Of a stretch of DNA of 64,000 nt, positions 1 to 64,000 are shown piece by piece. Below the pieces are notes generated by a model, which was not told where the DNA came from, did not search any database, and saw only the letters and a list, made by a program, of their open reading frames with translations. Made by a program: the position numbers and the translations under genes. This DNA is from Candidatus Woesearchaeota archaeon (lineage in GTDB: Archaea; Nanobdellota; Nanobdellia; Woesearchaeales; JAZDKJ01). Every line of letters starts with the position of its first letter. Positions within the stretch are counted from its first letter, which is position 1. The stretch is from the NCBI GenBank assembly GCA_043803105.1, contig JAZDKJ010000013.1, positions 32,001 to 96,000 of the forward strand. Reading direction: 5' to 3'.

Positions 1-2
1 AC

Positions 3-2645
3 TGCACAGGACAGAAATGTGGCGGCACTGGCTGGGAATGCTACAATGATGTGCGGGACACGGGCTGCACAAGGTGCCTGGACTGCGACAACAACCAGGC
101 ATGCGACCCAAACATAGACAGCGACAATGACGGCTTTATCGACAGCTGCGATAATTTTGACAATGATGCATGCTCTGTAGTCACCCAAGGCGACAATTGT
201 GACAATAAGTTCAGCATGGGGGGAATCTACGGCAAGGGCTGCGGTAAGAGCAATGATCCCGGCTCAAGTTATTGCACCACATGCGACACTGACTCTGACG
301 GAATAAAAGACTGCCAGGACAAATGCCCAGAGACAACAGACGGGTGCAAGAACTCCATAGGAGTGGTACTCACAAGCGGGGACCCAAGACTAGGCTGCCC
401 AAAGAGCTGCGGCGGCCAATGCCAGAATGACCAAGGGTGCATCTGCGAGAGCTGCGACCAATGCGGTTCTGGAGGGGGCTGCAGCTTTCAAGAGTGCACA
501 AACCAATGCGGGGGCCAGCCATGCTACTTTATCTCGCAGACCATGGGCTCGGATAAATGCGACTTCTGCACAACCAACCCTCCACAATCATGTGAAGATT
601 ACAACAATGCGGAAACATGCAACCTGCATCCATGCGGGAACTTCAAATGTGCATGGACTGAGTGCCGATGGTATGACATTGGGTGCAAGAACTGCAGGCT
701 GGACACGGATGATGACGGAAAGGCGGACATAACAGACAATTGCCCAAATGATTACAATCCCGGCCAACAAGACCAAGACGGTGACGGAAAAGGAGATGCA
801 TGCGAATACTGCAAATACGAAAAAAACATGTTTACACCGGAAACGGAGATAGAAGAAAAATGCACGGACACGAAAGACAATGATTGCGACAGCACAGGCT
901 GGAAAAGCAGCGATGTCGGGAACAGCGAAGACTGCCTTGATGCAGACTGCACGCAGGTCAAAGGATGCCCAGGAGGAAGCTGGCCAAGGGTATGCAAAGA
1001 GGGAGACGATTGGGTCTCGGAAGACCAAAAAACCGTATGCGACGAGGGAGTTCCAGTACAATGCAGCGGCCGAATTCCCTGTCAAAGAAGGTGGGTAAGG
1101 AATTCAGTGTTTTTCTGCAACGAAACGCATTGGATCAATAAGACACAATGCGAGATAATGGGCAGGTGCAACAACGGCTATCATTTTTATCACGGAGGCA
1201 GAAAGGTCTGCAACCTTAACACAGGACAACCGGAAGAAACATTCTGCGGAGACGGCCTAATAACCCAAGGAGAGCAATGCGACGGCAAGAATTGGGGCTC
1301 GATAACAGGATGCACAAGCTTCACAAGCTTTACTGGAGGAAACCTTGAATGCGATGCAGGCTGCACATTTAGCACCACACACTGCACAGGGGGCGACGGA
1401 ACATGCGGGGACGGAGAAGTCCAGCCAGGAGAGGAATGCGAGACCAATGTAGGATTAAGCGATTGCAAAAGCCTTGACACATTTGATCCTGGACAATTAA
1501 GCTGCCACAATTGCAAGTATGACACTACCGAATGCACCAAGGGCGGACAAGGGTACTGCGGAAACGCGGAACTGGACGGCGGCGAGCAATGCGACCCGAG
1601 CAGCGGAATAGAACCACCAGGATGCACAAGGTTTGACAATTTCAACGGTGGAACAACAACATGCACAGAGTGCATGGTGGATGTGGGTGGGTGCAGTGGC
1701 GGAACAAGCGGCACCTGCGGCAACAATAGGGTAAACACGGGAGAGCAATGCGATGGGACAGACTGGGGGCACATAACAGACTGCAAAGACTTCAGGTTCC
1801 TAGGTGGAGTATTAACCTGTTCAAATGACTGCAGGTTTGACACATCAGCCTGCATAGGAGTTGGGAGTTATTGCGGCGACGGATTCATTGACCCTGGGGA
1901 AGACTGCGACGGGACCAATTGGGGGCATAGCATCAATGGATGCAATGACGTGAACAGCAGGTTCACGGGAGGAACGCTCGGTTGCGGGAAAGACTGCCAC
2001 TTTGACACAAACAAATGCTTTGCTCCCGGACAAGGCATCTGCGGGGACAACCAAATCAACGGGGGAGAGGAGTGCGACGGCACCAACCTCAACTGGAAAA
2101 CATGTGTGTCATTCGGATTCCTAGAGAGCACCAACCTAAAGTGCAAAGAATGTAAGTTTGACACGAGCGAGTGTACTTCAAACCAAGCGTATGACCCAGA
2201 TAGCTCAGCACAACTCTGCGAAGAGCTTGTACCAGGGCAACAGGGAACATGTGATGTGCAGGGTGAGTACGGATGCTGGATTACAGACGGGATGGGAGCA
2301 AACAGCAAATGCTGCGGAGATGACTCCACAGCAGATGATTGGATGAACAAGACAGGATTATCAGCATGTTCAGAAGGGGGTTACTGCCTAGACGCTGACT
2401 GCTCTGAACTGCTTTGCAAAAATCGGATAATGGGCACTGGCACAAACTGCGCTCATGAACTCACAAAATGCTGGAGCGAAACAGACAAGGCATGCTGCGG
2501 AGATGATATTCAAGAGAGCTGGAGCTATGAGACAAATCAGGCACTAAACCAGTTATTGGTGGCTCAAACCTGCTACGAAGGCAAATGGTATGACAGGAAC
2601 CAAGGCATCATAACATATTACGGCCTATCAACAATAACGCAATGA
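3..2645 (+). CDS. Large Cys-rich extracellular protein (5'-truncated by window) with TSP type-3 Ca-binding repeats and six CG[DN]...GE.C repeats
   Basis: Frame is open from nt 3; contains DTDDDGKADITDNCPNDYNPGQQDQDGDGKGDAC (TSP3-like), EEKCTDTKDNDCD and tandem ~52-aa 6-Cys repeats. Confidence 0.85.
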   Translation, partial: CTGQKCGGTGWECYNDVRDTGCTRCLDCDNNQACDPNIDSDNDGFIDSCDNFDNDACSVVTQGDNCDNKFSMGGIYGKGCGKSNDPGSSYCTTCDTDSDGIKDCQDKCPETTDGCKNSIGVVLTSGDPRLGCPKSCGGQCQNDQGCICESCDQCGSGGGCSFQECTNQCGGQPCYFISQTMGSDKCDFCTTNPPQSCEDYNNAETCNLHPCGNFKCAWTECRWYDIGCKNCRLDTDDDGKADITDNCPNDYNPGQQDQDGDGKGDACEYCKYEKNMFTPETEIEEKCTDTKDNDCDSTGWKSSDVGNSEDCLDADCTQVKGCPGGSWPRVCKEGDDWVSEDQKTVCDEGVPVQCSGRIPCQRRWVRNSVFFCNETHWINKTQCEIMGRCNNGYHFYHGGRKVCNLNTGQPEETFCGDGLITQGEQCDGKNWGSITGCTSFTSFTGGNLECDAGCTFSTTHCTGGDGTCGDGEVQPGEECETNVGLSDCKSLDTFDPGQLSCHNCKYDTTECTKGGQGYCGNAELDGGEQCDPSSGIEPPGCTRFDNFNGGTTTCTECMVDVGGCSGGTSGTCGNNRVNTGEQCDGTDWGHITDCKDFRFLGGVLTCSNDCRFDTSACIGVGSYCGDGFIDPGEDCDGTNWGHSINGCNDVNSRFTGGTLGCGKDCHFDTNKCFAPGQGICGDNQINGGEECDGTNLNWKTCVSFGFLESTNLKCKECKFDTSECTSNQAYDPDSSAQLCEELVPGQQGTCDVQGEYGCWITDGMGANSKCCGDDSTADDWMNKTGLSACSEGGYCLDADCSELLCKNRIMGTGTNCAHELTKCWSETDKACCGDDIQESWSYETNQALNQLLVAQTCYEGKWYDRNQGIITYYGLSTITQ
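1245..2180 (+). repeat. Six tandem ~52-aa Cys-rich protein repeats (Myxococcus Cys-rich/DUF4215-like)
   Basis: Repeat starts: CGDGLITQGEQCDG, CGDGEVQPGEECE, CGNAELDGGEQCD, CGNNRVNTGEQCDG, CGDGFIDPGEDCDG, CGDNQINGGEECDG. Confidence 0.85.
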
Positions 2646-3769
2646 AAAAAGCACAGTACCAAATATTCATTTACATAGGAAGCGCATTATTAGTAATGCT
2701 GCTACTTGTTTTCAGCTTCAAGGCGATAGAGGCATTCAGATCAAGCCAGAGGTTAGCCACTGTCATAGAATTCGAAGAGAAACTCAAGTCAATAGTGGAC
2801 CTGCTTGAGGGAGATTATGGGAGCGTACAGCAGTTGGAACTAAGAGTGCCGGACGATGTGGACACAGTATGCTTTATAGACCTTTCAAAAAAAGAAGCAC
2901 TTTTGAAGAGCACAATAGTTGAAGCCTATCCAGCAATAAAGAGAAGCATAGAACAAAATGTGCAAAAAAACACCTTCCTTTTGTCAAAAACAAGGATCAG
3001 GGAGTCATTCTACCCCGGGAACCTGTGCCTAAGCAGCCCATACTACAAATGCATAGACACGTCAGACCATTACCTGAAAATCCTGGTAAAAGGAAAACAG
3101 AATTGCGTAGACATAATAAAGCCGCTCCAAGCAATAAAGATCAACAACATAAAAAACATGTCAAAGTATGCCACAAACCCAATTCTTATGATTGAAGAAA
3201 CAGCAGGACAATCCAGGATATTGCAGCTTGTGCCAGTGGCGATCTGGAACAACAAGGCAGGCGGCATTACGAGCTATCCATACTTTGTGTACTTCCAGAA
3301 AGGCACGCCAACAGCAAACGACTTCACGCAATTACTCACAAAGCACCCAAACGCAGGAGAGCTAAGGTTCTTTGGCCAAATACCTGGTGTGCTTGTTCCT
3401 GGAGACAGGATAAAACAGGACAGCCTAGAGGGATATTCAGGGTATTGGGACACAATGGTCGATGTTGTAGTAATAAGCAGTTCTGACACAGAAGGGGCGC
3501 TTGTGAGCTCATTATTCGCATCATTCTTGGTAGCTCCAATGATAACATTGGACGCAGGCAATTATGGTATGTATACAAATTATCTCAAGGACACAAGGGT
3601 CTACATCATTGACAAGGAAGAATTGGACGGGCCGGTAAGGCAGTATATAGACAACAACGCGAAAGAAGTGGTGGATGAATGGGATTACCAAGACCTTCAA
3701 ACCCAGCCTGAGCTAAATCCTTACGTAGCCTTGATGTCACAAATACTGCCATCAATATACATGCACTAA
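2642..3769 (+). CDS. Class III signal peptide (pilin-like) surface protein
   Basis: MKKAQ followed by a hydrophobic helix (IFIYIGSALLVMLLLVF); ATGA overlap with the upstream gene. Confidence 0.7.
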   Translation: MKKAQYQIFIYIGSALLVMLLLVFSFKAIEAFRSSQRLATVIEFEEKLKSIVDLLEGDYGSVQQLELRVPDDVDTVCFIDLSKKEALLKSTIVEAYPAIKRSIEQNVQKNTFLLSKTRIRESFYPGNLCLSSPYYKCIDTSDHYLKILVKGKQNCVDIIKPLQAIKINNIKNMSKYATNPILMIEETAGQSRILQLVPVAIWNNKAGGITSYPYFVYFQKGTPTANDFTQLLTKHPNAGELRFFGQIPGVLVPGDRIKQDSLEGYSGYWDTMVDVVVISSSDTEGALVSSLFASFLVAPMITLDAGNYGMYTNYLKDTRVYIIDKEELDGPVRQYIDNNAKEVVDEWDYQDLQTQPELNPYVALMSQILPSIYMH

Positions 3770-3770
3770 A

Positions 3771-5078
3771 ATGGTGGACAAGAATCTGCTTTCATACATA
3801 AGAGAAAATCTTCGAAGAGGAGTAAGGGTTGAGGCAGTCAGAGCTACATTACTCAAAGAAGGTTACAACCACAAAGAAATAGATCATGCAATAGGCCTTG
3901 AGGCGCCAATAAGACCTCAAGCAAGGGTTGTGACCCAAGCGAAGCAAAAAGAGGCAAAGCGACCAAAGAGTTCTATCAAGGAAGTGTTAGGCAGACTAAT
4001 AGGGCTGTGCATCAAGTACAAGAGGTTTTTGCCTTACGCAATACTTGTGACAATGCTTATTTTGCTTGTCTTCCTTATCATGATGTCAAGGATCAAGCCA
4101 CCTACACTGGAATTCCTTGACCAGGCAACACAAACACCTGTCAGGGGGTCTGTGTTCTACAACGGTGTCTACCTAGGAACCACCACAGGCACATTTAAAG
4201 AGTTGCCGAAGGAATTCTGCGAAGGAGAAGGATTAATCGAGGTATACACAAAGCTAGGAACCATAGCCTGGCGCACAAACAAGAGCGACTGCTCGCACAT
4301 GAGCCTTGTGTTGAACGTCAAGTATGCCGAGATACAAGAGGTTTTCTTCTACGTGACACTGCAATTCCTCACAGAGGAAGATAGGAAACCAGTCAACGGC
4401 ACTCTTTTTATAGACGGAAAAGAGGCTGGAAAAATACAAGGATCGTACCAAATGACCAAAAGTGAATGCCCGCAAGTGCACATACTTAACCTAACAAAAA
4501 TTGAGAATGCAAAGGTGCCAAGAAAACACATGGAATGGCAGCAGAACCCAGCACATTGCGAAGACGAAGTGATAAGATACTGGATACCGGCAAACCTTCC
4601 GGTACCACAAGAGATCCTACCAACAATAAACGTGACCAACAACACAGCCATAATCATGAAGATGCAGCAAGAATATGAGAAAGCATTGCGCGAGTGCAGC
4701 AATTACTGCCCGAACACCACAAACTGCACGCACAAACAAAAAGCAGAGTACTGCTCCAGCTTTGTGAAAGATGCAGACCTGGATGCAAATGGACATGTAG
4801 GAGACTTTATAGCAAACTTCTTCGGAGAATTTGGGGTCTGCGAAGACAGGGTCTATTGCTCACAACTCACGTATTGCCAATGCGACCAGACACTAACATT
4901 CGAAAGCTGCAGACCAATATTGTGCGGCGAATTTGCGCTGCAGAGGATGACAAAAGAAGAGGCAACAGCTGCCCTAAAAGAAACCCTCCAGGAAGGAAGA
5001 TGCCAGGGTGATGAAAGATACAATTACCAACAGTCCTGGTGGAGCAACATGCAAAACAAGCTGAACTGCACCGGGTAA
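3771..5078 (+). CDS. Single-pass membrane protein with two repeated beta domains and a Cys-rich C-terminus
   Basis: One TM segment near aa 86-105; repeats LEFLDQATQTPVRGSVFYNG and LQFLTEEDRKPVNGTLFIDG. Confidence 0.7.
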   Translation: MVDKNLLSYIRENLRRGVRVEAVRATLLKEGYNHKEIDHAIGLEAPIRPQARVVTQAKQKEAKRPKSSIKEVLGRLIGLCIKYKRFLPYAILVTMLILLVFLIMMSRIKPPTLEFLDQATQTPVRGSVFYNGVYLGTTTGTFKELPKEFCEGEGLIEVYTKLGTIAWRTNKSDCSHMSLVLNVKYAEIQEVFFYVTLQFLTEEDRKPVNGTLFIDGKEAGKIQGSYQMTKSECPQVHILNLTKIENAKVPRKHMEWQQNPAHCEDEVIRYWIPANLPVPQEILPTINVTNNTAIIMKMQQEYEKALRECSNYCPNTTNCTHKQKAEYCSSFVKDADLDANGHVGDFIANFFGEFGVCEDRVYCSQLTYCQCDQTLTFESCRPILCGEFALQRMTKEEATAALKETLQEGRCQGDERYNYQQSWWSNMQNKLNCTG

Positions 5079-5110
5079 GATTTAAAAGTGCAAAAGAATT
5101 CTAGGGAAGA

Positions 5111-5839
5111 ATGGAATTTGAGGAAACGCTAAGGGTCATAGAAATCACTGAAGAGACCCCAGACGTGAAAACGTATACATTGGAGAAGGGAAAGGTAGAC
5201 TTTATACCGGGGCAATATGCCCTAATATCGCTCCCTGATCTTGAGCAGGTGAGAGAAGAGGAAAGACCGTTCACCTTCGCCTGCTCACCCGCTAGAAATT
5301 ACGTGGCGCTCACAATAAAAAAGACAGGATTCTTCACTGGCATCATCCACAAACAAATCAGGAAAGGCAACAGCCTAAGGCTGAGAGGACCTTTTGGAGA
5401 ATCACTCAACATTGACATGGCTGCAAAGAGGATTGCGCTCATTGCAGGCGGTTCTGGAATAACACCTTTCAAAAGCATGATAGACTATGTGTTAGATAAA
5501 CAGCTCAATATGGAAGTATGCCTCTTTTTCTCCAACAGAACAGAAGAAGACATAATATACAGGAAACAATTCGACAAGATACTTCAAGAAAACATCAAGA
5601 TAGTCTGCACGCTAACCAACGAAAAACCAGAAGGATGGAAAGGAGAATTGGGATTTATAAATGCAGAAATGATACAAAGGCACCTTGAAAAACCAAGAGA
5701 ATGGCTGTACTATTTCTGCGGGCCGCCTCCAATGATATCAGCAGTAAAGCAATCGCTGATTGGCATCGGGATTACTGAAGACAGATTTAGGATAGAGGAC
5801 TGGATGGTTCCGGGAAAGCACGACAAAACTAACGCTTAG
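5111..5839 (+). CDS. FNR-family FAD/NAD(P)-binding oxidoreductase
   Basis: Motifs FIPGQY, RPFT, GPFG, IAGGSGITPF, YFCGPPPM. Confidence 0.9.
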   Translation: MEFEETLRVIEITEETPDVKTYTLEKGKVDFIPGQYALISLPDLEQVREEERPFTFACSPARNYVALTIKKTGFFTGIIHKQIRKGNSLRLRGPFGESLNIDMAAKRIALIAGGSGITPFKSMIDYVLDKQLNMEVCLFFSNRTEEDIIYRKQFDKILQENIKIVCTLTNEKPEGWKGELGFINAEMIQRHLEKPREWLYYFCGPPPMISAVKQSLIGIGITEDRFRIEDWMVPGKHDKTNA

Positions 5840-6920
5840 CAAGCACTCTCTCTTTCGCAATCTGCATTGCAGCCTGTCTCGGCAGAAAAGCCTTTGAGGC
5901 AGCCAATTCAAGGACTGTTTTGGTATTGGAAGAGACTTTCTTCTCGACTAACTCAAACATCTCTTTATCAGAGCCTCCTTTGTACTCAACGTAAGAGCTT
6001 ATGACTCCGCCTGCATTAGCAACAAAATCTGGCACAACAAGAACTCCCTTCTTATGGAGTGCTTCTTCCACATAATTTCCCATAGGGATGTTACTGCCTT
6101 CCACAATGAGCTTGAACTTCAGCCTGGAAACATCTGCCTGCTTAATGAGATCTGGGACAGCAGCAGTGATGAGTATATCTGCCGGAACATCAAGGATGCT
6201 ATTGTAACCTGATTTTGACGCAGTCATGTAATTAATGACAGAGCCAGTGTCCTTCTTGACCTTGGCAAGAGAATCAAAATCCAGGCCGGCCTTGTCATAA
6301 ACAACACCTTTGCTATCTGACACAGAAACTATAGTGGCACCATAAGAAGCCAGATGCATTGCTGCAAACCAACCAACATTACCAAAGCCTTCAATCGCCA
6401 CTGTTGAACCCAACAAGTCCAGGCTGGCAAAAGGAGCAGCGACCCTTACAGAATGAAAAACACCAAAGCCAGTGCTCCCAAGCTCATGAGGCAGCCCAGC
6501 CATAGACCTGGGCTTGCCTGTACAGCTCTTCAGGCTGCCATTAGCATCTGCAAACCAAGCCATTTCCTGCTCGGCAGTATTCATGTCAGGTGCAGCAACA
6601 TAAAGATAAGGGCAAACAGGCTTAATAGCCTTAGAAAAAGCCTTGATTATTTGCTCTTTGGTTTGCCTAAGCATGTTATGATCATATGCGATAATTCCAG
6701 ACTTTGCACCACCAAAGGGAAGGCCTGCGATAGAGCATTTCCAAGTCATTACCCGGGCGAGCCTTGCAGTCTCATCAACAGTAACAGAAGGAGTAAGCCT
6801 TATGCCTCCTTTGCCAGGACCAAGCACTGTATTATCTATAACCACAAAACCTTTCATTCCGGACTGTGAATCGTAGACGGTCAGAATCTTTTCTGGACCA
6901 AACTCATCATAATCAACCAC
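5829..6920 (-). CDS. gdhA: Glu/Leu/Phe/Val dehydrogenase (glutamate dehydrogenase-like)
   Basis: Motifs GPGKGGIR, MTWK, GGAKSG, APDMNT, GFGNVG, PDFVANAGGV; GTG start at 6920 follows a GGGGTG SD. Confidence 0.85.
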   Translation of the reverse strand: MVDYDEFGPEKILTVYDSQSGMKGFVVIDNTVLGPGKGGIRLTPSVTVDETARLARVMTWKCSIAGLPFGGAKSGIIAYDHNMLRQTKEQIIKAFSKAIKPVCPYLYVAAPDMNTAEQEMAWFADANGSLKSCTGKPRSMAGLPHELGSTGFGVFHSVRVAAPFASLDLLGSTVAIEGFGNVGWFAAMHLASYGATIVSVSDSKGVVYDKAGLDFDSLAKVKKDTGSVINYMTASKSGYNSILDVPADILITAAVPDLIKQADVSRLKFKLIVEGSNIPMGNYVEEALHKKGVLVVPDFVANAGGVISSYVEYKGGSDKEMFELVEKKVSSNTKTVLELAASKAFLPRQAAMQIAKERVLAKR

Positions 6921-6951
6921 GCAAACACCCCGCAAAAATTAAAAGAAAAAT

Positions 6952-6993
6952 TTACTTAGACTTCTTTTTTGTTCCGCAACATCCGCAACCCAT
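6952..6993 (-). CDS. 13-aa micro-ORF MGCGCCGTKKKSK
   Basis: AGGAGGTGA SD 5 nt before the ATG, TTTAAAA box at 7038-7044, U-rich tract after the stop. Confidence 0.6.
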   Translation of the reverse strand: MGCGCCGTKKKSK

Positions 6994-7054
6994 TTATGTC
7001 ACCTCCTATTTAGTATGTGCAATGAATACAGACATGCTTTTAAATGTTGCTTAT

Positions 7055-7684
7055 CTATTTTAAAACCTGCCCTGTTTTCATGTACCACAAGTAAAGGTCA
7101 AGCTCAGCAAGCGACATGCCTAGCTCTTGTGCGAGCAACCTCAGCTTTTTCTCAATAACAAGGTAAACCCTCTTGGTAACAGTCTTTGGCCTGGTAATAA
7201 GACCATATTCAACCAAGACATTGATAATATGCCTGTCAACGATGGCAAGATCGGTGCAGCCAGTGTTGCGCAAGAAATGTGAGGCTTCCTTATAGCCAAG
7301 GCCTTTGATGTTCTTCACGAGCCAAACCCTTGCTTGGTCTTCACTTGATTTTAACAGAGCAGAAATCTTATCCTTGATATCCAGGTGATTTCTTGCACCT
7401 ACAATAAAGGCTGTCTTGTTGTTGTGGAAACGGTGCTTGTGCTTCACAATACATTTTTTCACGTCAGCAGCAGATGCGCTACAGAAACCATTAGCCCCAA
7501 GATCTGCTTGTATGGCAAGAGATGTCTTTGCCTTGGAATTGGCTGTAAGAAGGCAGAAACAGAGCTCAGAAAACCACTCTTTTGGAGCCTTCTTATCAAA
7601 GCTCTTGAACTGCCTTAACCTTTTCTCAACCTGAGTTCCTACAGGGCCGTGGCTTAAACGTTTTGTCTCAGCGATAAGGCTCAT
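7055..7684 (-). CDS. ogg: 8-oxoguanine DNA glycosylase/AP lyase (Ogg2 type)
   Basis: Motifs ELCFCLLTAN, KGLGYKEASHFLRN, AIVDRH, DLYLWY..TG. Confidence 0.92.
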   Translation of the reverse strand: MSLIAETKRLSHGPVGTQVEKRLRQFKSFDKKAPKEWFSELCFCLLTANSKAKTSLAIQADLGANGFCSASAADVKKCIVKHKHRFHNNKTAFIVGARNHLDIKDKISALLKSSEDQARVWLVKNIKGLGYKEASHFLRNTGCTDLAIVDRHIINVLVEYGLITRPKTVTKRVYLVIEKKLRLLAQELGMSLAELDLYLWYMKTGQVLK

Positions 7685-7905
7685 ATTCCGAGATAAATCG
7701 AACTAGCAAGAAAGCCATGAACAAATGCCAACACGATCGAAATAGCTGCCATTCTTGGGTGCCAGACAAAAGGCACGTAACTAATTCCTCTCTTGTTCAA
7801 GACTGATATAGAGGCAGTGAACAAAAAAGAAAGCAAGGTAAGCACGCCCATATATGCAACAAAAGGTAGACCAAAAATCATACTATAGGCAATCTGGCTA
7901 ATCAT
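7681..7905 (-). CDS. Small 2-TM membrane protein
   Basis: Two hydrophobic helices with WH and HG histidines; GAGGTG SD. Confidence 0.65.
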   Translation of the reverse strand: MISQIAYSMIFGLPFVAYMGVLTLLSFLFTASISVLNKRGISYVPFVWHPRMAAISIVLAFVHGFLASSIYLGI

Positions 7906-7913
7906 AGTACACC

Positions 7914-8459
7914 TCAAGAGCAATCCTTACAGCCTGGCTCAAAGCACAAGCAGGCAGGCTCATAGTATTCCCTCGGATGCTTGCATGACGGACAGGTCAG
8001 GGGAGGCTCTGTGCCAACATGAACACAGCCGCACTTTGAGCATTTCCAAGAGATTGGCTTATCACGCTTGAACACCATGCCTTTCTCAACAAGCTCGAGC
8101 AATTTCCTGTAACGAGCCTCGTGATGGGCTTCGACCTCACCGATTTCCTTAAACAAAGTGGCAGCGTCCTTATTGCCTTCAGCCAAGGCTTCTTTCTCGA
8201 AACCTGGGTACATGCTTGAGGTTTCGTAGTGCTCACCTTCAATAGCAGCCAGAAGATTAGCCTTGGTATTGCCCAGCAATTTCAAGCGCTTGAACTCATC
8301 CTTGGCATGCTGCATCTCATTTAATGCAGTCTCCTCGAAAATGCGCGCAATATATTGAAATCCCTCAGCCTCAGCAATCTTGGCAAAATAGGTGTACTTA
8401 TTCCTGGCCTGGCTCTCGCCAGCAAATGCAGCCTTCAAATTATCATCAGTCTTGCTCAT
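7914..8459 (-). CDS. rbr: Rubrerythrin
   Basis: AFAGESQA, ExxH pairs, and a CxxC...CPxC rubredoxin-like domain. Confidence 0.93.
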   Translation of the reverse strand: MSKTDDNLKAAFAGESQARNKYTYFAKIAEAEGFQYIARIFEETALNEMQHAKDEFKRLKLLGNTKANLLAAIEGEHYETSSMYPGFEKEALAEGNKDAATLFKEIGEVEAHHEARYRKLLELVEKGMVFKRDKPISWKCSKCGCVHVGTEPPLTCPSCKHPREYYEPACLCFEPGCKDCS

Positions 8460-8558
8460 GAACCCAACCTCCGGTAGGAATGATGGATTATTGGTATTTA
8501 ATTGTTATGTTTTGAAAAACAGCAATAATTTTAAATCGTGCACCAAACCAGAGAACAG

Positions 8559-9182
8559 ATGCAAACAACTGAGGAGATGAAACGAGAGTATCCAGGTGCC
8601 CTAGTCATAAGAAAAACAGTGGGGCTTATAGGCAGGATAGACAGGTGCAATCCTCTTCTTGAACAGGCAAAAAGGGAAGCAGAACAGGAGATCAGACAGA
8701 AGTTCAAAAGCCTTGAGGATTATAGGATAAGGGCATACCAAAAATTCTACAAAAGTTTAGGATTAGACGAGTCACATATGAGGTCGCAAATCAAGGGCAT
8801 AATCAAAGGAAAGGAGATGCCTGTTCTAAGCACATTGATCGACAGCCTGGTAATACCTGAGCTAAAATATTGCATACTAATCGGAGGCCATGACAAGGCA
8901 AAGGTAAAGGGAGAAATGACAGCCTGTATAGCAGGAGAGAATGAGCGCTACATGGGGATAGGAAACAGGGAGCTTACAATCCCAAAGGGAGACATAATAG
9001 TAAGGGATGAAGAGTCAATAATAGCGAGCATAACGATGGGCCCGAGCGAAAGGACAAAACTTGGAACAGATACAAAGCAGGCAGAGATACTAGCATGGAC
9101 TGTTCCTGGAATAGGCAAAGAGGTTGCAGAACTGGCCTTGGAAGAGTGTGAAGAAAACATCAAGAGGTTTTGCAGTCAATAG
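8559..9182 (+). CDS. B3/B4 (PheRS beta editing-like) domain protein
   Basis: Motifs AYQKFYKSLG, LID, GGHD, GDIIVRDE, ERTKL; TATA box at 8529-8536. Confidence 0.7.
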   Translation: MQTTEEMKREYPGALVIRKTVGLIGRIDRCNPLLEQAKREAEQEIRQKFKSLEDYRIRAYQKFYKSLGLDESHMRSQIKGIIKGKEMPVLSTLIDSLVIPELKYCILIGGHDKAKVKGEMTACIAGENERYMGIGNRELTIPKGDIIVRDEESIIASITMGPSERTKLGTDTKQAEILAWTVPGIGKEVAELALEECEENIKRFCSQ

Positions 9183-10114
9183 GACTCGAGCACTTCAACA
9201 GAATCAATGCTGCCGTCGCCGTCAAGGTCAAAACCCTGCACAATGCAGCAGAACTCCTTCTGGTCAGCAAATCTTGAAAGGACTTGCCTTGTGAACCGTG
9301 AGAAGCCAATGACTGCTGCCTTGGTACCAGAGAATCTAATGCCTGCCAAAGCAATAATCTTAGAGGCAGGATTATAAGGATTAGGGATCTTTGCAATAAG
9401 CCCGATGCTATCATCAGTATATTCCTCCTTGCCAACAATACCCCAGGGCTTTGAATCAGAAAACTTTGCAGGCAGAAAATCATTAATCTTTGCCATAGCA
9501 AGATTTGTTACTGGACCACCAACAATGATGAAGTTTGTCTTCTCGTGCTTGAGGTCAGTGTCCACATCAAGCTTGACTGAGAAATGGTTTGTGGACGAAC
9601 AAAAAGCGCCAAGGAAAAGAGCAAGGTCAACCGCATAATGACCATCCCGGGCACGGGCCTTAAACTGGCCATGCGGATCAGGGCTGCCGACAATAATCTT
9701 TGCGTTCAATTCATCATTTTCGATAAAAGGCTTTAAGAAAAGCTCGAGCCTCTTGTCCTTCTCAGAGCCCAAAAGCTGCTTGATATTCTTCCAATTGGCG
9801 GAAAGGCTTACTGCAAAATTCATCTGCCTGGCAGAATATTTTTTCGCCATGGTACCCCTGATCTCTTTTTTTTCAGTCAACTCAATAATGTCTGAGTTGA
9901 GAAGCTGCTTAACGTGGTAATAGACCTTCTGCTCGTGCATATGAAGCTTTTTTGCAATCTCTGCAGGATACATTGGTTGAAGGGAGAGCATCTTGAGAAT
10001 CTTGATCCTTGTGCCATCTTCCGTAAGCTTAAGGCTTGCTGGGTTCTGCAACATGAAGAGGTCATCGTAAAAAAAACGGTTGTCCTGCTCCTTCACTATG
10101 AAGTACTTTGTCAT
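9176..10114 (-). CDS. ArsR-type wHTH regulator with a C-terminal S-layer_C-like domain
   Basis: RIKILKML..PMYPAEIAKKLHMHEQKVYYH; IIVGSPDPHG; IIVGGPVTN; divergent from glmM. Confidence 0.75.
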   Translation of the reverse strand: MTKYFIVKEQDNRFFYDDLFMLQNPASLKLTEDGTRIKILKMLSLQPMYPAEIAKKLHMHEQKVYYHVKQLLNSDIIELTEKKEIRGTMAKKYSARQMNFAVSLSANWKNIKQLLGSEKDKRLELFLKPFIENDELNAKIIVGSPDPHGQFKARARDGHYAVDLALFLGAFCSSTNHFSVKLDVDTDLKHEKTNFIIVGGPVTNLAMAKINDFLPAKFSDSKPWGIVGKEEYTDDSIGLIAKIPNPYNPASKIIALAGIRFSGTKAAVIGFSRFTRQVLSRFADQKEFCCIVQGFDLDGDGSIDSVEVLESY

Positions 10115-10380
10115 GGCACAAAAAAAAAGCTGATGATATATAAATATTTGTTTTCATTATGAATATTTTTATAATATTATTATAATCCTTTATAATGTGT
10201 ATTATACCGATAAGGAAGAAAAATTGTTTATTTGTCAAAATATGGCCAAAAAATGCCAATTTTGCTTTTAAGATGCATAAAAATGCGTTAAAAGCATTTT
10301 TATTGGCAAATCAATCACTTTGCAAAGGAATACTACAAAAGATTTATGAATTAAAGATATAAAAGGGGAAGAAAAAGTAA

Positions 10381-11733
10381 ATGGGCATGAAAAAAACGCT
10401 ATTTGGCACTGATGGTATGAGAGGGATAGCAAATATACACCCCATGACTCCAGAGGTTGTGGTGCGGCTAGGAAAGGCAATAGTTGAAGCGCTGAAAAAT
10501 GGCACAAGACCAAAAATACTGATAGGAAAAGACACAAGATTAAGCGGCTATATGCTTGAGTCTGCACTCACAACAGGAATCTGTTCAATGGGAGGGGATG
10601 TGCTACTTGTCGGACCAATGCCTACACCAGCAATTGCGCACCTCACAAGGTCTTTTGCAGCTGACGCAGGAGTAGTCATCTCTGCATCACACAATCCGTG
10701 GGAGCACAACGGAATCAAGATTTTCTCAAGCAAGGGAATAAAACTTCCTGATGATATTGAATTAAGACTGGAACAACTGATGATAAAAGACGCAAGAAAT
10801 GAGCATGTGCAAGGAATTGCTATAGGCAAAGCAAAAAGGATAGACGACGCGAAAGGCCGCTACATAGAGTTTGCCAAGGCAGCCATAGACAATTTCCCCC
10901 TGCAAGGGCTAAAGGTTGTGCTTGACTGCGCAAACGGAGCAGCTTATGACATAACACCGCACATACTCCAGGAACTTGGGGCAGAGGTAATAATAATGTT
11001 CAACGAGCCAAACGGAACAAACATCAACAAGGAGTGCGGCTCACTGCATCCTGAGGTAATGCAACAAGCGGTGCTCAAACACAAAGCAGACCTTGGCATA
11101 GCACTTGACGGTGATGCTGACAGGGTCATAATGGCTGACGAAAAAGGAAACCTTGTGGACGGAGACCACCTGATGGCAATAATAGCGCTAGACCTCAAGG
11201 AAAAGAAGCAGCTAAAAAAGGATACGGTTGTAGGCACAGTGATGACAAACAAGGGACTAGAGCTGTACCTGAAGAAACAGGGAATAAGCCTGGTCAGGAC
11301 GAATGTAGGAGACCCTTACATAGTTGAGGAGATGCTTAAAAACGGCTACAATTTCGGGGGAGAACAATCAGGGCACATAATATGTTTTGACCATAACAGC
11401 ACACCTGATGCTACAATCACAAGCCTGTACATAATGAAAATAATGAAAGAAAAAGGGAAGAAACTGTCTGAACTCGGAACACTTTTCAAGTCAATGCCGC
11501 AGGTGCTCCTTAACAGCACGGTAAGAGAGAAGAGGGAGCTTGACAAGATGCCAAATGTAGTTAATACTATCAAGTCAGTTGAAAATGAGCTTGGAGAGGC
11601 AGGAAGGGTGCTTGTAAGGTATTCTGGGACAGAAAACAAGGTAAGGGTCATGATAGAAGGAGAAAATATGCAGAAGATAGAAGCGTACGCACAAGACATC
11701 ATGACAACGATACGAAAGGAGCTGGGAGATTGA
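10381..11733 (+). CDS. glmM: Phosphoglucosamine mutase
   Basis: Motifs FGTDGMRG, GKDTRLSG, ISASHNP, DGDADR, GGEQSGH, RYSGTE. Confidence 0.95.
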   Translation: MGMKKTLFGTDGMRGIANIHPMTPEVVVRLGKAIVEALKNGTRPKILIGKDTRLSGYMLESALTTGICSMGGDVLLVGPMPTPAIAHLTRSFAADAGVVISASHNPWEHNGIKIFSSKGIKLPDDIELRLEQLMIKDARNEHVQGIAIGKAKRIDDAKGRYIEFAKAAIDNFPLQGLKVVLDCANGAAYDITPHILQELGAEVIIMFNEPNGTNINKECGSLHPEVMQQAVLKHKADLGIALDGDADRVIMADEKGNLVDGDHLMAIIALDLKEKKQLKKDTVVGTVMTNKGLELYLKKQGISLVRTNVGDPYIVEEMLKNGYNFGGEQSGHIICFDHNSTPDATITSLYIMKIMKEKGKKLSELGTLFKSMPQVLLNSTVREKRELDKMPNVVNTIKSVENELGEAGRVLVRYSGTENKVRVMIEGENMQKIEAYAQDIMTTIRKELGD

Positions 11734-12914
11734 AGGCTGTAATACTTTGCGCAGGCAAGTCAACAAGGACATATCCATTTACAATCTCAAAACCAAAGGC
11801 ATTGCTTCCGATCCTAGACAAGACCTTAATTGAGGTCAGCATTGAGAGCCTGAAGGGAATTGCTGAGGAGGTCATAATTGTAGTAGGATGTTTGAAAGAA
11901 CAAATAATTGAACACCTGGGGAGCACATACCAAGGAATAAAGATAACATATGTTGAACAAAAAGAGCAGCTGGGGACAGGCCATGCGCTCATGCAAGCCA
12001 GGAGCCAACTGACTGGAAAATTTTTGGTGCTGAACGGAGACGACATATACTCACCAAAAGATATCCTAAACTGTGCAAAGCATGACAGATGCCTGCTTGG
12101 CAAAGAGGTGGAGGACCCGGAAAAATGGGGAATCCTTCTCACTGAAGGTAAAGCGCTCAAAGGAATCCAAGAAAAACCTACAGAACCGTTATCAAACATT
12201 GGCAACACAGGCTTGTACGTTCTAGACAAGAACATTTTCCCATATCTGGAAAAAACAGGAAAGAGCGAGAGAGGGGAAATAGAAATAACATCAGCCATCA
12301 GCGAAATGTGCAAAGAGCAAACATACATGGTTGAAAAAATCCAAGATTACTGGTTACCAGTAAGCTATCCATGGCAACTGCTTGAGGCAAACGCATTTTT
12401 TCTAGAAAAGATAAGCCAAAGCAACATCAAGGGCATAGTCGAAGCGCATGTAACAATGAGAGGGGTTGTTGTGCTAAGAGAAAAAAGCATAATCAAATCA
12501 GGATGTTACTTGGAAGGGCCTGTATGGATAGGCAAAGACTGTGTAGTGGGCCCGAATGCATACCTGAGAAAAGACACCATACTCCTAGACAATGTGAGAA
12601 CAAGGTCAGAGATAGTAGACTCACTTATCATGAAAGGAACAACAGCAAAGCACCACAGCTATATAGGGCACTCAATCGTTGGCGAGAACTGCAACATAGG
12701 AGCAGGAACGATCACATCAGACTACAGACACGATGGAGCTACCAACAAAACTATAATCCAAGGAAAAAAAGTTGACAGCAACAGGAGGAAACTTGGTGCG
12801 TTCATAGGTGATGGTGTGCATACTGGGATTAACACAAGCATTTATCCCGGAAGGAAAATATGGCCAGGAAAGACAACTGTTCCAGGGGAAATAGTCAAAG
12901 AAGACATAATGTAA
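11730..12914 (+). CDS. glmU: Bifunctional sugar-1-P nucleotidyltransferase/acetyltransferase (archaeal GlmU)
   Basis: AGKSTR..PK NTase domain plus hexapeptide repeats; YIGHSIVG, RKLGAFIGD. Confidence 0.88.
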   Translation: MKAVILCAGKSTRTYPFTISKPKALLPILDKTLIEVSIESLKGIAEEVIIVVGCLKEQIIEHLGSTYQGIKITYVEQKEQLGTGHALMQARSQLTGKFLVLNGDDIYSPKDILNCAKHDRCLLGKEVEDPEKWGILLTEGKALKGIQEKPTEPLSNIGNTGLYVLDKNIFPYLEKTGKSERGEIEITSAISEMCKEQTYMVEKIQDYWLPVSYPWQLLEANAFFLEKISQSNIKGIVEAHVTMRGVVVLREKSIIKSGCYLEGPVWIGKDCVVGPNAYLRKDTILLDNVRTRSEIVDSLIMKGTTAKHHSYIGHSIVGENCNIGAGTITSDYRHDGATNKTIIQGKKVDSNRRKLGAFIGDGVHTGINTSIYPGRKIWPGKTTVPGEIVKEDIM

Positions 12915-12915
12915 A

Positions 12916-14085
12916 ATGTGCGGAATCATAGCATACAAAGGAAATGAGCAGGCAAGCAAGATAATTCTCGAAGGGCTGCAGAATCTTGAATACAGGGGAT
13001 ATGACTCAGTGGGAATTGCAACAATAGATGCTGGCAAATTACAGGTACAAAAAGAAATTGGGAAAGTGCAAGATACGCAGCTCGATTTTGAGAGCATGAA
13101 GGGAACGATGGGAATGGGCCATAAAAGGTGGGCTAAGATAAAGTACTTAAGTAAACAAAACATTCCAATTACCCAAATGAGTAAACCATTTTTTCGGATG
13201 GTTGATTTAGCACTCGAAAATCCACAGTTATATTACGTTGAGATAGACGAGAATTTACGACACTTGATTGGATTGAAAATACTGAGAGTTAGTTCAATCA
13301 TTGATAAGACCATGATTTCAAGAAAAAGCTTGTACAGAATAATGAAAAAATCCGGCCACTATTGCCGATTGGACACATTGTTGAAACTTGGTAAATCTAT
13401 CAATGTTAGCGGAAAGACTCTACATATTCATATAAAAAGTGTAAAGACCAAGAATAGTTTTCCAATAACAAATCAGAAATTGAGCCTTAATGAAGGCTTT
13501 GCTCGCATTTTGGGTCATATCATTGGTGATGGAGGTATTCATATTGTTGTGAAAGAGAACAAGTACCGTATTTTTTATGTTAATAATGAAAAATTTTTGC
13601 TGAATTCATTCAAGACTGATGTGGTCAACTGCTTTGGAGAAACTAAGATATATAGCCGGCAAAGATTAGATCATGGAGACGAAGTTTGGCTACCATCTAC
13701 AATTGGTTCACTTATATACAGATTGCTGGATTTCAAAGCCGGTAATAAACAAGTTCCATCCATTGTCATGAGATGCAAGAATACAAAAGTTGTTGCAGCA
13801 TTCCTTCAGGCATTGTATGATGATGAAGGTTTTTTGTATCCGTCAAAGAAAATGATAGTGATATCACAGGTGGATCTACAATTAATCGAACAAATTAAGG
13901 AACTTGTATCCCGGCTTCAAATCAAAAGCAACAAAATCTTGGAACACAATTCGAAAAGTAGAAGTCTTATGTACTATTTTACGATAACGGGCAAACAAGA
14001 TATTCAGCGATTTAAGAACAAGATTGGATTCTTGCACCCTATCAAATCCAAGAAATTGTCCCTGCTAATGAAATCTTACAAGTGA
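12916..14085 (+). CDS. Fusion of GlmS residues 1-73 with an HTH and a two-motif LAGLIDADG (intein DOD-type) homing endonuclease
   Basis: MCGI..LEYRGYDSVG..GHKRWA, then ARILGHIIGDG, AFLQALYDDEG, FKNKIGF; no intein splicing motifs. Confidence 0.88.
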   Translation: MCGIIAYKGNEQASKIILEGLQNLEYRGYDSVGIATIDAGKLQVQKEIGKVQDTQLDFESMKGTMGMGHKRWAKIKYLSKQNIPITQMSKPFFRMVDLALENPQLYYVEIDENLRHLIGLKILRVSSIIDKTMISRKSLYRIMKKSGHYCRLDTLLKLGKSINVSGKTLHIHIKSVKTKNSFPITNQKLSLNEGFARILGHIIGDGGIHIVVKENKYRIFYVNNEKFLLNSFKTDVVNCFGETKIYSRQRLDHGDEVWLPSTIGSLIYRLLDFKAGNKQVPSIVMRCKNTKVVAAFLQALYDDEGFLYPSKKMIVISQVDLQLIEQIKELVSRLQIKSNKILEHNSKSRSLMYYFTITGKQDIQRFKNKIGFLHPIKSKKLSLLMKSYK

Positions 14086-14850
14086 AAAAAATGTGTGGTA
14101 TTGTAGCGTATCGTGGAATTAAACAAGCCAGTCCTTTACTATTGAAATGCCTTAGGCATCTAGAATATCGCGGGTATGACTCAGTTGGAATGGCAGTATT
14201 GAGCCATCAGGGAATAGAAGTCCGCAAAGAGGTGGGGAAGATTGATGAAGCTGACAAGCGAGCGCATTTTGAAGAATTGAAAGGAAATCTAGGAATGGCG
14301 CATACTCGTTGGAGCACCCATGGTGGTGTAACTCAAAAGAATGCGCATCCACACTTATCAGAGGATGGAAAGATTGCAGTTGTTCACAATGGGATTATCG
14401 AAAACTACCAATATCTAAGAGAATTCTTGAAGTCCAAGGGAATAGTATGTATGACTGACACTGATACAGAAGTTATACCTCATCTCATACAATACCATAT
14501 GCTGAATGGCCAGGATTTTAGAAAAGCATTTGTAACAAGTTTAAGAGAACTCGAGGGAAGCTTTGCTGTTGTTGCGATTCATAGTGACCATAATTTTATT
14601 CTTACGGCTCGTCGTGGCTCACCTCTTGTATTGGGTTTTAAAGATAATGAATTGTTCGCGGCATCTGACGTTCCGGCATTTCTGGAGTATACAAACAAAG
14701 TGATTTATCTTGAGGATGATGAATATGCTATTATGGCCAAGAGATTGGATGTTTTCAGCTTAAAAAATGATGAGTTACAAACCAAAGAACCTGTAACTAT
14801 CACATGGTCCATAGAGCAGGCAAGAAAGGGTGAGTATGCTCACTTTATGC
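13135..14850 (+). mobile_element. Putative homing cassette: endonuclease plus a foreign replacement glmS 5' half (right boundary approximate)
   Basis: T-ending codons and CGN Arg codons contrast with A/C-ending and AGR codons in flanking + strand genes; the glmS N-terminus is duplicated. Confidence 0.65.
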
Positions 14851-15857
14851 TAAAAGAGATTACAGAACAGAAAGAGACAATAAGAAAAGCAGCAGAACAA
14901 GACCCAAAGCTCATGGCACAAGTCAGCCAGATGCTCAAAGATGCATTTGGAATTTTCTTTGTGGGCTGCGGGACATCGTACCATGCCTGCGTGTCAGCAT
15001 CATACCAATTCGCAGAAATAGCTAAGAAGCATGTAAACGTTATACTGGCATCAGAATTCAGGAATTATGAGAGCTTTCTGACAGACAAGACAGTGATGGT
15101 AGCACTTTCGCAATCTGGAGAGACAGCGGACACAATAGAAGCAATAAAGACAGCAAAAAAGCATGGGACCAAGATAATAACTATAGTGAATGTAATGGGG
15201 TCAACAATAACAAGGCTCTCAGACGTGAACATAATGACGCATTCGGGACCTGAAATATGCGTACTTTCGACCAAAAGCTACACAGCACAGCTCGCGATAC
15301 TCCTAAGCTTGGCATACAATGTGGCAGGAAGAGAGGCTGAAGGAAAAAAAGTGATTACAAAAGCTTCACTTGAGGTTGAAGGGCTGATCAAGGAGAACTT
15401 GACGCGGCTCAAGGCATTGGCAAAGCAATTGAAAGGCCAGCATGACATATTCCTAATAGGAAGAGACCTTGCATATCCCAGCGCTCTTGAAGGGGCACTC
15501 AAAATAAAGGAAGTCAGCTATGTGCACGCAGAAGGGTTTGCAGGAGGAGAGCTAAAGCACGGCACAATAGCGCTAATAGAGCAAGGCATACCAGCAATAA
15601 TACTTGCGACTGAACACACAAGAAAGGAAATTGTATCAAACGCAATGGAAATCAAGGCAAGGGGAGGATACATAATAGGGATAGACTCAGAGCCAAACGA
15701 TGTCTACGACTATCACATTAAAGTGGCTGAAGCAGGAATGGCAAACCCTATCTTGATGATAATACCTTTGCAAATACTTGCATACTACCTTGCACTAGAG
15801 CGGGGCTGCGACCCTGACAAGCCCAGAAACCTTGCAAAAAGCGTTACAGTAAAATAA
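14091..15857 (+). CDS. glmS: Glutamine-fructose-6-phosphate transaminase (isomerizing)
   Basis: MCG start (Ntn Cys), LEYRGYDS, HTRWSTHG, HFMLKEI, SQSGET, ELKHG, PRNLAKSVTV. Confidence 0.97.
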   Translation: MCGIVAYRGIKQASPLLLKCLRHLEYRGYDSVGMAVLSHQGIEVRKEVGKIDEADKRAHFEELKGNLGMAHTRWSTHGGVTQKNAHPHLSEDGKIAVVHNGIIENYQYLREFLKSKGIVCMTDTDTEVIPHLIQYHMLNGQDFRKAFVTSLRELEGSFAVVAIHSDHNFILTARRGSPLVLGFKDNELFAASDVPAFLEYTNKVIYLEDDEYAIMAKRLDVFSLKNDELQTKEPVTITWSIEQARKGEYAHFMLKEITEQKETIRKAAEQDPKLMAQVSQMLKDAFGIFFVGCGTSYHACVSASYQFAEIAKKHVNVILASEFRNYESFLTDKTVMVALSQSGETADTIEAIKTAKKHGTKIITIVNVMGSTITRLSDVNIMTHSGPEICVLSTKSYTAQLAILLSLAYNVAGREAEGKKVITKASLEVEGLIKENLTRLKALAKQLKGQHDIFLIGRDLAYPSALEGALKIKEVSYVHAEGFAGGELKHGTIALIEQGIPAIILATEHTRKEIVSNAMEIKARGGYIIGIDSEPNDVYDYHIKVAEAGMANPILMIIPLQILAYYLALERGCDPDKPRNLAKSVTVK

Positions 15858-15892
15858 AGGATTATAAAGTCCACTTGCTTCTGATTGGCAAA

Positions 15893-16987
15893 ATGAAAAA
15901 GAACCTCAGCGCAATAGAACTCAAGCAGATTGTTGCAGAATTACAAGAGCTTCTGGGCTCGAAAGTGTCAAAGATTTACCAGCCCATAAAGGAAGAGGTG
16001 TACATACAAGCACACAGCGCATCACAAGGAAAGAAAATTTTGAGAATATTTGTGCCAAGGTTCATGCACCTGACAGAACACAAGCTAGCAAGCCCGCAAA
16101 GCCCTCATGGGTTTTGCCAATCATTGAGGAAATGGATCTCAAACACGAGAATAGCGAAGATAAAACAAACTCGAATGGAGAGAATAGTAGAGATAACCTT
16201 TGAGTCAAATGCTGGCAATTACATACTGATCATCGAATTGTTTGCGAGGGGAAACATAATCCTGTGCAGGGAAGACATGACAATAATATCGGCGCTTGAG
16301 ACACAAAAATTCAAGGACAGGGAAATCAGGCCAAAAGCAATCTACACTGCACCAAAAGCAGCATTCGACCTGACAAAATTCAAGATAGATGACATCAAGG
16401 AAGCGCTGGAGAAGACAAAATCAGACAATATAGTGAAGTTCCTAGCGATAGATTTAGGCTTGGGCGGGCTTTATGCAGAAGAGATAATCGAGAACTGTAA
16501 TATAAACAAGAACAAAACAAGTCTTGAGCCGAAGGAAATGGAGCAAGTATACAAAGGAATACTCAAACTTCTTGAAAGGAAACCGGAGCCTATGATTGTT
16601 ACAAAGGAAGGGTTTAGCGATGTTGTACCGTTTGAACTAGCTGCTTATAGAGACTATGAAAAGAAAGGATTCAAGAGCTTCAACGAAGCACTAGATGAAT
16701 ACAATTACAGTAATCTCACTGAGCAAAAAAGCAAAGAAGCCTCGCCTGAAAGAGAGAGATTGGAAAAAATCCTTAGAGCACAAGAAGAGGTCATTAAGCA
16801 AGGAGAGGCAGAAATAGCAGAGAACCAGAGAAAAGGTGAGATGATATACGAGCATTACCAAGAGATAAAAGACATTCTTGAAAGAGTCAACAGCGAGCTG
16901 AAAAAATTGACAAAAGAAGAGATTATCGAGAAGCACAAAATAAAAGAGCTGGATTTGAAGGATAAAACTATTACAGTAGAGCTCTAG
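15893..16987 (+). CDS. NFACT/Rqc2 (RqcH)-family protein, N-terminal part only
   Basis: Motifs F...LRK, Q..MERIV, LIIELFARGNIIL, DREI, GLGGLYAEEI, SFNEALDEY, coiled coil; no C-terminal NFACT-R domain. Confidence 0.82.
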   Translation: MKKNLSAIELKQIVAELQELLGSKVSKIYQPIKEEVYIQAHSASQGKKILRIFVPRFMHLTEHKLASPQSPHGFCQSLRKWISNTRIAKIKQTRMERIVEITFESNAGNYILIIELFARGNIILCREDMTIISALETQKFKDREIRPKAIYTAPKAAFDLTKFKIDDIKEALEKTKSDNIVKFLAIDLGLGGLYAEEIIENCNINKNKTSLEPKEMEQVYKGILKLLERKPEPMIVTKEGFSDVVPFELAAYRDYEKKGFKSFNEALDEYNYSNLTEQKSKEASPERERLEKILRAQEEVIKQGEAEIAENQRKGEMIYEHYQEIKDILERVNSELKKLTKEEIIEKHKIKELDLKDKTITVEL

Positions 16988-17991
16988 AAGGTCTTTCTAT
17001 CCATCAGATAACCCTCGCGAAGCTGTTGTTGGGTCTTTATATTCATCTGCTTTAGGTCCGAACTGCCTCCTGTGGTGGCTTTATCAGCAAGCTTTTGGAA
17101 AAAAGCAGAAACCAGGGGTTCTGTTGCATTGGGAAAATCAATGATATAGCGTATAAGGCTGTCCCTGAGGCTATCCCTCTGAGTAAAAACAGTCACACTT
17201 CTTTCTAGCTTGTGGATATTCCTGCTATATTTTATACCCATGACGTGGCCAAAGGCAATCTCAAAATCATCAACAGGAGTCTTTGAAGCAGCCATGTGTT
17301 GTATTTCCTTTATAGGGATATTGATCTTTAATTCAGCCTTGTGATTCTCATCGAGTTTTACTGGAAACCCCGCTTCATGCAATTTCCTGATTTTGTCCAA
17401 AATCTTCGATGTCTGATTTGTAGAATATTCTTCCAGTAAGGCGTATAAATTGTTAAAGTATTCTTGCACCTTGATCGCATAAACTTCCTGTAGCTGGGGA
17501 TTTTGCTTAAGCTCGGGAGAAAACAACAATCCATGGGACAGTTTTGGAAAAATGTTCTCTGCCAAGAAGATGACTTCTGCTGGATTAACTGAGTAACAAT
17601 CAGAAATCTTATTTCGCAAATTAATCAAGGTTGGTATACCATAGCATGGTTTGAGCACATCAAATGTCTGCTGAAGAGAGAGGACAGGATGGTTCTTTTC
17701 CCAATTAAGCTTGACAATCTTGTTGGCGAGCCTGTAGGAACACTCAGCCAAATCCAGAGAGGGTCGAGTATTTTCTTCCAGAAGTCCCTGTATGCCAATG
17801 CGGACTCCCTTATCTTGGAGAAAGGCAACCATGTATTGCTGCAAGCCTTTGGCAGACTCGGGCTTGAAAGAAAAACCACCTAATTCTGTGCTATTTGCGG
17901 TTAACTCAATCAGGGTTTCGAGTGATTCGTTGAACTTTGCAATCCGCCTCATCACTTCTTCAGGGGTATTTGGCTTCTTAGGCTTAAGCAT
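16984..17991 (-). CDS. Hypothetical protein (orphan)
   Basis: 335-aa ORF with an upstream TATA-like box; no recognised motif. Confidence 0.65.
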   Translation of the reverse strand: MLKPKKPNTPEEVMRRIAKFNESLETLIELTANSTELGGFSFKPESAKGLQQYMVAFLQDKGVRIGIQGLLEENTRPSLDLAECSYRLANKIVKLNWEKNHPVLSLQQTFDVLKPCYGIPTLINLRNKISDCYSVNPAEVIFLAENIFPKLSHGLLFSPELKQNPQLQEVYAIKVQEYFNNLYALLEEYSTNQTSKILDKIRKLHEAGFPVKLDENHKAELKINIPIKEIQHMAASKTPVDDFEIAFGHVMGIKYSRNIHKLERSVTVFTQRDSLRDSLIRYIIDFPNATEPLVSAFFQKLADKATTGGSSDLKQMNIKTQQQLREGYLMDRKTF

Positions 17992-18068
17992 AAAGGAGAT
18001 TAATTGCTATTGTTTTTTAAAGCTTATGCCAGAGGTCATGAACAAGAATTATATCGAGAAATAAGAAT

Positions 18069-18088
18069 GGCGGACTGCTATCCTGAGT
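18069..18088 (-). repeat. Degenerate copy of the 5S rRNA 3' end
   Basis: ggcggactgctatcctgagt matches 18164-18183 ggtggacagctatcctgggt at 17/20 positions. Confidence 0.6.
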
Positions 18089-18162
18089 CTTATGAGGCCA
18101 CCTCCAAAAAGAAAGACAAATTTGAAAATCTAAAAATGAGGCTATTGATCCCGAAATAAAAA

Positions 18163-18282
18163 GGGTGGACAGCTATCCTGGGTTCCCGTACAGAAGTACA
18201 GTACAGCCAAGAACGTATGCCTGTTTGACTTCCGAGTTCGAAAAGGGATCGGGTAGGACCAGGCAGCTATGGCCGTCCGTTC
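18163..18282 (-). rRNA. rrf: 5S rRNA (standalone)
   Basis: Reverse complement reads GGACGGCCATAGC...CCCGATCCCTTTTCGAACTCGGAAGTCAAA...GTACTG...CGGGAA...GCTGTCC; terminal helix pairs; about 120 nt; TATA at 18301-18308. Confidence 0.92.
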
Positions 18283-18356
18283 ACAAGGATAATATGGTGG
18301 TTTAAAAAGCTAACGGTTTATTGAACTTTGCACACCCATCCACAACATTACGGAAA

Positions 18357-18920
18357 TTATTTCCAGTAATCTTCTGCTTTTTTGAGAACTCTCTTTAAGA
18401 GCTTTTTTCCTGTCTTAGTCTTAAATTTTGGAACAGTTCTTCCTTTAAAATAATCAAGGTATCTAAGGCAATTTTCCTTATCAAAATTCGGCGTAACTCT
18501 TTCCCAGTCTATTTTGGCTAAACCATCTGCCTCAATGACTAATTGTCTATTGCGCGTGTCTATATTATCTTTGTTATAGTGGCTTCCAATTAAATAAACA
18601 ATTTCTTTCATCTCTTCAGCAGAATATCCTAGTCTCTTCAGTATCCGCTTTGATCTTTCAGCTCCTAGCTCAGCATGGTGCTTCTTAGATTTGATCATAT
18701 CATCAAAATCATAACCTCTCTTCAATTTAGGATATCCAATATCATGCAAATACATTGCTGTAACAAGAATTCTTTCATTGCCACCCTCCTCTTGCATCAG
18801 TTTTCTCATCCAATCTACAGAAAAGATAGTATGTGGAATATCCCAATCTGGTTTTCCATTCTTCAGATATTTAATCGCCTCAGACTTAAGTTTCTCCTCT
18901 GTTTTCTGATCGAGGTTCAT
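18357..18920 (-). CDS. HD-domain phosphohydrolase
   Basis: Motifs H..., AMYLHDIG, HHAELGA, SH, EADG. Confidence 0.88.
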   Translation of the reverse strand: MNLDQKTEEKLKSEAIKYLKNGKPDWDIPHTIFSVDWMRKLMQEEGGNERILVTAMYLHDIGYPKLKRGYDFDDMIKSKKHHAELGAERSKRILKRLGYSAEEMKEIVYLIGSHYNKDNIDTRNRQLVIEADGLAKIDWERVTPNFDKENCLRYLDYFKGRTVPKFKTKTGKKLLKRVLKKAEDYWK

Positions 18921-19015
18921 ATTGAAATTATAAATGAGACGAGGATTTAAATGTTGGCTTTGGAGACTTGAGGCTGTCTTTGTTCTTCCTGTTAATGGAA
19001 ACAATTATGAAGGAT

Positions 19016-19627
19016 TTACAGGCTCTCAATCTTGAGCAGTTTCTTATTGAGAAGAAAGATCGTGATGACAAGGCAGGCAACAAGGGAACCAATCAAATTG
19101 TAAACCAAATCCCAGGCATTGTTAAAATAGTTTCCTACACCAGTGTACTTGAGAAAGAGCACAGCGGAAAACTCAAGGTTCTCATTCAATGAGCCGATGC
19201 CCAAGCTAATGAACACAAGGAGCACGAGGAGGTAAAGGCGCCTGGAGCGAATAGTATCATGAAGATAAGGGAAGATGAGGTTGAAGGATGCGATTGTCAC
19301 CAGGAAGGCACCAAAGGCATGAACAAGGTTATCGTAATGCAGAAAACCGAAGCTTAAGTCGTAAAGCTTGGTACCATGAACCGAAAAAAGGCCGCCTGCA
19401 AAATGGGCAAATGCAAACAATGCAAAACCCAGGAGAAGGGTTCCAGGAAGCTGCAGGCTGAACCTATACTTTCTTTGGATAACATAAACAAACAATAGCA
19501 AAAGAAGATAGATAAGCGAATAGTAAAGAAACTCGTGATTATGACTTAAGTAGGCAATAATGGCAAAGGCGAGAACATAGAATAGGATAAACCACCTGAC
19601 AAACAACTTCTTAGTCACTTTTGCCAT
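19016..19627 (-). CDS. Integral membrane protein (DUF2238/VanZ-like)
   Basis: Multiple TM segments; motifs YDNLVH, NENLEF, NNAWDL. Confidence 0.7.
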   Translation of the reverse strand: MAKVTKKLFVRWFILFYVLAFAIIAYLSHNHEFLYYSLIYLLLLLFVYVIQRKYRFSLQLPGTLLLGFALFAFAHFAGGLFSVHGTKLYDLSFGFLHYDNLVHAFGAFLVTIASFNLIFPYLHDTIRSRRLYLLVLLVFISLGIGSLNENLEFSAVLFLKYTGVGNYFNNAWDLVYNLIGSLVACLVITIFLLNKKLLKIESL

Positions 19628-20415
19628 TTGGAAAGGTCCTCAACATTATGGATGTGAAACTCCTTTTCACTGCTAAGATGACCATTCAATAATCCCTTTA
19701 GCGCAAGATTCGGAAATACATCGCGCTCAAGGCTATCGCCTGGCTGATCGAGGAGCTCCTTAGACGCAACAAAAATAGGGGAGAAAACCAGATAGATATC
19801 AGAGGCACGAGGTTTTTGTGTGAATTCAAGGACCTTGGTACCTTCCACCTTTACTGTTCCCTTCTCAGAAGGCCTGTTTGAGGTTGTCAGCATTATCGTG
19901 GTTATGGCATTGTGCTTCAGATGGTCATTCCAGAGCTCATCAACGTTGATCTTGTCAAAGACCACGTCACCGTAGACGACCAAAAAGCTTGAGTTAATCC
20001 TCCCGCGTAGCGCGCGAAGAGATGCAGCAGTGCCGAGAGATTTTTTCTCTTCAACATAATTCACACGAACTCCGTACTCTGTGCCATCCTTGAGAAGATT
20101 AAACACATTTGTGAGGACATCATGGCGCGCCACCACATAGACTGTCTTGAAGCCGTTGTCGCGCATCTTCTTTACAGCTCGCTCGATCACAGAATGGCCT
20201 TTAAGCATAGCAGTTACCCTATAGGAGCCGTCGGACAATCTCAGCAGTCGCTCATCACCACCTGCCAAGACCACACCAGCCTTGTTCTCACCAAGAGAGA
20301 TCCGCACCAGGTGCTCAATTGCCTGGCTCCTGTTCCTGATATATATGTTGTCAATGATAGAATCAATATCTTTTAGGGTCTTCTCATTAATGGTAATGCT
20401 AATCTTGGCCTTCAT
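19615..20415 (-). CDS. RHH DNA-binding domain fused to a degenerate sugar-phosphate nucleotidyltransferase domain (putative regulator 1)
   Basis: KISITI..ID..NRSQAIE (CopG/NikR-like), then VVLAGG, EE..LGTA, FLVVYGD, SLERDVFP. Confidence 0.82.
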   Translation of the reverse strand: MKAKISITINEKTLKDIDSIIDNIYIRNRSQAIEHLVRISLGENKAGVVLAGGDERLLRLSDGSYRVTAMLKGHSVIERAVKKMRDNGFKTVYVVARHDVLTNVFNLLKDGTEYGVRVNYVEEKKSLGTAASLRALRGRINSSFLVVYGDVVFDKINVDELWNDHLKHNAITTIMLTTSNRPSEKGTVKVEGTKVLEFTQKPRASDIYLVFSPIFVASKELLDQPGDSLERDVFPNLALKGLLNGHLSSEKEFHIHNVEDLSKWQK

Positions 20416-20436
20416 GAAAATGAGTGAAAAAGCCTA

Positions 20437-20483
20437 ATATATAAACATATCGGATAAAGTAGGATAAGAGTAAGATATTTAAG
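20437..20483. promoter_or_regulatory. Divergent promoter with AGTA(G/A)GA repeats
   Basis: Two TATA-like boxes flank AGTAGGA at 20458-20464 and AGTAAGA at 20469-20475. Confidence 0.5.
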
Positions 20484-20516
20484 GAGACAGGCTATCCTTT
20501 GATGAAGGTGATACAG

Positions 20517-21791
20517 ATGAACATAAGCATATCAGGAACTGGCTATGTGGGACTGATACAGGGAGTAGGGCTTGCAAAGCTGGGGAACAAGGTGATGTGC
20601 GTTGACATCAACAAGGAAAAGGTTGACGCGATCAATAACAAGAAAGCACCCATATATGAAAAAGGATTATCTGAGCTCATAACAAAACTGGTTCCAAAAC
20701 AGTTGACTGCTACCACAAACCTGAAAAAGGCAGTCATGGAAAGCCAGGTAACATTCATCTGCGTAGGAACTCCATCATCAGTGCACGGAGAGATAAGGCT
20801 GCACGAAATGGAGAGAATATGCACAGACATAGGCAAAATTCTCAGGCAGAAAAAACAACCGCATGTGATAGTCGTCAAAAGCACTGTTGTACCGGGCACA
20901 TGCGAGAAGGTAGTGATTCCAACACTGGAGAGGGCATCGAAAAAGAAATTTGGAAAGGACTTTGGTGTGGTTATGAATCCTGAATTCCTAAGGGAGGGGT
21001 CTGCAATCGAGGACTTTTTTCACCCGGACAGGATAGTGCTCGGAAGCTCTGACCAGAAAGCGATCAACACAATCAAGAACCTCTACAAGTGGTTCAAGTG
21101 CCCAGTGCTCGAAACACGTTTTGGGGAAGCAGAGATGATCAAGTACGCCTCGAATTCGCTTCTGGCAACCAAGATATCATTCATAAATGAGGTAGGCAAC
21201 ATATGCAAGCGGCTTGGAATAGACACGAACCAGGTTGCTGTAGGGGTGGGGTTGGATTATAGAATAGGCCCTCACTTCCTTAGGTCAGGGATAGGATTTG
21301 GGGGAAGTTGCTTTCCAAAGGATGTAGCAGCATTAGTGCACAAGTCGCTGGAGTTGGGATATCACCCACGAATAATGAGAGCAGCGCTCGATGTCAATAG
21401 GGACCAACCCTTAACGTTCCTAGAGCTTGTGGAAGAAACACTAGGCACTATCAAAGGGAAAAAAATAGCACTGCTTGGATTGACTTTCAAGGCTGAGACA
21501 GACGATGTACGGGAGAGCCCGTCCCTAACCATAATCAAGGAGCTAATACTGCACCAGGCAGAGCTGTTCCTTTATGACCCAATGGGAATGCCTGCTGTAA
21601 AAACACTTTTCCCTCACTTAAACTATGCAGAAAGCGCACAAGAGGCAGTAAACAAGGCAGAGGTCATATGCATCCTGACAGAATGGCCTGAATTCTCCAA
21701 GGTAAACTATGGGACCAAACAGGTAATCGATGGGAAAAATGTCTTTGAGAAAGCCAAAAGGCCGAAGAACTATCAAGGAATCTGCTGGTGA
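20517..21791 (+). CDS. ugd: UDP-glucose 6-dehydrogenase
   Basis: Motifs GTGYVG, VGTP, KSTV, NPEFLREG, GFGGSCFPKD, FK.ETDD.RES. Confidence 0.92.
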   Translation: MNISISGTGYVGLIQGVGLAKLGNKVMCVDINKEKVDAINNKKAPIYEKGLSELITKLVPKQLTATTNLKKAVMESQVTFICVGTPSSVHGEIRLHEMERICTDIGKILRQKKQPHVIVVKSTVVPGTCEKVVIPTLERASKKKFGKDFGVVMNPEFLREGSAIEDFFHPDRIVLGSSDQKAINTIKNLYKWFKCPVLETRFGEAEMIKYASNSLLATKISFINEVGNICKRLGIDTNQVAVGVGLDYRIGPHFLRSGIGFGGSCFPKDVAALVHKSLELGYHPRIMRAALDVNRDQPLTFLELVEETLGTIKGKKIALLGLTFKAETDDVRESPSLTIIKELILHQAELFLYDPMGMPAVKTLFPHLNYAESAQEAVNKAEVICILTEWPEFSKVNYGTKQVIDGKNVFEKAKRPKNYQGICW

Positions 21792-23179
21792 ACATGCTCG
21801 ACCTTAATTCATTAGAGAGCTACAAGGAGACAGTACTTACAGAACTAGAAAGACAACTCAAAGCATACTTCGGAAGCATAGAAAACCTCTCGATTGAGGA
21901 GATAAGGAAGAAAGTAGTCGAGATAAACACCTACCAAAATATTGGACACCTGAGGAACGCGGAAAACATCAAGGTGCTTGATGACAAGAACACAAGCGAA
22001 GCAGAAAAAACCATATTAGCAGGAAGGTTTTTCACAGAACACACAGCTGCAGGAGAAGCGACAAGGCTAGGCCTCGGCACAAAATACCTGCTAAAACTAA
22101 ATGAATTCAGCATGCAAAAGATAAGAGCGCTCATCATCAATGAATACCTTGATAACAAACCTGGGAAAAGTGAGGAAGAAGCAGAACTGCAAGCACAAAG
22201 GCTTATGGAACTAATTGACTTTGAGCCAAACGAACTTGAAGCCATGACTTTAGGCGAGAGGCACATGACCCAGATGGCCTTTGACTTGGTAAAACTCGCA
22301 AAAAAACACGGAAAGCCAGCTGCAGAAGTGCTAGCAAGGCAGAAAATTCTTATGGTGTTAAACGAACAAACTGCAAAAGAGATACTAGATAAATTTGAAA
22401 ATCATAATTACTATGGCTTTCTCAACAAGAATGTCCATTTCATGATCCAGCAAAGCTTCCACGGGATATCAATACAGCAAGGAAAGTTGTCTTATGATGA
22501 GGCAAGCCCAAAAAGATTACACAACCACGGGCAAATGCTGATGCAAAAATGTCATGAAGGCAGCATTTTCGTGCACGGAGAAGAAACAAGGGCTTTAACA
22601 TTCAAGGAATACCTGAAAATGCTGCAAGAGATGGAGGATATGCTCTCTTACAATATTGAAGACATTGGTTATCTTGAGAATTCGATTGACCTTGCAAGCC
22701 TGCAAGCCAGCCTTGACCTTGGAAGGCTAGGCTACAACATGGTAATGGAGGTTGTAGCACAAAACCCATACAAACCGCAAAAAGGAGGGGCATGTTTTTT
22801 TGATGTCAAGCTAGGAAAAACAGTGATGGTGGAAACCAACAGGTTGGGGGATATCAAGTACGAGGACATAAAATATCTAAACAAGAACTTCAACCATTAT
22901 CCTAATCCAGCAAACTCTATCTTAGAATTGAAGAAGCAGGGTATTGACCTTCCATTTGAAATCAAAGGACAGCCTAACAACGAATACATCTACCCCTGTC
23001 CAATACAAGGGGACCTCAACTTCAAAGTCAAAACTGCATTTGTCATGAGAAAGACACTGAAACCAATAGCTAACTTTAAAAGCCCCGCAACCCTACCAGC
23101 AACCATGAAAGCAATGCAGATGCAGGACAACCAAGATGGGTTCCTTGATTTTCGGGACAGGTTGAGAGAGGGATTATGA
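21788..23179 (+). CDS. Divergent UDP-sugar pyrophosphorylase of the eukaryote-type UGP/UAP family
   Basis: Motifs [22 protein letters not shown]; lies between ugd and uxs. Confidence 0.6.
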
Positions 23180-24126
23180 AAGGCTGCGTGCTAATAACTG
23201 GCGGAGCAGGATTTCTGGGAAGCCATCTATGCGAACTAATGCTAAAAAAAGGGTATGAAGTAATATGCATGGACAACCTAATAACAGGAACACTCAAAAA
23301 CATTGAGGGCTTCAAAAGCAACAAGAATTTCAGCTTTGTCAAACATGATGTTACTGAACACATCACTGTTGAAGGCGAAATTGAATACATCATGCATTTT
23401 GCCAGTCCTGCCTCGCCGATAGACTACCTGCAAATACCCATACAAACGCTGAAGGCTAATGCACTGGGGACACACAATGCGCTGGGGCTTGCCAAGGCAA
23501 AAAAAGCAAGGTTCCTCTTAGCATCAACCTCAGAGGTTTATGGAGACCCGCAAGTGCATCCACAACCAGAGAGCTATTGGGGGCATGTGAATCCAGTTGG
23601 GCCAAGAGGGTCCTACGATGAGAGCAAAAGATTCGCAGAGGCGCTAACGATGGCCTACCATAGGATACACAAGGTGGATACCCGAATAGTCAGGATATTC
23701 AATACTTACGGACCACGAATGAGGCCAAATGACGGCAGGGCGATTCCAGCATTTATCAGCCAGGCCTTAAACAACGAACCCTTGACAGTATTTGGCGACG
23801 GACAACAGACCAGAAGCTTCTGCTTTGTGAGCGACCTCTTAGATGGCATTTTTAAGCTGCTGATGTCTGAGATAACAGATCCAGTCAACATTGGCAATCC
23901 TACTGAGATGACCTTAATTGAACTAGCAAAAAAAATAATAGAGCTAGCCAGGAGCAAGAGCACGATAATCCACAAAAGTCTCCCGGTCGATGACCCAAGG
24001 GTGAGGCAGCCTGACATTACAAAGGCAAGAAAAGAGCTTGGCTGGGAGCCCAAGGTAAGCATAGAAGAAGGGCTGAAGATAACCTTGGACTATTTCAAGA
24101 ATCTGAACAAACAGAATATTTTATAA
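23176..24126 (+). CDS. uxs: UDP-glucuronate decarboxylase (UDP-xylose synthase)
   Basis: Motifs [46 protein letters not shown]. Confidence 0.9.
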
Positions 24127-24150
24127 ATTCTTGGCAAGTCTTAAACAAGC

Positions 24151-25590
24151 ATGGACAATGCGAAGTCACTAGGCAGGGGGGCTCTCTACAATTTTGCTGC
24201 AAGAGCTGTACTTGTTCTTACAGGATATGCGACAGCAGCAGTGCTTGCAAGAAAACTAGGTCCTGAGCAATATGGCATATATGGGGTTGTCACTTCACTT
24301 GTTTTTGTTGTCACAGTTGTATTAATGACAGGGATAGAACAGACAACATCAAAATTCATATCAGAAAAGCCAAAGGACGCAAAGGCAATAAGTTATCAAA
24401 TGCTAAAGCTCCAGATAGGCATAGGAGTTGCGGCAACAATTGCTTACTTCCTGCTCTCAGAACCATTGGCAACAGTCCTAAATGATAAGAGTCTTGTGCC
24501 ATACATCAGGTATACATCATTGCTGATTATTTTCCAATCACTCTTTTCAGTCTTCACAGGATATTTGAACGGGCTTAAAAAATTCAAGCAGCAATCGTTG
24601 CTTAACATCAGCTATTCTGTGATAAAGGCAATACTTGTAATAGGTTTTGTGCTGGCTGGGTACTCAGTAGTTGGTGCTTTGGCCGGATTCGTACTTTCTA
24701 CAGCCATAGGATTAGGCATCTCGTTTCTTCTTTTCTCACCTGGGAGACATGAGCCAGTAACAACAAACAAGAAAATACTTGGATTTGGAGTGCCGATAGT
24801 GCTTTTCAGCAGCATAACAATACTACTGATGAACATAGACCTATTCTTTGTCAAGGCACTAAGCCAGGCAAGCCTCGCAAACAGGCTGTCAGGGCTTTAC
24901 ACAGCTGCGCTACTTCTCTCGAGAGGGCCGTATTACATCGTTACTGCGATAACGATCACAATATTCCCATTGATATCAGAGTTTGCGTACAGAAAAAAAC
25001 AAAAAGAATTGGAGAACTACACCAAGAAATCTCTTGATTACTTACTAATCGCAATAACTTTCATTGTTTTTATAGTTGCCTCAACATCATCAGATGTCAT
25101 AAGACTGATTTATGGAACTGATTATACAACAGCAGGCCCGGCATTAACAATATTGAGCTTTGGGGGAGGGCTTTTTGCAGTATTCCTGTTGTTGGCAACA
25201 ATAATCTCCGCAAGCGGAAGACCTAAACACTCATTCCTAATAGGGGCAGGATGCCTGGCAGTAGATTTTGCGCTTAACATGGTGCTTGTGCCAAGATACC
25301 AATTGGTTGGGGCTGCGATAGCAAACACAACATCAATGCTCATAGCAGTTATAGCCGGAATCTACTACATCAAGAAAAAATTTGGAATAGCTGTAATAAG
25401 CAGGAGGTCAATATTAACAATAATAACTGGGATAATAATCATGGGACTATCAATAGTACTGCCTTTTAGCGGGATTTTACTCATTCTGAAGTATACCTTC
25501 CTTGGAATTCTCTATGCAGGAATCCTGTATGCCCTGAAAATATTGGATTCAAGAGACCTTGCCTTTGCCAAAAGAATCATCAAAAACTGA
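24151..25590 (+). CDS. Wzx/MOP-family flippase
   Basis: About 14 TM segments; LARKLGPEQYG, LVPRYQLVGAA. Confidence 0.88.
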   Translation: MDNAKSLGRGALYNFAARAVLVLTGYATAAVLARKLGPEQYGIYGVVTSLVFVVTVVLMTGIEQTTSKFISEKPKDAKAISYQMLKLQIGIGVAATIAYFLLSEPLATVLNDKSLVPYIRYTSLLIIFQSLFSVFTGYLNGLKKFKQQSLLNISYSVIKAILVIGFVLAGYSVVGALAGFVLSTAIGLGISFLLFSPGRHEPVTTNKKILGFGVPIVLFSSITILLMNIDLFFVKALSQASLANRLSGLYTAALLLSRGPYYIVTAITITIFPLISEFAYRKKQKELENYTKKSLDYLLIAITFIVFIVASTSSDVIRLIYGTDYTTAGPALTILSFGGGLFAVFLLLATIISASGRPKHSFLIGAGCLAVDFALNMVLVPRYQLVGAAIANTTSMLIAVIAGIYYIKKKFGIAVISRRSILTIITGIIIMGLSIVLPFSGILLILKYTFLGILYAGILYALKILDSRDLAFAKRIIKN

Positions 25591-26613
25591 ATCTATAACC
25601 TTTTCAGCCTGCTGCCTATCAAGGTTAAGTTTTTCTAAGATGGTATACCTATCAGGCCTTGTCTTTGGAGCATAAAGCAATGCCTTAACCAGCTCATCAC
25701 GCGAAAAACCAAGTTCAGAGTAATGTGATGCAGCACCTATCCTTTGGTACAAAGACCTAAAGGTGGAAAGATCCAAGCTATGAAGCTTTGCAGAAACAAA
25801 AATGCCAATACCGACCTGCTCGCCGTGCAGTGCGCGATTGGGATACAAAAAATCAAGTGAGTGACTTATCTCATGCTCAGCACCGCTGCATGGACGGCTT
25901 GAGCCAGCAATAGCCATTGCAACACCGCTAAGGACAAGGCCTCCGACAAGCTTTTCAAAAAACTCATCAGACAAAAACTCATGCTTGGTTGTATGAAGAA
26001 AATAATCTGCATAAATAGTTGAAAGGGAGGCAGCAATGCTGTCAAAAGTATCCTTGCCATCGTTAAATGCGAGCTTCCAATCCAGGACAGCAGTTATGTT
26101 TGACAAAAGGTCACATAGCCCAGCGCGAATGTGCCTCAATGGAGCTTTACTTATGATGTCAAGGTCAGCTATCAAACCAATGGGCATCTTTGCAGTGAGA
26201 CTTTGCGAATGACCCTTGTCCATAATCACTGCAATGGGGGAGCAAATACCGTCATGTGCCGGCGAGGTGGGAAAACTCACAAAATCAACTGAAGAGCGTG
26301 CAGAAGCAAATTTTCCAACGTCGATAACGCGACCGCCACCCACTCCAATCACAAGGTCAATTGATAGTTCAGAAATCATTCCAGAGACCATATCAACTGT
26401 TGCCCTAGAATTGTCTGGTACCATGAAATCATAGGCACTGTCAAACTGAAGAGCAATTTCTTTTCCAGCAATCTTGAATGTGGTAGGGTCAGAAAGAACA
26501 AGAACATTTTCAAAGTGAAGATTATTAGTTGTGATGATTTCGGCAACCCGGGCTTTCAGGCCGTGGCCGACCAAAAAAAACCGCGGTATATTAACACTGC
26601 GCATGACTATCAC
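25549..26613 (-). CDS. Glycerol-phosphate dehydrogenase (EgsA/Gtp1-like)
   Basis: Motifs GVGGGRVID..K, PTS..HDG.CSP, GSSRPCSGAEH, HGEQV. Confidence 0.85.
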   Translation of the reverse strand: MIVMRSVNIPRFFLVGHGLKARVAEIITTNNLHFENVLVLSDPTTFKIAGKEIALQFDSAYDFMVPDNSRATVDMVSGMISELSIDLVIGVGGGRVIDVGKFASARSSVDFVSFPTSPAHDGICSPIAVIMDKGHSQSLTAKMPIGLIADLDIISKAPLRHIRAGLCDLLSNITAVLDWKLAFNDGKDTFDSIAASLSTIYADYFLHTTKHEFLSDEFFEKLVGGLVLSGVAMAIAGSSRPCSGAEHEISHSLDFLYPNRALHGEQVGIGIFVSAKLHSLDLSTFRSLYQRIGAASHYSELGFSRDELVKALLYAPKTRPDRYTILEKLNLDRQQAEKVIDSVFDDSFGKGKVS

Positions 26614-28109
26614 AGATGCGAGACCAGCTCACCAATCTCTCTTACTATCATGTCAGCCCTAATCTCTGATGACTCGTAATCAATCCTGCTTGTCTCACCA
26701 GTCTCTACGAGAACTGAGAGCATCTTTGAATTCTCTGCAAGCTTGATGTCAGTGTACAGCCGGTCACCAATGACCACAGCATCGGAAAAACTGAGATTAT
26801 GAGACTTCAGGACAGGCTCAATAAAGGACTTATCAGGCTTGCCAAAGGTCTTGTCAGGAAGCCTTTTGGTTGTCAGCTCGATGAGCTTTATGAAAGCACC
26901 TATATCAGGGACTAGGCCTTCATCTGTTGGACACACGATGTCGATATGGGTGGCATAATATGGAAGCCCCTTGGCCACCAGAATGCAAAAAAGTTTCAAT
27001 TGATCATAAGTTAATTCGGTGCTCCAGCAAAGCACCAGGGCTTCAGGGCCTTTTGCAGTCACATCAAAACCCTGCGCCTTGAAATGGTCTTCTACACTAC
27101 TGTTTGCAATAAGAAAAATCCCCTTCACCCCAGTTCCCTTAAGAAAACTGATCAGGCTGTCAGAGGAGACAAGAACCTGGTCTTGTGTTATGGGAAGCCC
27201 AATATCCTGGAAACGCTTGGCATGCTCTGCTGCAGTCTTCGAAGAATTGTTTGTCATCACGTAAAAACTCTTGCCAGATTGCACGAGCTTTTCCAAAAAT
27301 TCTTTGCTGCCCCTGATTGGCTTTTTTCCCAGAAGCAGAGTGCCGTCACCATCAATGAAAAAAATCTTCCTATCCTTCAACTCAGCGAAGTGCTCATTAA
27401 AGGCAGACTCTGCCTGCCGAAGGTCATCAAAATTATCGATCTCAACCCATTTTTCCTTGCCTATGGCACATGGAAAGGAAATGAGCTCATGGCGCTTGAA
27501 AAGATTCTGAAGCATGACCTCAGTCCACTGATTTCTGTCTTTTTGAACCTCGATGATCTTGTGGAGCTCATTTTTTATTACGGCGAGATCATTGACCAAA
27601 AACTTGTAGACATCGATAGAGCAGCCAAAGGCATCTTGCTTTGGGATCTTCTTTGAGATGTCCACAATGTGGTTATTGGTGTCTACCATCACCTTCATGG
27701 ACTCATCAATGTAATTGCCAACATCAACAGCAATGCACGATTTCTTTTCCAAGAGCATAGCTGAGATAATCTGTGGAGAGAAAACAACATCACCATTCAT
27801 CAGAAAGATGTCCTGGTCAAGATAATCCTTGGCCAGATAAAGGGAATACATATTATTGGTAGAGGCATAATCCTTGTTCTCCACAAAAGTCAAACGCAAA
27901 CCAGGATGATTTTTTATGCAATAGGATTCAATTTTGGCTGAATTAAAGCCAGTGCAGATGACAATGTCTTTGATATTGTTGGATTCAAGGCTTCTTAGGA
28001 TGTAGTACAGGATTGGTCTTCCGTTTACCTCGACCAAGGCTTTGGGCTTCTCAAGAGTAAGGGGCTTAAGCCTAGAGCCAACCCCAGCAGCCAAAACAAT
28101 TGCCCTCAA
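26610..28109 (-). CDS. Fusion of a LicC/Gtp2-like cytidylyltransferase and a HAD-IIA (NagD/Gtp3-like) domain
   Basis: LAAGVGSRL..PK, NNMYSL, EIDNFDDL; then DGDGT, TNNS, GKP, GDRLYTDI. Confidence 0.88.
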   Translation of the reverse strand: MRAIVLAAGVGSRLKPLTLEKPKALVEVNGRPILYYILRSLESNNIKDIVICTGFNSAKIESYCIKNHPGLRLTFVENKDYASTNNMYSLYLAKDYLDQDIFLMNGDVVFSPQIISAMLLEKKSCIAVDVGNYIDESMKVMVDTNNHIVDISKKIPKQDAFGCSIDVYKFLVNDLAVIKNELHKIIEVQKDRNQWTEVMLQNLFKRHELISFPCAIGKEKWVEIDNFDDLRQAESAFNEHFAELKDRKIFFIDGDGTLLLGKKPIRGSKEFLEKLVQSGKSFYVMTNNSSKTAAEHAKRFQDIGLPITQDQVLVSSDSLISFLKGTGVKGIFLIANSSVEDHFKAQGFDVTAKGPEALVLCWSTELTYDQLKLFCILVAKGLPYYATHIDIVCPTDEGLVPDIGAFIKLIELTTKRLPDKTFGKPDKSFIEPVLKSHNLSFSDAVVIGDRLYTDIKLAENSKMLSVLVETGETSRIDYESSEIRADMIVREIGELVSHL

Positions 28110-28125
28110 CTTGTCACCCCAAAAT

Positions 28126-28836
28126 TCATCTTTTTGCCGTCAGGCGCCAAAGACGATATGTGAAATAGCTAACGTATGCAAAATAAAACAGAAGCTGGTA
28201 GACCCCAACCAAGATGAAAAAGATCAGCTTGTGGCCAAAGATGATGCCTACAGTAAGCAAAACATAAATGTTTGTTCTTGTGGGCACTGCCTGCTTGGCA
28301 AACCAAGATAACACGCTCTTTTTTGAGAACATCATGAACTTGACCTGGTTTCCCTTGGTAATCGGCTTGAAGGTATCACTAAAATAGACAACATCATTTG
28401 TTGAGGTGATAAGCAGCTTGACAACGAGAATCCCTGCAGTGAGTATCAGGATGTAAGGCTCTTGATAACGATAAAAAATCCCAATACCATACCCGGCATA
28501 AACGAAAACATCGACCCACTTGTCCGCGATAATGCCTTCAATCCACTCGCCAAGGACTGAAAAGCGATTAGTAAGCCTTGCAAGCGCACCGTCAAAATAA
28601 TCAGCAAACAGGGCAAGCTGCATGACAATAGCACCGTAGCCGAAATGACCCCTGTACAACAGCAGGCCAGCAACAAGCCCAACAAAAATTCCTGCAACAG
28701 TAATCATGTTAGGAGTAATAAAGGTGTTCCTGATGAGATAAACAAAAGAGAAGCCGATGAATCTGTAAACCTGCTGAAGCAGTTGCAGTTCTTTCTTGTT
28801 AGTGATTGACTGCTTGACAAATTTCTTGAAACTCAT
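28126..28836 (-). CDS. CDP-alcohol phosphotransferase
   Basis: Motifs TPNMIT and DYFDGALAR....G...E...D. Confidence 0.88.
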   Translation of the reverse strand: MSFKKFVKQSITNKKELQLLQQVYRFIGFSFVYLIRNTFITPNMITVAGIFVGLVAGLLLYRGHFGYGAIVMQLALFADYFDGALARLTNRFSVLGEWIEGIIADKWVDVFVYAGYGIGIFYRYQEPYILILTAGILVVKLLITSTNDVVYFSDTFKPITKGNQVKFMMFSKKSVLSWFAKQAVPTRTNIYVLLTVGIIFGHKLIFFILVGVYQLLFYFAYVSYFTYRLWRLTAKR

Positions 28837-28874
28837 ACTAAATCGTCTTTGGCAAATCTATTTAAAACTTTGGG

Positions 28875-30272
28875 TCAACCCTTCCTGAGGTGACGTAAAA
28901 GAGTCCAGCCCTTCTTTCCAACAGACATAACGAACGGCCGGGTCAACCTCGGCTTCCAAACTAGCCAGGCAAGATAACCCACAAAAGAACCAAATTCAAC
29001 CCTCATAAGGTACTTCATGACATACTCTTGGGCTAACTCAAAGGCATTTTGCCGTTCTTGCCTGCTGAAATCAGGGGTCTCAAAAATAGGCTTTGAATCC
29101 CACCTACTGGCATTATTCAAGTAATTGTCGGGCGAGCCTAGCAGGTTAGCATTCTTTCTTATCCAGGAAAAAAGCTCAGTATTCGGATAGGGAACAGCGT
29201 TGTAGAACCTTATCTCATCAAACGGGAGAGATAAGGCAAAATCCAAGGTCTTCCTGAAATTCATGAGGTTGTCTCCAGGCATTCCGATGATGAAGAAACC
29301 GCTAACATCCTTGATTCCGACCTTCTTGGCCAACCGCACAGCATCTTCAGCCATCTTCACTGTAATGCCTTTTTTCATCTTATTCAAGATGCCTTGGTCT
29401 GCTGACTCAACACCGAAAGCAATAAAGAAGCAGCCCGCGTTCTTCATCTTCCTCAATAAAACCTCATTTACCTTGTCAACCCTTATACCGTTCTTGAGGT
29501 CCCACTTTATCCTTAGCTTTCTTCTGAGTATCTCGTCACAGATGTTCTCTGCCCTTTTCATATCGTAAGTGAAGCAGTCATCAACAAAAGCAAAATAGCA
29601 GTAACCTTTCTTGTACCAGTATTCTATCTCATCAACAACATTTTTTGGGGAGCGTGCGCGGAATTTCATGCCCATGGTGAATCTCATGGTACAGTAGGTA
29701 CAGGCGTAAGGGCAACCACGTGAAGTAACCATGGAAATCTTCTTATCCATATATTTATCTAGCTCAAATAGCTCGAATGCAGGAAAAGGAATCTCATCAA
29801 GGTTCTCGATCAACGGCCTCGGCTTATTAGTGACTATTTTGTTCTTGTCCCTCCAAATCAAGCCTTTAATCTTTGAGCTTTTTTTACCGTTTGCAAGTTC
29901 CAGAAGAGTGAACTCGCCTTCACCAAGGCAGGCATAATCAGCCAAGGTGTCCTCAAGTATCTTAGCGCCTATTGTGGATGGATGGGGACCACCAACAATC
30001 ACTTTGTAACCATGCCTCTTCACCTTGTTAACAAGCTTGTATATGTTGAGGAACTCCCTGCTGGTCATGGTAATCGCGACAAGGTCTGGCTTGAAGTCAG
30101 AAAGACGCTTGAAGAGGTCTTCGTCAGTATAGTCAAGGCGCATATCAAGCACCTTTACAGTATGGCCATTATGTAGGAGAGTGGATGCAAGATAAGCAGT
30201 ACCGTTATGCGGGGAGCTGGGCTTGAGCAGCACATCACCCTTTGAATTTGGTACAACAAAAAAAACACGCAT
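28875..30272 (-). CDS. B12-binding radical SAM protein
   Basis: Motifs GGPHP, GEGE, SRGCPYACTYC, DD.F, GVES. Confidence 0.92.
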   Translation of the reverse strand: MRVFFVVPNSKGDVLLKPSSPHNGTAYLASTLLHNGHTVKVLDMRLDYTDEDLFKRLSDFKPDLVAITMTSREFLNIYKLVNKVKRHGYKVIVGGPHPSTIGAKILEDTLADYACLGEGEFTLLELANGKKSSKIKGLIWRDKNKIVTNKPRPLIENLDEIPFPAFELFELDKYMDKKISMVTSRGCPYACTYCTMRFTMGMKFRARSPKNVVDEIEYWYKKGYCYFAFVDDCFTYDMKRAENICDEILRRKLRIKWDLKNGIRVDKVNEVLLRKMKNAGCFFIAFGVESADQGILNKMKKGITVKMAEDAVRLAKKVGIKDVSGFFIIGMPGDNLMNFRKTLDFALSLPFDEIRFYNAVPYPNTELFSWIRKNANLLGSPDNYLNNASRWDSKPIFETPDFSRQERQNAFELAQEYVMKYLMRVEFGSFVGYLAWLVWKPRLTRPFVMSVGKKGWTLLRHLRKG

Positions 30273-30307
30273 CTTTTGACAAAACCTCTGAAGTTATTTA
30301 AACATTA

Positions 30308-31036
30308 CTAACAGGTCTGCGACCAACCCGAAAGATTGGAGACAAGACCATAGAGCAGGCCCTTCTTGGCCAATTGAGGAAAGATGTCACGTTCAAGAGA
30401 ACCAACCTTTTGCAGGTGCTGAAAAATGGCAGGTTCAAAAAGGTAGATGGCTGCATTAATCAAACCGGTCTTGGTCTTACCCTTATACTCAAAGGAAATA
30501 ACCCTGTCACATTCAAAGACAATGTTGTCTGTGGACTTGTCAAGGTCAACTGAGGTCAGGCACATGGTAGCGGTGCTGCATTTCTCCCTATGAAAGGAGA
30601 GCATCTTTGAGAGGTCAAAGTCAAACCTAATATCACCGGATACCACAAGAAATGTGGTTGTAAAATCTTTTTCCAGAGACTTTATCGCACCTGCATTGCC
30701 CAAGAGTTTCTCCTCATTAAGGTAGCTTAACCTGATGCCACGATAAGAAGAGCCAAGCATTGCAAAGACATCACTATTATGCGTTGCTGCGGCAATGACA
30801 ACCTCATGGACTGACTGCTCGAGAAGCTTGTCAAGGTAGTGCCTGAGCACCTTCTCGTCAATCAATGTAGCCTTTCCCAAGAGAATCACTGCTTTAGAAA
30901 TGGAGCCCTTGGCGAAGTATTCACGCAAAACCTTTTCGAACGCCTGACTCCTGTTCCTCACGAGAGAGGAGTCAACGAGACCATCAGCAAGCTTGAGCAG
31001 GTTGCTGCTGATCGAGATTGAAATCTTATCCTGCAT
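30308..31036 (-). CDS. RHH fused to a degenerate nucleotidyltransferase (putative regulator 2)
   Basis: KISISI..NRSQAFE; EE.LLGNAG, FLVVSGD, INAAIY, SLERDIFP; the glycine-rich loop is lost. Confidence 0.82.
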   Translation of the reverse strand: MQDKISISISSNLLKLADGLVDSSLVRNRSQAFEKVLREYFAKGSISKAVILLGKATLIDEKVLRHYLDKLLEQSVHEVVIAAATHNSDVFAMLGSSYRGIRLSYLNEEKLLGNAGAIKSLEKDFTTTFLVVSGDIRFDFDLSKMLSFHREKCSTATMCLTSVDLDKSTDNIVFECDRVISFEYKGKTKTGLINAAIYLFEPAIFQHLQKVGSLERDIFPQLAKKGLLYGLVSNLSGWSQTC

Positions 31037-31961
31037 TTTTCATCCACTTCAAAGTCTCGTAAGTATTGGGAGAGTTTGAGTAATCATCCTCAAATACCTC
31101 TGCAAGCACTCCAAGATTAGCTGGGGCACGCGAAACAATAGACTTGAAAAGCTTGGAAAGAAAGCTCTTGCTCCTTTCCCCCTTGCCAGGAGCATAGCCA
31201 TGCGACAGGCCCTTGAAGTCACTGAAATGAACGAAAGCAAGATCCTTCTTTAGACTAAGATAAGAGAAATCTTTATTCTTTTTCAACCCCTGGATTTCAT
31301 CAAAGTCCTCTGCATAAAACCCTTCAGGTAGTTCGGAGACTGTTCTTATGCCTGAGATTGCCTTGCAGAATATCCCAGAATGGCATGTATCAAAAGTAAA
31401 ACCCAAAGAAGGAACAGAGGAAAGGAAAAAATCTAAGTCAGAGGGAAGAGCACCAATATAGGATGAATGCAGGTTGTGGGGAGAAAGGCCGGGCATATTC
31501 TCAAAGGTGACCTTGGTGTCAAACGATGCTTTTCTTAAAATAGAAGCCATCCTTGACATTATTCTTTGCTTCTTCTTGTAAGTCATATGAAGCTTTAACC
31601 AATCCTTGGTGTAAGGATGGCTCAAATGCGAATTAACAAGCTCCAGCTCAATCGGAAAATGATTGGCAATCAATTGCAGGTTCTTAATCACCTTATTATT
31701 GAATTCGAGACTGCATCTTGTTAATGGAAGGTAAGGAGCATGAAATGCGTATAAAACCTTATCAAATAAAGGCTCGACTATGTCCTTGAATTCAAGAGCC
31801 CTTTTAGCCAATAGTGGAAATTGCTTCAACTCCGTATCATTGATGGCCATGAACTGAATTCCAATCTTCCTAAAGCCAAGGGACCTCACCTGCTTAGCCA
31901 GATTTGCCCTCCAGTCTACCTCATCTTTGACAAATAAATAAACAGGAAAATAAGGAATCAT
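31026..31961 (-). CDS. Xylose isomerase/AP endonuclease 2-like TIM-barrel protein
   Basis: Motifs FHAPY, FENMP, FDTCH, VHFSD, H, E. Confidence 0.7.
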   Translation of the reverse strand: MIPYFPVYLFVKDEVDWRANLAKQVRSLGFRKIGIQFMAINDTELKQFPLLAKRALEFKDIVEPLFDKVLYAFHAPYLPLTRCSLEFNNKVIKNLQLIANHFPIELELVNSHLSHPYTKDWLKLHMTYKKKQRIMSRMASILRKASFDTKVTFENMPGLSPHNLHSSYIGALPSDLDFFLSSVPSLGFTFDTCHSGIFCKAISGIRTVSELPEGFYAEDFDEIQGLKKNKDFSYLSLKKDLAFVHFSDFKGLSHGYAPGKGERSKSFLSKLFKSIVSRAPANLGVLAEVFEDDYSNSPNTYETLKWMKNAG

Positions 31962-32947
31962 TTTGGATGAGCCTCATACCAATCAAAGGTGAGCTTTAGG
32001 CCCTGTTCAATACCGGTCTTTGGAATCCAGCCCACAAGCTGCTTTATCTTTGAGATGTCTGCCAACCTTCGCTTCACACTACCTGTGAGGCCTTGCTTGA
32101 CATCAATTTTTTTCGGGGTCCAGCCAGTAAGCTGAAACATCTTTTTTGCAAGGTCAAGCATTGTTATCTCATCAGTGTTGCCAATGTGAACAGTCTCAAT
32201 TGGCTGAGAATCAGTCTTTTTGGAATCCATGAGCATCTGCATGGCCTCGACCGCATCGTCAATGTAGCAAAAAGTCCTCGTTTCATCAGAACCATAAACT
32301 GCAAATGGATCACCTTTTTGTATTATCCTCAAACAGAATTCCGGGATCACATGGTCGTAGCCTGCACGTGGGCCATAAAAATTGTGAGGCCTCACAATAA
32401 CAGCGGGGAAGTTGAAAGCCTTTGCATAGTGGATAACAAAGAGCTCTCCCACAAGCTTTGTTGATGCATAGCTCCAGCGCGCATTATATGGGTCGCTAAT
32501 CACAAGGGGAACCTTCTCTGGAGTGGGGATGGGCAATTTACCGAAGGACTCAAGGGCACTTGCATATGCCTCATTAGATGAGGTGAAACAAAGCTTTGGC
32601 TTGACCATAAGTGACTTAATCCACTCAAGGATATACACAAGAGTAAGTGTGTTTATGCGCAGAACCTCCTCAGGTATCTTGTAGAACAGCTTTGTGCCGT
32701 TTATTGCAGCAAGGTGATAAACATGCAAAAAGTCCTTATCAAGGGTTTCGTAGAAGGCCTGTTTGGTCAAGTCAGCCTCCATAAATTTCACCCTATCATT
32801 TTCAAGCAAGCCCCTGAAGTCATCATCCATCCTACCGCGCTGCAGATTGTCGACAATCACCAAATGATTATGTTTGTCCTTGAGCAGGTGAACTGCAAGA
32901 TGGTAACCAATAAATCCAGCACCGCCGGTAATCAGTATCTTCCTCAT
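31958..32947 (-). CDS. NAD-dependent nucleotide-sugar epimerase/decarboxylase (UXS/ArnA-like SDR)
   Basis: Motifs GGAGFIG, TSSNEAY, RWSYASTK, RPHNFYGP. Confidence 0.85.
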   Translation of the reverse strand: MRKILITGGAGFIGYHLAVHLLKDKHNHLVIVDNLQRGRMDDDFRGLLENDRVKFMEADLTKQAFYETLDKDFLHVYHLAAINGTKLFYKIPEEVLRINTLTLVYILEWIKSLMVKPKLCFTSSNEAYASALESFGKLPIPTPEKVPLVISDPYNARWSYASTKLVGELFVIHYAKAFNFPAVIVRPHNFYGPRAGYDHVIPEFCLRIIQKGDPFAVYGSDETRTFCYIDDAVEAMQMLMDSKKTDSQPIETVHIGNTDEITMLDLAKKMFQLTGWTPKKIDVKQGLTGSVKRRLADISKIKQLVGWIPKTGIEQGLKLTFDWYEAHPK

Positions 32948-34275
32948 TATCCCACCCCAATCCTGAAAAAATCAACATCCTTAGCATCCTTAACTTTGTC
33001 ATAGCCAATCACATTTCTCCAGGCATCTATAATCAGGCAGGGCTTATTGACGGAGGCGACGAGCTCTACAGCATCAACATTCATGATTCGGGGATGATTT
33101 GTCAGAAACATAACAACATTAGCATCCTTGACACAATCAGAAACTGAATCTTCACTCTTTATAGAGCCAATATTCTTGACCAATGGATCGAAATGGCGGA
33201 ACTGTACATCAGAGACTTTCTTTAAAAGCTGCTCAGCGATTTTCACTGCAGGAGAACCACGAACATCATCTGTTTCTGGAAATCCCTTAAAGGCCAGTCC
33301 AACCAAAGAAACCTTTGGATTCTTCAAGCTGTGTTTCCTTATAAAATCCTCTGCAATGGAGGCAAGCCTTAGGGTGGACTCGCGATTGGTGGAAATGCAA
33401 CCATTGGCGATCTGAGGCATTAGATTATATTTATGGGCAGTGTACCTAAAGATCATTGGATCCTTTGAAAGGCAGGGGCCATCAGCACCAAGCCCTGGCC
33501 TGAAAAGATTTGTCCGGGCGTAAGCATCATTCACCGATGAAACAACCTCGTGGGCGTTAATACCAATCTTTTCACAGAGCATTCCAACTTCGTTTGCAAA
33601 TGCAATGTTTGTTGCCCTATAGAAATTATCAACCAGCTTACACATTTCGGCAACCCTTGGTGAAGACACGATGACAACTTTGCTACCTAACTTCATAATA
33701 AATTCTGCAGCCATGCGGGCACTCTTGGCATCAACCCCGCCGACAATCTTGGGCAAGTTATACAGCTCATGCAAGGCTAAGCCTTCGATTGTGCGTTCAG
33801 GACAGAAAGCGAGGAAAAAATCCTCGCCAGCCTTAAGGGCAGAGAGCTTTTCAAGCCTTGGCAGGACATATTCTTCAGTCGTGCCCAGGATCACTGTTGA
33901 TTTCAAGACAACAACATGGCCTTTTTTCAAGTGCGGACCAATGGAGGCTATGGCTGAATCAATGTAACGATAATCGGGCTCGTCGTTTTCCTTTAAGGGC
34001 GTGCCGACAGTAATAAAGACAGCCTCACATTTGGAGAGTGCGTACGAATAGTCTGTTGTGAACTCGATGCAATCCCTGCATTTTGCCAGAATATCGTTGA
34101 CGCCTGGCTCATAAATGTCAGTAGCATAATCCCTGGAAAGTGAGGCCACCTTACGAGGGTCAATATCAACACCTATAACCCTGAAGCCTACGTTAGCAAG
34201 GGCGGCAGTAAATGGGATACCTATATAACCCAGACCAACCACAGCAACTGTCTTCTTTTTGTTATCCAAAGTCAT
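32947..34275 (-). CDS. UDP-N-acetylhexosamine 6-dehydrogenase (WecC/WbpA-like)
   Basis: Motifs GLGYIG, VGTP, CPER, K..DN..R..NIA.ANE, GPCLSKDP. Confidence 0.88.
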   Translation of the reverse strand: MTLDNKKKTVAVVGLGYIGIPFTAALANVGFRVIGVDIDPRKVASLSRDYATDIYEPGVNDILAKCRDCIEFTTDYSYALSKCEAVFITVGTPLKENDEPDYRYIDSAIASIGPHLKKGHVVVLKSTVILGTTEEYVLPRLEKLSALKAGEDFFLAFCPERTIEGLALHELYNLPKIVGGVDAKSARMAAEFIMKLGSKVVIVSSPRVAEMCKLVDNFYRATNIAFANEVGMLCEKIGINAHEVVSSVNDAYARTNLFRPGLGADGPCLSKDPMIFRYTAHKYNLMPQIANGCISTNRESTLRLASIAEDFIRKHSLKNPKVSLVGLAFKGFPETDDVRGSPAVKIAEQLLKKVSDVQFRHFDPLVKNIGSIKSEDSVSDCVKDANVVMFLTNHPRIMNVDAVELVASVNKPCLIIDAWRNVIGYDKVKDAKDVDFFRIGVG

Positions 34276-34280
34276 CACTT

Positions 34281-34318
34281 TCCTACTTTTTCTTACCAAG
34301 TAAGAAATAGTATTTAAA
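34281..34318. promoter_or_regulatory. Putative operator TTTCTTAC-caa-GTAAGAAA plus an extra AGTAGGA half-site between the TATA box and start codon
   Basis: Perfect 8-bp inverted repeat at 34289-34307; half-site at 34281-34287; TATA at 34311-34318. Confidence 0.6.
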
Positions 34319-34382
34319 TCCTTCGGTTTTTGCAATTGTCTCATTTGCAAACTTTTTTATAGGCGTGGACAAACCCAAAAAG

Positions 34383-35480
34383 ATGAACATACCAGTAGCT
34401 AACGTGACAGTGGGTTCGGAAGAGGCGAAAGCTGTCAGTGATGTAGTAAATTCTGGATGGCTATCTATGGGTAAGATAGTCAAAGAATTCGAGGAATCCT
34501 TCTCAAAAAAAGTTAAGGCAAGGCATTCAATTGCTGTAAACAACGGAACAGCAGCACTTCACGTTGCACTCGCTGCTTTGGGGATAAAGGCCGGAGACGA
34601 GGTAATAATACCTTCACTCACCTTCATCTCAACGGCAAACGCGGTATTGTATCAAAACGCAAAGCCGGTATTAGTAGAGTGCGACCCAGAAACGTATAAT
34701 ATCACAGCAGAAATCATCGAGAGTGCGATAACAAAAAAAACCAGGGCAATAATCCCGGTAGACATGAATGGAATGCCGTGCGACTATGACCAAATCATAG
34801 AAGTGGCAGAAAGGCATGGCATACCTTTGGTGTGGGACAGCGCAGAAAGCCTGGGCGCAATGTACAAAAACAGGGATGTTGGCTCTATAGCAGACATACA
34901 CATTTTCAGCTTTTTCCCGAACAAGAATGTCACAACAGGAGAGGGTGGAATGATTTGTACAAGGGATGACAAACTCAACGAAAAAATTAGGGTGCTAAGA
35001 AATCAAGGGCAGGACTACAGGTATCACCACATAGAAATCGGGTTCAACTACAGGATGACTGAAGTTGCTGCAGCTATAGGAATAGAGCAGTTAAAAAAAC
35101 TGGACAAAACAGTGGAAGACAAGCAAAGGATTGCTGAAATTTATAACAAGGCCTTTGCCAAAACAAGGCTGGTACATGCCCCTTTTGTGCCTGATTACGT
35201 TAGCGCACATTCATGGTATATGTACGCAATCAAGGTTGACAAAGACAGGGATGCGATTGTTGAAAAGCTAAAGCAAAAGGGAATAGACACAAGGCTTTCA
35301 TTCCCGCCAATACACAGCCAGCTTATCTACATGAAAAAATATGGATTCAGAGAAGATAGCTTGCCTGTAACTTGGAGGGCCTGGAAACAGCTGATAGACA
35401 TCCCAATCTGGCCGGGCCTGGATGCACAAAAACAAAAATACATTATCGAAACACTTCTTGAACAATGCGAAGAAAAATAG
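34383..35480 (+). CDS. DegT/DnrJ/EryC1/StrS sugar aminotransferase
   Basis: Motifs NNGTAALH, GDEVI, DSAE, FSFFPNKNVTTGEGG, GFNYRM. Confidence 0.93.
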   Translation: MNIPVANVTVGSEEAKAVSDVVNSGWLSMGKIVKEFEESFSKKVKARHSIAVNNGTAALHVALAALGIKAGDEVIIPSLTFISTANAVLYQNAKPVLVECDPETYNITAEIIESAITKKTRAIIPVDMNGMPCDYDQIIEVAERHGIPLVWDSAESLGAMYKNRDVGSIADIHIFSFFPNKNVTTGEGGMICTRDDKLNEKIRVLRNQGQDYRYHHIEIGFNYRMTEVAAAIGIEQLKKLDKTVEDKQRIAEIYNKAFAKTRLVHAPFVPDYVSAHSWYMYAIKVDKDRDAIVEKLKQKGIDTRLSFPPIHSQLIYMKKYGFREDSLPVTWRAWKQLIDIPIWPGLDAQKQKYIIETLLEQCEEK

Positions 35481-36604
35481 CAGTAATAGGACCTGTTTAT
35501 CCATTGCGCGGAGGCATTGCGCACTCGAATACACTATTGTGCGAGAACCTAAGCAATGGGCATGATTTGTATGCAGTATCATTCAAGAGGCTGTATCCAG
35601 AGTTCTTGTATCCTGGGAAGAGCCAGAAATATGAATCAAAGAGGCAACTGGGCTTTGAACCAGACTTTTGCATAGACTCATTAAACCCATTCAACTGGAT
35701 AAAAACGTTCAATCGGATCAGAAAATTCAAGCCACAACTGGTAATATTGCAGTGGTGGACACCATTCTTTGCACCATTATCATACACTATACTTGTGTTG
35801 ACAAGATGGTTCACAAACGCGAAGAGCTGCATCATCTGCGCAAACGTAACACAACACGAAGACAAATTAGTGGACAAAATGCTCACAATGATAGTGTTTA
35901 GGCGGGCTGACTACTTTATAACGTTAGCAGATGGCGACTTGAAGAAACTTAAAAAATGGTATCCTAAAGCAAAGGCAAGGGTGCTAATCGAACCAACCTT
36001 TGACTCAATATTCAACTTAGGGGCAGTCAGCAAGGAGGCTGCGCAAAAAAAGCTGAAACTTGCAAAGAGAACAATACTCTTCTTCGGGTTTGTAAGAGAA
36101 TACAAGGGACTGGATTATCTGCTTGAAGCAATGCCACTAATAAACACAGAGCTGGACGTTGACCTGGTCATCGCTGGCGAGTTCTGGAATGACAAGCAAA
36201 AGTATCTTGATAAGATAAGCACACTGAAAATCAAGGACAAAGTGAAGATTTTTGACAACTATATCCCAGATGAGGAAGTGGGATTATATTTTAGCGCTGC
36301 AGACATGGTCATATTACCTTACCTGGATGCATCGCAATCAGGCATAATGCAAATAGCGATAGGCGCGCTAAAACCTACTGTCACGACAAACGTGGGCGCG
36401 ATAGATGACTTTGTGGACCATGGGAAGACCGGATATGTAATCCCTCCGAAAGACCCTCAGGCAATTGCAAAAGCAGTGCTAAGGTTCTACAAAGAAAAGA
36501 AAGAGAAAAAATTTGAGCAGAACATACGACAAAAAAAGAAAATGTTCGAGTGGAGCAAGAAAAAGGAGTCGATACTGTTTTTTGGGCTAAATGGCAAGAA
36601 TTAA
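35465..36604 (+). CDS. GT4 glycosyltransferase
   Basis: Motifs RGGIA, FFGFVREYKG, LPY..ASQSG. Confidence 0.9.
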   Translation: MRRKIAVIGPVYPLRGGIAHSNTLLCENLSNGHDLYAVSFKRLYPEFLYPGKSQKYESKRQLGFEPDFCIDSLNPFNWIKTFNRIRKFKPQLVILQWWTPFFAPLSYTILVLTRWFTNAKSCIICANVTQHEDKLVDKMLTMIVFRRADYFITLADGDLKKLKKWYPKAKARVLIEPTFDSIFNLGAVSKEAAQKKLKLAKRTILFFGFVREYKGLDYLLEAMPLINTELDVDLVIAGEFWNDKQKYLDKISTLKIKDKVKIFDNYIPDEEVGLYFSAADMVILPYLDASQSGIMQIAIGALKPTVTTNVGAIDDFVDHGKTGYVIPPKDPQAIAKAVLRFYKEKKEKKFEQNIRQKKKMFEWSKKKESILFFGLNGKN

Positions 36605-37922
36605 TCTAATAAATTGTGATTGGAAAAGCTACACAGGAAAGTCAAGACTAAATGTCAATCCTTTCCAACCGCTAGAATTATGTTATCTTTCCGCAATATT
36701 GAGAAAAGAGGGTTATCAAACCAAAATAACTGACCTAAACCTTGAGCCTAGCAAGGAAATCACAGAAGCAGAATACTATATCATTACAAGCTCGCCAGCA
36801 TATGTCTTCTGGAGATGCGCTCCCTTGACTGTGCAAGTGCCTTTAACAACAGCGCAGAGAATAAAAAAACTCTACCCCAAGTCAAGGACTGTTTTGATAG
36901 GGCCGCATGGAAGCGTAGATGATACACTTATCAAAAACAAACATATTGATGCCGTAATCAGGGGAGAACCAGAGTTCATCTGTTCAAAGGTGCTTAAAAA
37001 AATGGGAGCTGGCAAGATAATTTCTGAAATCGGGATAGTGGAAAGGCTTGACGAGCTTCCTTTCCCGGACTATGATAAGAAGACGATGCACAAATACTCT
37101 GCCTTTAATTTCCCTGGAAAAGGAAGGCCACGAATGCCGGTGCTGTACGAAACATCAAGGGGCTGCCCTTACAATTGCACATACTGCTTCAAAACAAAAT
37201 TTCGCAACAAGTACAGGAGAAAATCTGCGAACAAAATCGTAAAGGAACTGGCACGGCTACAAAATGAGTACGGAGTTGACTACGTATTTTTCATCGACGA
37301 GAATGCAACAGCCAATATTAAGGAAGCAAAGGCACTGATGAGGCAAATCATTGACAGAAAGCTGAAGATAAAATGGTCTTGCGAAACGGGGCTAATGTAC
37401 GTGGACAAGGAACTCCTCAAGTTAATGCAAAAGGCAGGATGCACCGGGATAGAGTATGGTGTTGAATCAGGGTCAGAGATAATACTTAAGAATCTAAACA
37501 AGCCGCAGAACCTGGACATCGCAGCAAGAAACATACAATTGACTATAGAAGCTGGAATCAAGCCATGGCTTTTTTTCATTGTGGGAAGCCCTGGCGAGAA
37601 CTTTTCGACCATAATGGAGAGCGTGAGATTCTTAAGAAGGATAGACCTAAGCAAGGTGCGCTTCTCAGCAGATGTGCCATACCCATACCCAACAACCAAA
37701 TTGTATGAAACAGCAGTCCTGGAAGGAAAGGCAAGCAGTAACAAGATAGACTGGGAATCAATGCTTGAAATAGCAGGAACTGTCGGCAATAAGCTAAGCA
37801 AGGCAAGGGTCAGAATGTACAAGGTGCTTTTCCTAGCTTTCCTTGCTGCCAGCACACCAGGGTGGTCAATACCTTATGTATTAAGGAGCCCAATCAAGAT
37901 AGCCAAGAGAGTGTTTGGCTAA
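36591..37922 (+). CDS. B12-binding radical SAM protein
   Basis: Motifs GPHG, GEPE, SRGCPYNCTYC, GVESG. Confidence 0.9.
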   Translation: MARINLINCDWKSYTGKSRLNVNPFQPLELCYLSAILRKEGYQTKITDLNLEPSKEITEAEYYIITSSPAYVFWRCAPLTVQVPLTTAQRIKKLYPKSRTVLIGPHGSVDDTLIKNKHIDAVIRGEPEFICSKVLKKMGAGKIISEIGIVERLDELPFPDYDKKTMHKYSAFNFPGKGRPRMPVLYETSRGCPYNCTYCFKTKFRNKYRRKSANKIVKELARLQNEYGVDYVFFIDENATANIKEAKALMRQIIDRKLKIKWSCETGLMYVDKELLKLMQKAGCTGIEYGVESGSEIILKNLNKPQNLDIAARNIQLTIEAGIKPWLFFIVGSPGENFSTIMESVRFLRRIDLSKVRFSADVPYPYPTTKLYETAVLEGKASSNKIDWESMLEIAGTVGNKLSKARVRMYKVLFLAFLAASTPGWSIPYVLRSPIKIAKRVFG

Positions 37923-37955
37923 GGCTTAAATAACCCGACAAATACTCTCGAGCAC

Positions 37956-38954
37956 ATGAAAATATCCAATTACACAAACAGCCTTAAATCAATGGCATTA
38001 GCTAGGCTCGGTAAAAAGACTCCAATAAAGGTCATACACTACATAACCAGCAGCTGCAACCTGCACTGCGGATTCTGCCTTGCTGAAGAGCTTAAGCGCG
38101 AACACGACCTTACCACTATAGAAATAAAGAGATGCATGAATGAGTTCAAGGCTGCAGGCACACAGGTGTGGGACTTTGAGGGGGGAGAACCTCTGCTAAG
38201 ACGGGACATCGATGAGATAATCGAGCATGCCTGCAAGTTGGGATTTGTAGTCACGATCACAACAAATGGAATCCTGGTGGATAAACACATAAAGGCACTC
38301 AGAAAAGCAGACTTCATTAACATAAGCGTAGACGGACCAAGAGAAATACACAACAAGATAAGGGGTGCAAACTGCTTTGACACCATCATCAAGAACATTG
38401 ATGAACTGGTCAATAATGGAATCAGGCCGACAATAAACATGGTGGTGTGCAAGGAAAACCTAAGGGAGATGGACTACATGGTCAAACTCGCGATAGAGCA
38501 CAAATGCAAAATAGACTTCTCGCTAGTTGTGGCAAACCTAGAGCACATAGAACCTTACACACTGACAAAGGAAGAAGTTGAAAAAGCTGTACGAAAGATC
38601 CTTGAATTAAAGGCTAAGCATCCAAAGACAGTCAACTGTTCTCCGTCTTATCTAAGAAGGATTGTGAAGTATTATAACAGGGAAATAAAGAGATTCATCC
38701 CAAAATGCCTTGCAGGAACAGCGTTCTGCTCAATCTCGCCATCAGGCGAGGTCGCGCTGTGCGTCGAGAGGCTCAAGGAAAGCATAAACGGAAGAAAAAT
38801 TGGCTACAACAAGGCATTCCAGAAACTCAAGAATCCTGGATGCGACTGCACATGGAGATGCTTCTATAACTTAAGCCAAATGTACTCGCTAAAGCCTTTA
38901 ACCCTGGTCAGGGTTGGCTACAACACCTTAAGGGGAAGATGGGTGCACAGCTAA
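37956..38954 (+). CDS. Radical SAM protein with a SPASM/twitch-type C-terminus
   Basis: Motifs CNLHCGFC, GGEP, TNG, C.AG...G.V..C, CDCTWRC. Confidence 0.9.
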   Translation: MKISNYTNSLKSMALARLGKKTPIKVIHYITSSCNLHCGFCLAEELKREHDLTTIEIKRCMNEFKAAGTQVWDFEGGEPLLRRDIDEIIEHACKLGFVVTITTNGILVDKHIKALRKADFINISVDGPREIHNKIRGANCFDTIIKNIDELVNNGIRPTINMVVCKENLREMDYMVKLAIEHKCKIDFSLVVANLEHIEPYTLTKEEVEKAVRKILELKAKHPKTVNCSPSYLRRIVKYYNREIKRFIPKCLAGTAFCSISPSGEVALCVERLKESINGRKIGYNKAFQKLKNPGCDCTWRCFYNLSQMYSLKPLTLVRVGYNTLRGRWVHS

Positions 38955-39836
38955 TCATTTATGCTGCATATCAGCAAGAAAGGCAAAAAGCCAGATAAAA
39001 ATCCCAATAGTAACAAAAAGCACTGTCAGCATCATGGTCGGCAGATGACTAACCAAACCGGTCGTAAAATAAAAATAGGCAAGCCTAAGCATGCCCAACA
39101 ATGCCACAACGAGAAAGCCTGCGCCAAAGAGTCCAAAAAACTTCAAGGGCTCGTAATCACGATAAATCCTGAAGATATTAATCCAGGCCTTTATGGCATA
39201 CTCGAACGGGCTTCTCATAAGCCTGCTCTTATCCTTCCTCTTGGCAAAGTAAACAGGAACCTCCTTGACCTTGAACTTATGCCTCACTGAGCGGATAATC
39301 TGCTCTTGAGTATAGGTATGGTCTGAAATGAGCCGAATGTTTTCTGCAACAGCAATTTTAAAGGCACGAAAGCCTGTCTGTGCGTCAGTGATTTTGAGAC
39401 CTGCAATGTTAGAGATAACCTTTGAGAAGGCAATATTTCCAAGCCGCTTCACCAAAGGCATACTCTCAATCTTTCCAAGAAAACGCGAGCCCAGAACAAG
39501 GTCATAACCGTGCTCAATCTCTTTAACGAGCTTAGGAATCTCCTGCGGTCTGTACTGGCCGTCAGCATCAATGTGAACAATGACATCAGCATGCATCTCA
39601 ATACATGTCTTCACCTCAGTCCTGAAGGACTCAGCAAGGCCATAATTCTTGGGATGGCTCACGACTATGGCTCCTGCAGCTTTTGAAATCTTTGCGGTAT
39701 CGTCGGTGCTGCCGTCATCAACAACAAGAATCTGAAAACTGTAAGGGGTCTTACCCAATGACTCCTTTATTTCCCTAATGACCTTGCCTATGGTCTGCTC
39801 TTCATTGAATGCTGGAATCGTTACAACAAGCTTCAT
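38955..39836 (-). CDS. GT2 polyprenol-phosphate glycosyltransferase with 2 C-terminal TM segments
   Basis: Motifs IPAFNEE, DDGSTD, DADGQ, GSRF, DAQTGFRA. Confidence 0.9.
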   Translation of the reverse strand: MKLVVTIPAFNEEQTIGKVIREIKESLGKTPYSFQILVVDDGSTDDTAKISKAAGAIVVSHPKNYGLAESFRTEVKTCIEMHADVIVHIDADGQYRPQEIPKLVKEIEHGYDLVLGSRFLGKIESMPLVKRLGNIAFSKVISNIAGLKITDAQTGFRAFKIAVAENIRLISDHTYTQEQIIRSVRHKFKVKEVPVYFAKRKDKSRLMRSPFEYAIKAWINIFRIYRDYEPLKFFGLFGAGFLVVALLGMLRLAYFYFTTGLVSHLPTMMLTVLFVTIGIFIWLFAFLADMQHK

Positions 39837-39968
39837 TGTCAAGAGAATAAAGGCAGGGCGTTTAAATAGGTTTTGCTTGCTTTTGCAAAACATAAAGGGC
39901 GAACAGGCGCGTGCAGCACTTGAAGCGATGCCTTTATAAAAGCATCAATTTTCTGTATACAAGGGAAA

Positions 39969-41819
39969 ATGAGCATACTCACGATAATATTATTTTTCCT
40001 ATACAGTTGGGGAATAGGGTTTAGTGCAACCTACTTTCTAAAGAACTCAGAGAATTTTCTAGAAAGAAATCTTATGCGCATAGGAATCGGATTAGGAATA
40101 TTACCGTTCATGATTTATGTGCTGAGCCTAGTGCACGTGCCAATAGACTGGAAAATCTACGCAGCACTCAGCCTTGTTGGCCCTGTGATGGTGTTCATCA
40201 AGAACAAGGGCGTTCCTGCGCCAAAATTTTCCCTGAAAAAATCCGACTTATACACTCTCGCTGTATTGCTAATAGTTTCTCTTTCGCTGTTCATGTTTCT
40301 TAAAGGGGCATTCCTATACCCATGGCTTGAAGATGGAGACCCCTGGGAATATGCAGTAAGCGCAAAATACATAGCCACGTTCAAGACAACAGCACCCATT
40401 CCAGAAATAAAGGACCTATACTTCCAGAACAACCTTGCACACACCAGGATGATATCAAGCTACAATGAGCCATACCCTCAGGCTTACCCGATAGTAATGG
40501 GGCTTCTGACGCAAACCAACAGTTCAATCAACTGGACGCTGAAGTTCTTCAATGCACTAATAATATCAATAGCACTTGTATTCTTCTACTTCTTCGCAAA
40601 AGAGATGATTGGAGACAAGAACAAGGCACTGTTCGCAACAGTTGTGCTTGCAGCAGTACCTGCATTTGTAAGCCATTTTATCTACTCGCAAGAACTGGCA
40701 GTGCTGATGTTCTTCCCTGTATTTTATGCATGCGAGAGAATCAAGTATGACAAGAAGTGGCTGTTTGTTGCCGCAGTAATAATAGCATCAATACTGATGA
40801 CACAGGCAAGCTCTGCAGGCACGCTAGGAGCATTATTCTTTCCATTCTATTGGCTGGGAAAAGTGATAGTGAACAAGAAACTCATGACACCCATCTTTGT
40901 TGCCGGAGTCTTGGGGTTAATACTCTCATTTGCATTCTGGGGACCAATGATATACAAGTACACCTGGCCTGGAACAGACCCTCTAAAGGGCAAGCCTGGG
41001 CAATCTGTGCTTGCGTCAGGAAAGCCTGAAGATGTTTACACACTCAAGGACTTCTACAGCGCACCTATGGAGAACAAGATTGACAATCCCATAGGGTTAG
41101 GACCTGTGGTTTTCATATTATTATTGGTGTCAGTGGTAGTTTCCCTGGTAAAATACAAGTATATGCTAAAAACTGAATGGGTACTGATATCATTCTTGTG
41201 GGTAATAGTCAACTTCATCAACGTAAACAGTAACAGATTGCCGGTGAACATTAATCCTCACAGGGGATGGTCATTCTTAGCCATAGCAGTTGCAATATTT
41301 GCATGCTATGGCACTTGGCAGCTATTAAGCATGCTAAAACAGCCAGTGCTAAGGATTGGTGCGATGAGCGTAATCGTAGCCTTGATACTGTTCACAAGCG
41401 GGTATCCAAAATATACTGTGAACACTGCAATGTGGCCAACGCATTACTTTGCGAGCTTCTCTGATGTACCTGGATACATGTGGCTCGAAAACCTCCCGGA
41501 CAACACGATGGTAACTTCCCTATGCAGAACCTGGGATGAGAAGGAAATAGGGATGGACATGTATTCGACAAAAGGCTGGGACCCTCAACAGATAGATTTT
41601 GCAAATATCGCACTAAATAAGTCGGTAACAGAGATTCATGACTTCATTGCAGCCAGAAATTACGATTACATGATAATCGACAGCACCTGTGTGGACAAGT
41701 TTGGGATCAACAAAACAAACGATGCACTACACGAACTTCTTCAAACAAACACGTTCAGCCTGGTCTACCCGCAGACGCAGGAAGAGGCGGCCTCCACTTT
41801 TATCTTTACGGTGAACTAG
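39969..41819 (+). CDS. Multi-TM GT-C-like membrane protein
   Basis: Many TM segments; DGDPWEY loop, YP motif, soluble C-terminal domain. Confidence 0.7.
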   Translation: MSILTIILFFLYSWGIGFSATYFLKNSENFLERNLMRIGIGLGILPFMIYVLSLVHVPIDWKIYAALSLVGPVMVFIKNKGVPAPKFSLKKSDLYTLAVLLIVSLSLFMFLKGAFLYPWLEDGDPWEYAVSAKYIATFKTTAPIPEIKDLYFQNNLAHTRMISSYNEPYPQAYPIVMGLLTQTNSSINWTLKFFNALIISIALVFFYFFAKEMIGDKNKALFATVVLAAVPAFVSHFIYSQELAVLMFFPVFYACERIKYDKKWLFVAAVIIASILMTQASSAGTLGALFFPFYWLGKVIVNKKLMTPIFVAGVLGLILSFAFWGPMIYKYTWPGTDPLKGKPGQSVLASGKPEDVYTLKDFYSAPMENKIDNPIGLGPVVFILLLVSVVVSLVKYKYMLKTEWVLISFLWVIVNFINVNSNRLPVNINPHRGWSFLAIAVAIFACYGTWQLLSMLKQPVLRIGAMSVIVALILFTSGYPKYTVNTAMWPTHYFASFSDVPGYMWLENLPDNTMVTSLCRTWDEKEIGMDMYSTKGWDPQQIDFANIALNKSVTEIHDFIAARNYDYMIIDSTCVDKFGINKTNDALHELLQTNTFSLVYPQTQEEAASTFIFTVN

Positions 41820-41892
41820 TGATGTAAACTAAGGGAGAATTTATAAGCTCTGAATTGCCCCTCTACAAATCTATCAGGCAAAATAACCTGGA

Positions 41893-43386
41893 ATGACAGA
41901 CTACAAATCAAACGCACTAAAGAACACAATACTGGTATTTCTGATGTCCATATTAGGGGCTTTCTTGGCATACCTTTTCAGGATACTATTGGCTAGAGAG
42001 CTTAGTGTCAGCTTCTACGGTTTTTTCTTCTCTGCATATGCTGTGGTAAACCTTTTGATCGTTGGCAGGGATTTCGGGCTGCGCAATGCACTTATCAAGT
42101 TTCTACCAGAGTTCAAGGCAAAAAAGAATTATGCTGCAACCAAGGGCTTGATGATTTTTGTAGCATGGTTCCATTTTGCGCTCACACTAATATTCCTGGC
42201 AGTACTATGGCTTTCCTCTGCCTTTGTGGTTACCCACTATTTCAATGCACCTGAACTATTAACTGCATGGAGGCTTTTCCTGCTTGTATTTGCAGTTTCC
42301 TTCATAGAACAGATTTTTGTCTTTAGCTTGCAAGGGATGCAGTACATGTTCTTGTTCTCAATCGCAGACCCAATGCGTTCTGGCTTTACGCTTGGGCTTG
42401 CCATAATACTCATAAAAATGGGACTTGGTGTAGAGGCCCCAATCCTTGCGCTTCTCATCATGTACCCATTAGTGTCGGCGATTTATGCTATTGTTTCCTT
42501 TAGGAAAATATTGAAGCCTTTACGGGGCATACAACCAGAAATAACAGGCTCGCATGCAAAGAAATATCTTAGATTTGGAATATTTACAAGCATGACTTTT
42601 GCAGGCACATTGCTGATAACCCAAGTCGATACACTTTTCCTAACCTATTTCAAAACTTTAGAAGATGTGGGCATCTACCAGATTGCAGTACCAATATCAA
42701 TGCTCTGCCTGTATTTGGCTTACGCAGCCTCCAAAGTTATGATACCCTTATCATCAGAGATGTATGCAAAAAGAGAAACAAAACTTCTTGAGGAAGGCAT
42801 TAGACTTCTACAGAAGTACTTGTTAATGGCAATAATCCCTGTTGCAATGGCAGTCATGCTTTTTCCAGAAATCCCAATAAGAATATTTTTTGGAGAAAAG
42901 TACATCATGGCAGCAGGGGCATTAAGAGTGCTTTCCACCGGAGCTGTCTTCTATTCGATAGCGGTAGTAAATGAGGGTATACTCATGGGCGTGGGCAAAC
43001 CTCAAATAAACACAAAGAATCTTTTCATTGTCTCACTACTGAATGTAATCCTTTGCATAATCCTCATTCCAAGGTTCGGAATCATTGGCGCAGCTTACTC
43101 TACGGCCACAAGCTATGTAATTCTGTCACTAATATCCACATACACCTTAAACAGATTTATGAAAATGAGACTACCATGGTTGCCTTGGCTGAAGATACTG
43201 TTATCAAGCATGCTCTTTGCGATATTCATAGCTTTTCTTAAGAGATCACTTGACCTTCCATGGATTGCGGAGCTTACTATATGCCTTGGCCTAGGGCTTG
43301 CACTCTATTCTGGAATGCTTGCATTACTAAGAGAGTTGAAATGGAAGGAAATCAGAATCGTACTGTCCGGTTTGCGAAAGCTCTGA
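41893..43386 (+). CDS. Wzx/MOP-family flippase
   Basis: About 14 TM segments; D..FL...VGIY, LIPRFGIIGAA. Confidence 0.88.
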   Translation: MTDYKSNALKNTILVFLMSILGAFLAYLFRILLARELSVSFYGFFFSAYAVVNLLIVGRDFGLRNALIKFLPEFKAKKNYAATKGLMIFVAWFHFALTLIFLAVLWLSSAFVVTHYFNAPELLTAWRLFLLVFAVSFIEQIFVFSLQGMQYMFLFSIADPMRSGFTLGLAIILIKMGLGVEAPILALLIMYPLVSAIYAIVSFRKILKPLRGIQPEITGSHAKKYLRFGIFTSMTFAGTLLITQVDTLFLTYFKTLEDVGIYQIAVPISMLCLYLAYAASKVMIPLSSEMYAKRETKLLEEGIRLLQKYLLMAIIPVAMAVMLFPEIPIRIFFGEKYIMAAGALRVLSTGAVFYSIAVVNEGILMGVGKPQINTKNLFIVSLLNVILCIILIPRFGIIGAAYSTATSYVILSLISTYTLNRFMKMRLPWLPWLKILLSSMLFAIFIAFLKRSLDLPWIAELTICLGLGLALYSGMLALLRELKWKEIRIVLSGLRKL

Positions 43387-43538
43387 ACGAAAAATTGGCA
43401 GGACTGCTGATGGGATATCACATAACAGATTTGGTTGCTAGAAGCTAAACCAGAAGATTTTCTCCTATAAATTGGCACAGACAGCGTATTGAAAAGATTT
43501 ATAAACAAATCAAGGTTCCTGAGTGGGAGGTGGTTTTA

Positions 43539-44666
43539 TTGAATGTGCTTGTTACCGGAGGAGCTGGATTCATTGGTTCTTTTATTGCAGACGAGCTGGT
43601 AAGACGCGGCCATGATGTGTTGATTTATGATAATCTTGAGCCGCAGGTTCATGGCACAAGGATTCCTAGTTACTTAAATAAGAACTGCAAATTCATAAAA
43701 GAGGATGTACGAAATTCAAAGGCCCTAAAAGAAGCTATGAAAGACATCGATGTCGTGTTTCACGAGGCAGCGATGGTGGGTGTGGGACAGAGCATGTACC
43801 AGATAGACCGGTACATGGATGTGAATGTAATTGGCACAGCAAGAATACTAGACCTGCTTGTCAACAGTGAACATAATGTCAAGAAAATAATCGTAGCATC
43901 TTCAATGAGCTGTTATGGGGAAGGAAGCTATAGCTGTGAATGCAGGGGGGAAGTCTACCCAGACCTTAGAAGCAAAGAACAAATGGAAAAGAATGACTGG
44001 GAGGTGCATTGCCCTTTCTGCAACAAAATCCTAAAACCGATACCTACCAAGGAGACCAAACCCCTCGTTCCAAACAGCATCTACGCAATATCAAAGCAGG
44101 ACCAAGAGCAAACAGTCTTGAACGTTGGCAAGACATACGGCATCCCGGCAGTTGCCCTCAGATATTTCAATGTCTACGGTCCAAGACAATCACTTTCTAA
44201 CCCTTATACAGGGGTAGCGGCCATCTTCATGAGCAGAATAAAAAACAAGAACAGCCCAATAATATTTGAAGACGGAATACAAAGCAGGGACTTTGTTTCA
44301 GTGCATGACATTGTACAAGCAAACATGCTTGCAATGGAAAGCAAGGCTGCAAACTACGAGTTATTCAATGTCGGAACAGGACGCGCAACTTCCCTGATAA
44401 AGCTCGTGGAAATTCTGGCCAATTCTATCAACCCATCAATCAAGCCTACAATCACGGCACAATTCAGGCCTGGAGATGTCAGGCATTGCTTCGCTGACAT
44501 AAGCAAAATACGCGGCAAACTAGGTTTTGAACCGAAGATACTATTTGAAGAAGGAATGTCGGAATTGGCTAGATGGTCAAGCAACCAAGAAGCGGTCGAC
44601 AGAGTGGATATGGCAACCAAAGAGCTTGCACAGAAAGGGTTGCTTTCAAAAAATGTGGAAAAATAA
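43539..44666 (+). CDS. NAD-dependent epimerase/dehydratase with a Cys (Zn-ribbon-like) insert
   Basis: Motifs GGAGFIG, ASSM, CEC..CPFC, YAISK, RYFNVYGPRQ. Confidence 0.9.
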   Translation: MNVLVTGGAGFIGSFIADELVRRGHDVLIYDNLEPQVHGTRIPSYLNKNCKFIKEDVRNSKALKEAMKDIDVVFHEAAMVGVGQSMYQIDRYMDVNVIGTARILDLLVNSEHNVKKIIVASSMSCYGEGSYSCECRGEVYPDLRSKEQMEKNDWEVHCPFCNKILKPIPTKETKPLVPNSIYAISKQDQEQTVLNVGKTYGIPAVALRYFNVYGPRQSLSNPYTGVAAIFMSRIKNKNSPIIFEDGIQSRDFVSVHDIVQANMLAMESKAANYELFNVGTGRATSLIKLVEILANSINPSIKPTITAQFRPGDVRHCFADISKIRGKLGFEPKILFEEGMSELARWSSNQEAVDRVDMATKELAQKGLLSKNVEK

Positions 44667-45363
44667 GAAAGTCTCTGTTGTCCTTCCTGCATATAATGAG
44701 GGGGACAACATACGCAAGGCAGTAAACCAGTTCTTTGACACCGGGGTGGCGGATGAAGTCATTGTTGTAAACAATAACTCAAAAGACCAAACGGTTGAAG
44801 AGACAAAAAAAACAAAAGCCAAGCTTGTAAACGAGAAAAGGCAGGGATATGGTTGGGCAAATAGAAGGGGGCTTGCCGAGGCATCTGGGGAACTGATAAT
44901 CACCTGTGAACCTGATGATACCTTCGTAGCAAACGACATATTCAAGTTGCTTGCGTATTCTGATGATTTTGATGTGGTGTTCACCACAAGGACAAGCCCA
45001 GAATGCATACAGGAAGGGGCAAACATGAACTGGTTCCTAAGACTCGGTAATATTGCCGTTGGAAAACTTCTAGAATACTTACATGGCGGACCGAGGTTAA
45101 CCGATGTAGGCTCAACATTCAAGCTAATAAAGAGAAAACAATTGAAAAAAATAATGGACAAATTCACAGTAGGCAAATCCCATTTTTCACCTGAATTCAT
45201 GCTCCTTTGCGCGAGAGCAGGAATACCATCAGTAGAAATACCTGTCAACTACAAGGCAAGAATAGGCACTTCAAAGATCACTGGCTCCCTATGGAAAGCC
45301 TTCAAGTTGGGAATCATAATGTGCGCAATGATTATCTCATATAGATTCAAGAGAATAGACTGA
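44653..45363 (+). CDS. GT2 (DPM1-like) glycosyltransferase
   Basis: Motifs LPAYNE, NNNSKD, QGYG, EPD, Y..RIG.SK. Confidence 0.88.
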   Translation: MWKNKKVSVVLPAYNEGDNIRKAVNQFFDTGVADEVIVVNNNSKDQTVEETKKTKAKLVNEKRQGYGWANRRGLAEASGELIITCEPDDTFVANDIFKLLAYSDDFDVVFTTRTSPECIQEGANMNWFLRLGNIAVGKLLEYLHGGPRLTDVGSTFKLIKRKQLKKIMDKFTVGKSHFSPEFMLLCARAGIPSVEIPVNYKARIGTSKITGSLWKAFKLGIIMCAMIISYRFKRID

Positions 45364-45402
45364 GAGCAGCTAAACAAATCTGTTCGTGAAATTGGCCATA
45401 AA

Positions 45403-46791
45403 ATGAGAGTCCAACTATTTTTCCCGCCATTTGACAACCAGGATGAGACAGTAGTCAACTTGCTCCCCTTAGGTATAGCATATATAGGGACTGTGCTGTC
45501 AAGGGAAGGTCACGTAATAGAAGCATACAACTACGAAAATGCTGGAGGGGGTGCAATTTCTCTGATGCTCCAGAAGGTCAGGAATTTCCGTCCTGAAATG
45601 GTTGGTATGACCTGTCTTACCAATAACAGGGGCTCGTGCATAAGGTTTGCGAAAAAGGTAAAGAAATACAACCCAAACATTAAGGTGGTACTGGGTGGCG
45701 TGCATGCAACTATCATGCACAAACAGATCCTATCGCATTTTGCAGCAATCGACATCATAGTGATGGGTGAGGGCGAGCTAACAGTAAGAGAGCTTGTGAG
45801 CACTATAGAAAAAAAAGGAGATCTCAAATCTGTCAAGGGCTTGGCATTTCGTGAACATGGCAAGATAATAGAAACAGAAAAAAGAGAGCCAATAAAGGAC
45901 CTAGATACACTTCCGATACCGAACCTGGAATTCTTTCGCAAGCAGATAGAGGAAACCAAGACTGGATGCATATACTCATCCAGGGGATGCCCTTATCATT
46001 GTAACTTCTGCTCAACCTCACATTACTGGAACAACATGTGGAGGCCGAGAAGCCCAAAACACGTCGTAGACGAGATAGAATACCTGTTAACAAATTTCCA
46101 GGTAAAATATCTTTACTTTACAGATGACTGCTTTAGCACAAGCAAGAAGAGAGTAATAGAGATTTGCAGGAAAATCGTGCAACGAGGGCTCAAGGTCAAG
46201 TTCACGGTTTCGACAAGGGTAAACTTCATAGATGATGAATCCCTTCGCTGGCTCAAGAAAGCAGGGGCAGTCGAAGTGGCATTCGGGGTGGAGAGCGGAA
46301 GCCCAAAAATATTGGGGAACATAGGGAAGCAAGAGGACCTATCACAGGTGATAACTGCATGCAAGAAAACCGCAAAATGGGGATTAACACCATCTGTACT
46401 CCTGTTTGTCGGGACGCCTGGAGAGAACCAGGAAACAATTAATGAAACAAAAAAATTGGTGGACCAAATCTACAGGAGCGCAAAAATAGACTATGTCAGG
46501 CTCCTTGAGGTCTATCCGGGAGTACCTTTGTATGAGCACGCAAAAAAAATTGGATTTATAGATGATGATTATTGGCTAACAAACAAAGACCCGCCAATAT
46601 TTACCGCAGAAAACTCAAAGGAACAGCTTCAGAGATGGTCAACAGAAATTGTGCTGCACAACTACAGACGCAAGGGAATAGAATTTATGGCAAGGTATCT
46701 TATCAAGTCGATTTTCACACACCCAGTGAAGGTCCTGAAATTTGCCTGGCAGAGAAAATTTTTTGGCACATTCTTGAGGTCAAGAGCATGA
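45403..46791 (+). CDS. B12-binding radical SAM protein
   Basis: Motifs PLG, GGVHA, GEGE, SRGCPYHCNFC, GVESG. Confidence 0.92.
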   Translation: MRVQLFFPPFDNQDETVVNLLPLGIAYIGTVLSREGHVIEAYNYENAGGGAISLMLQKVRNFRPEMVGMTCLTNNRGSCIRFAKKVKKYNPNIKVVLGGVHATIMHKQILSHFAAIDIIVMGEGELTVRELVSTIEKKGDLKSVKGLAFREHGKIIETEKREPIKDLDTLPIPNLEFFRKQIEETKTGCIYSSRGCPYHCNFCSTSHYWNNMWRPRSPKHVVDEIEYLLTNFQVKYLYFTDDCFSTSKKRVIEICRKIVQRGLKVKFTVSTRVNFIDDESLRWLKKAGAVEVAFGVESGSPKILGNIGKQEDLSQVITACKKTAKWGLTPSVLLFVGTPGENQETINETKKLVDQIYRSAKIDYVRLLEVYPGVPLYEHAKKIGFIDDDYWLTNKDPPIFTAENSKEQLQRWSTEIVLHNYRRKGIEFMARYLIKSIFTHPVKVLKFAWQRKFFGTFLRSRA

Positions 46792-47312
46792 AGGAAAAAA
46801 TAAGGATGAGCCTGCACCTTGGCTGCGGCAACATTTACAATGAGAGCAAGGGAAAAGAGAAATGGATCAACCTTGACAAGATGCGAACGGTTAAGGCTGA
46901 TGTATACCACGACCTTGATGAGTACCCTTACCCTTTTGCGCCAAACACATTTGACTATATCTACAGCCAAGGGCTACTTGAACATGTGGAGGACGTTATA
47001 AAACACCTGGAAGAAATATGGCGCATCAGCAAGAAGGGAGCAATAGTTGAGTACAAAGTGCCGCACTCGATGTCACAAAACAGCTTCACAGACTTCACTC
47101 ACAAACACACGTTCACAGAATATAGCATGGCACTTGTGTGCGACAATCTTGAAGGGAACCTATACATACAAGGCAAATTTGACCTGTTGGAAGTACAGAA
47201 AATCAAAGGCCAGATGGGGAAGCTTTTTCCAGAGTTTATTAACAGGAAGATTTGCCATGTAATCGAGGAGGTTTACCAGTTTATCATCTTTAAATTGGTT
47301 GTAAAAAAATGA
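46788..47312 (+). CDS. SAM-dependent methyltransferase (type 11)
   Basis: Motifs LHLGCG, W.NLD, LEH, WRI.K.G, D.TH; ATGA overlap. Confidence 0.85.
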   Translation: MKEKIRMSLHLGCGNIYNESKGKEKWINLDKMRTVKADVYHDLDEYPYPFAPNTFDYIYSQGLLEHVEDVIKHLEEIWRISKKGAIVEYKVPHSMSQNSFTDFTHKHTFTEYSMALVCDNLEGNLYIQGKFDLLEVQKIKGQMGKLFPEFINRKICHVIEEVYQFIIFKLVVKK

Positions 47313-47319
47313 GTCTATC

Positions 47320-48954
47320 ATGAAATCTATTAACAAAGATTTTTTTATCGTTCTTGCCTGCATGTTAATCCTTTTCTTGCTTAGCCTAACAAAACTTGGC
47401 TTACCTTATACAATGGATGAGGTGGAATTTATCAAGGCAGGGCATGCAATAAATGAAGGCAGCAAATATGTCTACATAGGTGAGCAAATGCCCAGGGTAA
47501 GCTGGCTATGGCATCCTCCTTTGTTCGTTTTCCTAATGAGCGTAGTGGTTAAGGCTGGCTCGCAGGAAGGATTGATAAGATCATTTTTGCTCTCTATAAA
47601 CATGCTCACTATCATTAGCCTATATTACCTTGCAAAGCTGGTTTTTGCCAAGAAATGGCAGATGTACACGGTATTGTTCTTGTACACGATTCAACCACTG
47701 GTTGTGCAAAGCGCAACACTCCTGGAAATCGATGGCACTATAATGACTCTTTTCATAGTCCTATTCTTCTACTTTCTTGTAAAATACATTAAGGGCGGGG
47801 AAACCAAGGATAGTGTGTTAATGTGTGCGTTCTTTTTCCTTACAATATGGTCGAAACTGCAGTACGCACCAATGTTATCAATCTCGCTTGTAATTGGGTT
47901 TGCCTACAAAGGCAAGATTAAGGGAGCGTTACGCGGAGTAGGAATAACAGCCACGGTTGTTACAGTATTTCTTATCTCTTGGTTAGCTCTTGCATTCGTT
48001 GCAAAGCTCGACCCTTTAGCATTTCTGGCAAACAACTCTACACGGACGGTTGGACTTTTTACAGTATCATTCCAATCGATGCAAAGACTCCTGTTTACAA
48101 TATGGTCACTCAAGGGTTCAATTATCTGGATTGGTTTACCGCTAGGTTTGCTGTACATTTTCCACCTGATTTTGCGCCTTAGAGAATTGTGGTCCAATAG
48201 GCAGCTGAAATGGTCTGATCCGCTCGATGCGTTTGTAATCTCTGGCTTTGCATTTTTTTCCCTAATAGGATACAATGCATACGGATTCCCGAAACCGTAC
48301 GTAGCGCTAATTCCGATAGGCTTGATAACCTCTTTAGAGAGGATTGACCTTGCACAATTCAAAAAGAATTGGCGAAAGCTTATAGCAGGATCAGCAATCT
48401 CAATAGGACTTCTGATAGGCCTTGCAGGAGACCCACTGTTGGCACAGAACAGATTTTATACAGCAGGCAGGGAATATCTAGGGAGCGCGCAAATGCTCAT
48501 GGATAACCTGAGCTTCCTGTACCTTCTTCTGCCGCTAATGGTTTTTGCAGCAATTGTGCTTCTGTCCAGACAGAAGGTGAAGACGCTAGGAGTGTCTCTT
48601 GTTGTCTTAATAGCAACAAATTCAATATACATGGCAGGAATGCAAGTAAAGGCAGAGTATTCAACAACATACATGTACGGACAAAAAGGCCTGAGGCAGA
48701 CCATTGACTACATACAAGGCAAAGACCTGGGAGAGATTTATGCATCACGCACGGACACAGGATTTTACGGCAAGGGAAGGTACATACAACTCATACCTGA
48801 AAGCCCAGAATCATACGGGCAATTCTACAACAAGTATGCAAGCAAAGTGAAATATCTAATACTGGCACCGCCTGATGCAGTAGAAAGCTTTGACGGCAGC
48901 TTTATTCTTGAGAAGAAAATAGGAGATTTCTCAATTTACAGAGCAAACAACTGA
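47320..48954 (+). CDS. GT-C (ArnT/PMT-like) glycosyltransferase
   Basis: DE after TM1, HPPL motif, multiple TM segments. Confidence 0.8.
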   Translation: MKSINKDFFIVLACMLILFLLSLTKLGLPYTMDEVEFIKAGHAINEGSKYVYIGEQMPRVSWLWHPPLFVFLMSVVVKAGSQEGLIRSFLLSINMLTIISLYYLAKLVFAKKWQMYTVLFLYTIQPLVVQSATLLEIDGTIMTLFIVLFFYFLVKYIKGGETKDSVLMCAFFFLTIWSKLQYAPMLSISLVIGFAYKGKIKGALRGVGITATVVTVFLISWLALAFVAKLDPLAFLANNSTRTVGLFTVSFQSMQRLLFTIWSLKGSIIWIGLPLGLLYIFHLILRLRELWSNRQLKWSDPLDAFVISGFAFFSLIGYNAYGFPKPYVALIPIGLITSLERIDLAQFKKNWRKLIAGSAISIGLLIGLAGDPLLAQNRFYTAGREYLGSAQMLMDNLSFLYLLLPLMVFAAIVLLSRQKVKTLGVSLVVLIATNSIYMAGMQVKAEYSTTYMYGQKGLRQTIDYIQGKDLGEIYASRTDTGFYGKGRYIQLIPESPESYGQFYNKYASKVKYLILAPPDAVESFDGSFILEKKIGDFSIYRANN

Positions 48955-49006
48955 GTGATTCGCTGGGAAAACATTTAAATATGCTCCAACCATCTCAATA
49001 ACCAAA

Positions 49007-50089
49007 GTGAAAATCCTTCTGGTAGCAAAAACGTTTTCCAAGACCTCGGGAGGGGCAGAAAACCACATCTACAACCTTGTACAGCAACTGAAAAAAAAGC
49101 ATGACTTCACTATAGTAACGTCTGATGAATACAAGGACAGTGTACCAGGAGTAAAGATAATACGCCTGCCTATAGACTTCAGAATAATGAACTACATAGT
49201 CTCAACCAAGCTCAAAAGCCTGCTAAATGGAATAATCGGCAAGTTTGACCTGGTTCATTGCCATAACTATTGCTGCTATTTTGTGGACACGGCAGCAAGA
49301 ATTGCAAAGAAGCATGGAAAACCGCTTGTGATAACAAACCATGGCGTGTTTCCTTCAAGAAACATGTTTACAGCTATGCTTATGTTCATTTATAACAAAA
49401 CAGTGGGGATTAGGACTTGGAAGCTTGCAGACAAAATAATCAGCGTGAGCGAATTCTCGCGGCAGAGAATAATACAGCTTGGTGCACCAAAGGACAACAA
49501 TTCAGTTATATATAACGGAATTGACCTAAGCGAATTTGAAAGAGAGCCAAATCAACGCAGACAGAACAAAAGAATATTGTATGTGGGCAGGATTGTTCCA
49601 GAAAAAGGCCTGAATTTTTTGGTGAAGTCTCTCTCCAAGATAAGGGACCAGAATTTCAAACTGATTGTGGCAGGAGATGACAGTACAAACTATGCACGCA
49701 TGGTCAAAAAAAATGCAGCGAGCCTTGCTGTCTCAAACAAGGTAAGATTCCTAGGCAAACAAGAACGAAAATCATTGATAAGGCTCTACAAAAGCAGCGG
49801 TGTTTTCGTATTATCAAGCTCTTATGAACCGTTTGGTATTGTAATAATCGAGGCAATGGCAGCAGGACTGCCAGTAATTGCAACAAGGGTAGGAGGGGTA
49901 CCTGAGATAGTTGATGGAACAAGAAACCGAATGGTTCCTTACGGGAATATTAATATAATGGCAAAATCCATAGAGGAAATGGCTGGAAGGAATGACATAG
50001 GCAAAGAAAACAGGAAATATGTAAGAAGATTCAGCATCAAGATAATGGCAGAAAAAACCGACAGGATATACAGTGAGTTAATGCCTTAG
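49007..50089 (+). CDS. GT4 glycosyltransferase
   Basis: Motifs GGAE, YNGID, GR..PEKG, EPFGIVIIEAMA. Confidence 0.92.
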   Translation: MKILLVAKTFSKTSGGAENHIYNLVQQLKKKHDFTIVTSDEYKDSVPGVKIIRLPIDFRIMNYIVSTKLKSLLNGIIGKFDLVHCHNYCCYFVDTAARIAKKHGKPLVITNHGVFPSRNMFTAMLMFIYNKTVGIRTWKLADKIISVSEFSRQRIIQLGAPKDNNSVIYNGIDLSEFEREPNQRRQNKRILYVGRIVPEKGLNFLVKSLSKIRDQNFKLIVAGDDSTNYARMVKKNAASLAVSNKVRFLGKQERKSLIRLYKSSGVFVLSSSYEPFGIVIIEAMAAGLPVIATRVGGVPEIVDGTRNRMVPYGNINIMAKSIEEMAGRNDIGKENRKYVRRFSIKIMAEKTDRIYSELMP

Positions 50090-51229
50090 CTTCTTGGTAA
50101 ATATTTTAAATAAGGTTTGTGCAAGGGTGGAGTTGCTGAAACGCTCCTCTACATCCTTTCTGCCAAGCGCACCGAACCTTGCCCGCAAAGCCTTATCCCT
50201 CATTAACAAATCAATCTTTTCTGCAAGAAGCTTTGGGTCTTTTGCCTTAACAAGGAAACCATCCTCTCCATCCCTGATTATATACCTCGGACCTGTAAGG
50301 TTAGAGGCAACAACAGGCACTTTGCAAGCCAAAGACTCTGCAACAGAAAAACCAAACTGCTCTGCCCAAAAAGATGTGGGGACTGAGGGATAGAGCGAGA
50401 TTGCTGCAGAATTGAAAGCAGCAGGTATCTGGCCTCTTTCAAGATTCTCAAGAAAAACAATATCGCCTTTATCAAAGTTTTTAATTTCCTGAACCAATTG
50501 CGGGTCGTTTTGGCTTCCGTAGCCCACGAAAAGATATTTGTATGCCCTGCCTCTTTTTCTCAAGATACGAATCGCGTTTAAGATAACCCTAATGCCTTTC
50601 ATCTCAATAATTCTGCCGACAAACACAATAGTGTTATCCTTACGAAGGCCAAGTTGTGCGCCAAAATTTGATTTTAATGGCCTGAAGGTTATGGTGTCTA
50701 CGCCTGAAAGAGGCATGACTACGAACCTTGCTTTTTTTGCGCCTTTTTGCATAAAAACTTTCCTGACATCAGAGGTTCCTGCAATAAACAAATCCGCGTT
50801 TCTGGCAATTAATTTCTCCATAATGTTAAGAGGGAAGAACCAAGGTTGAAACAGGTTTTCCCAACTAGTGACCACAAAAGGCACACGCAAAACTTTAGCT
50901 GCGAGAAAGGCAGAAAGCGCGTTAATAGTTGCTGGCTCCTCATGAGCATAAATCACGTCTGGCTTCAAGGAAATGAGCTTAAGAAAAAGTGATGGCATAA
51001 AGGACTTATATTGTGAAGGTGTCCTGCTAAGGAAAACCGACCTCAAGGTGTGGATCCTTAGATTTGCCCTTGAATGGCTCTTGAGATCGTCGTACACATA
51101 GGTGCCCCATCTTGACACAGTAATAATATCCAACTGAATGTTGTAACGTTTTGCCAGCAGGTCAAAAACTGCAAGCGACCTTCTGGCAGTAGGATGATTA
51201 AAGGTGAAACCAACGATTGCAACCTTCAT
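50078..51229 (-). CDS. GT4 glycosyltransferase
   Basis: Motifs FVGR...KG, EQFGFSVAE. Confidence 0.9.
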   Translation of the reverse strand: MKVAIVGFTFNHPTARRSLAVFDLLAKRYNIQLDIITVSRWGTYVYDDLKSHSRANLRIHTLRSVFLSRTPSQYKSFMPSLFLKLISLKPDVIYAHEEPATINALSAFLAAKVLRVPFVVTSWENLFQPWFFPLNIMEKLIARNADLFIAGTSDVRKVFMQKGAKKARFVVMPLSGVDTITFRPLKSNFGAQLGLRKDNTIVFVGRIIEMKGIRVILNAIRILRKRGRAYKYLFVGYGSQNDPQLVQEIKNFDKGDIVFLENLERGQIPAAFNSAAISLYPSVPTSFWAEQFGFSVAESLACKVPVVASNLTGPRYIIRDGEDGFLVKAKDPKLLAEKIDLLMRDKALRARFGALGRKDVEERFSNSTLAQTLFKIFTKKLRH

Positions 51230-51254
51230 ATCAAACAATCGACGATGTACCGTT

Positions 51255-51266
51255 ATATTTAAATAT
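51255..51266. promoter_or_regulatory. Palindromic bidirectional TATA element ATATTTAAATAT
   Basis: Centred between divergent ATGs at 51229 and 51289. Confidence 0.6.
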
Positions 51267-51288
51267 GTATGATTTTTGACTGTGCAGA

Positions 51289-51984
51289 ATGGAAGTGGTA
51301 ATCCTTTGTGGGGGGAAGGGTGCAAGGCTGAGGGAATACACTGAAGAGATACCAAAACCCTTGGTCATAGTGGGCAATAAACCAATTCTATGGCATATTA
51401 TGAAATACTACTCCTGTTTCGGTCACAAAGACTTTATACTTTGCCTAGGCTACAAGGGAGAAATGATAAGGGATGCGTTCAAGGACAACAAAGAATGGAA
51501 CATCACATTCCTTGACACAGGGTTAGAGTCAAACAAGGGACAAAGACTGAAATTGGCCAGAACATATATCAAGGGCAGCGACTTTCTTGTGGCATACGGC
51601 GATGACCTAGCAAACGTGGACATCAAGAAAACATTGGAATTGCACAAGAGCTTGAACAAGACTGTGACACTTACTGCAGTGCAAATGGAATCTCAGTTCG
51701 GCATTTTAGAGATAAACCAAACAAGCGAAATACTGAATTTCAAGGAAAAACCCATGCTTGATTATTGGATAAATGGAGGGTTTTTCGTAATGAAAAAAAC
51801 AATATTTGAGGAAATACAAGACGGATGGGACCTGGAAAAAGAAACTTTTAACCAGCTCGTAAAGAAAAGGGAGATAATAGCTTACAAACACAAGGGCTTT
51901 TGGAAATGCATGAACACGTTCAAGGATGCAGAAGAGCTTAACCAATTATGGAATGAGGGGAAAACACCATGGAAAATATGGTAG
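51289..51984 (+). CDS. rfbF: Glucose-1-phosphate cytidylyltransferase
   Basis: Motifs LCGGKGARL..PKP, PILWHIMKYY, INGGFF, HKGFWKCM, PWKIW. Confidence 0.85.
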   Translation: MEVVILCGGKGARLREYTEEIPKPLVIVGNKPILWHIMKYYSCFGHKDFILCLGYKGEMIRDAFKDNKEWNITFLDTGLESNKGQRLKLARTYIKGSDFLVAYGDDLANVDIKKTLELHKSLNKTVTLTAVQMESQFGILEINQTSEILNFKEKPMLDYWINGGFFVMKKTIFEEIQDGWDLEKETFNQLVKKREIIAYKHKGFWKCMNTFKDAEELNQLWNEGKTPWKIW

Positions 51985-52955
51985 ACTTTTGGAAGGGAAA
52001 AAAAGCACTTGTCAGCGGCGCAGACGGATTTGTGGGTTCGTGGGTTGCAAAGAAACTGATTGACAGCAAGGCTCAGGTAGTTGCGATAGTGAGAGATGAA
52101 AAAGCTGAGGGAAACTTAAAAATATTAGGGTTAACAGACAAAATCACAATAGTACGAGGGGATATCACAGACTTAGAGACAGTAGAGCGAACAATCAATG
52201 AGTATGAAATCGACAGCTGCTTTCACTTGGCTGCACAAGCAATAGTAGGCATAGCTAATCGATCGCCGCTCTCAACCTTTAACTCAAATATCAAGGGAAC
52301 ATGGACTGTACTTGAGGCTTGCAGAAGAAGCCCAAAAGTGGAAAGGATAGTAGTCGCAAGCAGTGACAAGGCCTATGGAACGCAGAAGAAACTGCCTTAT
52401 ACTGAAGATGCACCGCTCCTTGGGAGCAACCCGTACGATGCGTCTAAAGCATGCACAGACATTGTTGCAAGAAGTTATTACTCAACCTACAGCTTGCCTG
52501 TAGCTGTAACCAGATGCGCCAATATTTACGGCGGCGGAGACCTCAATTTCAGCAGGATAATACCTGACGCAATAAGATGCATCTTAGCAAATGAAAACTT
52601 TGTAATAAGAAGCGATGGTACTCCGGAGAGAGACTACATGTATGTGGAAGACGCTGCAAGTGCATATCTTACACTTGCAGAACAGTGCGCCAGAAATGAA
52701 GTTAAAGGCCAAGCCTTTAATTTCGGAACAGGCACCCCAGTAAGCGTATTAGCCCTCTTTGCGAAAATTGCTGGCCTGTGCGGAAAAGAAGAATTCAAGC
52801 CTACAGTACTAGGGCAGGCAAAAAATGAGATAGACAGGCAGTTTCTGGATTCTAACAAAGCCAAAAGAATACTCAATTGGGCGCCAAGGTACTCACTTGA
52901 TGATGGCCTTAAGAAAACAATCCAGTGGTACAAGAACTACTTTAAAATGAATTAG
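51969..52955 (+). CDS. rfbG: CDP-glucose 4,6-dehydratase-like SDR
   Basis: Motifs FWKGK, HLAAQ, ASSDKAYG, YDASK, NIYGGGD. Confidence 0.75.
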   Translation: MENMVDFWKGKKALVSGADGFVGSWVAKKLIDSKAQVVAIVRDEKAEGNLKILGLTDKITIVRGDITDLETVERTINEYEIDSCFHLAAQAIVGIANRSPLSTFNSNIKGTWTVLEACRRSPKVERIVVASSDKAYGTQKKLPYTEDAPLLGSNPYDASKACTDIVARSYYSTYSLPVAVTRCANIYGGGDLNFSRIIPDAIRCILANENFVIRSDGTPERDYMYVEDAASAYLTLAEQCARNEVKGQAFNFGTGTPVSVLALFAKIAGLCGKEEFKPTVLGQAKNEIDRQFLDSNKAKRILNWAPRYSLDDGLKKTIQWYKNYFKMN

Positions 52956-52964
52956 AATATTTTT

Positions 52965-54368
52965 CTAGACAAGGGTCTTGCACACAGACAGTCCTGCCTT
53001 GAAGCTTTCTTTTAGTGCTCTTGGAGAAGAGCAAGAGCGCAACACAGTCCTGAAGATTGGTTTTGGCCTAAGATAATAGCTTCTGAAAGCGAGCTTGAAA
53101 AGGTCGTATAATTCAATTTCAGTCATATTCTCTGGCCTAAAGGTCGGTCTATTAAAAATTGAGAAGTCAGACCATTTTTTCACGAGCATACGATTTTTCA
53201 AACGCTCATAGTCTGGAGTACCTGGGTAGGGAACAAGTATGTGAAACTTTGCCACGTCAGGATCGAGTTCTCGTGCGAACCTGATAGTGTCCATCGCAGT
53301 CTGCCTGGTTTCCCCTTTCAAGCCCAAAATGAAAAAGCCCCAGGTCTCATAGTTGAATCTCTTGGCAAGCTTGAAGGCATCACGAACCTGCTGGAGTGTT
53401 ATGCCCTTGCCAATATTGTTCAGTATTTGCTGGTTTCCGCTTTCGACGCCAAAGACCATCGCATAGAAACCAATGGAACGCATTTGTGCCAATAATTCGC
53501 GGTTGATTGAATCAACCCTCAAGCCATTATGTGGGTAGAATGCCAGGTCCAGGCGTTCGTGCCTTACTAAATTGCAGAAATCCAGAACCCTATTCTTGTC
53601 CATACTGAATGTGTCGTCAGAAATATGGATTTCAGAAATGCCATAGTCTGCAACCAACATATTCAGTTCAGCCAAGATATTGGCTGCGCTTCGCTTGCGA
53701 TAGACATATCCTGAAATATTCTTGTTGCAATAGGAGCACCTAAATGGGCAGCCTCTGCTTGTCACAATGTTTGTCAGTGGATGCCTACGGGCACCAAAGT
53801 AATGGTACTTGTCCATCTTCAAAAGGTGCCTTGCAGGCAGAGGGTACTTGTCTAGATCCTTTTCAGGCAATCTTTCGCAAGTGTTGATAAACTTCTTGCC
53901 ACTCTTAAACGAAATGCCGTTGACCCTAGAGAATTCCTTCAAGTTAAACCCATGTTTTTGATGTGTGGTCACCAATTCAAGAAAGCTTTGCTCAGCTTCC
54001 CCACGGACTACAACATCAGCATGCTGCAAGGCTTCGTATGGCAGGGCAGTTGGGTGAGGCCCTCCAAGAACATACAACAACCGAGGAAAGGTTTTACGTA
54101 AGTTGTCAATTATGGAATATGCGTTATCAGCGGTCGGCGTATTTGCAGTAATACCAACAACTGATGGACTGAACTTGTCAACTTCCTTGCATAAACTCTG
54201 CGCAGTATATAGTTCAACACTCAAGTCAATGATCCTAATCTCATGACCCCTGCTCTCGAGAAAAGCTGCTATATAGGCCAAACCGAGCGGAGGATACTCC
54301 GGGGTAATCTCTTTAAGAACACCATAAATGTCTCCGGTCGGAGGCTTGACCAACAAAACCCTTGCCAT
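52965..54368 (-). CDS. B12-binding radical SAM protein
   Basis: Motifs PPLGLAY, GGPHPT, SRGCPFRCSYC, GVESG. Confidence 0.92.
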   Translation of the reverse strand: MARVLLVKPPTGDIYGVLKEITPEYPPLGLAYIAAFLESRGHEIRIIDLSVELYTAQSLCKEVDKFSPSVVGITANTPTADNAYSIIDNLRKTFPRLLYVLGGPHPTALPYEALQHADVVVRGEAEQSFLELVTTHQKHGFNLKEFSRVNGISFKSGKKFINTCERLPEKDLDKYPLPARHLLKMDKYHYFGARRHPLTNIVTSRGCPFRCSYCNKNISGYVYRKRSAANILAELNMLVADYGISEIHISDDTFSMDKNRVLDFCNLVRHERLDLAFYPHNGLRVDSINRELLAQMRSIGFYAMVFGVESGNQQILNNIGKGITLQQVRDAFKLAKRFNYETWGFFILGLKGETRQTAMDTIRFARELDPDVAKFHILVPYPGTPDYERLKNRMLVKKWSDFSIFNRPTFRPENMTEIELYDLFKLAFRSYYLRPKPIFRTVLRSCSSPRALKESFKAGLSVCKTLV

Positions 54369-54418
54369 AATCAAGGCACCCCGCAATCAGTGTGGTTATG
54401 TTGTTCATTCATAATTTC

Positions 54419-56005
54419 TCAGCACCTCGAGAGTAAAGCAGTAAACTCTTTGGGAATAAAATTAAGGTGATTCTTAAACCAGCAGGCAAGCCCTGCTGGC
54501 TTTTGCTCTTGAACTTGCTCTAAAGTCCCATTAAGCGGAGTGGTTATTCTGTAGATTCGGACAGCATAGGTGTTGGCATGTGTGATAGTGGCTATCAGGC
54601 CAGAGTTAGCTGTGACAAACTCCAAGTATCCTTTAGGTAAGGGTTCATAATTGCTATGGAAGAATGCTATGTTGTCTTCAAGAGGAGAGTTCCCAGTTAC
54701 ATGATTATTGAAATTTGGGACAAGAACAAAATCTCCCTGTTTGAGAGCACCTGCGGATATCCTATCATTAATCAGGGGATGTATAATAGCACCCCTTTCA
54801 TAGGGTTGGCCCCATTTATACAGTGCAAATTCGTCACCCATATAGTACTTCAAAGGCCAGACAGTGTTCCAGGCAACATGAACAGTTGCATTTTCGGGAA
54901 GATTGGCCTCCAAGTAACTTCCTGTGCTGCTAAGCATATGAAAATTGTTCAGCCTGCCGATCCAGTAGACGCTGAAAAATGTGCAGGAAACCAAGACAAG
55001 GAGGAGCAAAATTCCTGAGATTACCTTTTTATTAAGGTTGATCACCATGCCAACAAAGATGCTAACAAAGGGCAGGATCATCAGCAAATGCCTTGGGTAT
55101 TTGCGGCCTTGAACAAAGACTATGATCAAATAAGCAACAACAAGAAAGACCACTAACAAATCCCGCCTGGTTTGCTTCTTGTTCCTGCGAAAGATCCAGA
55201 ACAGAAGTAAAAAGAAGAAAAGGCCAAAAAGCAGAGGGGAAAGCCCATCAAAAAGAACAGAAAAATAATAGTAAAAAGGACGCTCAACAATCAATGACTG
55301 AAGATAGCTCCACATAGCAACATTGTATCCGAGCATAAAAAAATATCTAATCTTGAACTGAAGAATCACAACAGAAGCCAAAACAGCGGAGCCATTTGCC
55401 ACCAGTGCATTGAACCAGGGAAACTGCTTCCTGTGATAAAAAAACAAGAATATCCAATAGAGTGCCCACAGGACAACTGCATTGTACTTGGTAAAGAAAG
55501 CAAGAATAAATGAAACGCCTGACAAAGCAGCAATCACAGTACTTTTCCTGCGCAGAGAGAACTCTGAAAGGAATATGGCCAATAAAACAAAAAAGGTAAG
55601 TGCAATATCACTATAGGCAAACCTGCTGTAAATGACATGCAACGGCATGACTGCAATGATTGAGGCAGCAAAAAGCGCTACTTTATTACCATAATACAGC
55701 CTGGCAAGAAGGAAAACAAGAACAACAGTAAAAACACCAAGGACAGCAGAGGCCAATCTCACAGAGAACTCGCTAAAACCAAGAAAATGCAGAGAAATTG
55801 CGTTCAACCAAGCAAAGACCGGAGGCTGCTCACCTTTATAGAAATCCCAAGGATTGATGCCTTGGAAGGCAAGTATACTACCAGAATGGGCAGTCAGGCT
55901 CTCATCAAAAAAGAAATCAGTACCGCCAAGCATAACAAACCTAAATATTGCACTGGCAAAGACAATACAGAGCAAAGCAACAAAAACCCTATGACTAAAC
56001 AGCAT
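54419..56005 (-). CDS. GT-C (ArnT/GT39-like) glycosyltransferase
   Basis: Motifs FDE, QPP, G.SEFSVRL, YSR..D, TK. Confidence 0.85.
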   Translation of the reverse strand: MLFSHRVFVALLCIVFASAIFRFVMLGGTDFFFDESLTAHSGSILAFQGINPWDFYKGEQPPVFAWLNAISLHFLGFSEFSVRLASAVLGVFTVVLVFLLARLYYGNKVALFAASIIAVMPLHVIYSRFAYSDIALTFFVLLAIFLSEFSLRRKSTVIAALSGVSFILAFFTKYNAVVLWALYWIFLFFYHRKQFPWFNALVANGSAVLASVVILQFKIRYFFMLGYNVAMWSYLQSLIVERPFYYYFSVLFDGLSPLLFGLFFFLLLFWIFRRNKKQTRRDLLVVFLVVAYLIIVFVQGRKYPRHLLMILPFVSIFVGMVINLNKKVISGILLLLVLVSCTFFSVYWIGRLNNFHMLSSTGSYLEANLPENATVHVAWNTVWPLKYYMGDEFALYKWGQPYERGAIIHPLINDRISAGALKQGDFVLVPNFNNHVTGNSPLEDNIAFFHSNYEPLPKGYLEFVTANSGLIATITHANTYAVRIYRITTPLNGTLEQVQEQKPAGLACWFKNHLNFIPKEFTALLSRC

Positions 56006-56086
56006 CTTGATAAAAGAAACCTTGATTGGGTATTTATCTCTTTGCCTCGCCAGGCTCTTAAATCATAAAATTGCTGCCAATAATAT

Positions 56087-57109
56087 TCATACCAGCCTTT
56101 GATATCCATAGTGGGTCATTTGTGCGACACTTGACCAAGAATATTGTGAAGAAAGCTTCAAAAAATCATGAGACATCCTCTTCTGCAAGGCTTTATTGCC
56201 AAGCAAGGCCAAAATCTTTTCTGCAAGATCAAGGTAGTCATCAGACCTAAAATAAAGTGCCATACCCTGAGTGTATTCCCTAAAGGGAACCAAATCGGAA
56301 AGAACACAGGGAAGATTCCAGCTCACTACATGGCAGAAAATGCCTGACATTGTAATACGCCTGTATGGCAAGACTGCAATCTCGCTGTTTCGGAACAAAG
56401 CGAAGAGATTTTTCTCCTCGATATATTTATCGTTGATGGTCACGTTCCTCTCAAGGGAAAGTTCTTTTACAAGTGATCGCAGCTTCTCTGCATAGTCCTT
56501 ATGATGTGCTTTTCCTGCGATGATCAACCTCACCTTAGGCTTTGTTTTAACAACGAAGGAGAGAGCACGGATGGCAAGGTCATGACCTTTCCACGGATTT
56601 ATAAATCCTGGAAGCAGGATATTGCCTTTCTTAGGGTTTCTTTTAACTTTACGAAGAATAATGCCGTGAGGGATTATGGTTGATTTCTTGACAAGAGAAG
56701 CTGAGAGGACGCGCTGCTGAAAAGCTGTATGGGCTATGAGCAAGTCAGCACGATGATAAACAATGTTGTGAAACAATTTCACAAGAGGCGCAAATACAAG
56801 ATTGGCATAATCCTCATGCAGAGTGATTACCAACTTTGCCTTGCCTCTAATAAAAAATAGCACTGGCAAGAAGAAAAAGAGAAAATCACCAAGATGATAT
56901 TGGATGTGCACAATGTCATAATTCAAGAAAGCATGGCTTAAGCGTCTAATATTGGTAAATGGGCTCAGAAGCTTGCTAAAAAAACCGTCATAATTCCATG
57001 GGAGAACATCAACAGTGTCAATCTTGCCAAGCTCCTTTGCAAGATAAGAAGTATATGTGCCTATCCCGCTCTGCTTCGGAGGATAAGAAGAAACCAGGCA
57101 GACCCTCAT
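56087..57109 (-). CDS. GT4 glycosyltransferase
   Basis: Motifs SYPP..SGI..Y, IPHG, GFI..KG, LPY...SG. Confidence 0.88.
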   Translation of the reverse strand: MRVCLVSSYPPKQSGIGTYTSYLAKELGKIDTVDVLPWNYDGFFSKLLSPFTNIRRLSHAFLNYDIVHIQYHLGDFLFFFLPVLFFIRGKAKLVITLHEDYANLVFAPLVKLFHNIVYHRADLLIAHTAFQQRVLSASLVKKSTIIPHGIILRKVKRNPKKGNILLPGFINPWKGHDLAIRALSFVVKTKPKVRLIIAGKAHHKDYAEKLRSLVKELSLERNVTINDKYIEEKNLFALFRNSEIAVLPYRRITMSGIFCHVVSWNLPCVLSDLVPFREYTQGMALYFRSDDYLDLAEKILALLGNKALQKRMSHDFLKLSSQYSWSSVAQMTHYGYQRLV

Positions 57110-57230
57110 ACCGCTAAAAAAACTGCGTGAATATTTAAATGTATCAGGCAAGGTTCAAGACAAGGTTGCAGATACAGCGGTAGGGACTATTGCAAACATA
57201 TTTAAATAAATCCAAGAAAACCAAAATAGC

Positions 57231-57953
57231 ATGGAATTTCGCAAGCTGTCCATAATTATGCCAGTATTCAATGAGCAGAACACAATCAAGACTATCCTAG
57301 GAAAGGTGTTGAGCGTCAAGCTTCCCGTAGCAAAAGAGATTATAATCGTAAACGACGGGAGCACCGATAATTCTGAGGCGATAATACTTGAATTCATGAA
57401 GAGACACCATAAGAGCGAAATAAAGTACTTCAAGAAACAGAATGGCGGCAAAGGAAGCGCAATCAGGCTTGGCTTCTCCAAGGCAACCGGAGACATAATA
57501 ACAGTGCAGGATGCAGACCTTGAGTATGAGCCTGAAGACTTCAAAAGACTTTTGCAGCCGATAGTAAACAATGAGACAAAGGCTGTCTACGGCAGCAGAT
57601 ACATAGGAAAGGAAGGGTACTTTAAATCAAAGCATCACATCTGGTATTTTGTCCATCTGCTGGGAAACTGGGGGCTAAGTCTGATCACAAGTATAGTATT
57701 CTTCACGAAAATCACGGACATGGAGACATGCTATAAGATGTTCACAAGGGAAGTAATGAAAGGATTAGAGCTAAAGTCAGATGGATTTGGAATAGAACCT
57801 GAGATCACTGCAAAGATATTGCGGAGAGGGTACAAAATAAAGGAGATAAGGATAAACTACAAATCAAGGGACTTTTCTGAAGGGAAAAAGATCACCTGGA
57901 GAGACGGATTAAAGGCCTTCGGATATCTCTTGTACTTCAGGGTTTTTGACTAA
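57231..57953 (+). CDS. GT2 (DPM1-like) glycosyltransferase
   Basis: Motifs PVFNE, NDGSTD, GKG, QDADLEY, DMETCYK, EGKKI. Confidence 0.92.
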   Translation: MEFRKLSIIMPVFNEQNTIKTILGKVLSVKLPVAKEIIIVNDGSTDNSEAIILEFMKRHHKSEIKYFKKQNGGKGSAIRLGFSKATGDIITVQDADLEYEPEDFKRLLQPIVNNETKAVYGSRYIGKEGYFKSKHHIWYFVHLLGNWGLSLITSIVFFTKITDMETCYKMFTREVMKGLELKSDGFGIEPEITAKILRRGYKIKEIRINYKSRDFSEGKKITWRDGLKAFGYLLYFRVFD

Positions 57954-57961
57954 GGGCATAA

Positions 57962-59506
57962 ATGAAAATCTTAAAGTTTGCTAGGAAACACAAGGTTGCA
58001 GCAGTAATCATCCTAGCGATAGTCATCAGGCTTACAGTGGCACTGATGTACTCAACTGCTGGTGACTCTTGCAGCCACTTCTACACTACACTCTTTTTTG
58101 CACGACACCTGAGACTTCCTGGCTACGGCGAGGTTACCCATGATGAAGTTCCATTCTTTGCACCACCATTCTTTTACGTTACTGCAGGACTCCTATCAAG
58201 ACTGCTAGGGGTAGGCACTGTAGCCGCATTTATCTTCATCAAGCTCTCACCCGTATTTTTTGGAAGCCTGCAAATCTTTTTCTCGTACCTCATCGTGAAG
58301 AAACTCGCGAACGAGAAATATGCATTCTGGTCAACGGTTTTCCTATCATTCTTACCTTTACACATATTCTACAGTTCAGTGACATTTACAGACATGCCTG
58401 TAGCATTTCTTGTTACGTTATCATTATTTTTCCTTATTAACAAAAGATATAGCTGGTCGGCAATCGCATGCGGGGCAGCAGTACTAACAAAGAGCTCTGC
58501 ACTGTTCTTTTTGCCGGTCGTTATACTATACTACTACTTGGAGATAATTGCCGGTTCAGAGTCTGTTCGTAAGTATCAAATGTTTATTCTGAGAAACCTC
58601 AAGTATTGGTTTGTTGGCGCACTTACAGGTTCAATCTGGTTAATAAGAAACTATCTCGTGTTCAGAAATCCATTCTATCCATTCTTAGGAAACATCTTTC
58701 GGTCAACTGGCGAGGTAGTAAGAACAACTAGCTATAACTTTAGCTTGCACCCTTTACTGGTTCCAAAGAATTACGCAGAGTTTGTTCTGGATTTTTTCGG
58801 ATTGCCTAGCGGTAGGATTTCTCTAATAAGCTCAGTGTTCAAGGGAAAACTTTTTGTCCTGTTCTGTTTATGGCTGAGCGTGTGTATCATAATATCATTG
58901 CCTTTTTTATTTGGCCTATGGGGATCTACCAAGAGGTGGAAACGGCTGGATAACAAAATAAAGAAAACTGTCGCATTGTCCTTGGGGCTGGTTGCCGCTT
59001 TCTTTGTAATGCAGATGATATACTTCACCTACTGGCATGAGTCTTTCACACGGTTGATTCTGCCTTCCATAATCGGCTACGCCTTTTTCTGGGCATACGG
59101 GACAGAATTCTTGCTGGGAAAACTAAGTAAGAATTACAAAAAACTCTTCTACATCCTCCTGTGCGGGGTGATAGTAATGTTTGTTTCAGGAGAGATTGTC
59201 AAAGTGACTTATGCAACGTCACTAAGGAGCAAATACTTTCCAGACTACCAATGGATCGCAAAAAACACGCCAAAAAACGCTAAGATTTACGAAGAGGGAG
59301 ATGTCTGCATACAGTTCTACACAGGCAGAATATCGATGATAAACCCCAAGCGCATTCAAGATGCACAATACATATTCCAAAGCAAGCTCACACCGCTAAT
59401 ACCTTATGAGATAAAAAGACTGAACCTAAACGAGACTCTTAAGGACTACAAGCTTGTGTATTCAAATCCGAATAGCCAAACCAGCATCTACGAGCGGAAA
59501 AGCTAG
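57962..59506 (+). CDS. GT-C (ArnT/GT39-like) glycosyltransferase
   Basis: Motifs PPFFY, D, TK, W..RN....NPFYP; many TM segments. Confidence 0.8.
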   Translation: MKILKFARKHKVAAVIILAIVIRLTVALMYSTAGDSCSHFYTTLFFARHLRLPGYGEVTHDEVPFFAPPFFYVTAGLLSRLLGVGTVAAFIFIKLSPVFFGSLQIFFSYLIVKKLANEKYAFWSTVFLSFLPLHIFYSSVTFTDMPVAFLVTLSLFFLINKRYSWSAIACGAAVLTKSSALFFLPVVILYYYLEIIAGSESVRKYQMFILRNLKYWFVGALTGSIWLIRNYLVFRNPFYPFLGNIFRSTGEVVRTTSYNFSLHPLLVPKNYAEFVLDFFGLPSGRISLISSVFKGKLFVLFCLWLSVCIIISLPFLFGLWGSTKRWKRLDNKIKKTVALSLGLVAAFFVMQMIYFTYWHESFTRLILPSIIGYAFFWAYGTEFLLGKLSKNYKKLFYILLCGVIVMFVSGEIVKVTYATSLRSKYFPDYQWIAKNTPKNAKIYEEGDVCIQFYTGRISMINPKRIQDAQYIFQSKLTPLIPYEIKRLNLNETLKDYKLVYSNPNSQTSIYERKS

Positions 59507-59549
59507 TTCTCGCAAAAGTTTATAAATCTCACAGGGCTCTTGCATATTG

Positions 59550-60770
59550 ATGGACAGGGTGGACTTGATGAGGCTTCTTGACAAGTATATAGGGATACCC
59601 ATATGTCTTATACTGTCCACACTGGAACTGGTGAGAAAGCCTTTTGTCAGCAACAAGGGCAGGCCAATAAAGAAGATTCTCATAATACAAATATCAGAGA
59701 TGGGAAGCACAATACATGCATACTCAAGCATGAAACTACTGAAGAGCAAACACCCAGAGGCAAAAATATTCTACCTGATATTCAAGGAAATGCAGGAAAG
59801 CATCAAGCTGCTCAGAATAATTCCTGACGAAAACATATTGACAATACGCAGCAGCTCAACAGCTGGATTTATTTTTGACACAATCAAAACAATCGTGAAA
59901 ATCAGGATGCTTAGGATAGACACAACAATCGACCTTGAACTATTTGCACGATTTTCGAACATCCTAAGCTATCTTTCCGAGGCGCAAAAAAGGATCGGGT
60001 TTGATGCCTTCAAGATGGAAGGGCTATACAGGGGAAGCCTGCTTACACACAGGGTGATATACAACCACACTACAGCCATAAGCGCAAACTTTTTGGCTCT
60101 CGCAAAGGCTACGCTACATGATCAGAGTGAGAGCCCGTTATTGAAATCAAGCGTTTCAGGCTGGAAGGCTGAAGTGCCAAAAATCGTGTCTACCCCAAGA
60201 GAAAAAGAGTTGATCAGGAAAAGGCTTGAGAAAATAAATCCTTCAATAAAGAACAAAAAGCACCTAGTGCTAATCAATCCGAATGCAAGCCAGCTCTTGC
60301 CACTAAGAAGATGGCCTGTTGAGAACTACATAGAACTTGCGAGACGCCTGCTAAAAAATGAAGGCACTTATGTTGTAGTGACTGGAGTGAAGGCAGAAAA
60401 GGCAGAGGCACAGGCAATATGCAAGGCAGTAGACAGTCCAAGATGCATTGATTTTACAGGTGAGACAACGCTTCGGACATTGATAGACCTTTACAATGTC
60501 TCGGATTTGTTAGTATCAAACGACAGCGGGCCACCGAACTTCGCATCACTAACAACGATGAGCACCATCGTGCTATTTGGGCCGGAAACACCGCTCTGCT
60601 ACAAGCCATTGGGAGAAAACATAAAGGTCATCTACTCAAACTTTGCATGCAGCCCTTGCGTCAGTGCATACAATCATAGAAAATCCGCGTGCAAAGACAA
60701 CAAATGCCTACAGGCAATAAGCGTTGAGAAGGTTTACAATGCAGCGATGAACGAGCTAAAGGCTGCTTAA
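59550..60770 (+). CDS. GT9 (heptosyltransferase-like) glycosyltransferase
   Basis: Motifs SEMG, RRWP, NDSGP, LFGP, CSPC...C..C. Confidence 0.88.
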   Translation: MDRVDLMRLLDKYIGIPICLILSTLELVRKPFVSNKGRPIKKILIIQISEMGSTIHAYSSMKLLKSKHPEAKIFYLIFKEMQESIKLLRIIPDENILTIRSSSTAGFIFDTIKTIVKIRMLRIDTTIDLELFARFSNILSYLSEAQKRIGFDAFKMEGLYRGSLLTHRVIYNHTTAISANFLALAKATLHDQSESPLLKSSVSGWKAEVPKIVSTPREKELIRKRLEKINPSIKNKKHLVLINPNASQLLPLRRWPVENYIELARRLLKNEGTYVVVTGVKAEKAEAQAICKAVDSPRCIDFTGETTLRTLIDLYNVSDLLVSNDSGPPNFASLTTMSTIVLFGPETPLCYKPLGENIKVIYSNFACSPCVSAYNHRKSACKDNKCLQAISVEKVYNAAMNELKAA

Positions 60771-60774
60771 ACAA

Positions 60775-62343
60775 ATGGAAAGCAAAGACATAATAGCAAT
60801 AACCGTGCTCTTTCTAATAGGATTCTACCTGTACAGCCTGCCAGTCCAAACCAACAGGTTCCCGTTCGGTGAGGGGGATGCAGCACACAAGTATGGGATG
60901 GCTGATTGGATGTATACCCAAGACAGTGCACCAAGGGATATGCCTTTCTTCTATGCTACATGGTATCCATGGATAATAAAAAACGATTTCTATGCTCCGG
61001 CCAACCCTGCGCCCTATTATGTAAGCATGGCAGCCACACACATCGTGGCTGGAGGAGACAGATTCACTGCACCAGACATATTCCTGGCCTTGACATCATT
61101 AGGACTTGCCAGCATCACAGTATACTTTCTTATTAGAAAGCTTTATGGTTTTTGGACAGGATTCCTGGCTTCTGTGTTGCTTTTGTTCCCAATACAAAAC
61201 ATGATGGCATACCTATGGGGGCAGAGACCTCACCTCATTGCATTAGCCTATGTACCATTAGTCATCTACTGCTATCATAAGTATGTAATATCAGAAAAGA
61301 ATTCTGGCATCAAGTACTTGGTACTAGCAAGCGTTTTTGCAGCAGTGGCAGCAGTGATATATCTTCAGGTGCTTTTATTGATAGCAGCATTTGTATTGAT
61401 ATACTCCATCGCAATCCTCATTAAAGAAAAAAGGCTTGCATTCAACTGGAAGCACGTTATTCTTGCAGCAGCCATAATCGCGTTAGTTCTCGGCCCATTT
61501 GTGCCGGATATTGCGAAAGGCTATGCAAGCCAAACAAAATCACTTGGAATAAACAACCTCTCACACCTGTTCTATTGGTTCAAGCCTGCAGCAGACATGC
61601 CAAACCAGTTCATGTATGATTACTCACAAGCCCTGGGGGGTATCTGGAGCCTGCCATTCCTGTTTTTGGGAATATTCTTCATCATCTATAGAAGAAGCAA
61701 GGAAGACTTAGTCGTTCTCTCTTGGTTAGCGGCAATGTACATCGTAATTCATCTTGATGTGACCGGGCTCATGGACCAAGGAAGGACAGCGAGACTCATA
61801 TTCGGAAGCGCACTCGTCTTCTATCCAATAATATCAGTCGCATTCATGGGGATACCGAGGCTAATACCCCTAAGCAAAGGGCAGAAACCAATTTTGCGAC
61901 TAGCGTTGATTGCAGTGTTCCTAATCTTGACAGCAATATTTGCAGCAAAACCTGCGTACGAAACGATGAAAAACGCATATCCTGACATGCTCAGGATGAC
62001 ACCATACCAATACGAGGCAGCCAAATGGCTAAACCAAAACATACCAGAGAACAGCGTGGTTTACGCTCAGGGACAGCTGACTTACGCCAAAATGAGATGG
62101 ATTCATATGTTTTCGCAAAGGGCACTCACTGGCTTTAACAGAAATATGAGCCAAGCAAGCGAGGAGGTAAAGGATTTCCCTGTGACAAACCACCTAACAC
62201 ACGCACTATTAGATTACTCGGATTACATGATTTTGGGAGACAAAGCCAATATCGAAAAATTGAAGGGCATAGAGAAAACAATAAAGGGCACACTGATCTA
62301 TGACCAGGACAACATAAAGGTGTTTGAGCTTGCAGAACAATAA
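60775..62343 (+). CDS. Multi-TM GT-C-like membrane protein
   Basis: EGD..H loop, many TM segments, A.WL..N.P C-terminal domain. Confidence 0.7.
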   Translation: MESKDIIAITVLFLIGFYLYSLPVQTNRFPFGEGDAAHKYGMADWMYTQDSAPRDMPFFYATWYPWIIKNDFYAPANPAPYYVSMAATHIVAGGDRFTAPDIFLALTSLGLASITVYFLIRKLYGFWTGFLASVLLLFPIQNMMAYLWGQRPHLIALAYVPLVIYCYHKYVISEKNSGIKYLVLASVFAAVAAVIYLQVLLLIAAFVLIYSIAILIKEKRLAFNWKHVILAAAIIALVLGPFVPDIAKGYASQTKSLGINNLSHLFYWFKPAADMPNQFMYDYSQALGGIWSLPFLFLGIFFIIYRRSKEDLVVLSWLAAMYIVIHLDVTGLMDQGRTARLIFGSALVFYPIISVAFMGIPRLIPLSKGQKPILRLALIAVFLILTAIFAAKPAYETMKNAYPDMLRMTPYQYEAAKWLNQNIPENSVVYAQGQLTYAKMRWIHMFSQRALTGFNRNMSQASEEVKDFPVTNHLTHALLDYSDYMILGDKANIEKLKGIEKTIKGTLIYDQDNIKVFELAEQ

Positions 62344-62668
62344 CGTAATCGCAATCATTTGCGGAATCGCAGTGGCAATAACAGCCGGCATACTATTCGG
62401 ATGGACTGGAATAATGACAGTGTTAGGTATGCTAATACTCTATTTTGTTCCTGCCTACATAGTGCTGAGAAATCTTGATCTTGACAACTTGGAGCTTTTG
62501 GTATTCTCATTCTTTTTGGGCTTCGGATTGTTCCCTATTATCACGTATTACATTAACAAGCTTGTGGGCTCATTGAGAGTCAGTGTTTTCCTGACATTTG
62601 TCGTCATTGTTGCAGTTGGAGTAATAATCAGGGTAACAAAGAAGAAAACTAAAACCTCTTCAGCTTAA
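62324..62668 (+). CDS. Small membrane protein
   Basis: Four hydrophobic segments; P.Y...E..FS. Confidence 0.7.
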   Translation: MSLQNNNVIAIICGIAVAITAGILFGWTGIMTVLGMLILYFVPAYIVLRNLDLDNLELLVFSFFLGFGLFPIITYYINKLVGSLRVSVFLTFVVIVAVGVIIRVTKKKTKTSSA

Positions 62669-63998
62669 CCAGGGATTTCTTAAGGGCTGACGGTGTCAAG
62701 AAGCCCCTGATTGTTGGAAGCAGATGCTTCGGGTGCAGGTAGAAGGATAACAGCGCTCGCTGCTTGAGATGAACCAACTTAGCCTTCGGCAGAACCTCTT
62801 TTCCAGAAAAGACAGGATTCCTATAATAGTCAAAATCAGCGACATCGGCAGAAATCAAGTGAGAGTTCTTGTCGAAGAGAAAGGTATGAGGTAGAGGGGT
62901 AGTAATTGAAAAGGTTGCCTCGTCAATGCCCAGGCTTGTGGAAAAACGAATGGTCTGCTTTATCTCCTCTAAGGTTTCAGAAGGAGCGCCAATCATGAAA
63001 TAGCCTTGGACCTTAATGCCCAATGAATTAAAGACCTTGACAGCCTTCTTAACCTGCCTTAATGTAATACCCTTATCATACACTTCGTCCAGAACGCGCT
63101 GCGAGCCTGACTCGATTCCCATAAAGACCTTGCGCAGGCCAGCCTTTTTCAACAGGGCAAATATATCATAATCCACAAGGTTTGCGCGAGCATTAGCGCC
63201 GAAAACAAGGCCCAAATTGCTCTCAATAAGCTTGTCACAAATCCTAGAAACCCAGTCCTTGTCAAAAATCAGGGTGTCATCCTGAAACATAAAGGCATTA
63301 ATCCCCAGCAGACGCTTCCAGTGCCTGAGTTCTGCAACAATGTTTTCAGGAGACCTCTTCCTTATCCTTTGACCGAAAAGTGTTGTCAGGGTAGGCTGAC
63401 AGAATGAGCACTTGTAAGGACAACCGCGGGAGCTAATGATGTTGACTCCGCGAAGGTTTTTACCAACAGAATCAAGCTGAAACCAATGATCAAAGTAAGA
63501 AGGCAAGTCCACAAGCTGCAGGTCAGGGAAAGGAAGTTTATCAAGGTCAGGAATGAACTCCCTCTTAGGGTTCTTGACTATCGAGCCAGAACTCTTAAAC
63601 CAAAGACCCTTTACTTTTGAGAAATCACCAGCACTGTTGACCAAATCAAGCCATGTTTGCTCACCCTCTCCAATTACCACAGCATCAACACAACCTTCTC
63701 TTAAGGTCTCTTCAGGCATCACAGTAGGGTGAGGCCCTCCAAAAACAACCCTTACCTTAGGGTTAGATTTTTTCAATATAGAAGCTAACAACAAGGCATC
63801 TTTCAACATAGTTGTCATCAATGAGAAACCAACCAAATCATAATCTTTGCGTGCAAGAAGCGCTGCGGCCTGATGCTTTGAGGAATGGAAAGTGGTGTCA
63901 ATAACGTCTAACTCGGCCAGTGAATTTGACTTAAGATATGATGCAATGTAAAGCAAGCCAAGAGGGGCATCGCCAGAAGGATACTTGTAGCGAGGAAA
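62649..63998 (-). CDS. B12-binding radical SAM protein (5'-truncated by window)
   Basis: Motifs PLGLLY, GGPHPT, GEGE, SRGCPYKCSFC, GIESG; frame is open to the window edge. Confidence 0.92.
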   Translation of the reverse strand, partial: FPRYKYPSGDAPLGLLYIASYLKSNSLAELDVIDTTFHSSKHQAAALLARKDYDLVGFSLMTTMLKDALLLASILKKSNPKVRVVFGGPHPTVMPEETLREGCVDAVVIGEGEQTWLDLVNSAGDFSKVKGLWFKSSGSIVKNPKREFIPDLDKLPFPDLQLVDLPSYFDHWFQLDSVGKNLRGVNIISSRGCPYKCSFCQPTLTTLFGQRIRKRSPENIVAELRHWKRLLGINAFMFQDDTLIFDKDWVSRICDKLIESNLGLVFGANARANLVDYDIFALLKKAGLRKVFMGIESGSQRVLDEVYDKGITLRQVKKAVKVFNSLGIKVQGYFMIGAPSETLEEIKQTIRFSTSLGIDEATFSITTPLPHTFLFDKNSHLISADVADFDYYRNPVFSGKEVLPKAKLVHLKQRALLSFYLHPKHLLPTIRGFLTPSALKKSLVKLKRF

Positions 63999-64000
63999 TA

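What the first reader, a model, noticed from the sequence alone, without database searches (positions are those of the whole stretch)
12916..15857. Splicing-free homing cassette in glmS: an endonuclease fused to the old gene start, followed by a replacement gene start
Seen: the ORF after glmU encodes GlmS residues 1-73 (MCGI..LEYRGYDS..GHKRWA). It then runs in frame into an HTH and an intein-type LAGLIDADG nuclease (ARILGHIIGDG / AFLQALYDDEG / FKNKIGF) and stops. There is no intein N-terminal Cys block, TxxH or C-terminal HN. A complete glmS with its own MCG start begins 5 nt later. Known (recalled, not checked here): archaeal GlmS inteins such as Mja GF-6P insert at GH|S/T-RW, essentially this junction. 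Inference: an intein-derived nuclease has lost splicing, uses the host gene's start and operon position for expression, and keeps the host viable by carrying a fresh gene 5' end. This parallels fungal mitochondrial HEGs that duplicate gene ends; I know of no description of it in archaea.
Basis: partly seen in the sequence, partly recalled or inferred. Interest (0 to 1): 0.9.

Follow-up and report, generated by a model that had tools for sequence, protein, structure and literature searches.

The report
Homing nuclease cassette replacing glmS start
A selfish DNA-cutting enzyme gene sits inside the essential glmS gene of a tiny archaeon without any intron or intein, borrowing the old gene start for itself and bringing a new gene start for the host, and the same trick recurs in dozens of related archaea.

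Summary
ORF 12916-14085 encodes GlmS residues 1-73 fused in frame to an HTH plus double-LAGLIDADG nuclease. A complete 588-aa glmS starts 5 nt after its stop.

It is not a one-off. I found 29 distinct loci in Woesearchaeota/Nanoarchaeota assemblies with a nuclease of this clade (at least 40% identical):
- In 27 of 27 readable cases a full glmS starts -16 to +5 nt from the nuclease stop.
- 17 of 25 keep an in-frame stub starting with MCG, ranging from 73 aa down to four residues.
- None of 76 more distant homologues lies next to glmS.

In this genome, third-position composition and DNA identity to an empty allele in the same genus mark about 13135-14846 as imported. That tract is the nuclease plus about 250 glmS codons. 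The stub looks native.

Linked glmS copies never keep the canonical RWATHG at the junction (0 of 26, against 27 of 39 nuclease-less relatives). The nuclease tree rejects the GlmS tree (AU p about 3e-5).

The intein-origin idea is not supported. No Hint domain was found. The nearest relatives are free-standing nucleases. True GlmS inteins insert 4 codons upstream, at GH|SRW.

The closest known analogue is the fungal mitochondrial mORF, which duplicates gene 3' ends; this is its mirror image. Cleavage and homing are inferred, not shown.

The parts
11730..12914 (+). glmU-like gene, the upstream operon neighbour. Its stop lies 1 nt before the stub start, as in the empty allele of G001.
   Evidence: 67% protein identity (tblastn) and 70% DNA identity to G001 glmU. 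Host-like composition (AT3 +0.44).
12916..13134 (+). Native glmS 5' stub: codons 1-73 (MCGI...GHKRWA), now the leader of the nuclease ORF.
   Evidence: NCBIfam glmS positions 1-76 (PRK00331) and 1-74 (TIGR01135), E 1e-23. Host-like third-position composition (A3/T3 26/14; likelihood ratio 7.4 for native over foreign). DNA identity to G001 glmS codons 1-75 is 0.68, about the same as glmU at 0.70. Nearest protein match is the G001 N-terminus (59-60%).
13132..13137 (+). Left junction: GCT (Ala73 of the stub) | AAG (first non-GlmS codon). This is the inferred insertion point in the target ...CGN TGG GCN|ACN CAY GG.
   Evidence: The junction follows W-A (W-D in P0011) in the 10 distinct family stubs in which could delimit it.
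13135..14085 (+). Nuclease part of the fusion ORF (316 aa plus stop). It comprises a disordered linker, a conserved internal Met at 13198-13200, an HTH domain (about 13252-13410), LAGLIDADG motif 1 (ILGHIIGDGG, about 13504-13533) and motif 2 (FLQALYDDEG, about 13801-13830). Stop TGA is at 14083-14085.
   Evidence: Pfam LAGLIDADG_3. AF2 model with mean pLDDT 92.2. Foldseek matches I-DmoI (TM-score by target up to 0.76) and intein nuclease domains. D132/G133/G134 and D229/D230 are invariant in 42 of 42 sequences.
14086..14090 (+). 5-nt spacer between the nuclease stop and the glmS start. A weak SD-like GTGA overlaps the stop codon.
14091..15857 (+). Functional full-length glmS (588 aa), with glutaminase and two SIS domains.
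   Evidence: NCBIfam 683.9 bits against a cut-off of 381. Pfam GATase_6/7 and SIS x2.
13135..14846 (+). Compositionally foreign (imported) tract: the nuclease plus the first 250 or so codons of glmS.
   Evidence: Two-change-point fit on third-position A/T gives 13074-14846 (left bound 12770-13398, right bound 14729-14879), with 2dlnL 64. On the coarser scan grid the observed value was 62.2 and the maximum over 30 permutations was 19.5. The N-domain lies in the lowest 1.5% and the nuclease in the lowest 2.8% of 1089 genome windows for local deviation. DNA identity to G001 is 0.59-0.63 up to about 14900, then 0.67-0.77.
14298..14324 (+). Target-site homologue in the functional copy: AHTRWSTHG (TGG AGC ACC instead of TGG GCA ACC). 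Inferred to be an immune variant.

Best explanation
This is a free-standing LAGLIDADG homing-endonuclease cassette, neither an intron nor an intein, that specialises on glmS in DPANN archaea (records titled Woesearchaeota, Nanoarchaeota and the like).

The mobile unit is [HTH-LAGLIDADG nuclease ORF][replacement glmS 5' end]. It sits at the codon boundary RWA|THG of the conserved GHTRWATHG segment.
- Expression of the nuclease: the displaced native 5' end (codons 1-73 here) stays upstream as an in-frame leader. The nuclease is therefore translated from the host gene's own start and operon position.
- Expression of the host gene: the replacement 5' end starts within a few nucleotides of the nuclease stop, often with a Shine-Dalgarno-like motif in the nuclease's last codons. 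A complete GlmS is still made.
- Immunity: the copy next to the nuclease carries substitutions at the junction codons (RWS, or T followed by C, N, T or M instead of H). These would protect it from cleavage.
- Spread (inferred): the nuclease cuts an uninterrupted glmS allele. Repair copies the cassette, using the stub as left homology and glmS downstream of the site as right homology. Flanking glmS sequence is co-converted along with it.

In this genome the imported tract runs from the junction at 13135 to about 14846, that is, the nuclease plus the whole glutaminase domain. With time the stub shrinks to MCGI... or disappears, and the nuclease decays.
For: SHOWN
(1) Anatomy of the window.
(2) The association recurs.
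- All 12 close homologues in genome contigs have a full glmS right after the nuclease.
- So do 18 of 18 informative close metagenome loci and G046 of the same order.
- After clustering at 95% there are 29 distinct loci. The stop-to-start distance is -16 to +5 nt in 27 of 27. An in-frame MCG stub is present in 17 of 25. An SD-like match of at least 5 nt is present in 15 of 26.
- 0 of 76 distant homologues (23-35% identical) lie beside glmS: 0 of 23 (L084-L106) and 0 of 53.
(3) The nuclease looks intact. Catalytic-motif residues are invariant in 42 of 42. The model has pLDDT 92.2. The fold matches I-DmoI and intein nuclease domains.
(4) The tract is imported. See the change-point fit, the genome-wide deviation test, the host-like N-domain of the empty congener G001 and the DNA identity profile. 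The stub is native-like and the new codons 1-75 foreign-like (likelihood ratios 7.4 and 0.011).
(5) An empty allele glmM-glmU-glmS with canonical GHTRWATHG exists in the same genus.
(6) Canonical RWATHG is found in 0 of 26 linked copies against 27 of 39 nuclease-less relatives (Fisher 2.9e-9, but kin are not independent).
(7) The nuclease moves horizontally. Nuclease identity is uncorrelated with linked GlmS identity (Spearman 0.05-0.13). The AU test rejects GlmS C-domain clades on the nuclease tree (p 2.5e-5 and 3.9e-5). Those clades were named, though I had already seen the pairwise nuclease identities.
(8) Decay stages are visible: stubs from 73 aa to 4 aa and a 35-aa nuclease remnant between glmU and glmS in L107.

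INFERRED
Nuclease activity, the exact target, the homing mechanism, the use of the stub start, translational coupling, and immunity of the variant site.
Against: - No cleavage, expression or read-level data exist. No sequencing run was listed.
- At the protein level the replaced N-domain groups with the same-genus relative (SH-aLRT 88). Across 22 cassettes the GlmS N-domain does not reject the host clades (p-AU 0.40). So there is no sign that the gene 5' end travels with the nuclease over long distances. Import in G000 rests mainly on composition and on modest DNA-identity differences.
- GlmS N-domains evolve faster than C-domains in all pairs (ratio 0.79 for other pairs, 0.72 for pairs with G000). 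Protein identity alone is therefore uninformative here.
- A conserved Met at the start of the nuclease core (M95 here) and 8 of 25 stub-less loci show that the nuclease can be expressed without the stub.
- 12 of 39 nuclease-less relatives also have non-canonical sites. The site variants are therefore not exclusive to cassette carriers.
- G000 and P0002 share the stub-linker junction. Some stubs are thus inherited with the nuclease rather than created anew at each homing event.
- The left change-point is wide (12770-13398).
Confidence: 0.75

Rival explanations
1. Intein-derived nuclease. A GlmS intein lost its splicing domain in situ, and the host was rescued by a fresh gene 5' end.
For: - Pfam LAGLIDADG_3 is the intein-type family.
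- The best sequence match in the PDB is the intein PI-PkoII (E 7.6e-6). The best fold matches are intein nuclease domains.
- GlmS inteins are common and lie only 4 codons away, and many also carry HTH_3 plus LAGLIDADG_3.
- The residue after the cassette junction in empty alleles is Thr, a possible +1 nucleophile.
Against: - No Hint or intein-splicing hit in 0 of 42 members. There is no Cys/Ser at the junction and no terminal HN.
- The stub runs 4 codons past the intein insertion point (GH|), so the junctions differ.
- The family profile scores free-standing DPANN/CPR HTH-LAGLIDADG proteins at median 95, max 179 bits over nearly the full length. It scores GlmS inteins at median 32, max 73 bits.
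- BLASTP to GlmS inteins gives 22-29% identity for the 12 best rows listed, best E 3e-11. The free-standing L084 gives 35% and E 1e-29.
- The 'longer' search found no hit at E<=1e-8 (weak evidence).
- No intein-sized glmS frame occurs in 99 genomes of the order.
- Caveat: the two comparison sets were gathered in different ways.
Confidence: 0.08
2. Domesticated or immobile gene. The HTH-LAGLIDADG protein is now a fixed neighbour of glmS, for instance a WhiA-like DNA-binding regulator of the glmMUS operon, and the stub is only a scar of one ancient event.
For: - The position in front of glmS is invariant, with tight coupling (27 of 27).
- The N-terminal HTH is conserved.
- WhiA, a LAGLIDADG-derived transcription factor, is among the fold matches.
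- The stub-linker junction is shared between G000 and P0002.
- The GlmS N-domain tracks the host clades.
Against: - The catalytic acidic residues of both LAGLIDADG motifs are invariant in 42 of 42. From recall, WhiA has lost them.
- Distribution is patchy. The nuclease is absent from the same-genus G001 and from 40 of 44 glmS loci of relatives listed, one of which (L069) has almost no upstream sequence.
- The nuclease tree is strongly incongruent with the host gene tree.
- The tract in G000 is unameliorated and foreign in composition.
- Decayed copies exist (L107).
- Site variants in all 26 linked copies are what a cutting enzyme would select for.
Confidence: 0.1
3. Same cassette, but the stub is not part of the nuclease's expression. 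Translation starts at the conserved internal Met (M95, 13198), and the in-frame stub is incidental.
For: - A Met at the start of the core (MNILNFIK...) is conserved in most members, including stub-bearing ones.
- 8 of 25 loci have no stub.
- Residues 1-15 after the junction are predicted to be disordered.
Against: - Every stub found is in frame and free of stops. That is all 17 of 17, of which 12 distinct loci were flagged 'in-frame/open' by tblastn and 5 were recognised only by an MCG in the nuclease's open frame.
- Very short stubs still keep exactly the MCGI start (L078, L125). This fits selection on the start region rather than neutral decay.
- These loci are related, so the count overstates independence.
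Confidence: 0.3
4. Assembly artefact: a chimeric join of two glmS alleles and an unrelated nuclease contig in a metagenome bin.
For: The genome is a 13-contig assembly. No reads could be laid on it. The tract differs in composition.
Against: - The same order of parts occurs in 29 distinct loci from independent assemblies and collections.
- One independent protein, P0002, has the same full-length stub fusion and a nuclease 69% identical.
- The reading frame is kept across the left junction. The right junction has the family-typical spacing.
Confidence: 0.02

Closest known systems
Fungal mitochondrial mobile ORF elements (mORFs), described for Allomyces macrogynus atp6 and for Glomus sp. atp6, atp9, cox2 and nad3 (PMC3630166; passages read)
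   Same: A LAGLIDADG (or GIY-YIG) endonuclease ORF is inserted directly into a protein-coding gene with no intron or intein. The element brings a foreign duplicate of the displaced gene end, so the host gene stays whole. The native end is left behind as a remnant. The endonuclease ORF can be in phase with the host gene. The duplicated ends diverge strongly.
   Different: This is the mirror image. Here the 5' end is replaced, the native N-terminal remnant is fused upstream of the nuclease, and the functional gene restarts after the nuclease. In mORFs the foreign 3' end precedes the nuclease, and the native 3' end trails behind. The host here is an archaeal chromosome and an operon-embedded essential gene, not an organelle. 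The nuclease carries an N-terminal HTH domain. Expression signals here are prokaryotic (SD motif, stop-start coupling).
GlmS inteins (GH|C...HN|SRWATHG), present in 108 of the 120 long GlmS-like proteins listed, including Methanocaldococcus sp.
   Same: The same host gene and the same conserved segment, with insertion points 12 nt apart. The same nuclease superfamily (LAGLIDADG_3), often with an HTH.
   Different: Inteins carry a Hint splicing domain (PF14890) and leave a single uninterrupted ORF. The cassette has no Hint domain, ends in a stop codon and depends on a duplicated gene end. The nuclease sequences are only distantly related (at most 73 bits to the family profile).
Free-standing homing endonucleases of T4-like phages and their 'intronless homing' (seg and mob genes). 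Recalled from knowledge; papers seen only as search listings.
   Same: A nuclease gene outside any splicing element cuts a nearby gene in genomes that lack it. It spreads by double-strand-break repair with co-conversion of flanking markers. The carrier is protected by target-site polymorphism.
   Different: Phage HEGs sit between genes or split genes into two subunits. They do not leave an in-frame stub of the target gene, and they do not carry a replacement gene end. They belong to other nuclease families (GIY-YIG, HNH). They live in phage genomes.
Free-standing HTH-LAGLIDADG proteins of DPANN archaea and CPR bacteria (L084-L099, L127-L150 and others; 309-420 aa, unnamed in the records)
   Same: These are the nearest sequence relatives (28-35% identity, up to 179 bits over nearly the whole profile). 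The N-terminal HTH plus double-LAGLIDADG architecture is the same. Some also sit just upstream of essential genes.
   Different: None lies next to glmS (0 of 76). Most have an extra C-terminal winged-helix-like tail. No target-gene stub was detected (not significant).

Membership tests
LAGLIDADG homing endonucleases (single-chain, double-motif) | Two LAGLIDADG helices, each ending in a conserved acidic residue | tested here: met
   Motif 1 is ILGHIIGDGG and motif 2 is FLQALYDDEG. D132/G133/G134 and D229/D230 are invariant in 42 of 42 aligned members. Pfam LAGLIDADG_3 is hit by 42 of 42.
LAGLIDADG homing endonucleases (single-chain, double-motif) | Alpha-beta-beta-alpha-beta-beta-alpha core fold, duplicated | tested here: met
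   AF2 model with pLDDT 92.2 and pTM 0.88. Foldseek to I-DmoI gives probability 1.00 and TM-score by target of 0.67-0.76. It also matches the nuclease domains of PI-PkoII, PI-PfuI, PI-SceI and TliVMA.
LAGLIDADG homing endonucleases (single-chain, double-motif) | Site-specific cleavage of the allele that lacks the element, and homing into it | not testable with these tools
   Only indirect support: the conserved junction, an empty allele in G001, 0 of 26 linked copies with the canonical site, and an incongruent nuclease tree.
Inteins (HEG-containing) | Hint splicing domain with N-terminal Cys/Ser block and C-terminal HN followed by a Cys/Ser/Thr +1 residue | tested here: not met
   No Hint or Intein_splicing hit in the ORF or in 42 of 42 members. 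The junction residue is Lys, and the ORF ends ...SYK followed by a stop. Real GlmS inteins show CL...HN|S.
Inteins (HEG-containing) | A single continuous ORF with the host protein on both sides | tested here: not met
   A stop codon at 14083-14085 separates the nuclease from glmS, and glmS restarts with its own Met-Cys.
Fungal-type mORF elements (endonuclease ORF plus duplicated gene end) | An endonuclease ORF inserted in a coding gene without an intron or intein, accompanied by a duplicate of the displaced gene end that keeps the gene intact | tested here: met
   Stub 1-73 plus a full glmS. The two 5' ends are 46-51% identical as protein and 63% as DNA. The orientation is mirrored: the 5' end is duplicated rather than the 3' end.
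Fungal-type mORF elements (endonuclease ORF plus duplicated gene end) | The duplicate that is in use is foreign, and the remnant is native | tested here: met
   Composition and DNA identity to G001. Support for the stub being native is moderate (likelihood ratio 7.4). Support for the new end being foreign is stronger (likelihood ratio 0.011; lowest 1.5% of genome windows).
GlmS (glutamine-fructose-6-phosphate transaminase), downstream gene | Full-length match above the curated cut-off, with N-terminal Cys, a glutaminase domain and two SIS domains | tested here: met
   683.9 bits against 381, and 665.2 against 418.05. Starts MCG. Pfam GATase_6/7 and SIS in 2 stretches.

The most novel reading that the evidence does not exclude
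DPANN archaea harbour an actively homing class of 'end-replacement' elements. This would be a third way, beside introns and inteins, for a homing endonuclease to live inside an essential chromosomal protein gene.
- The element hijacks the host gene's start for its own translation.
- It makes GlmS synthesis depend on ribosomes finishing the nuclease ORF, through stop-start coupling with the SD motif inside the nuclease gene. The host therefore cannot silence the parasite without starving itself of GlmS.
- Each homing event overwrites up to a whole catalytic domain of the host enzyme. This makes the element a driver of domain-level mosaicism in glmS.
- It also competes with the GlmS intein for the same 30-bp hotspot.
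- Relatives found in front of alaS-like, leuS and topA genes may do the same to other essential genes.
Probability: 0.4. Interest if true: 0.85.

Novelty: new variant of a known kind. Interest (0 to 1): 0.74.

Why it matters
Homing endonucleases are thought to survive inside essential genes only by hiding in self-splicing introns or inteins. The known exception, gene-end duplication, has been seen in fungal mitochondria. This locus and its 28 relatives show the same principle in archaeal chromosomes, but in mirror image. The old gene start feeds the parasite, and a new gene start, here a whole glutaminase domain, is delivered to the host.

The finding offers four things.
1. A natural system to study how a nuclease can be tied to the expression of an essential gene.
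2. A mechanism for domain-scale mosaicism and horizontal replacement in a core metabolic gene of DPANN archaea. This is also a caution for using glmS in phylogeny, and for gene callers that annotate the fusion as a hypothetical protein or as an 'Xre regulator'.
3. A case of two unrelated selfish elements, an intein and this cassette, targeting sites 12 nt apart in one conserved motif.
4. New single-chain LAGLIDADG enzymes with an inferred 20-bp-class target.

Tried and rejected
- Protein identity as proof of a foreign N-domain: rejected. GlmS N-domains evolve faster than C-domains in all pairs (N/C ratio 0.79 for 78 other pairs, 0.72 for 13 pairs with G000).
- Genome-wide AT3 skew as a simple yardstick: misleading. 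The genome has a strong strand asymmetry. I replaced it with a strand-corrected local-deviation test.
- Trees of the GlmS N-domain: G000 groups with G001 (SH-aLRT 88). The host clades are not rejected (p-AU 0.40). So there is no phylogenetic proof of a distant donor, and no sign of long-range co-transfer of the 5' end with the nuclease. Nuclease identity against GlmS residues 1-75 gives Spearman 0.05.
- 'Longer' search with the nuclease: no hit at E<=1e-8 (weak evidence).
- Generalisation to other genes: among 55 complete free-standing relatives, only 14 (12 distinct) have a tightly following ORF. N-terminal similarity to that ORF is not clearly above shuffled pairs (17.1 against 15.1, sd 0.9, max 17.7).
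- Reads: the look-up of sequencing runs listed none (none was listed, and no RNA holder was listed). Read laying was therefore not used, and neither the assembly nor expression could be checked at read level.
- Paper searches found no description of this arrangement in archaea. 'intein' plus 'GF-6P' gave 0 papers. Supplements were not opened.
- Rows dropped from the GlmS trees and tables: L044 (masked stretch), L069 (partial), L070 (glmS in two frames), and L079 and L081 as duplicates of L033 and L052. The two contig pieces of G001 were kept as separate rows. For the 22-row cassette set I left out L082, L107, L115, L121, L125, L126 and L155 (cut or partial) and the near-identical L108, L109, L113, L120, L123 and L124.
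- G121 and G132 (unpublished genomes) appear only in the tallies and identity rows.

Full report
OBSERVATION

The window holds the operon glmM (10381-11733), glmU (11730-12914) and then ORF 12916-14085 (389 aa).
- Residues 1-74 of this ORF match the curated glmS models (E 1.1e-23 and 4.1e-23).
- Residues 292-371 match Pfam LAGLIDADG_3 (E 3.2e-13). Weak helix-turn-helix hits lie at 113-165.
- No Hint or intein family is hit.
- The residue after GHKRWA is Lys, and the ORF ends ...KSYK followed by TGA (14083-14085).
- Five bases later, ATG 14091 opens a 588-aa glmS. It covers positions 1-600 of the 601-position glmS profile at 683.9 bits (cut-off 381).
- The stub and the new N-terminus are only 46% identical (39 of 84), 63% as DNA, with a longest shared exact run of 11 nt.

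The window is G000:C13:32001-96000 of a 1.56-Mb, 13-contig genome. That genome has no second glmS and no second close copy of the nuclease.

IT IS A FAMILY TRAIT

The nuclease part has 44 homologues of 173-553 aa at E<=1e-10. All but two (P0043, P0044) are listed with LAGLIDADG_3, and the source names mention Nanoarchaeota and Woesearchaeota. Reading them, many begin with a GlmS stub, MCGI[IV]GY...LEYRGYDS...GHxRWA, fused in frame to the nuclease. P0002 (nuclease 69% identical) has the same full-length stub and the same linker.

I used an alignment of 42 members (A1) to scan two collections.
- Genome contigs gave 36 loci. The 12 with E<=4e-63 all have a full-length glmS starting -13 to +5 nt from the nuclease stop.
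- Metagenome contigs gave 73 loci. Of the 20 close ones, 18 of 18 informative loci have glmS directly downstream. Two end at a contig edge.
- In the same order, G046 has a 337-aa member between a glmU-like gene and glmS, overlapping the glmS start by 13 nt.
- None of the distant homologues (23-35% identical) lies next to glmS: 0 of 23 for L084-L106 and 0 of 53. The weak hits in relatives, L006-L023, also show none.
- L107 keeps only a 35-aa remnant of the nuclease between glmU and glmS.

After clustering at 95% identity there are 29 distinct cassette loci.
- The stop-to-start distance is -16 to +5 nt in 27 of 27.
- A Shine-Dalgarno-like match of at least 5 nt lies within -18 to -3 of the glmS start in 15 of 26. 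It often uses the nuclease's last codons and stop (AGGTGA).
- G000 itself has only a 4-nt match, GTGA.
- An in-frame stub starting with MCG is present in 17 of 25 loci whose 5' side is readable.
- Stubs range from 73 aa to MCGIFGYVGK (L078) or MCGI (L125).
- Every stub found is in the nuclease's open frame.

WHAT THE NUCLEASE IS

Both LAGLIDADG motifs are intact. D132-G133-G134 and D229-D230 are invariant in 42 of 42 sequences. The AlphaFold model built from A1 is confident (mean pLDDT 92.2, pTM 0.88). Only the 15 residues after the junction are disordered.

Foldseek matches the nuclease domains of the inteins PI-PkoII, TliVMA, PI-PfuI and PI-SceI. It also matches the whole of I-DmoI (TM-score by target 0.67-0.76). 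The only PDB sequence-profile hit is PI-PkoII (E 7.6e-6). Pfam on all 42 members finds LAGLIDADG_3 in 42, various HTH families (HTH_26 in 16, HTH_3 in 8) and no Hint family.

The protein is therefore a single-chain double-motif LAGLIDADG enzyme with an N-terminal HTH domain. Nuclease activity is inferred, not shown.

ORIGIN: FREE-STANDING, NOT INTEIN

True GlmS inteins exist and are common. One search listed the best 120 GlmS-like proteins of 1030-2940 aa. Of these, 108 carry an insert followed by SRW. In the four intein-bearing sequences I read in full it lies at GH or AH|CL...HN|SRWATHG, and one of them is from a Methanocaldococcus. Many are listed with Intein_splicing, LAGLIDADG_3 and HTH_3.

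However, the cassette junction is RWA|, which is 4 codons (12 nt) further downstream. The stubs keep xRWA, which an intein's N-extein would not.

A profile of the cassette family gives these scores:
- 84 free-standing HTH-LAGLIDADG frames: median 95, max 179 bits, matching from the HTH region to the end.
- 100 GlmS inteins: median 32, max 73 bits.

The free-standing relatives (309-420 aa) are 28-35% identical. The 12 best GlmS inteins listed are 22-29% identical. The two sets were gathered in different ways, so this is not a fair race. Even so, together with the missing Hint domain and the shifted junction, it makes loss of splicing in place unlikely. None of the 99 glmS-bearing genomes in the 151-genome order sample has an intein-sized glmS frame.

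THE TRACT IN THIS GENOME IS IMPORTED

The same-genus genome G001 has the empty arrangement glmM-glmU-glmS. Its glmS start lies 1 nt after glmU, and it has the canonical GHTRWATHG.

G000 has a strong strand asymmetry at third codon positions. Local + strand genes have AT3 skew of +0.30 to +0.50. The nuclease has -0.01 and glmS codons 1-250 have -0.10. The stub (+0.30), glmU (+0.44) and glmS codons 251-588 (+0.50) are typical.

Four tests agree.
- Against 1089 strand-corrected windows of the genome, the N-domain is in the lowest 1.5% and the nuclease in the lowest 2.8%.
- A two-change-point fit puts the deviant segment at 13074-14846 (left bound 12770-13398, right bound 14729-14879), with 2dlnL 64. 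On the coarser grid used for the permutation test the observed value was 62.2, and the maximum over 30 permutations was 19.5.
- The G001 N-domain has host-like composition.
- DNA identity of G000 to G001 is 0.70 for glmU, 0.68 for the stub and 0.62 for the new codons 1-75. It is 0.59-0.63 up to about 14900, and then 0.67-0.77 apart from a dip to 0.60-0.61 at about 15276-15490.

Likelihood ratios on A3/T3 counts favour 'native' for the stub (7.4) and 'foreign' for the new codons 1-75 (0.011).

So the imported piece is the nuclease plus roughly the whole glutaminase domain. The domain boundary may simply be where the co-conversion tract ended.

Against a distant donor: on protein trees the new N-domain still groups with G001 (SH-aLRT 88, long branches). 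N-domains also evolve faster than C-domains in all pairs. The donor was probably a relative within the same broad clade.

TARGET AND IMMUNITY (INFERRED)

could delimit the stub-nuclease junction in stubs from 10 distinct family members. It follows W-A in nine of them and W-D in P0011.

In nuclease-less relatives the site reads ...CAY ACN AGA/CGN TGG GCN ACN CAY GG. The peptide is the canonical RWATHG in 27 of 39.

In glmS copies linked to a nuclease, the canonical form occurs in 0 of 26 distinct loci. The forms seen are RWSTHG (10), RWATTG (7), RWATCG (4), RWATNG (2), RWSTTG (1), RWGTHG (1) and RWATMG (1). Fisher's test gives 2.9e-9, but the loci are kin and the test overstates. The changes sit on the two codons that flank the junction (GCA to AGC in G000). 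This is what protection from a nuclease centred there would look like.

The 12 nuclease-less genomes with variant sites, some close to cassette carriers (G086, G116), may be lineages that lost the nuclease and kept an immune site. That is inference.

MOBILITY

Among relatives' glmS loci fetched with upstream flanks, the nuclease is present in 3 (G046, G079, G103) and absent in 40, plus G001. In one search, only G046 among 60 relatives had a strong match.

Nuclease identity is uncorrelated with the identity of the linked GlmS (Spearman 0.05-0.13). By contrast, GlmS residues 76-250 against the C-domain gives 0.72. For example, L076 and L119 have nuclease 62% against GlmS C-domain 39%, while G000 and L079 have 44% against 70%.

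I named clades from the GlmS C-domain tree before building the nuclease tree, though I had already seen the pairwise nuclease identities. The nuclease data reject these clades: the three-row clade of G000 with p-AU 2.5e-5 and the ten-row clade with 3.9e-5. The GlmS N-domain does not reject them (0.40).

So the nuclease gene moves between lineages. The flanking glmS sequence is exchanged only locally.

MECHANISM PROPOSED

Shown: the anatomy, the recurrence, the intact motifs, the imported tract, the empty allele, the site variants and the incongruent trees.

Inferred:
- The nuclease cuts canonical glmS near GCN|ACN.
- The break is repaired from a cassette-bearing allele. The stub serves as left homology and glmS beyond the site as right homology. 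The nuclease and the replacement 5' end are copied in, and downstream sequence is co-converted.
- The nuclease is translated from the old glmS start. The conserved inner Met (M95, 13198) offers an alternative start.
- GlmS is translated by re-initiation at the stop-start junction.
- Stubs and nucleases then decay.

COMPARISON AND NOVELTY

The nearest known system is the fungal mitochondrial mORF. In it, a LAGLIDADG or GIY-YIG ORF is inserted in atp6, atp9, cox2 or nad3 together with a foreign C-terminal duplicate, and the native C-terminus is left as a remnant (PMC3630166, passages read). Related rps3-LAGLIDADG fusions are mentioned in PMC7902536 and PMC5626475 (passages read).

The present cassette is its mirror image: it replaces the 5' end and fuses an N-terminal stub. 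It lies in an archaeal chromosome. Phage intronless homing (recalled) shares the repair logic but not the duplicated gene end.

Eight full-text searches found no description of such an element in archaea. I did not see supplements or subscription-only papers. I rate it a new variant of a known kind.

LIMITS

- There are no reads, no expression data and no biochemistry.
- The contig of the closest relative, P0002, could not be fetched.
- Counts are over related loci, so they overstate independence.

Noticed in passing
whole genome G000 (e.g. C13, C6): Very strong strand asymmetry at third codon positions. Genes on one DNA strand of a contig have AT3 skew around +0.3 and genes on the other strand around -0.3 (for example C13 + mean 0.29, - mean -0.35). 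The sign differs between contigs, and some contigs (C7, C8, C10) are mixed, which may mark an origin or terminus.
   Followed up: partly
proteins P0045-P0164, e.g. P0045, P0046, P0077: GlmS inteins at GH|C...HN|SRWATHG occur in 108 of the 120 listed long GlmS-like proteins, from archaea and from some bacteria (Omnitrophica, Patescibacteria and Persephonella by source names). Many have HTH_3 plus LAGLIDADG_3. The insertion point is 12 nt upstream of the cassette junction, so the motif GHTRWATHG is a double hotspot.
   Followed up: partly
L087 and L127 (nuclease stop +9 nt); L011:1456-2652 and 2672; L006:1312-2409 and 2388: The nearest free-standing relatives also sit immediately upstream of essential-looking genes. 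L087 and L127 lie 9 nt before a gene that starts M[DE]KS..IK.FQKD.KKYWEVELF.EKGF (AlaRS-like by recall). L011 lies 19 nt before a leucyl-tRNA-synthetase-like gene. L006 overlaps the start of a topoisomerase-I-like gene. No clear stub was detected.
   Followed up: partly
L107:4001-4105 (JBDRKY010000012.1): A 35-aa remnant of the cassette nuclease (51% identical) lies just before glmS, about 2.1 kb downstream of glmU. This looks like a decayed element. The linked glmS has RWATCG.
   Followed up: partly
L070 (G110:C103:36433-41003): glmS appears as two adjacent frames split at the domain boundary. Residues 1-247 are 45% identical to G000 and residues 251-588 are 67% identical, with about 20 nt between the matches. 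This could be a split gene, a frameshift or a recombinant.
   Followed up: no
L071 (G021:C50), glmS residues 51-64: The glmS frame (644 aa) has about 60 extra residues between positions 51 and 64 of the G000 protein, just upstream of the hotspot. The nature of the insertion is unknown.
   Followed up: no
proteins P0126, P0128, P0159: These are long GlmS proteins listed without intein families but with nucleotidyl-transferase and hexapeptide domains (GlmU-like) or phosphoglucomutase domains (GlmM-like). They look like fused glmU-glmS and glmM-glmS genes.
   Followed up: no
L073:2653-3291 and L108:1142-1780: A second, distant LAGLIDADG frame (25% identical to the G000 nuclease) lies about 0.7-0.9 kb upstream of the cassette (match end to match start) in two near-identical Woesearchaeota loci.
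   Followed up: no
G000:C10:1338-2027 (-), locus L002: This is the only other LAGLIDADG-like frame in the genome (312-aa open frame, 28% identical, E 8.9e-4). It is not near glmS.
   Followed up: no
record titles of L075, L079-L082: Several cassette-bearing MAG contigs are titled 'uncultured Methanosarcinales archaeon'. Their GlmS and nuclease group with Woesearchaeota/Nanoarchaeia records, so the labels are probably automatic mislabels.
   Followed up: no
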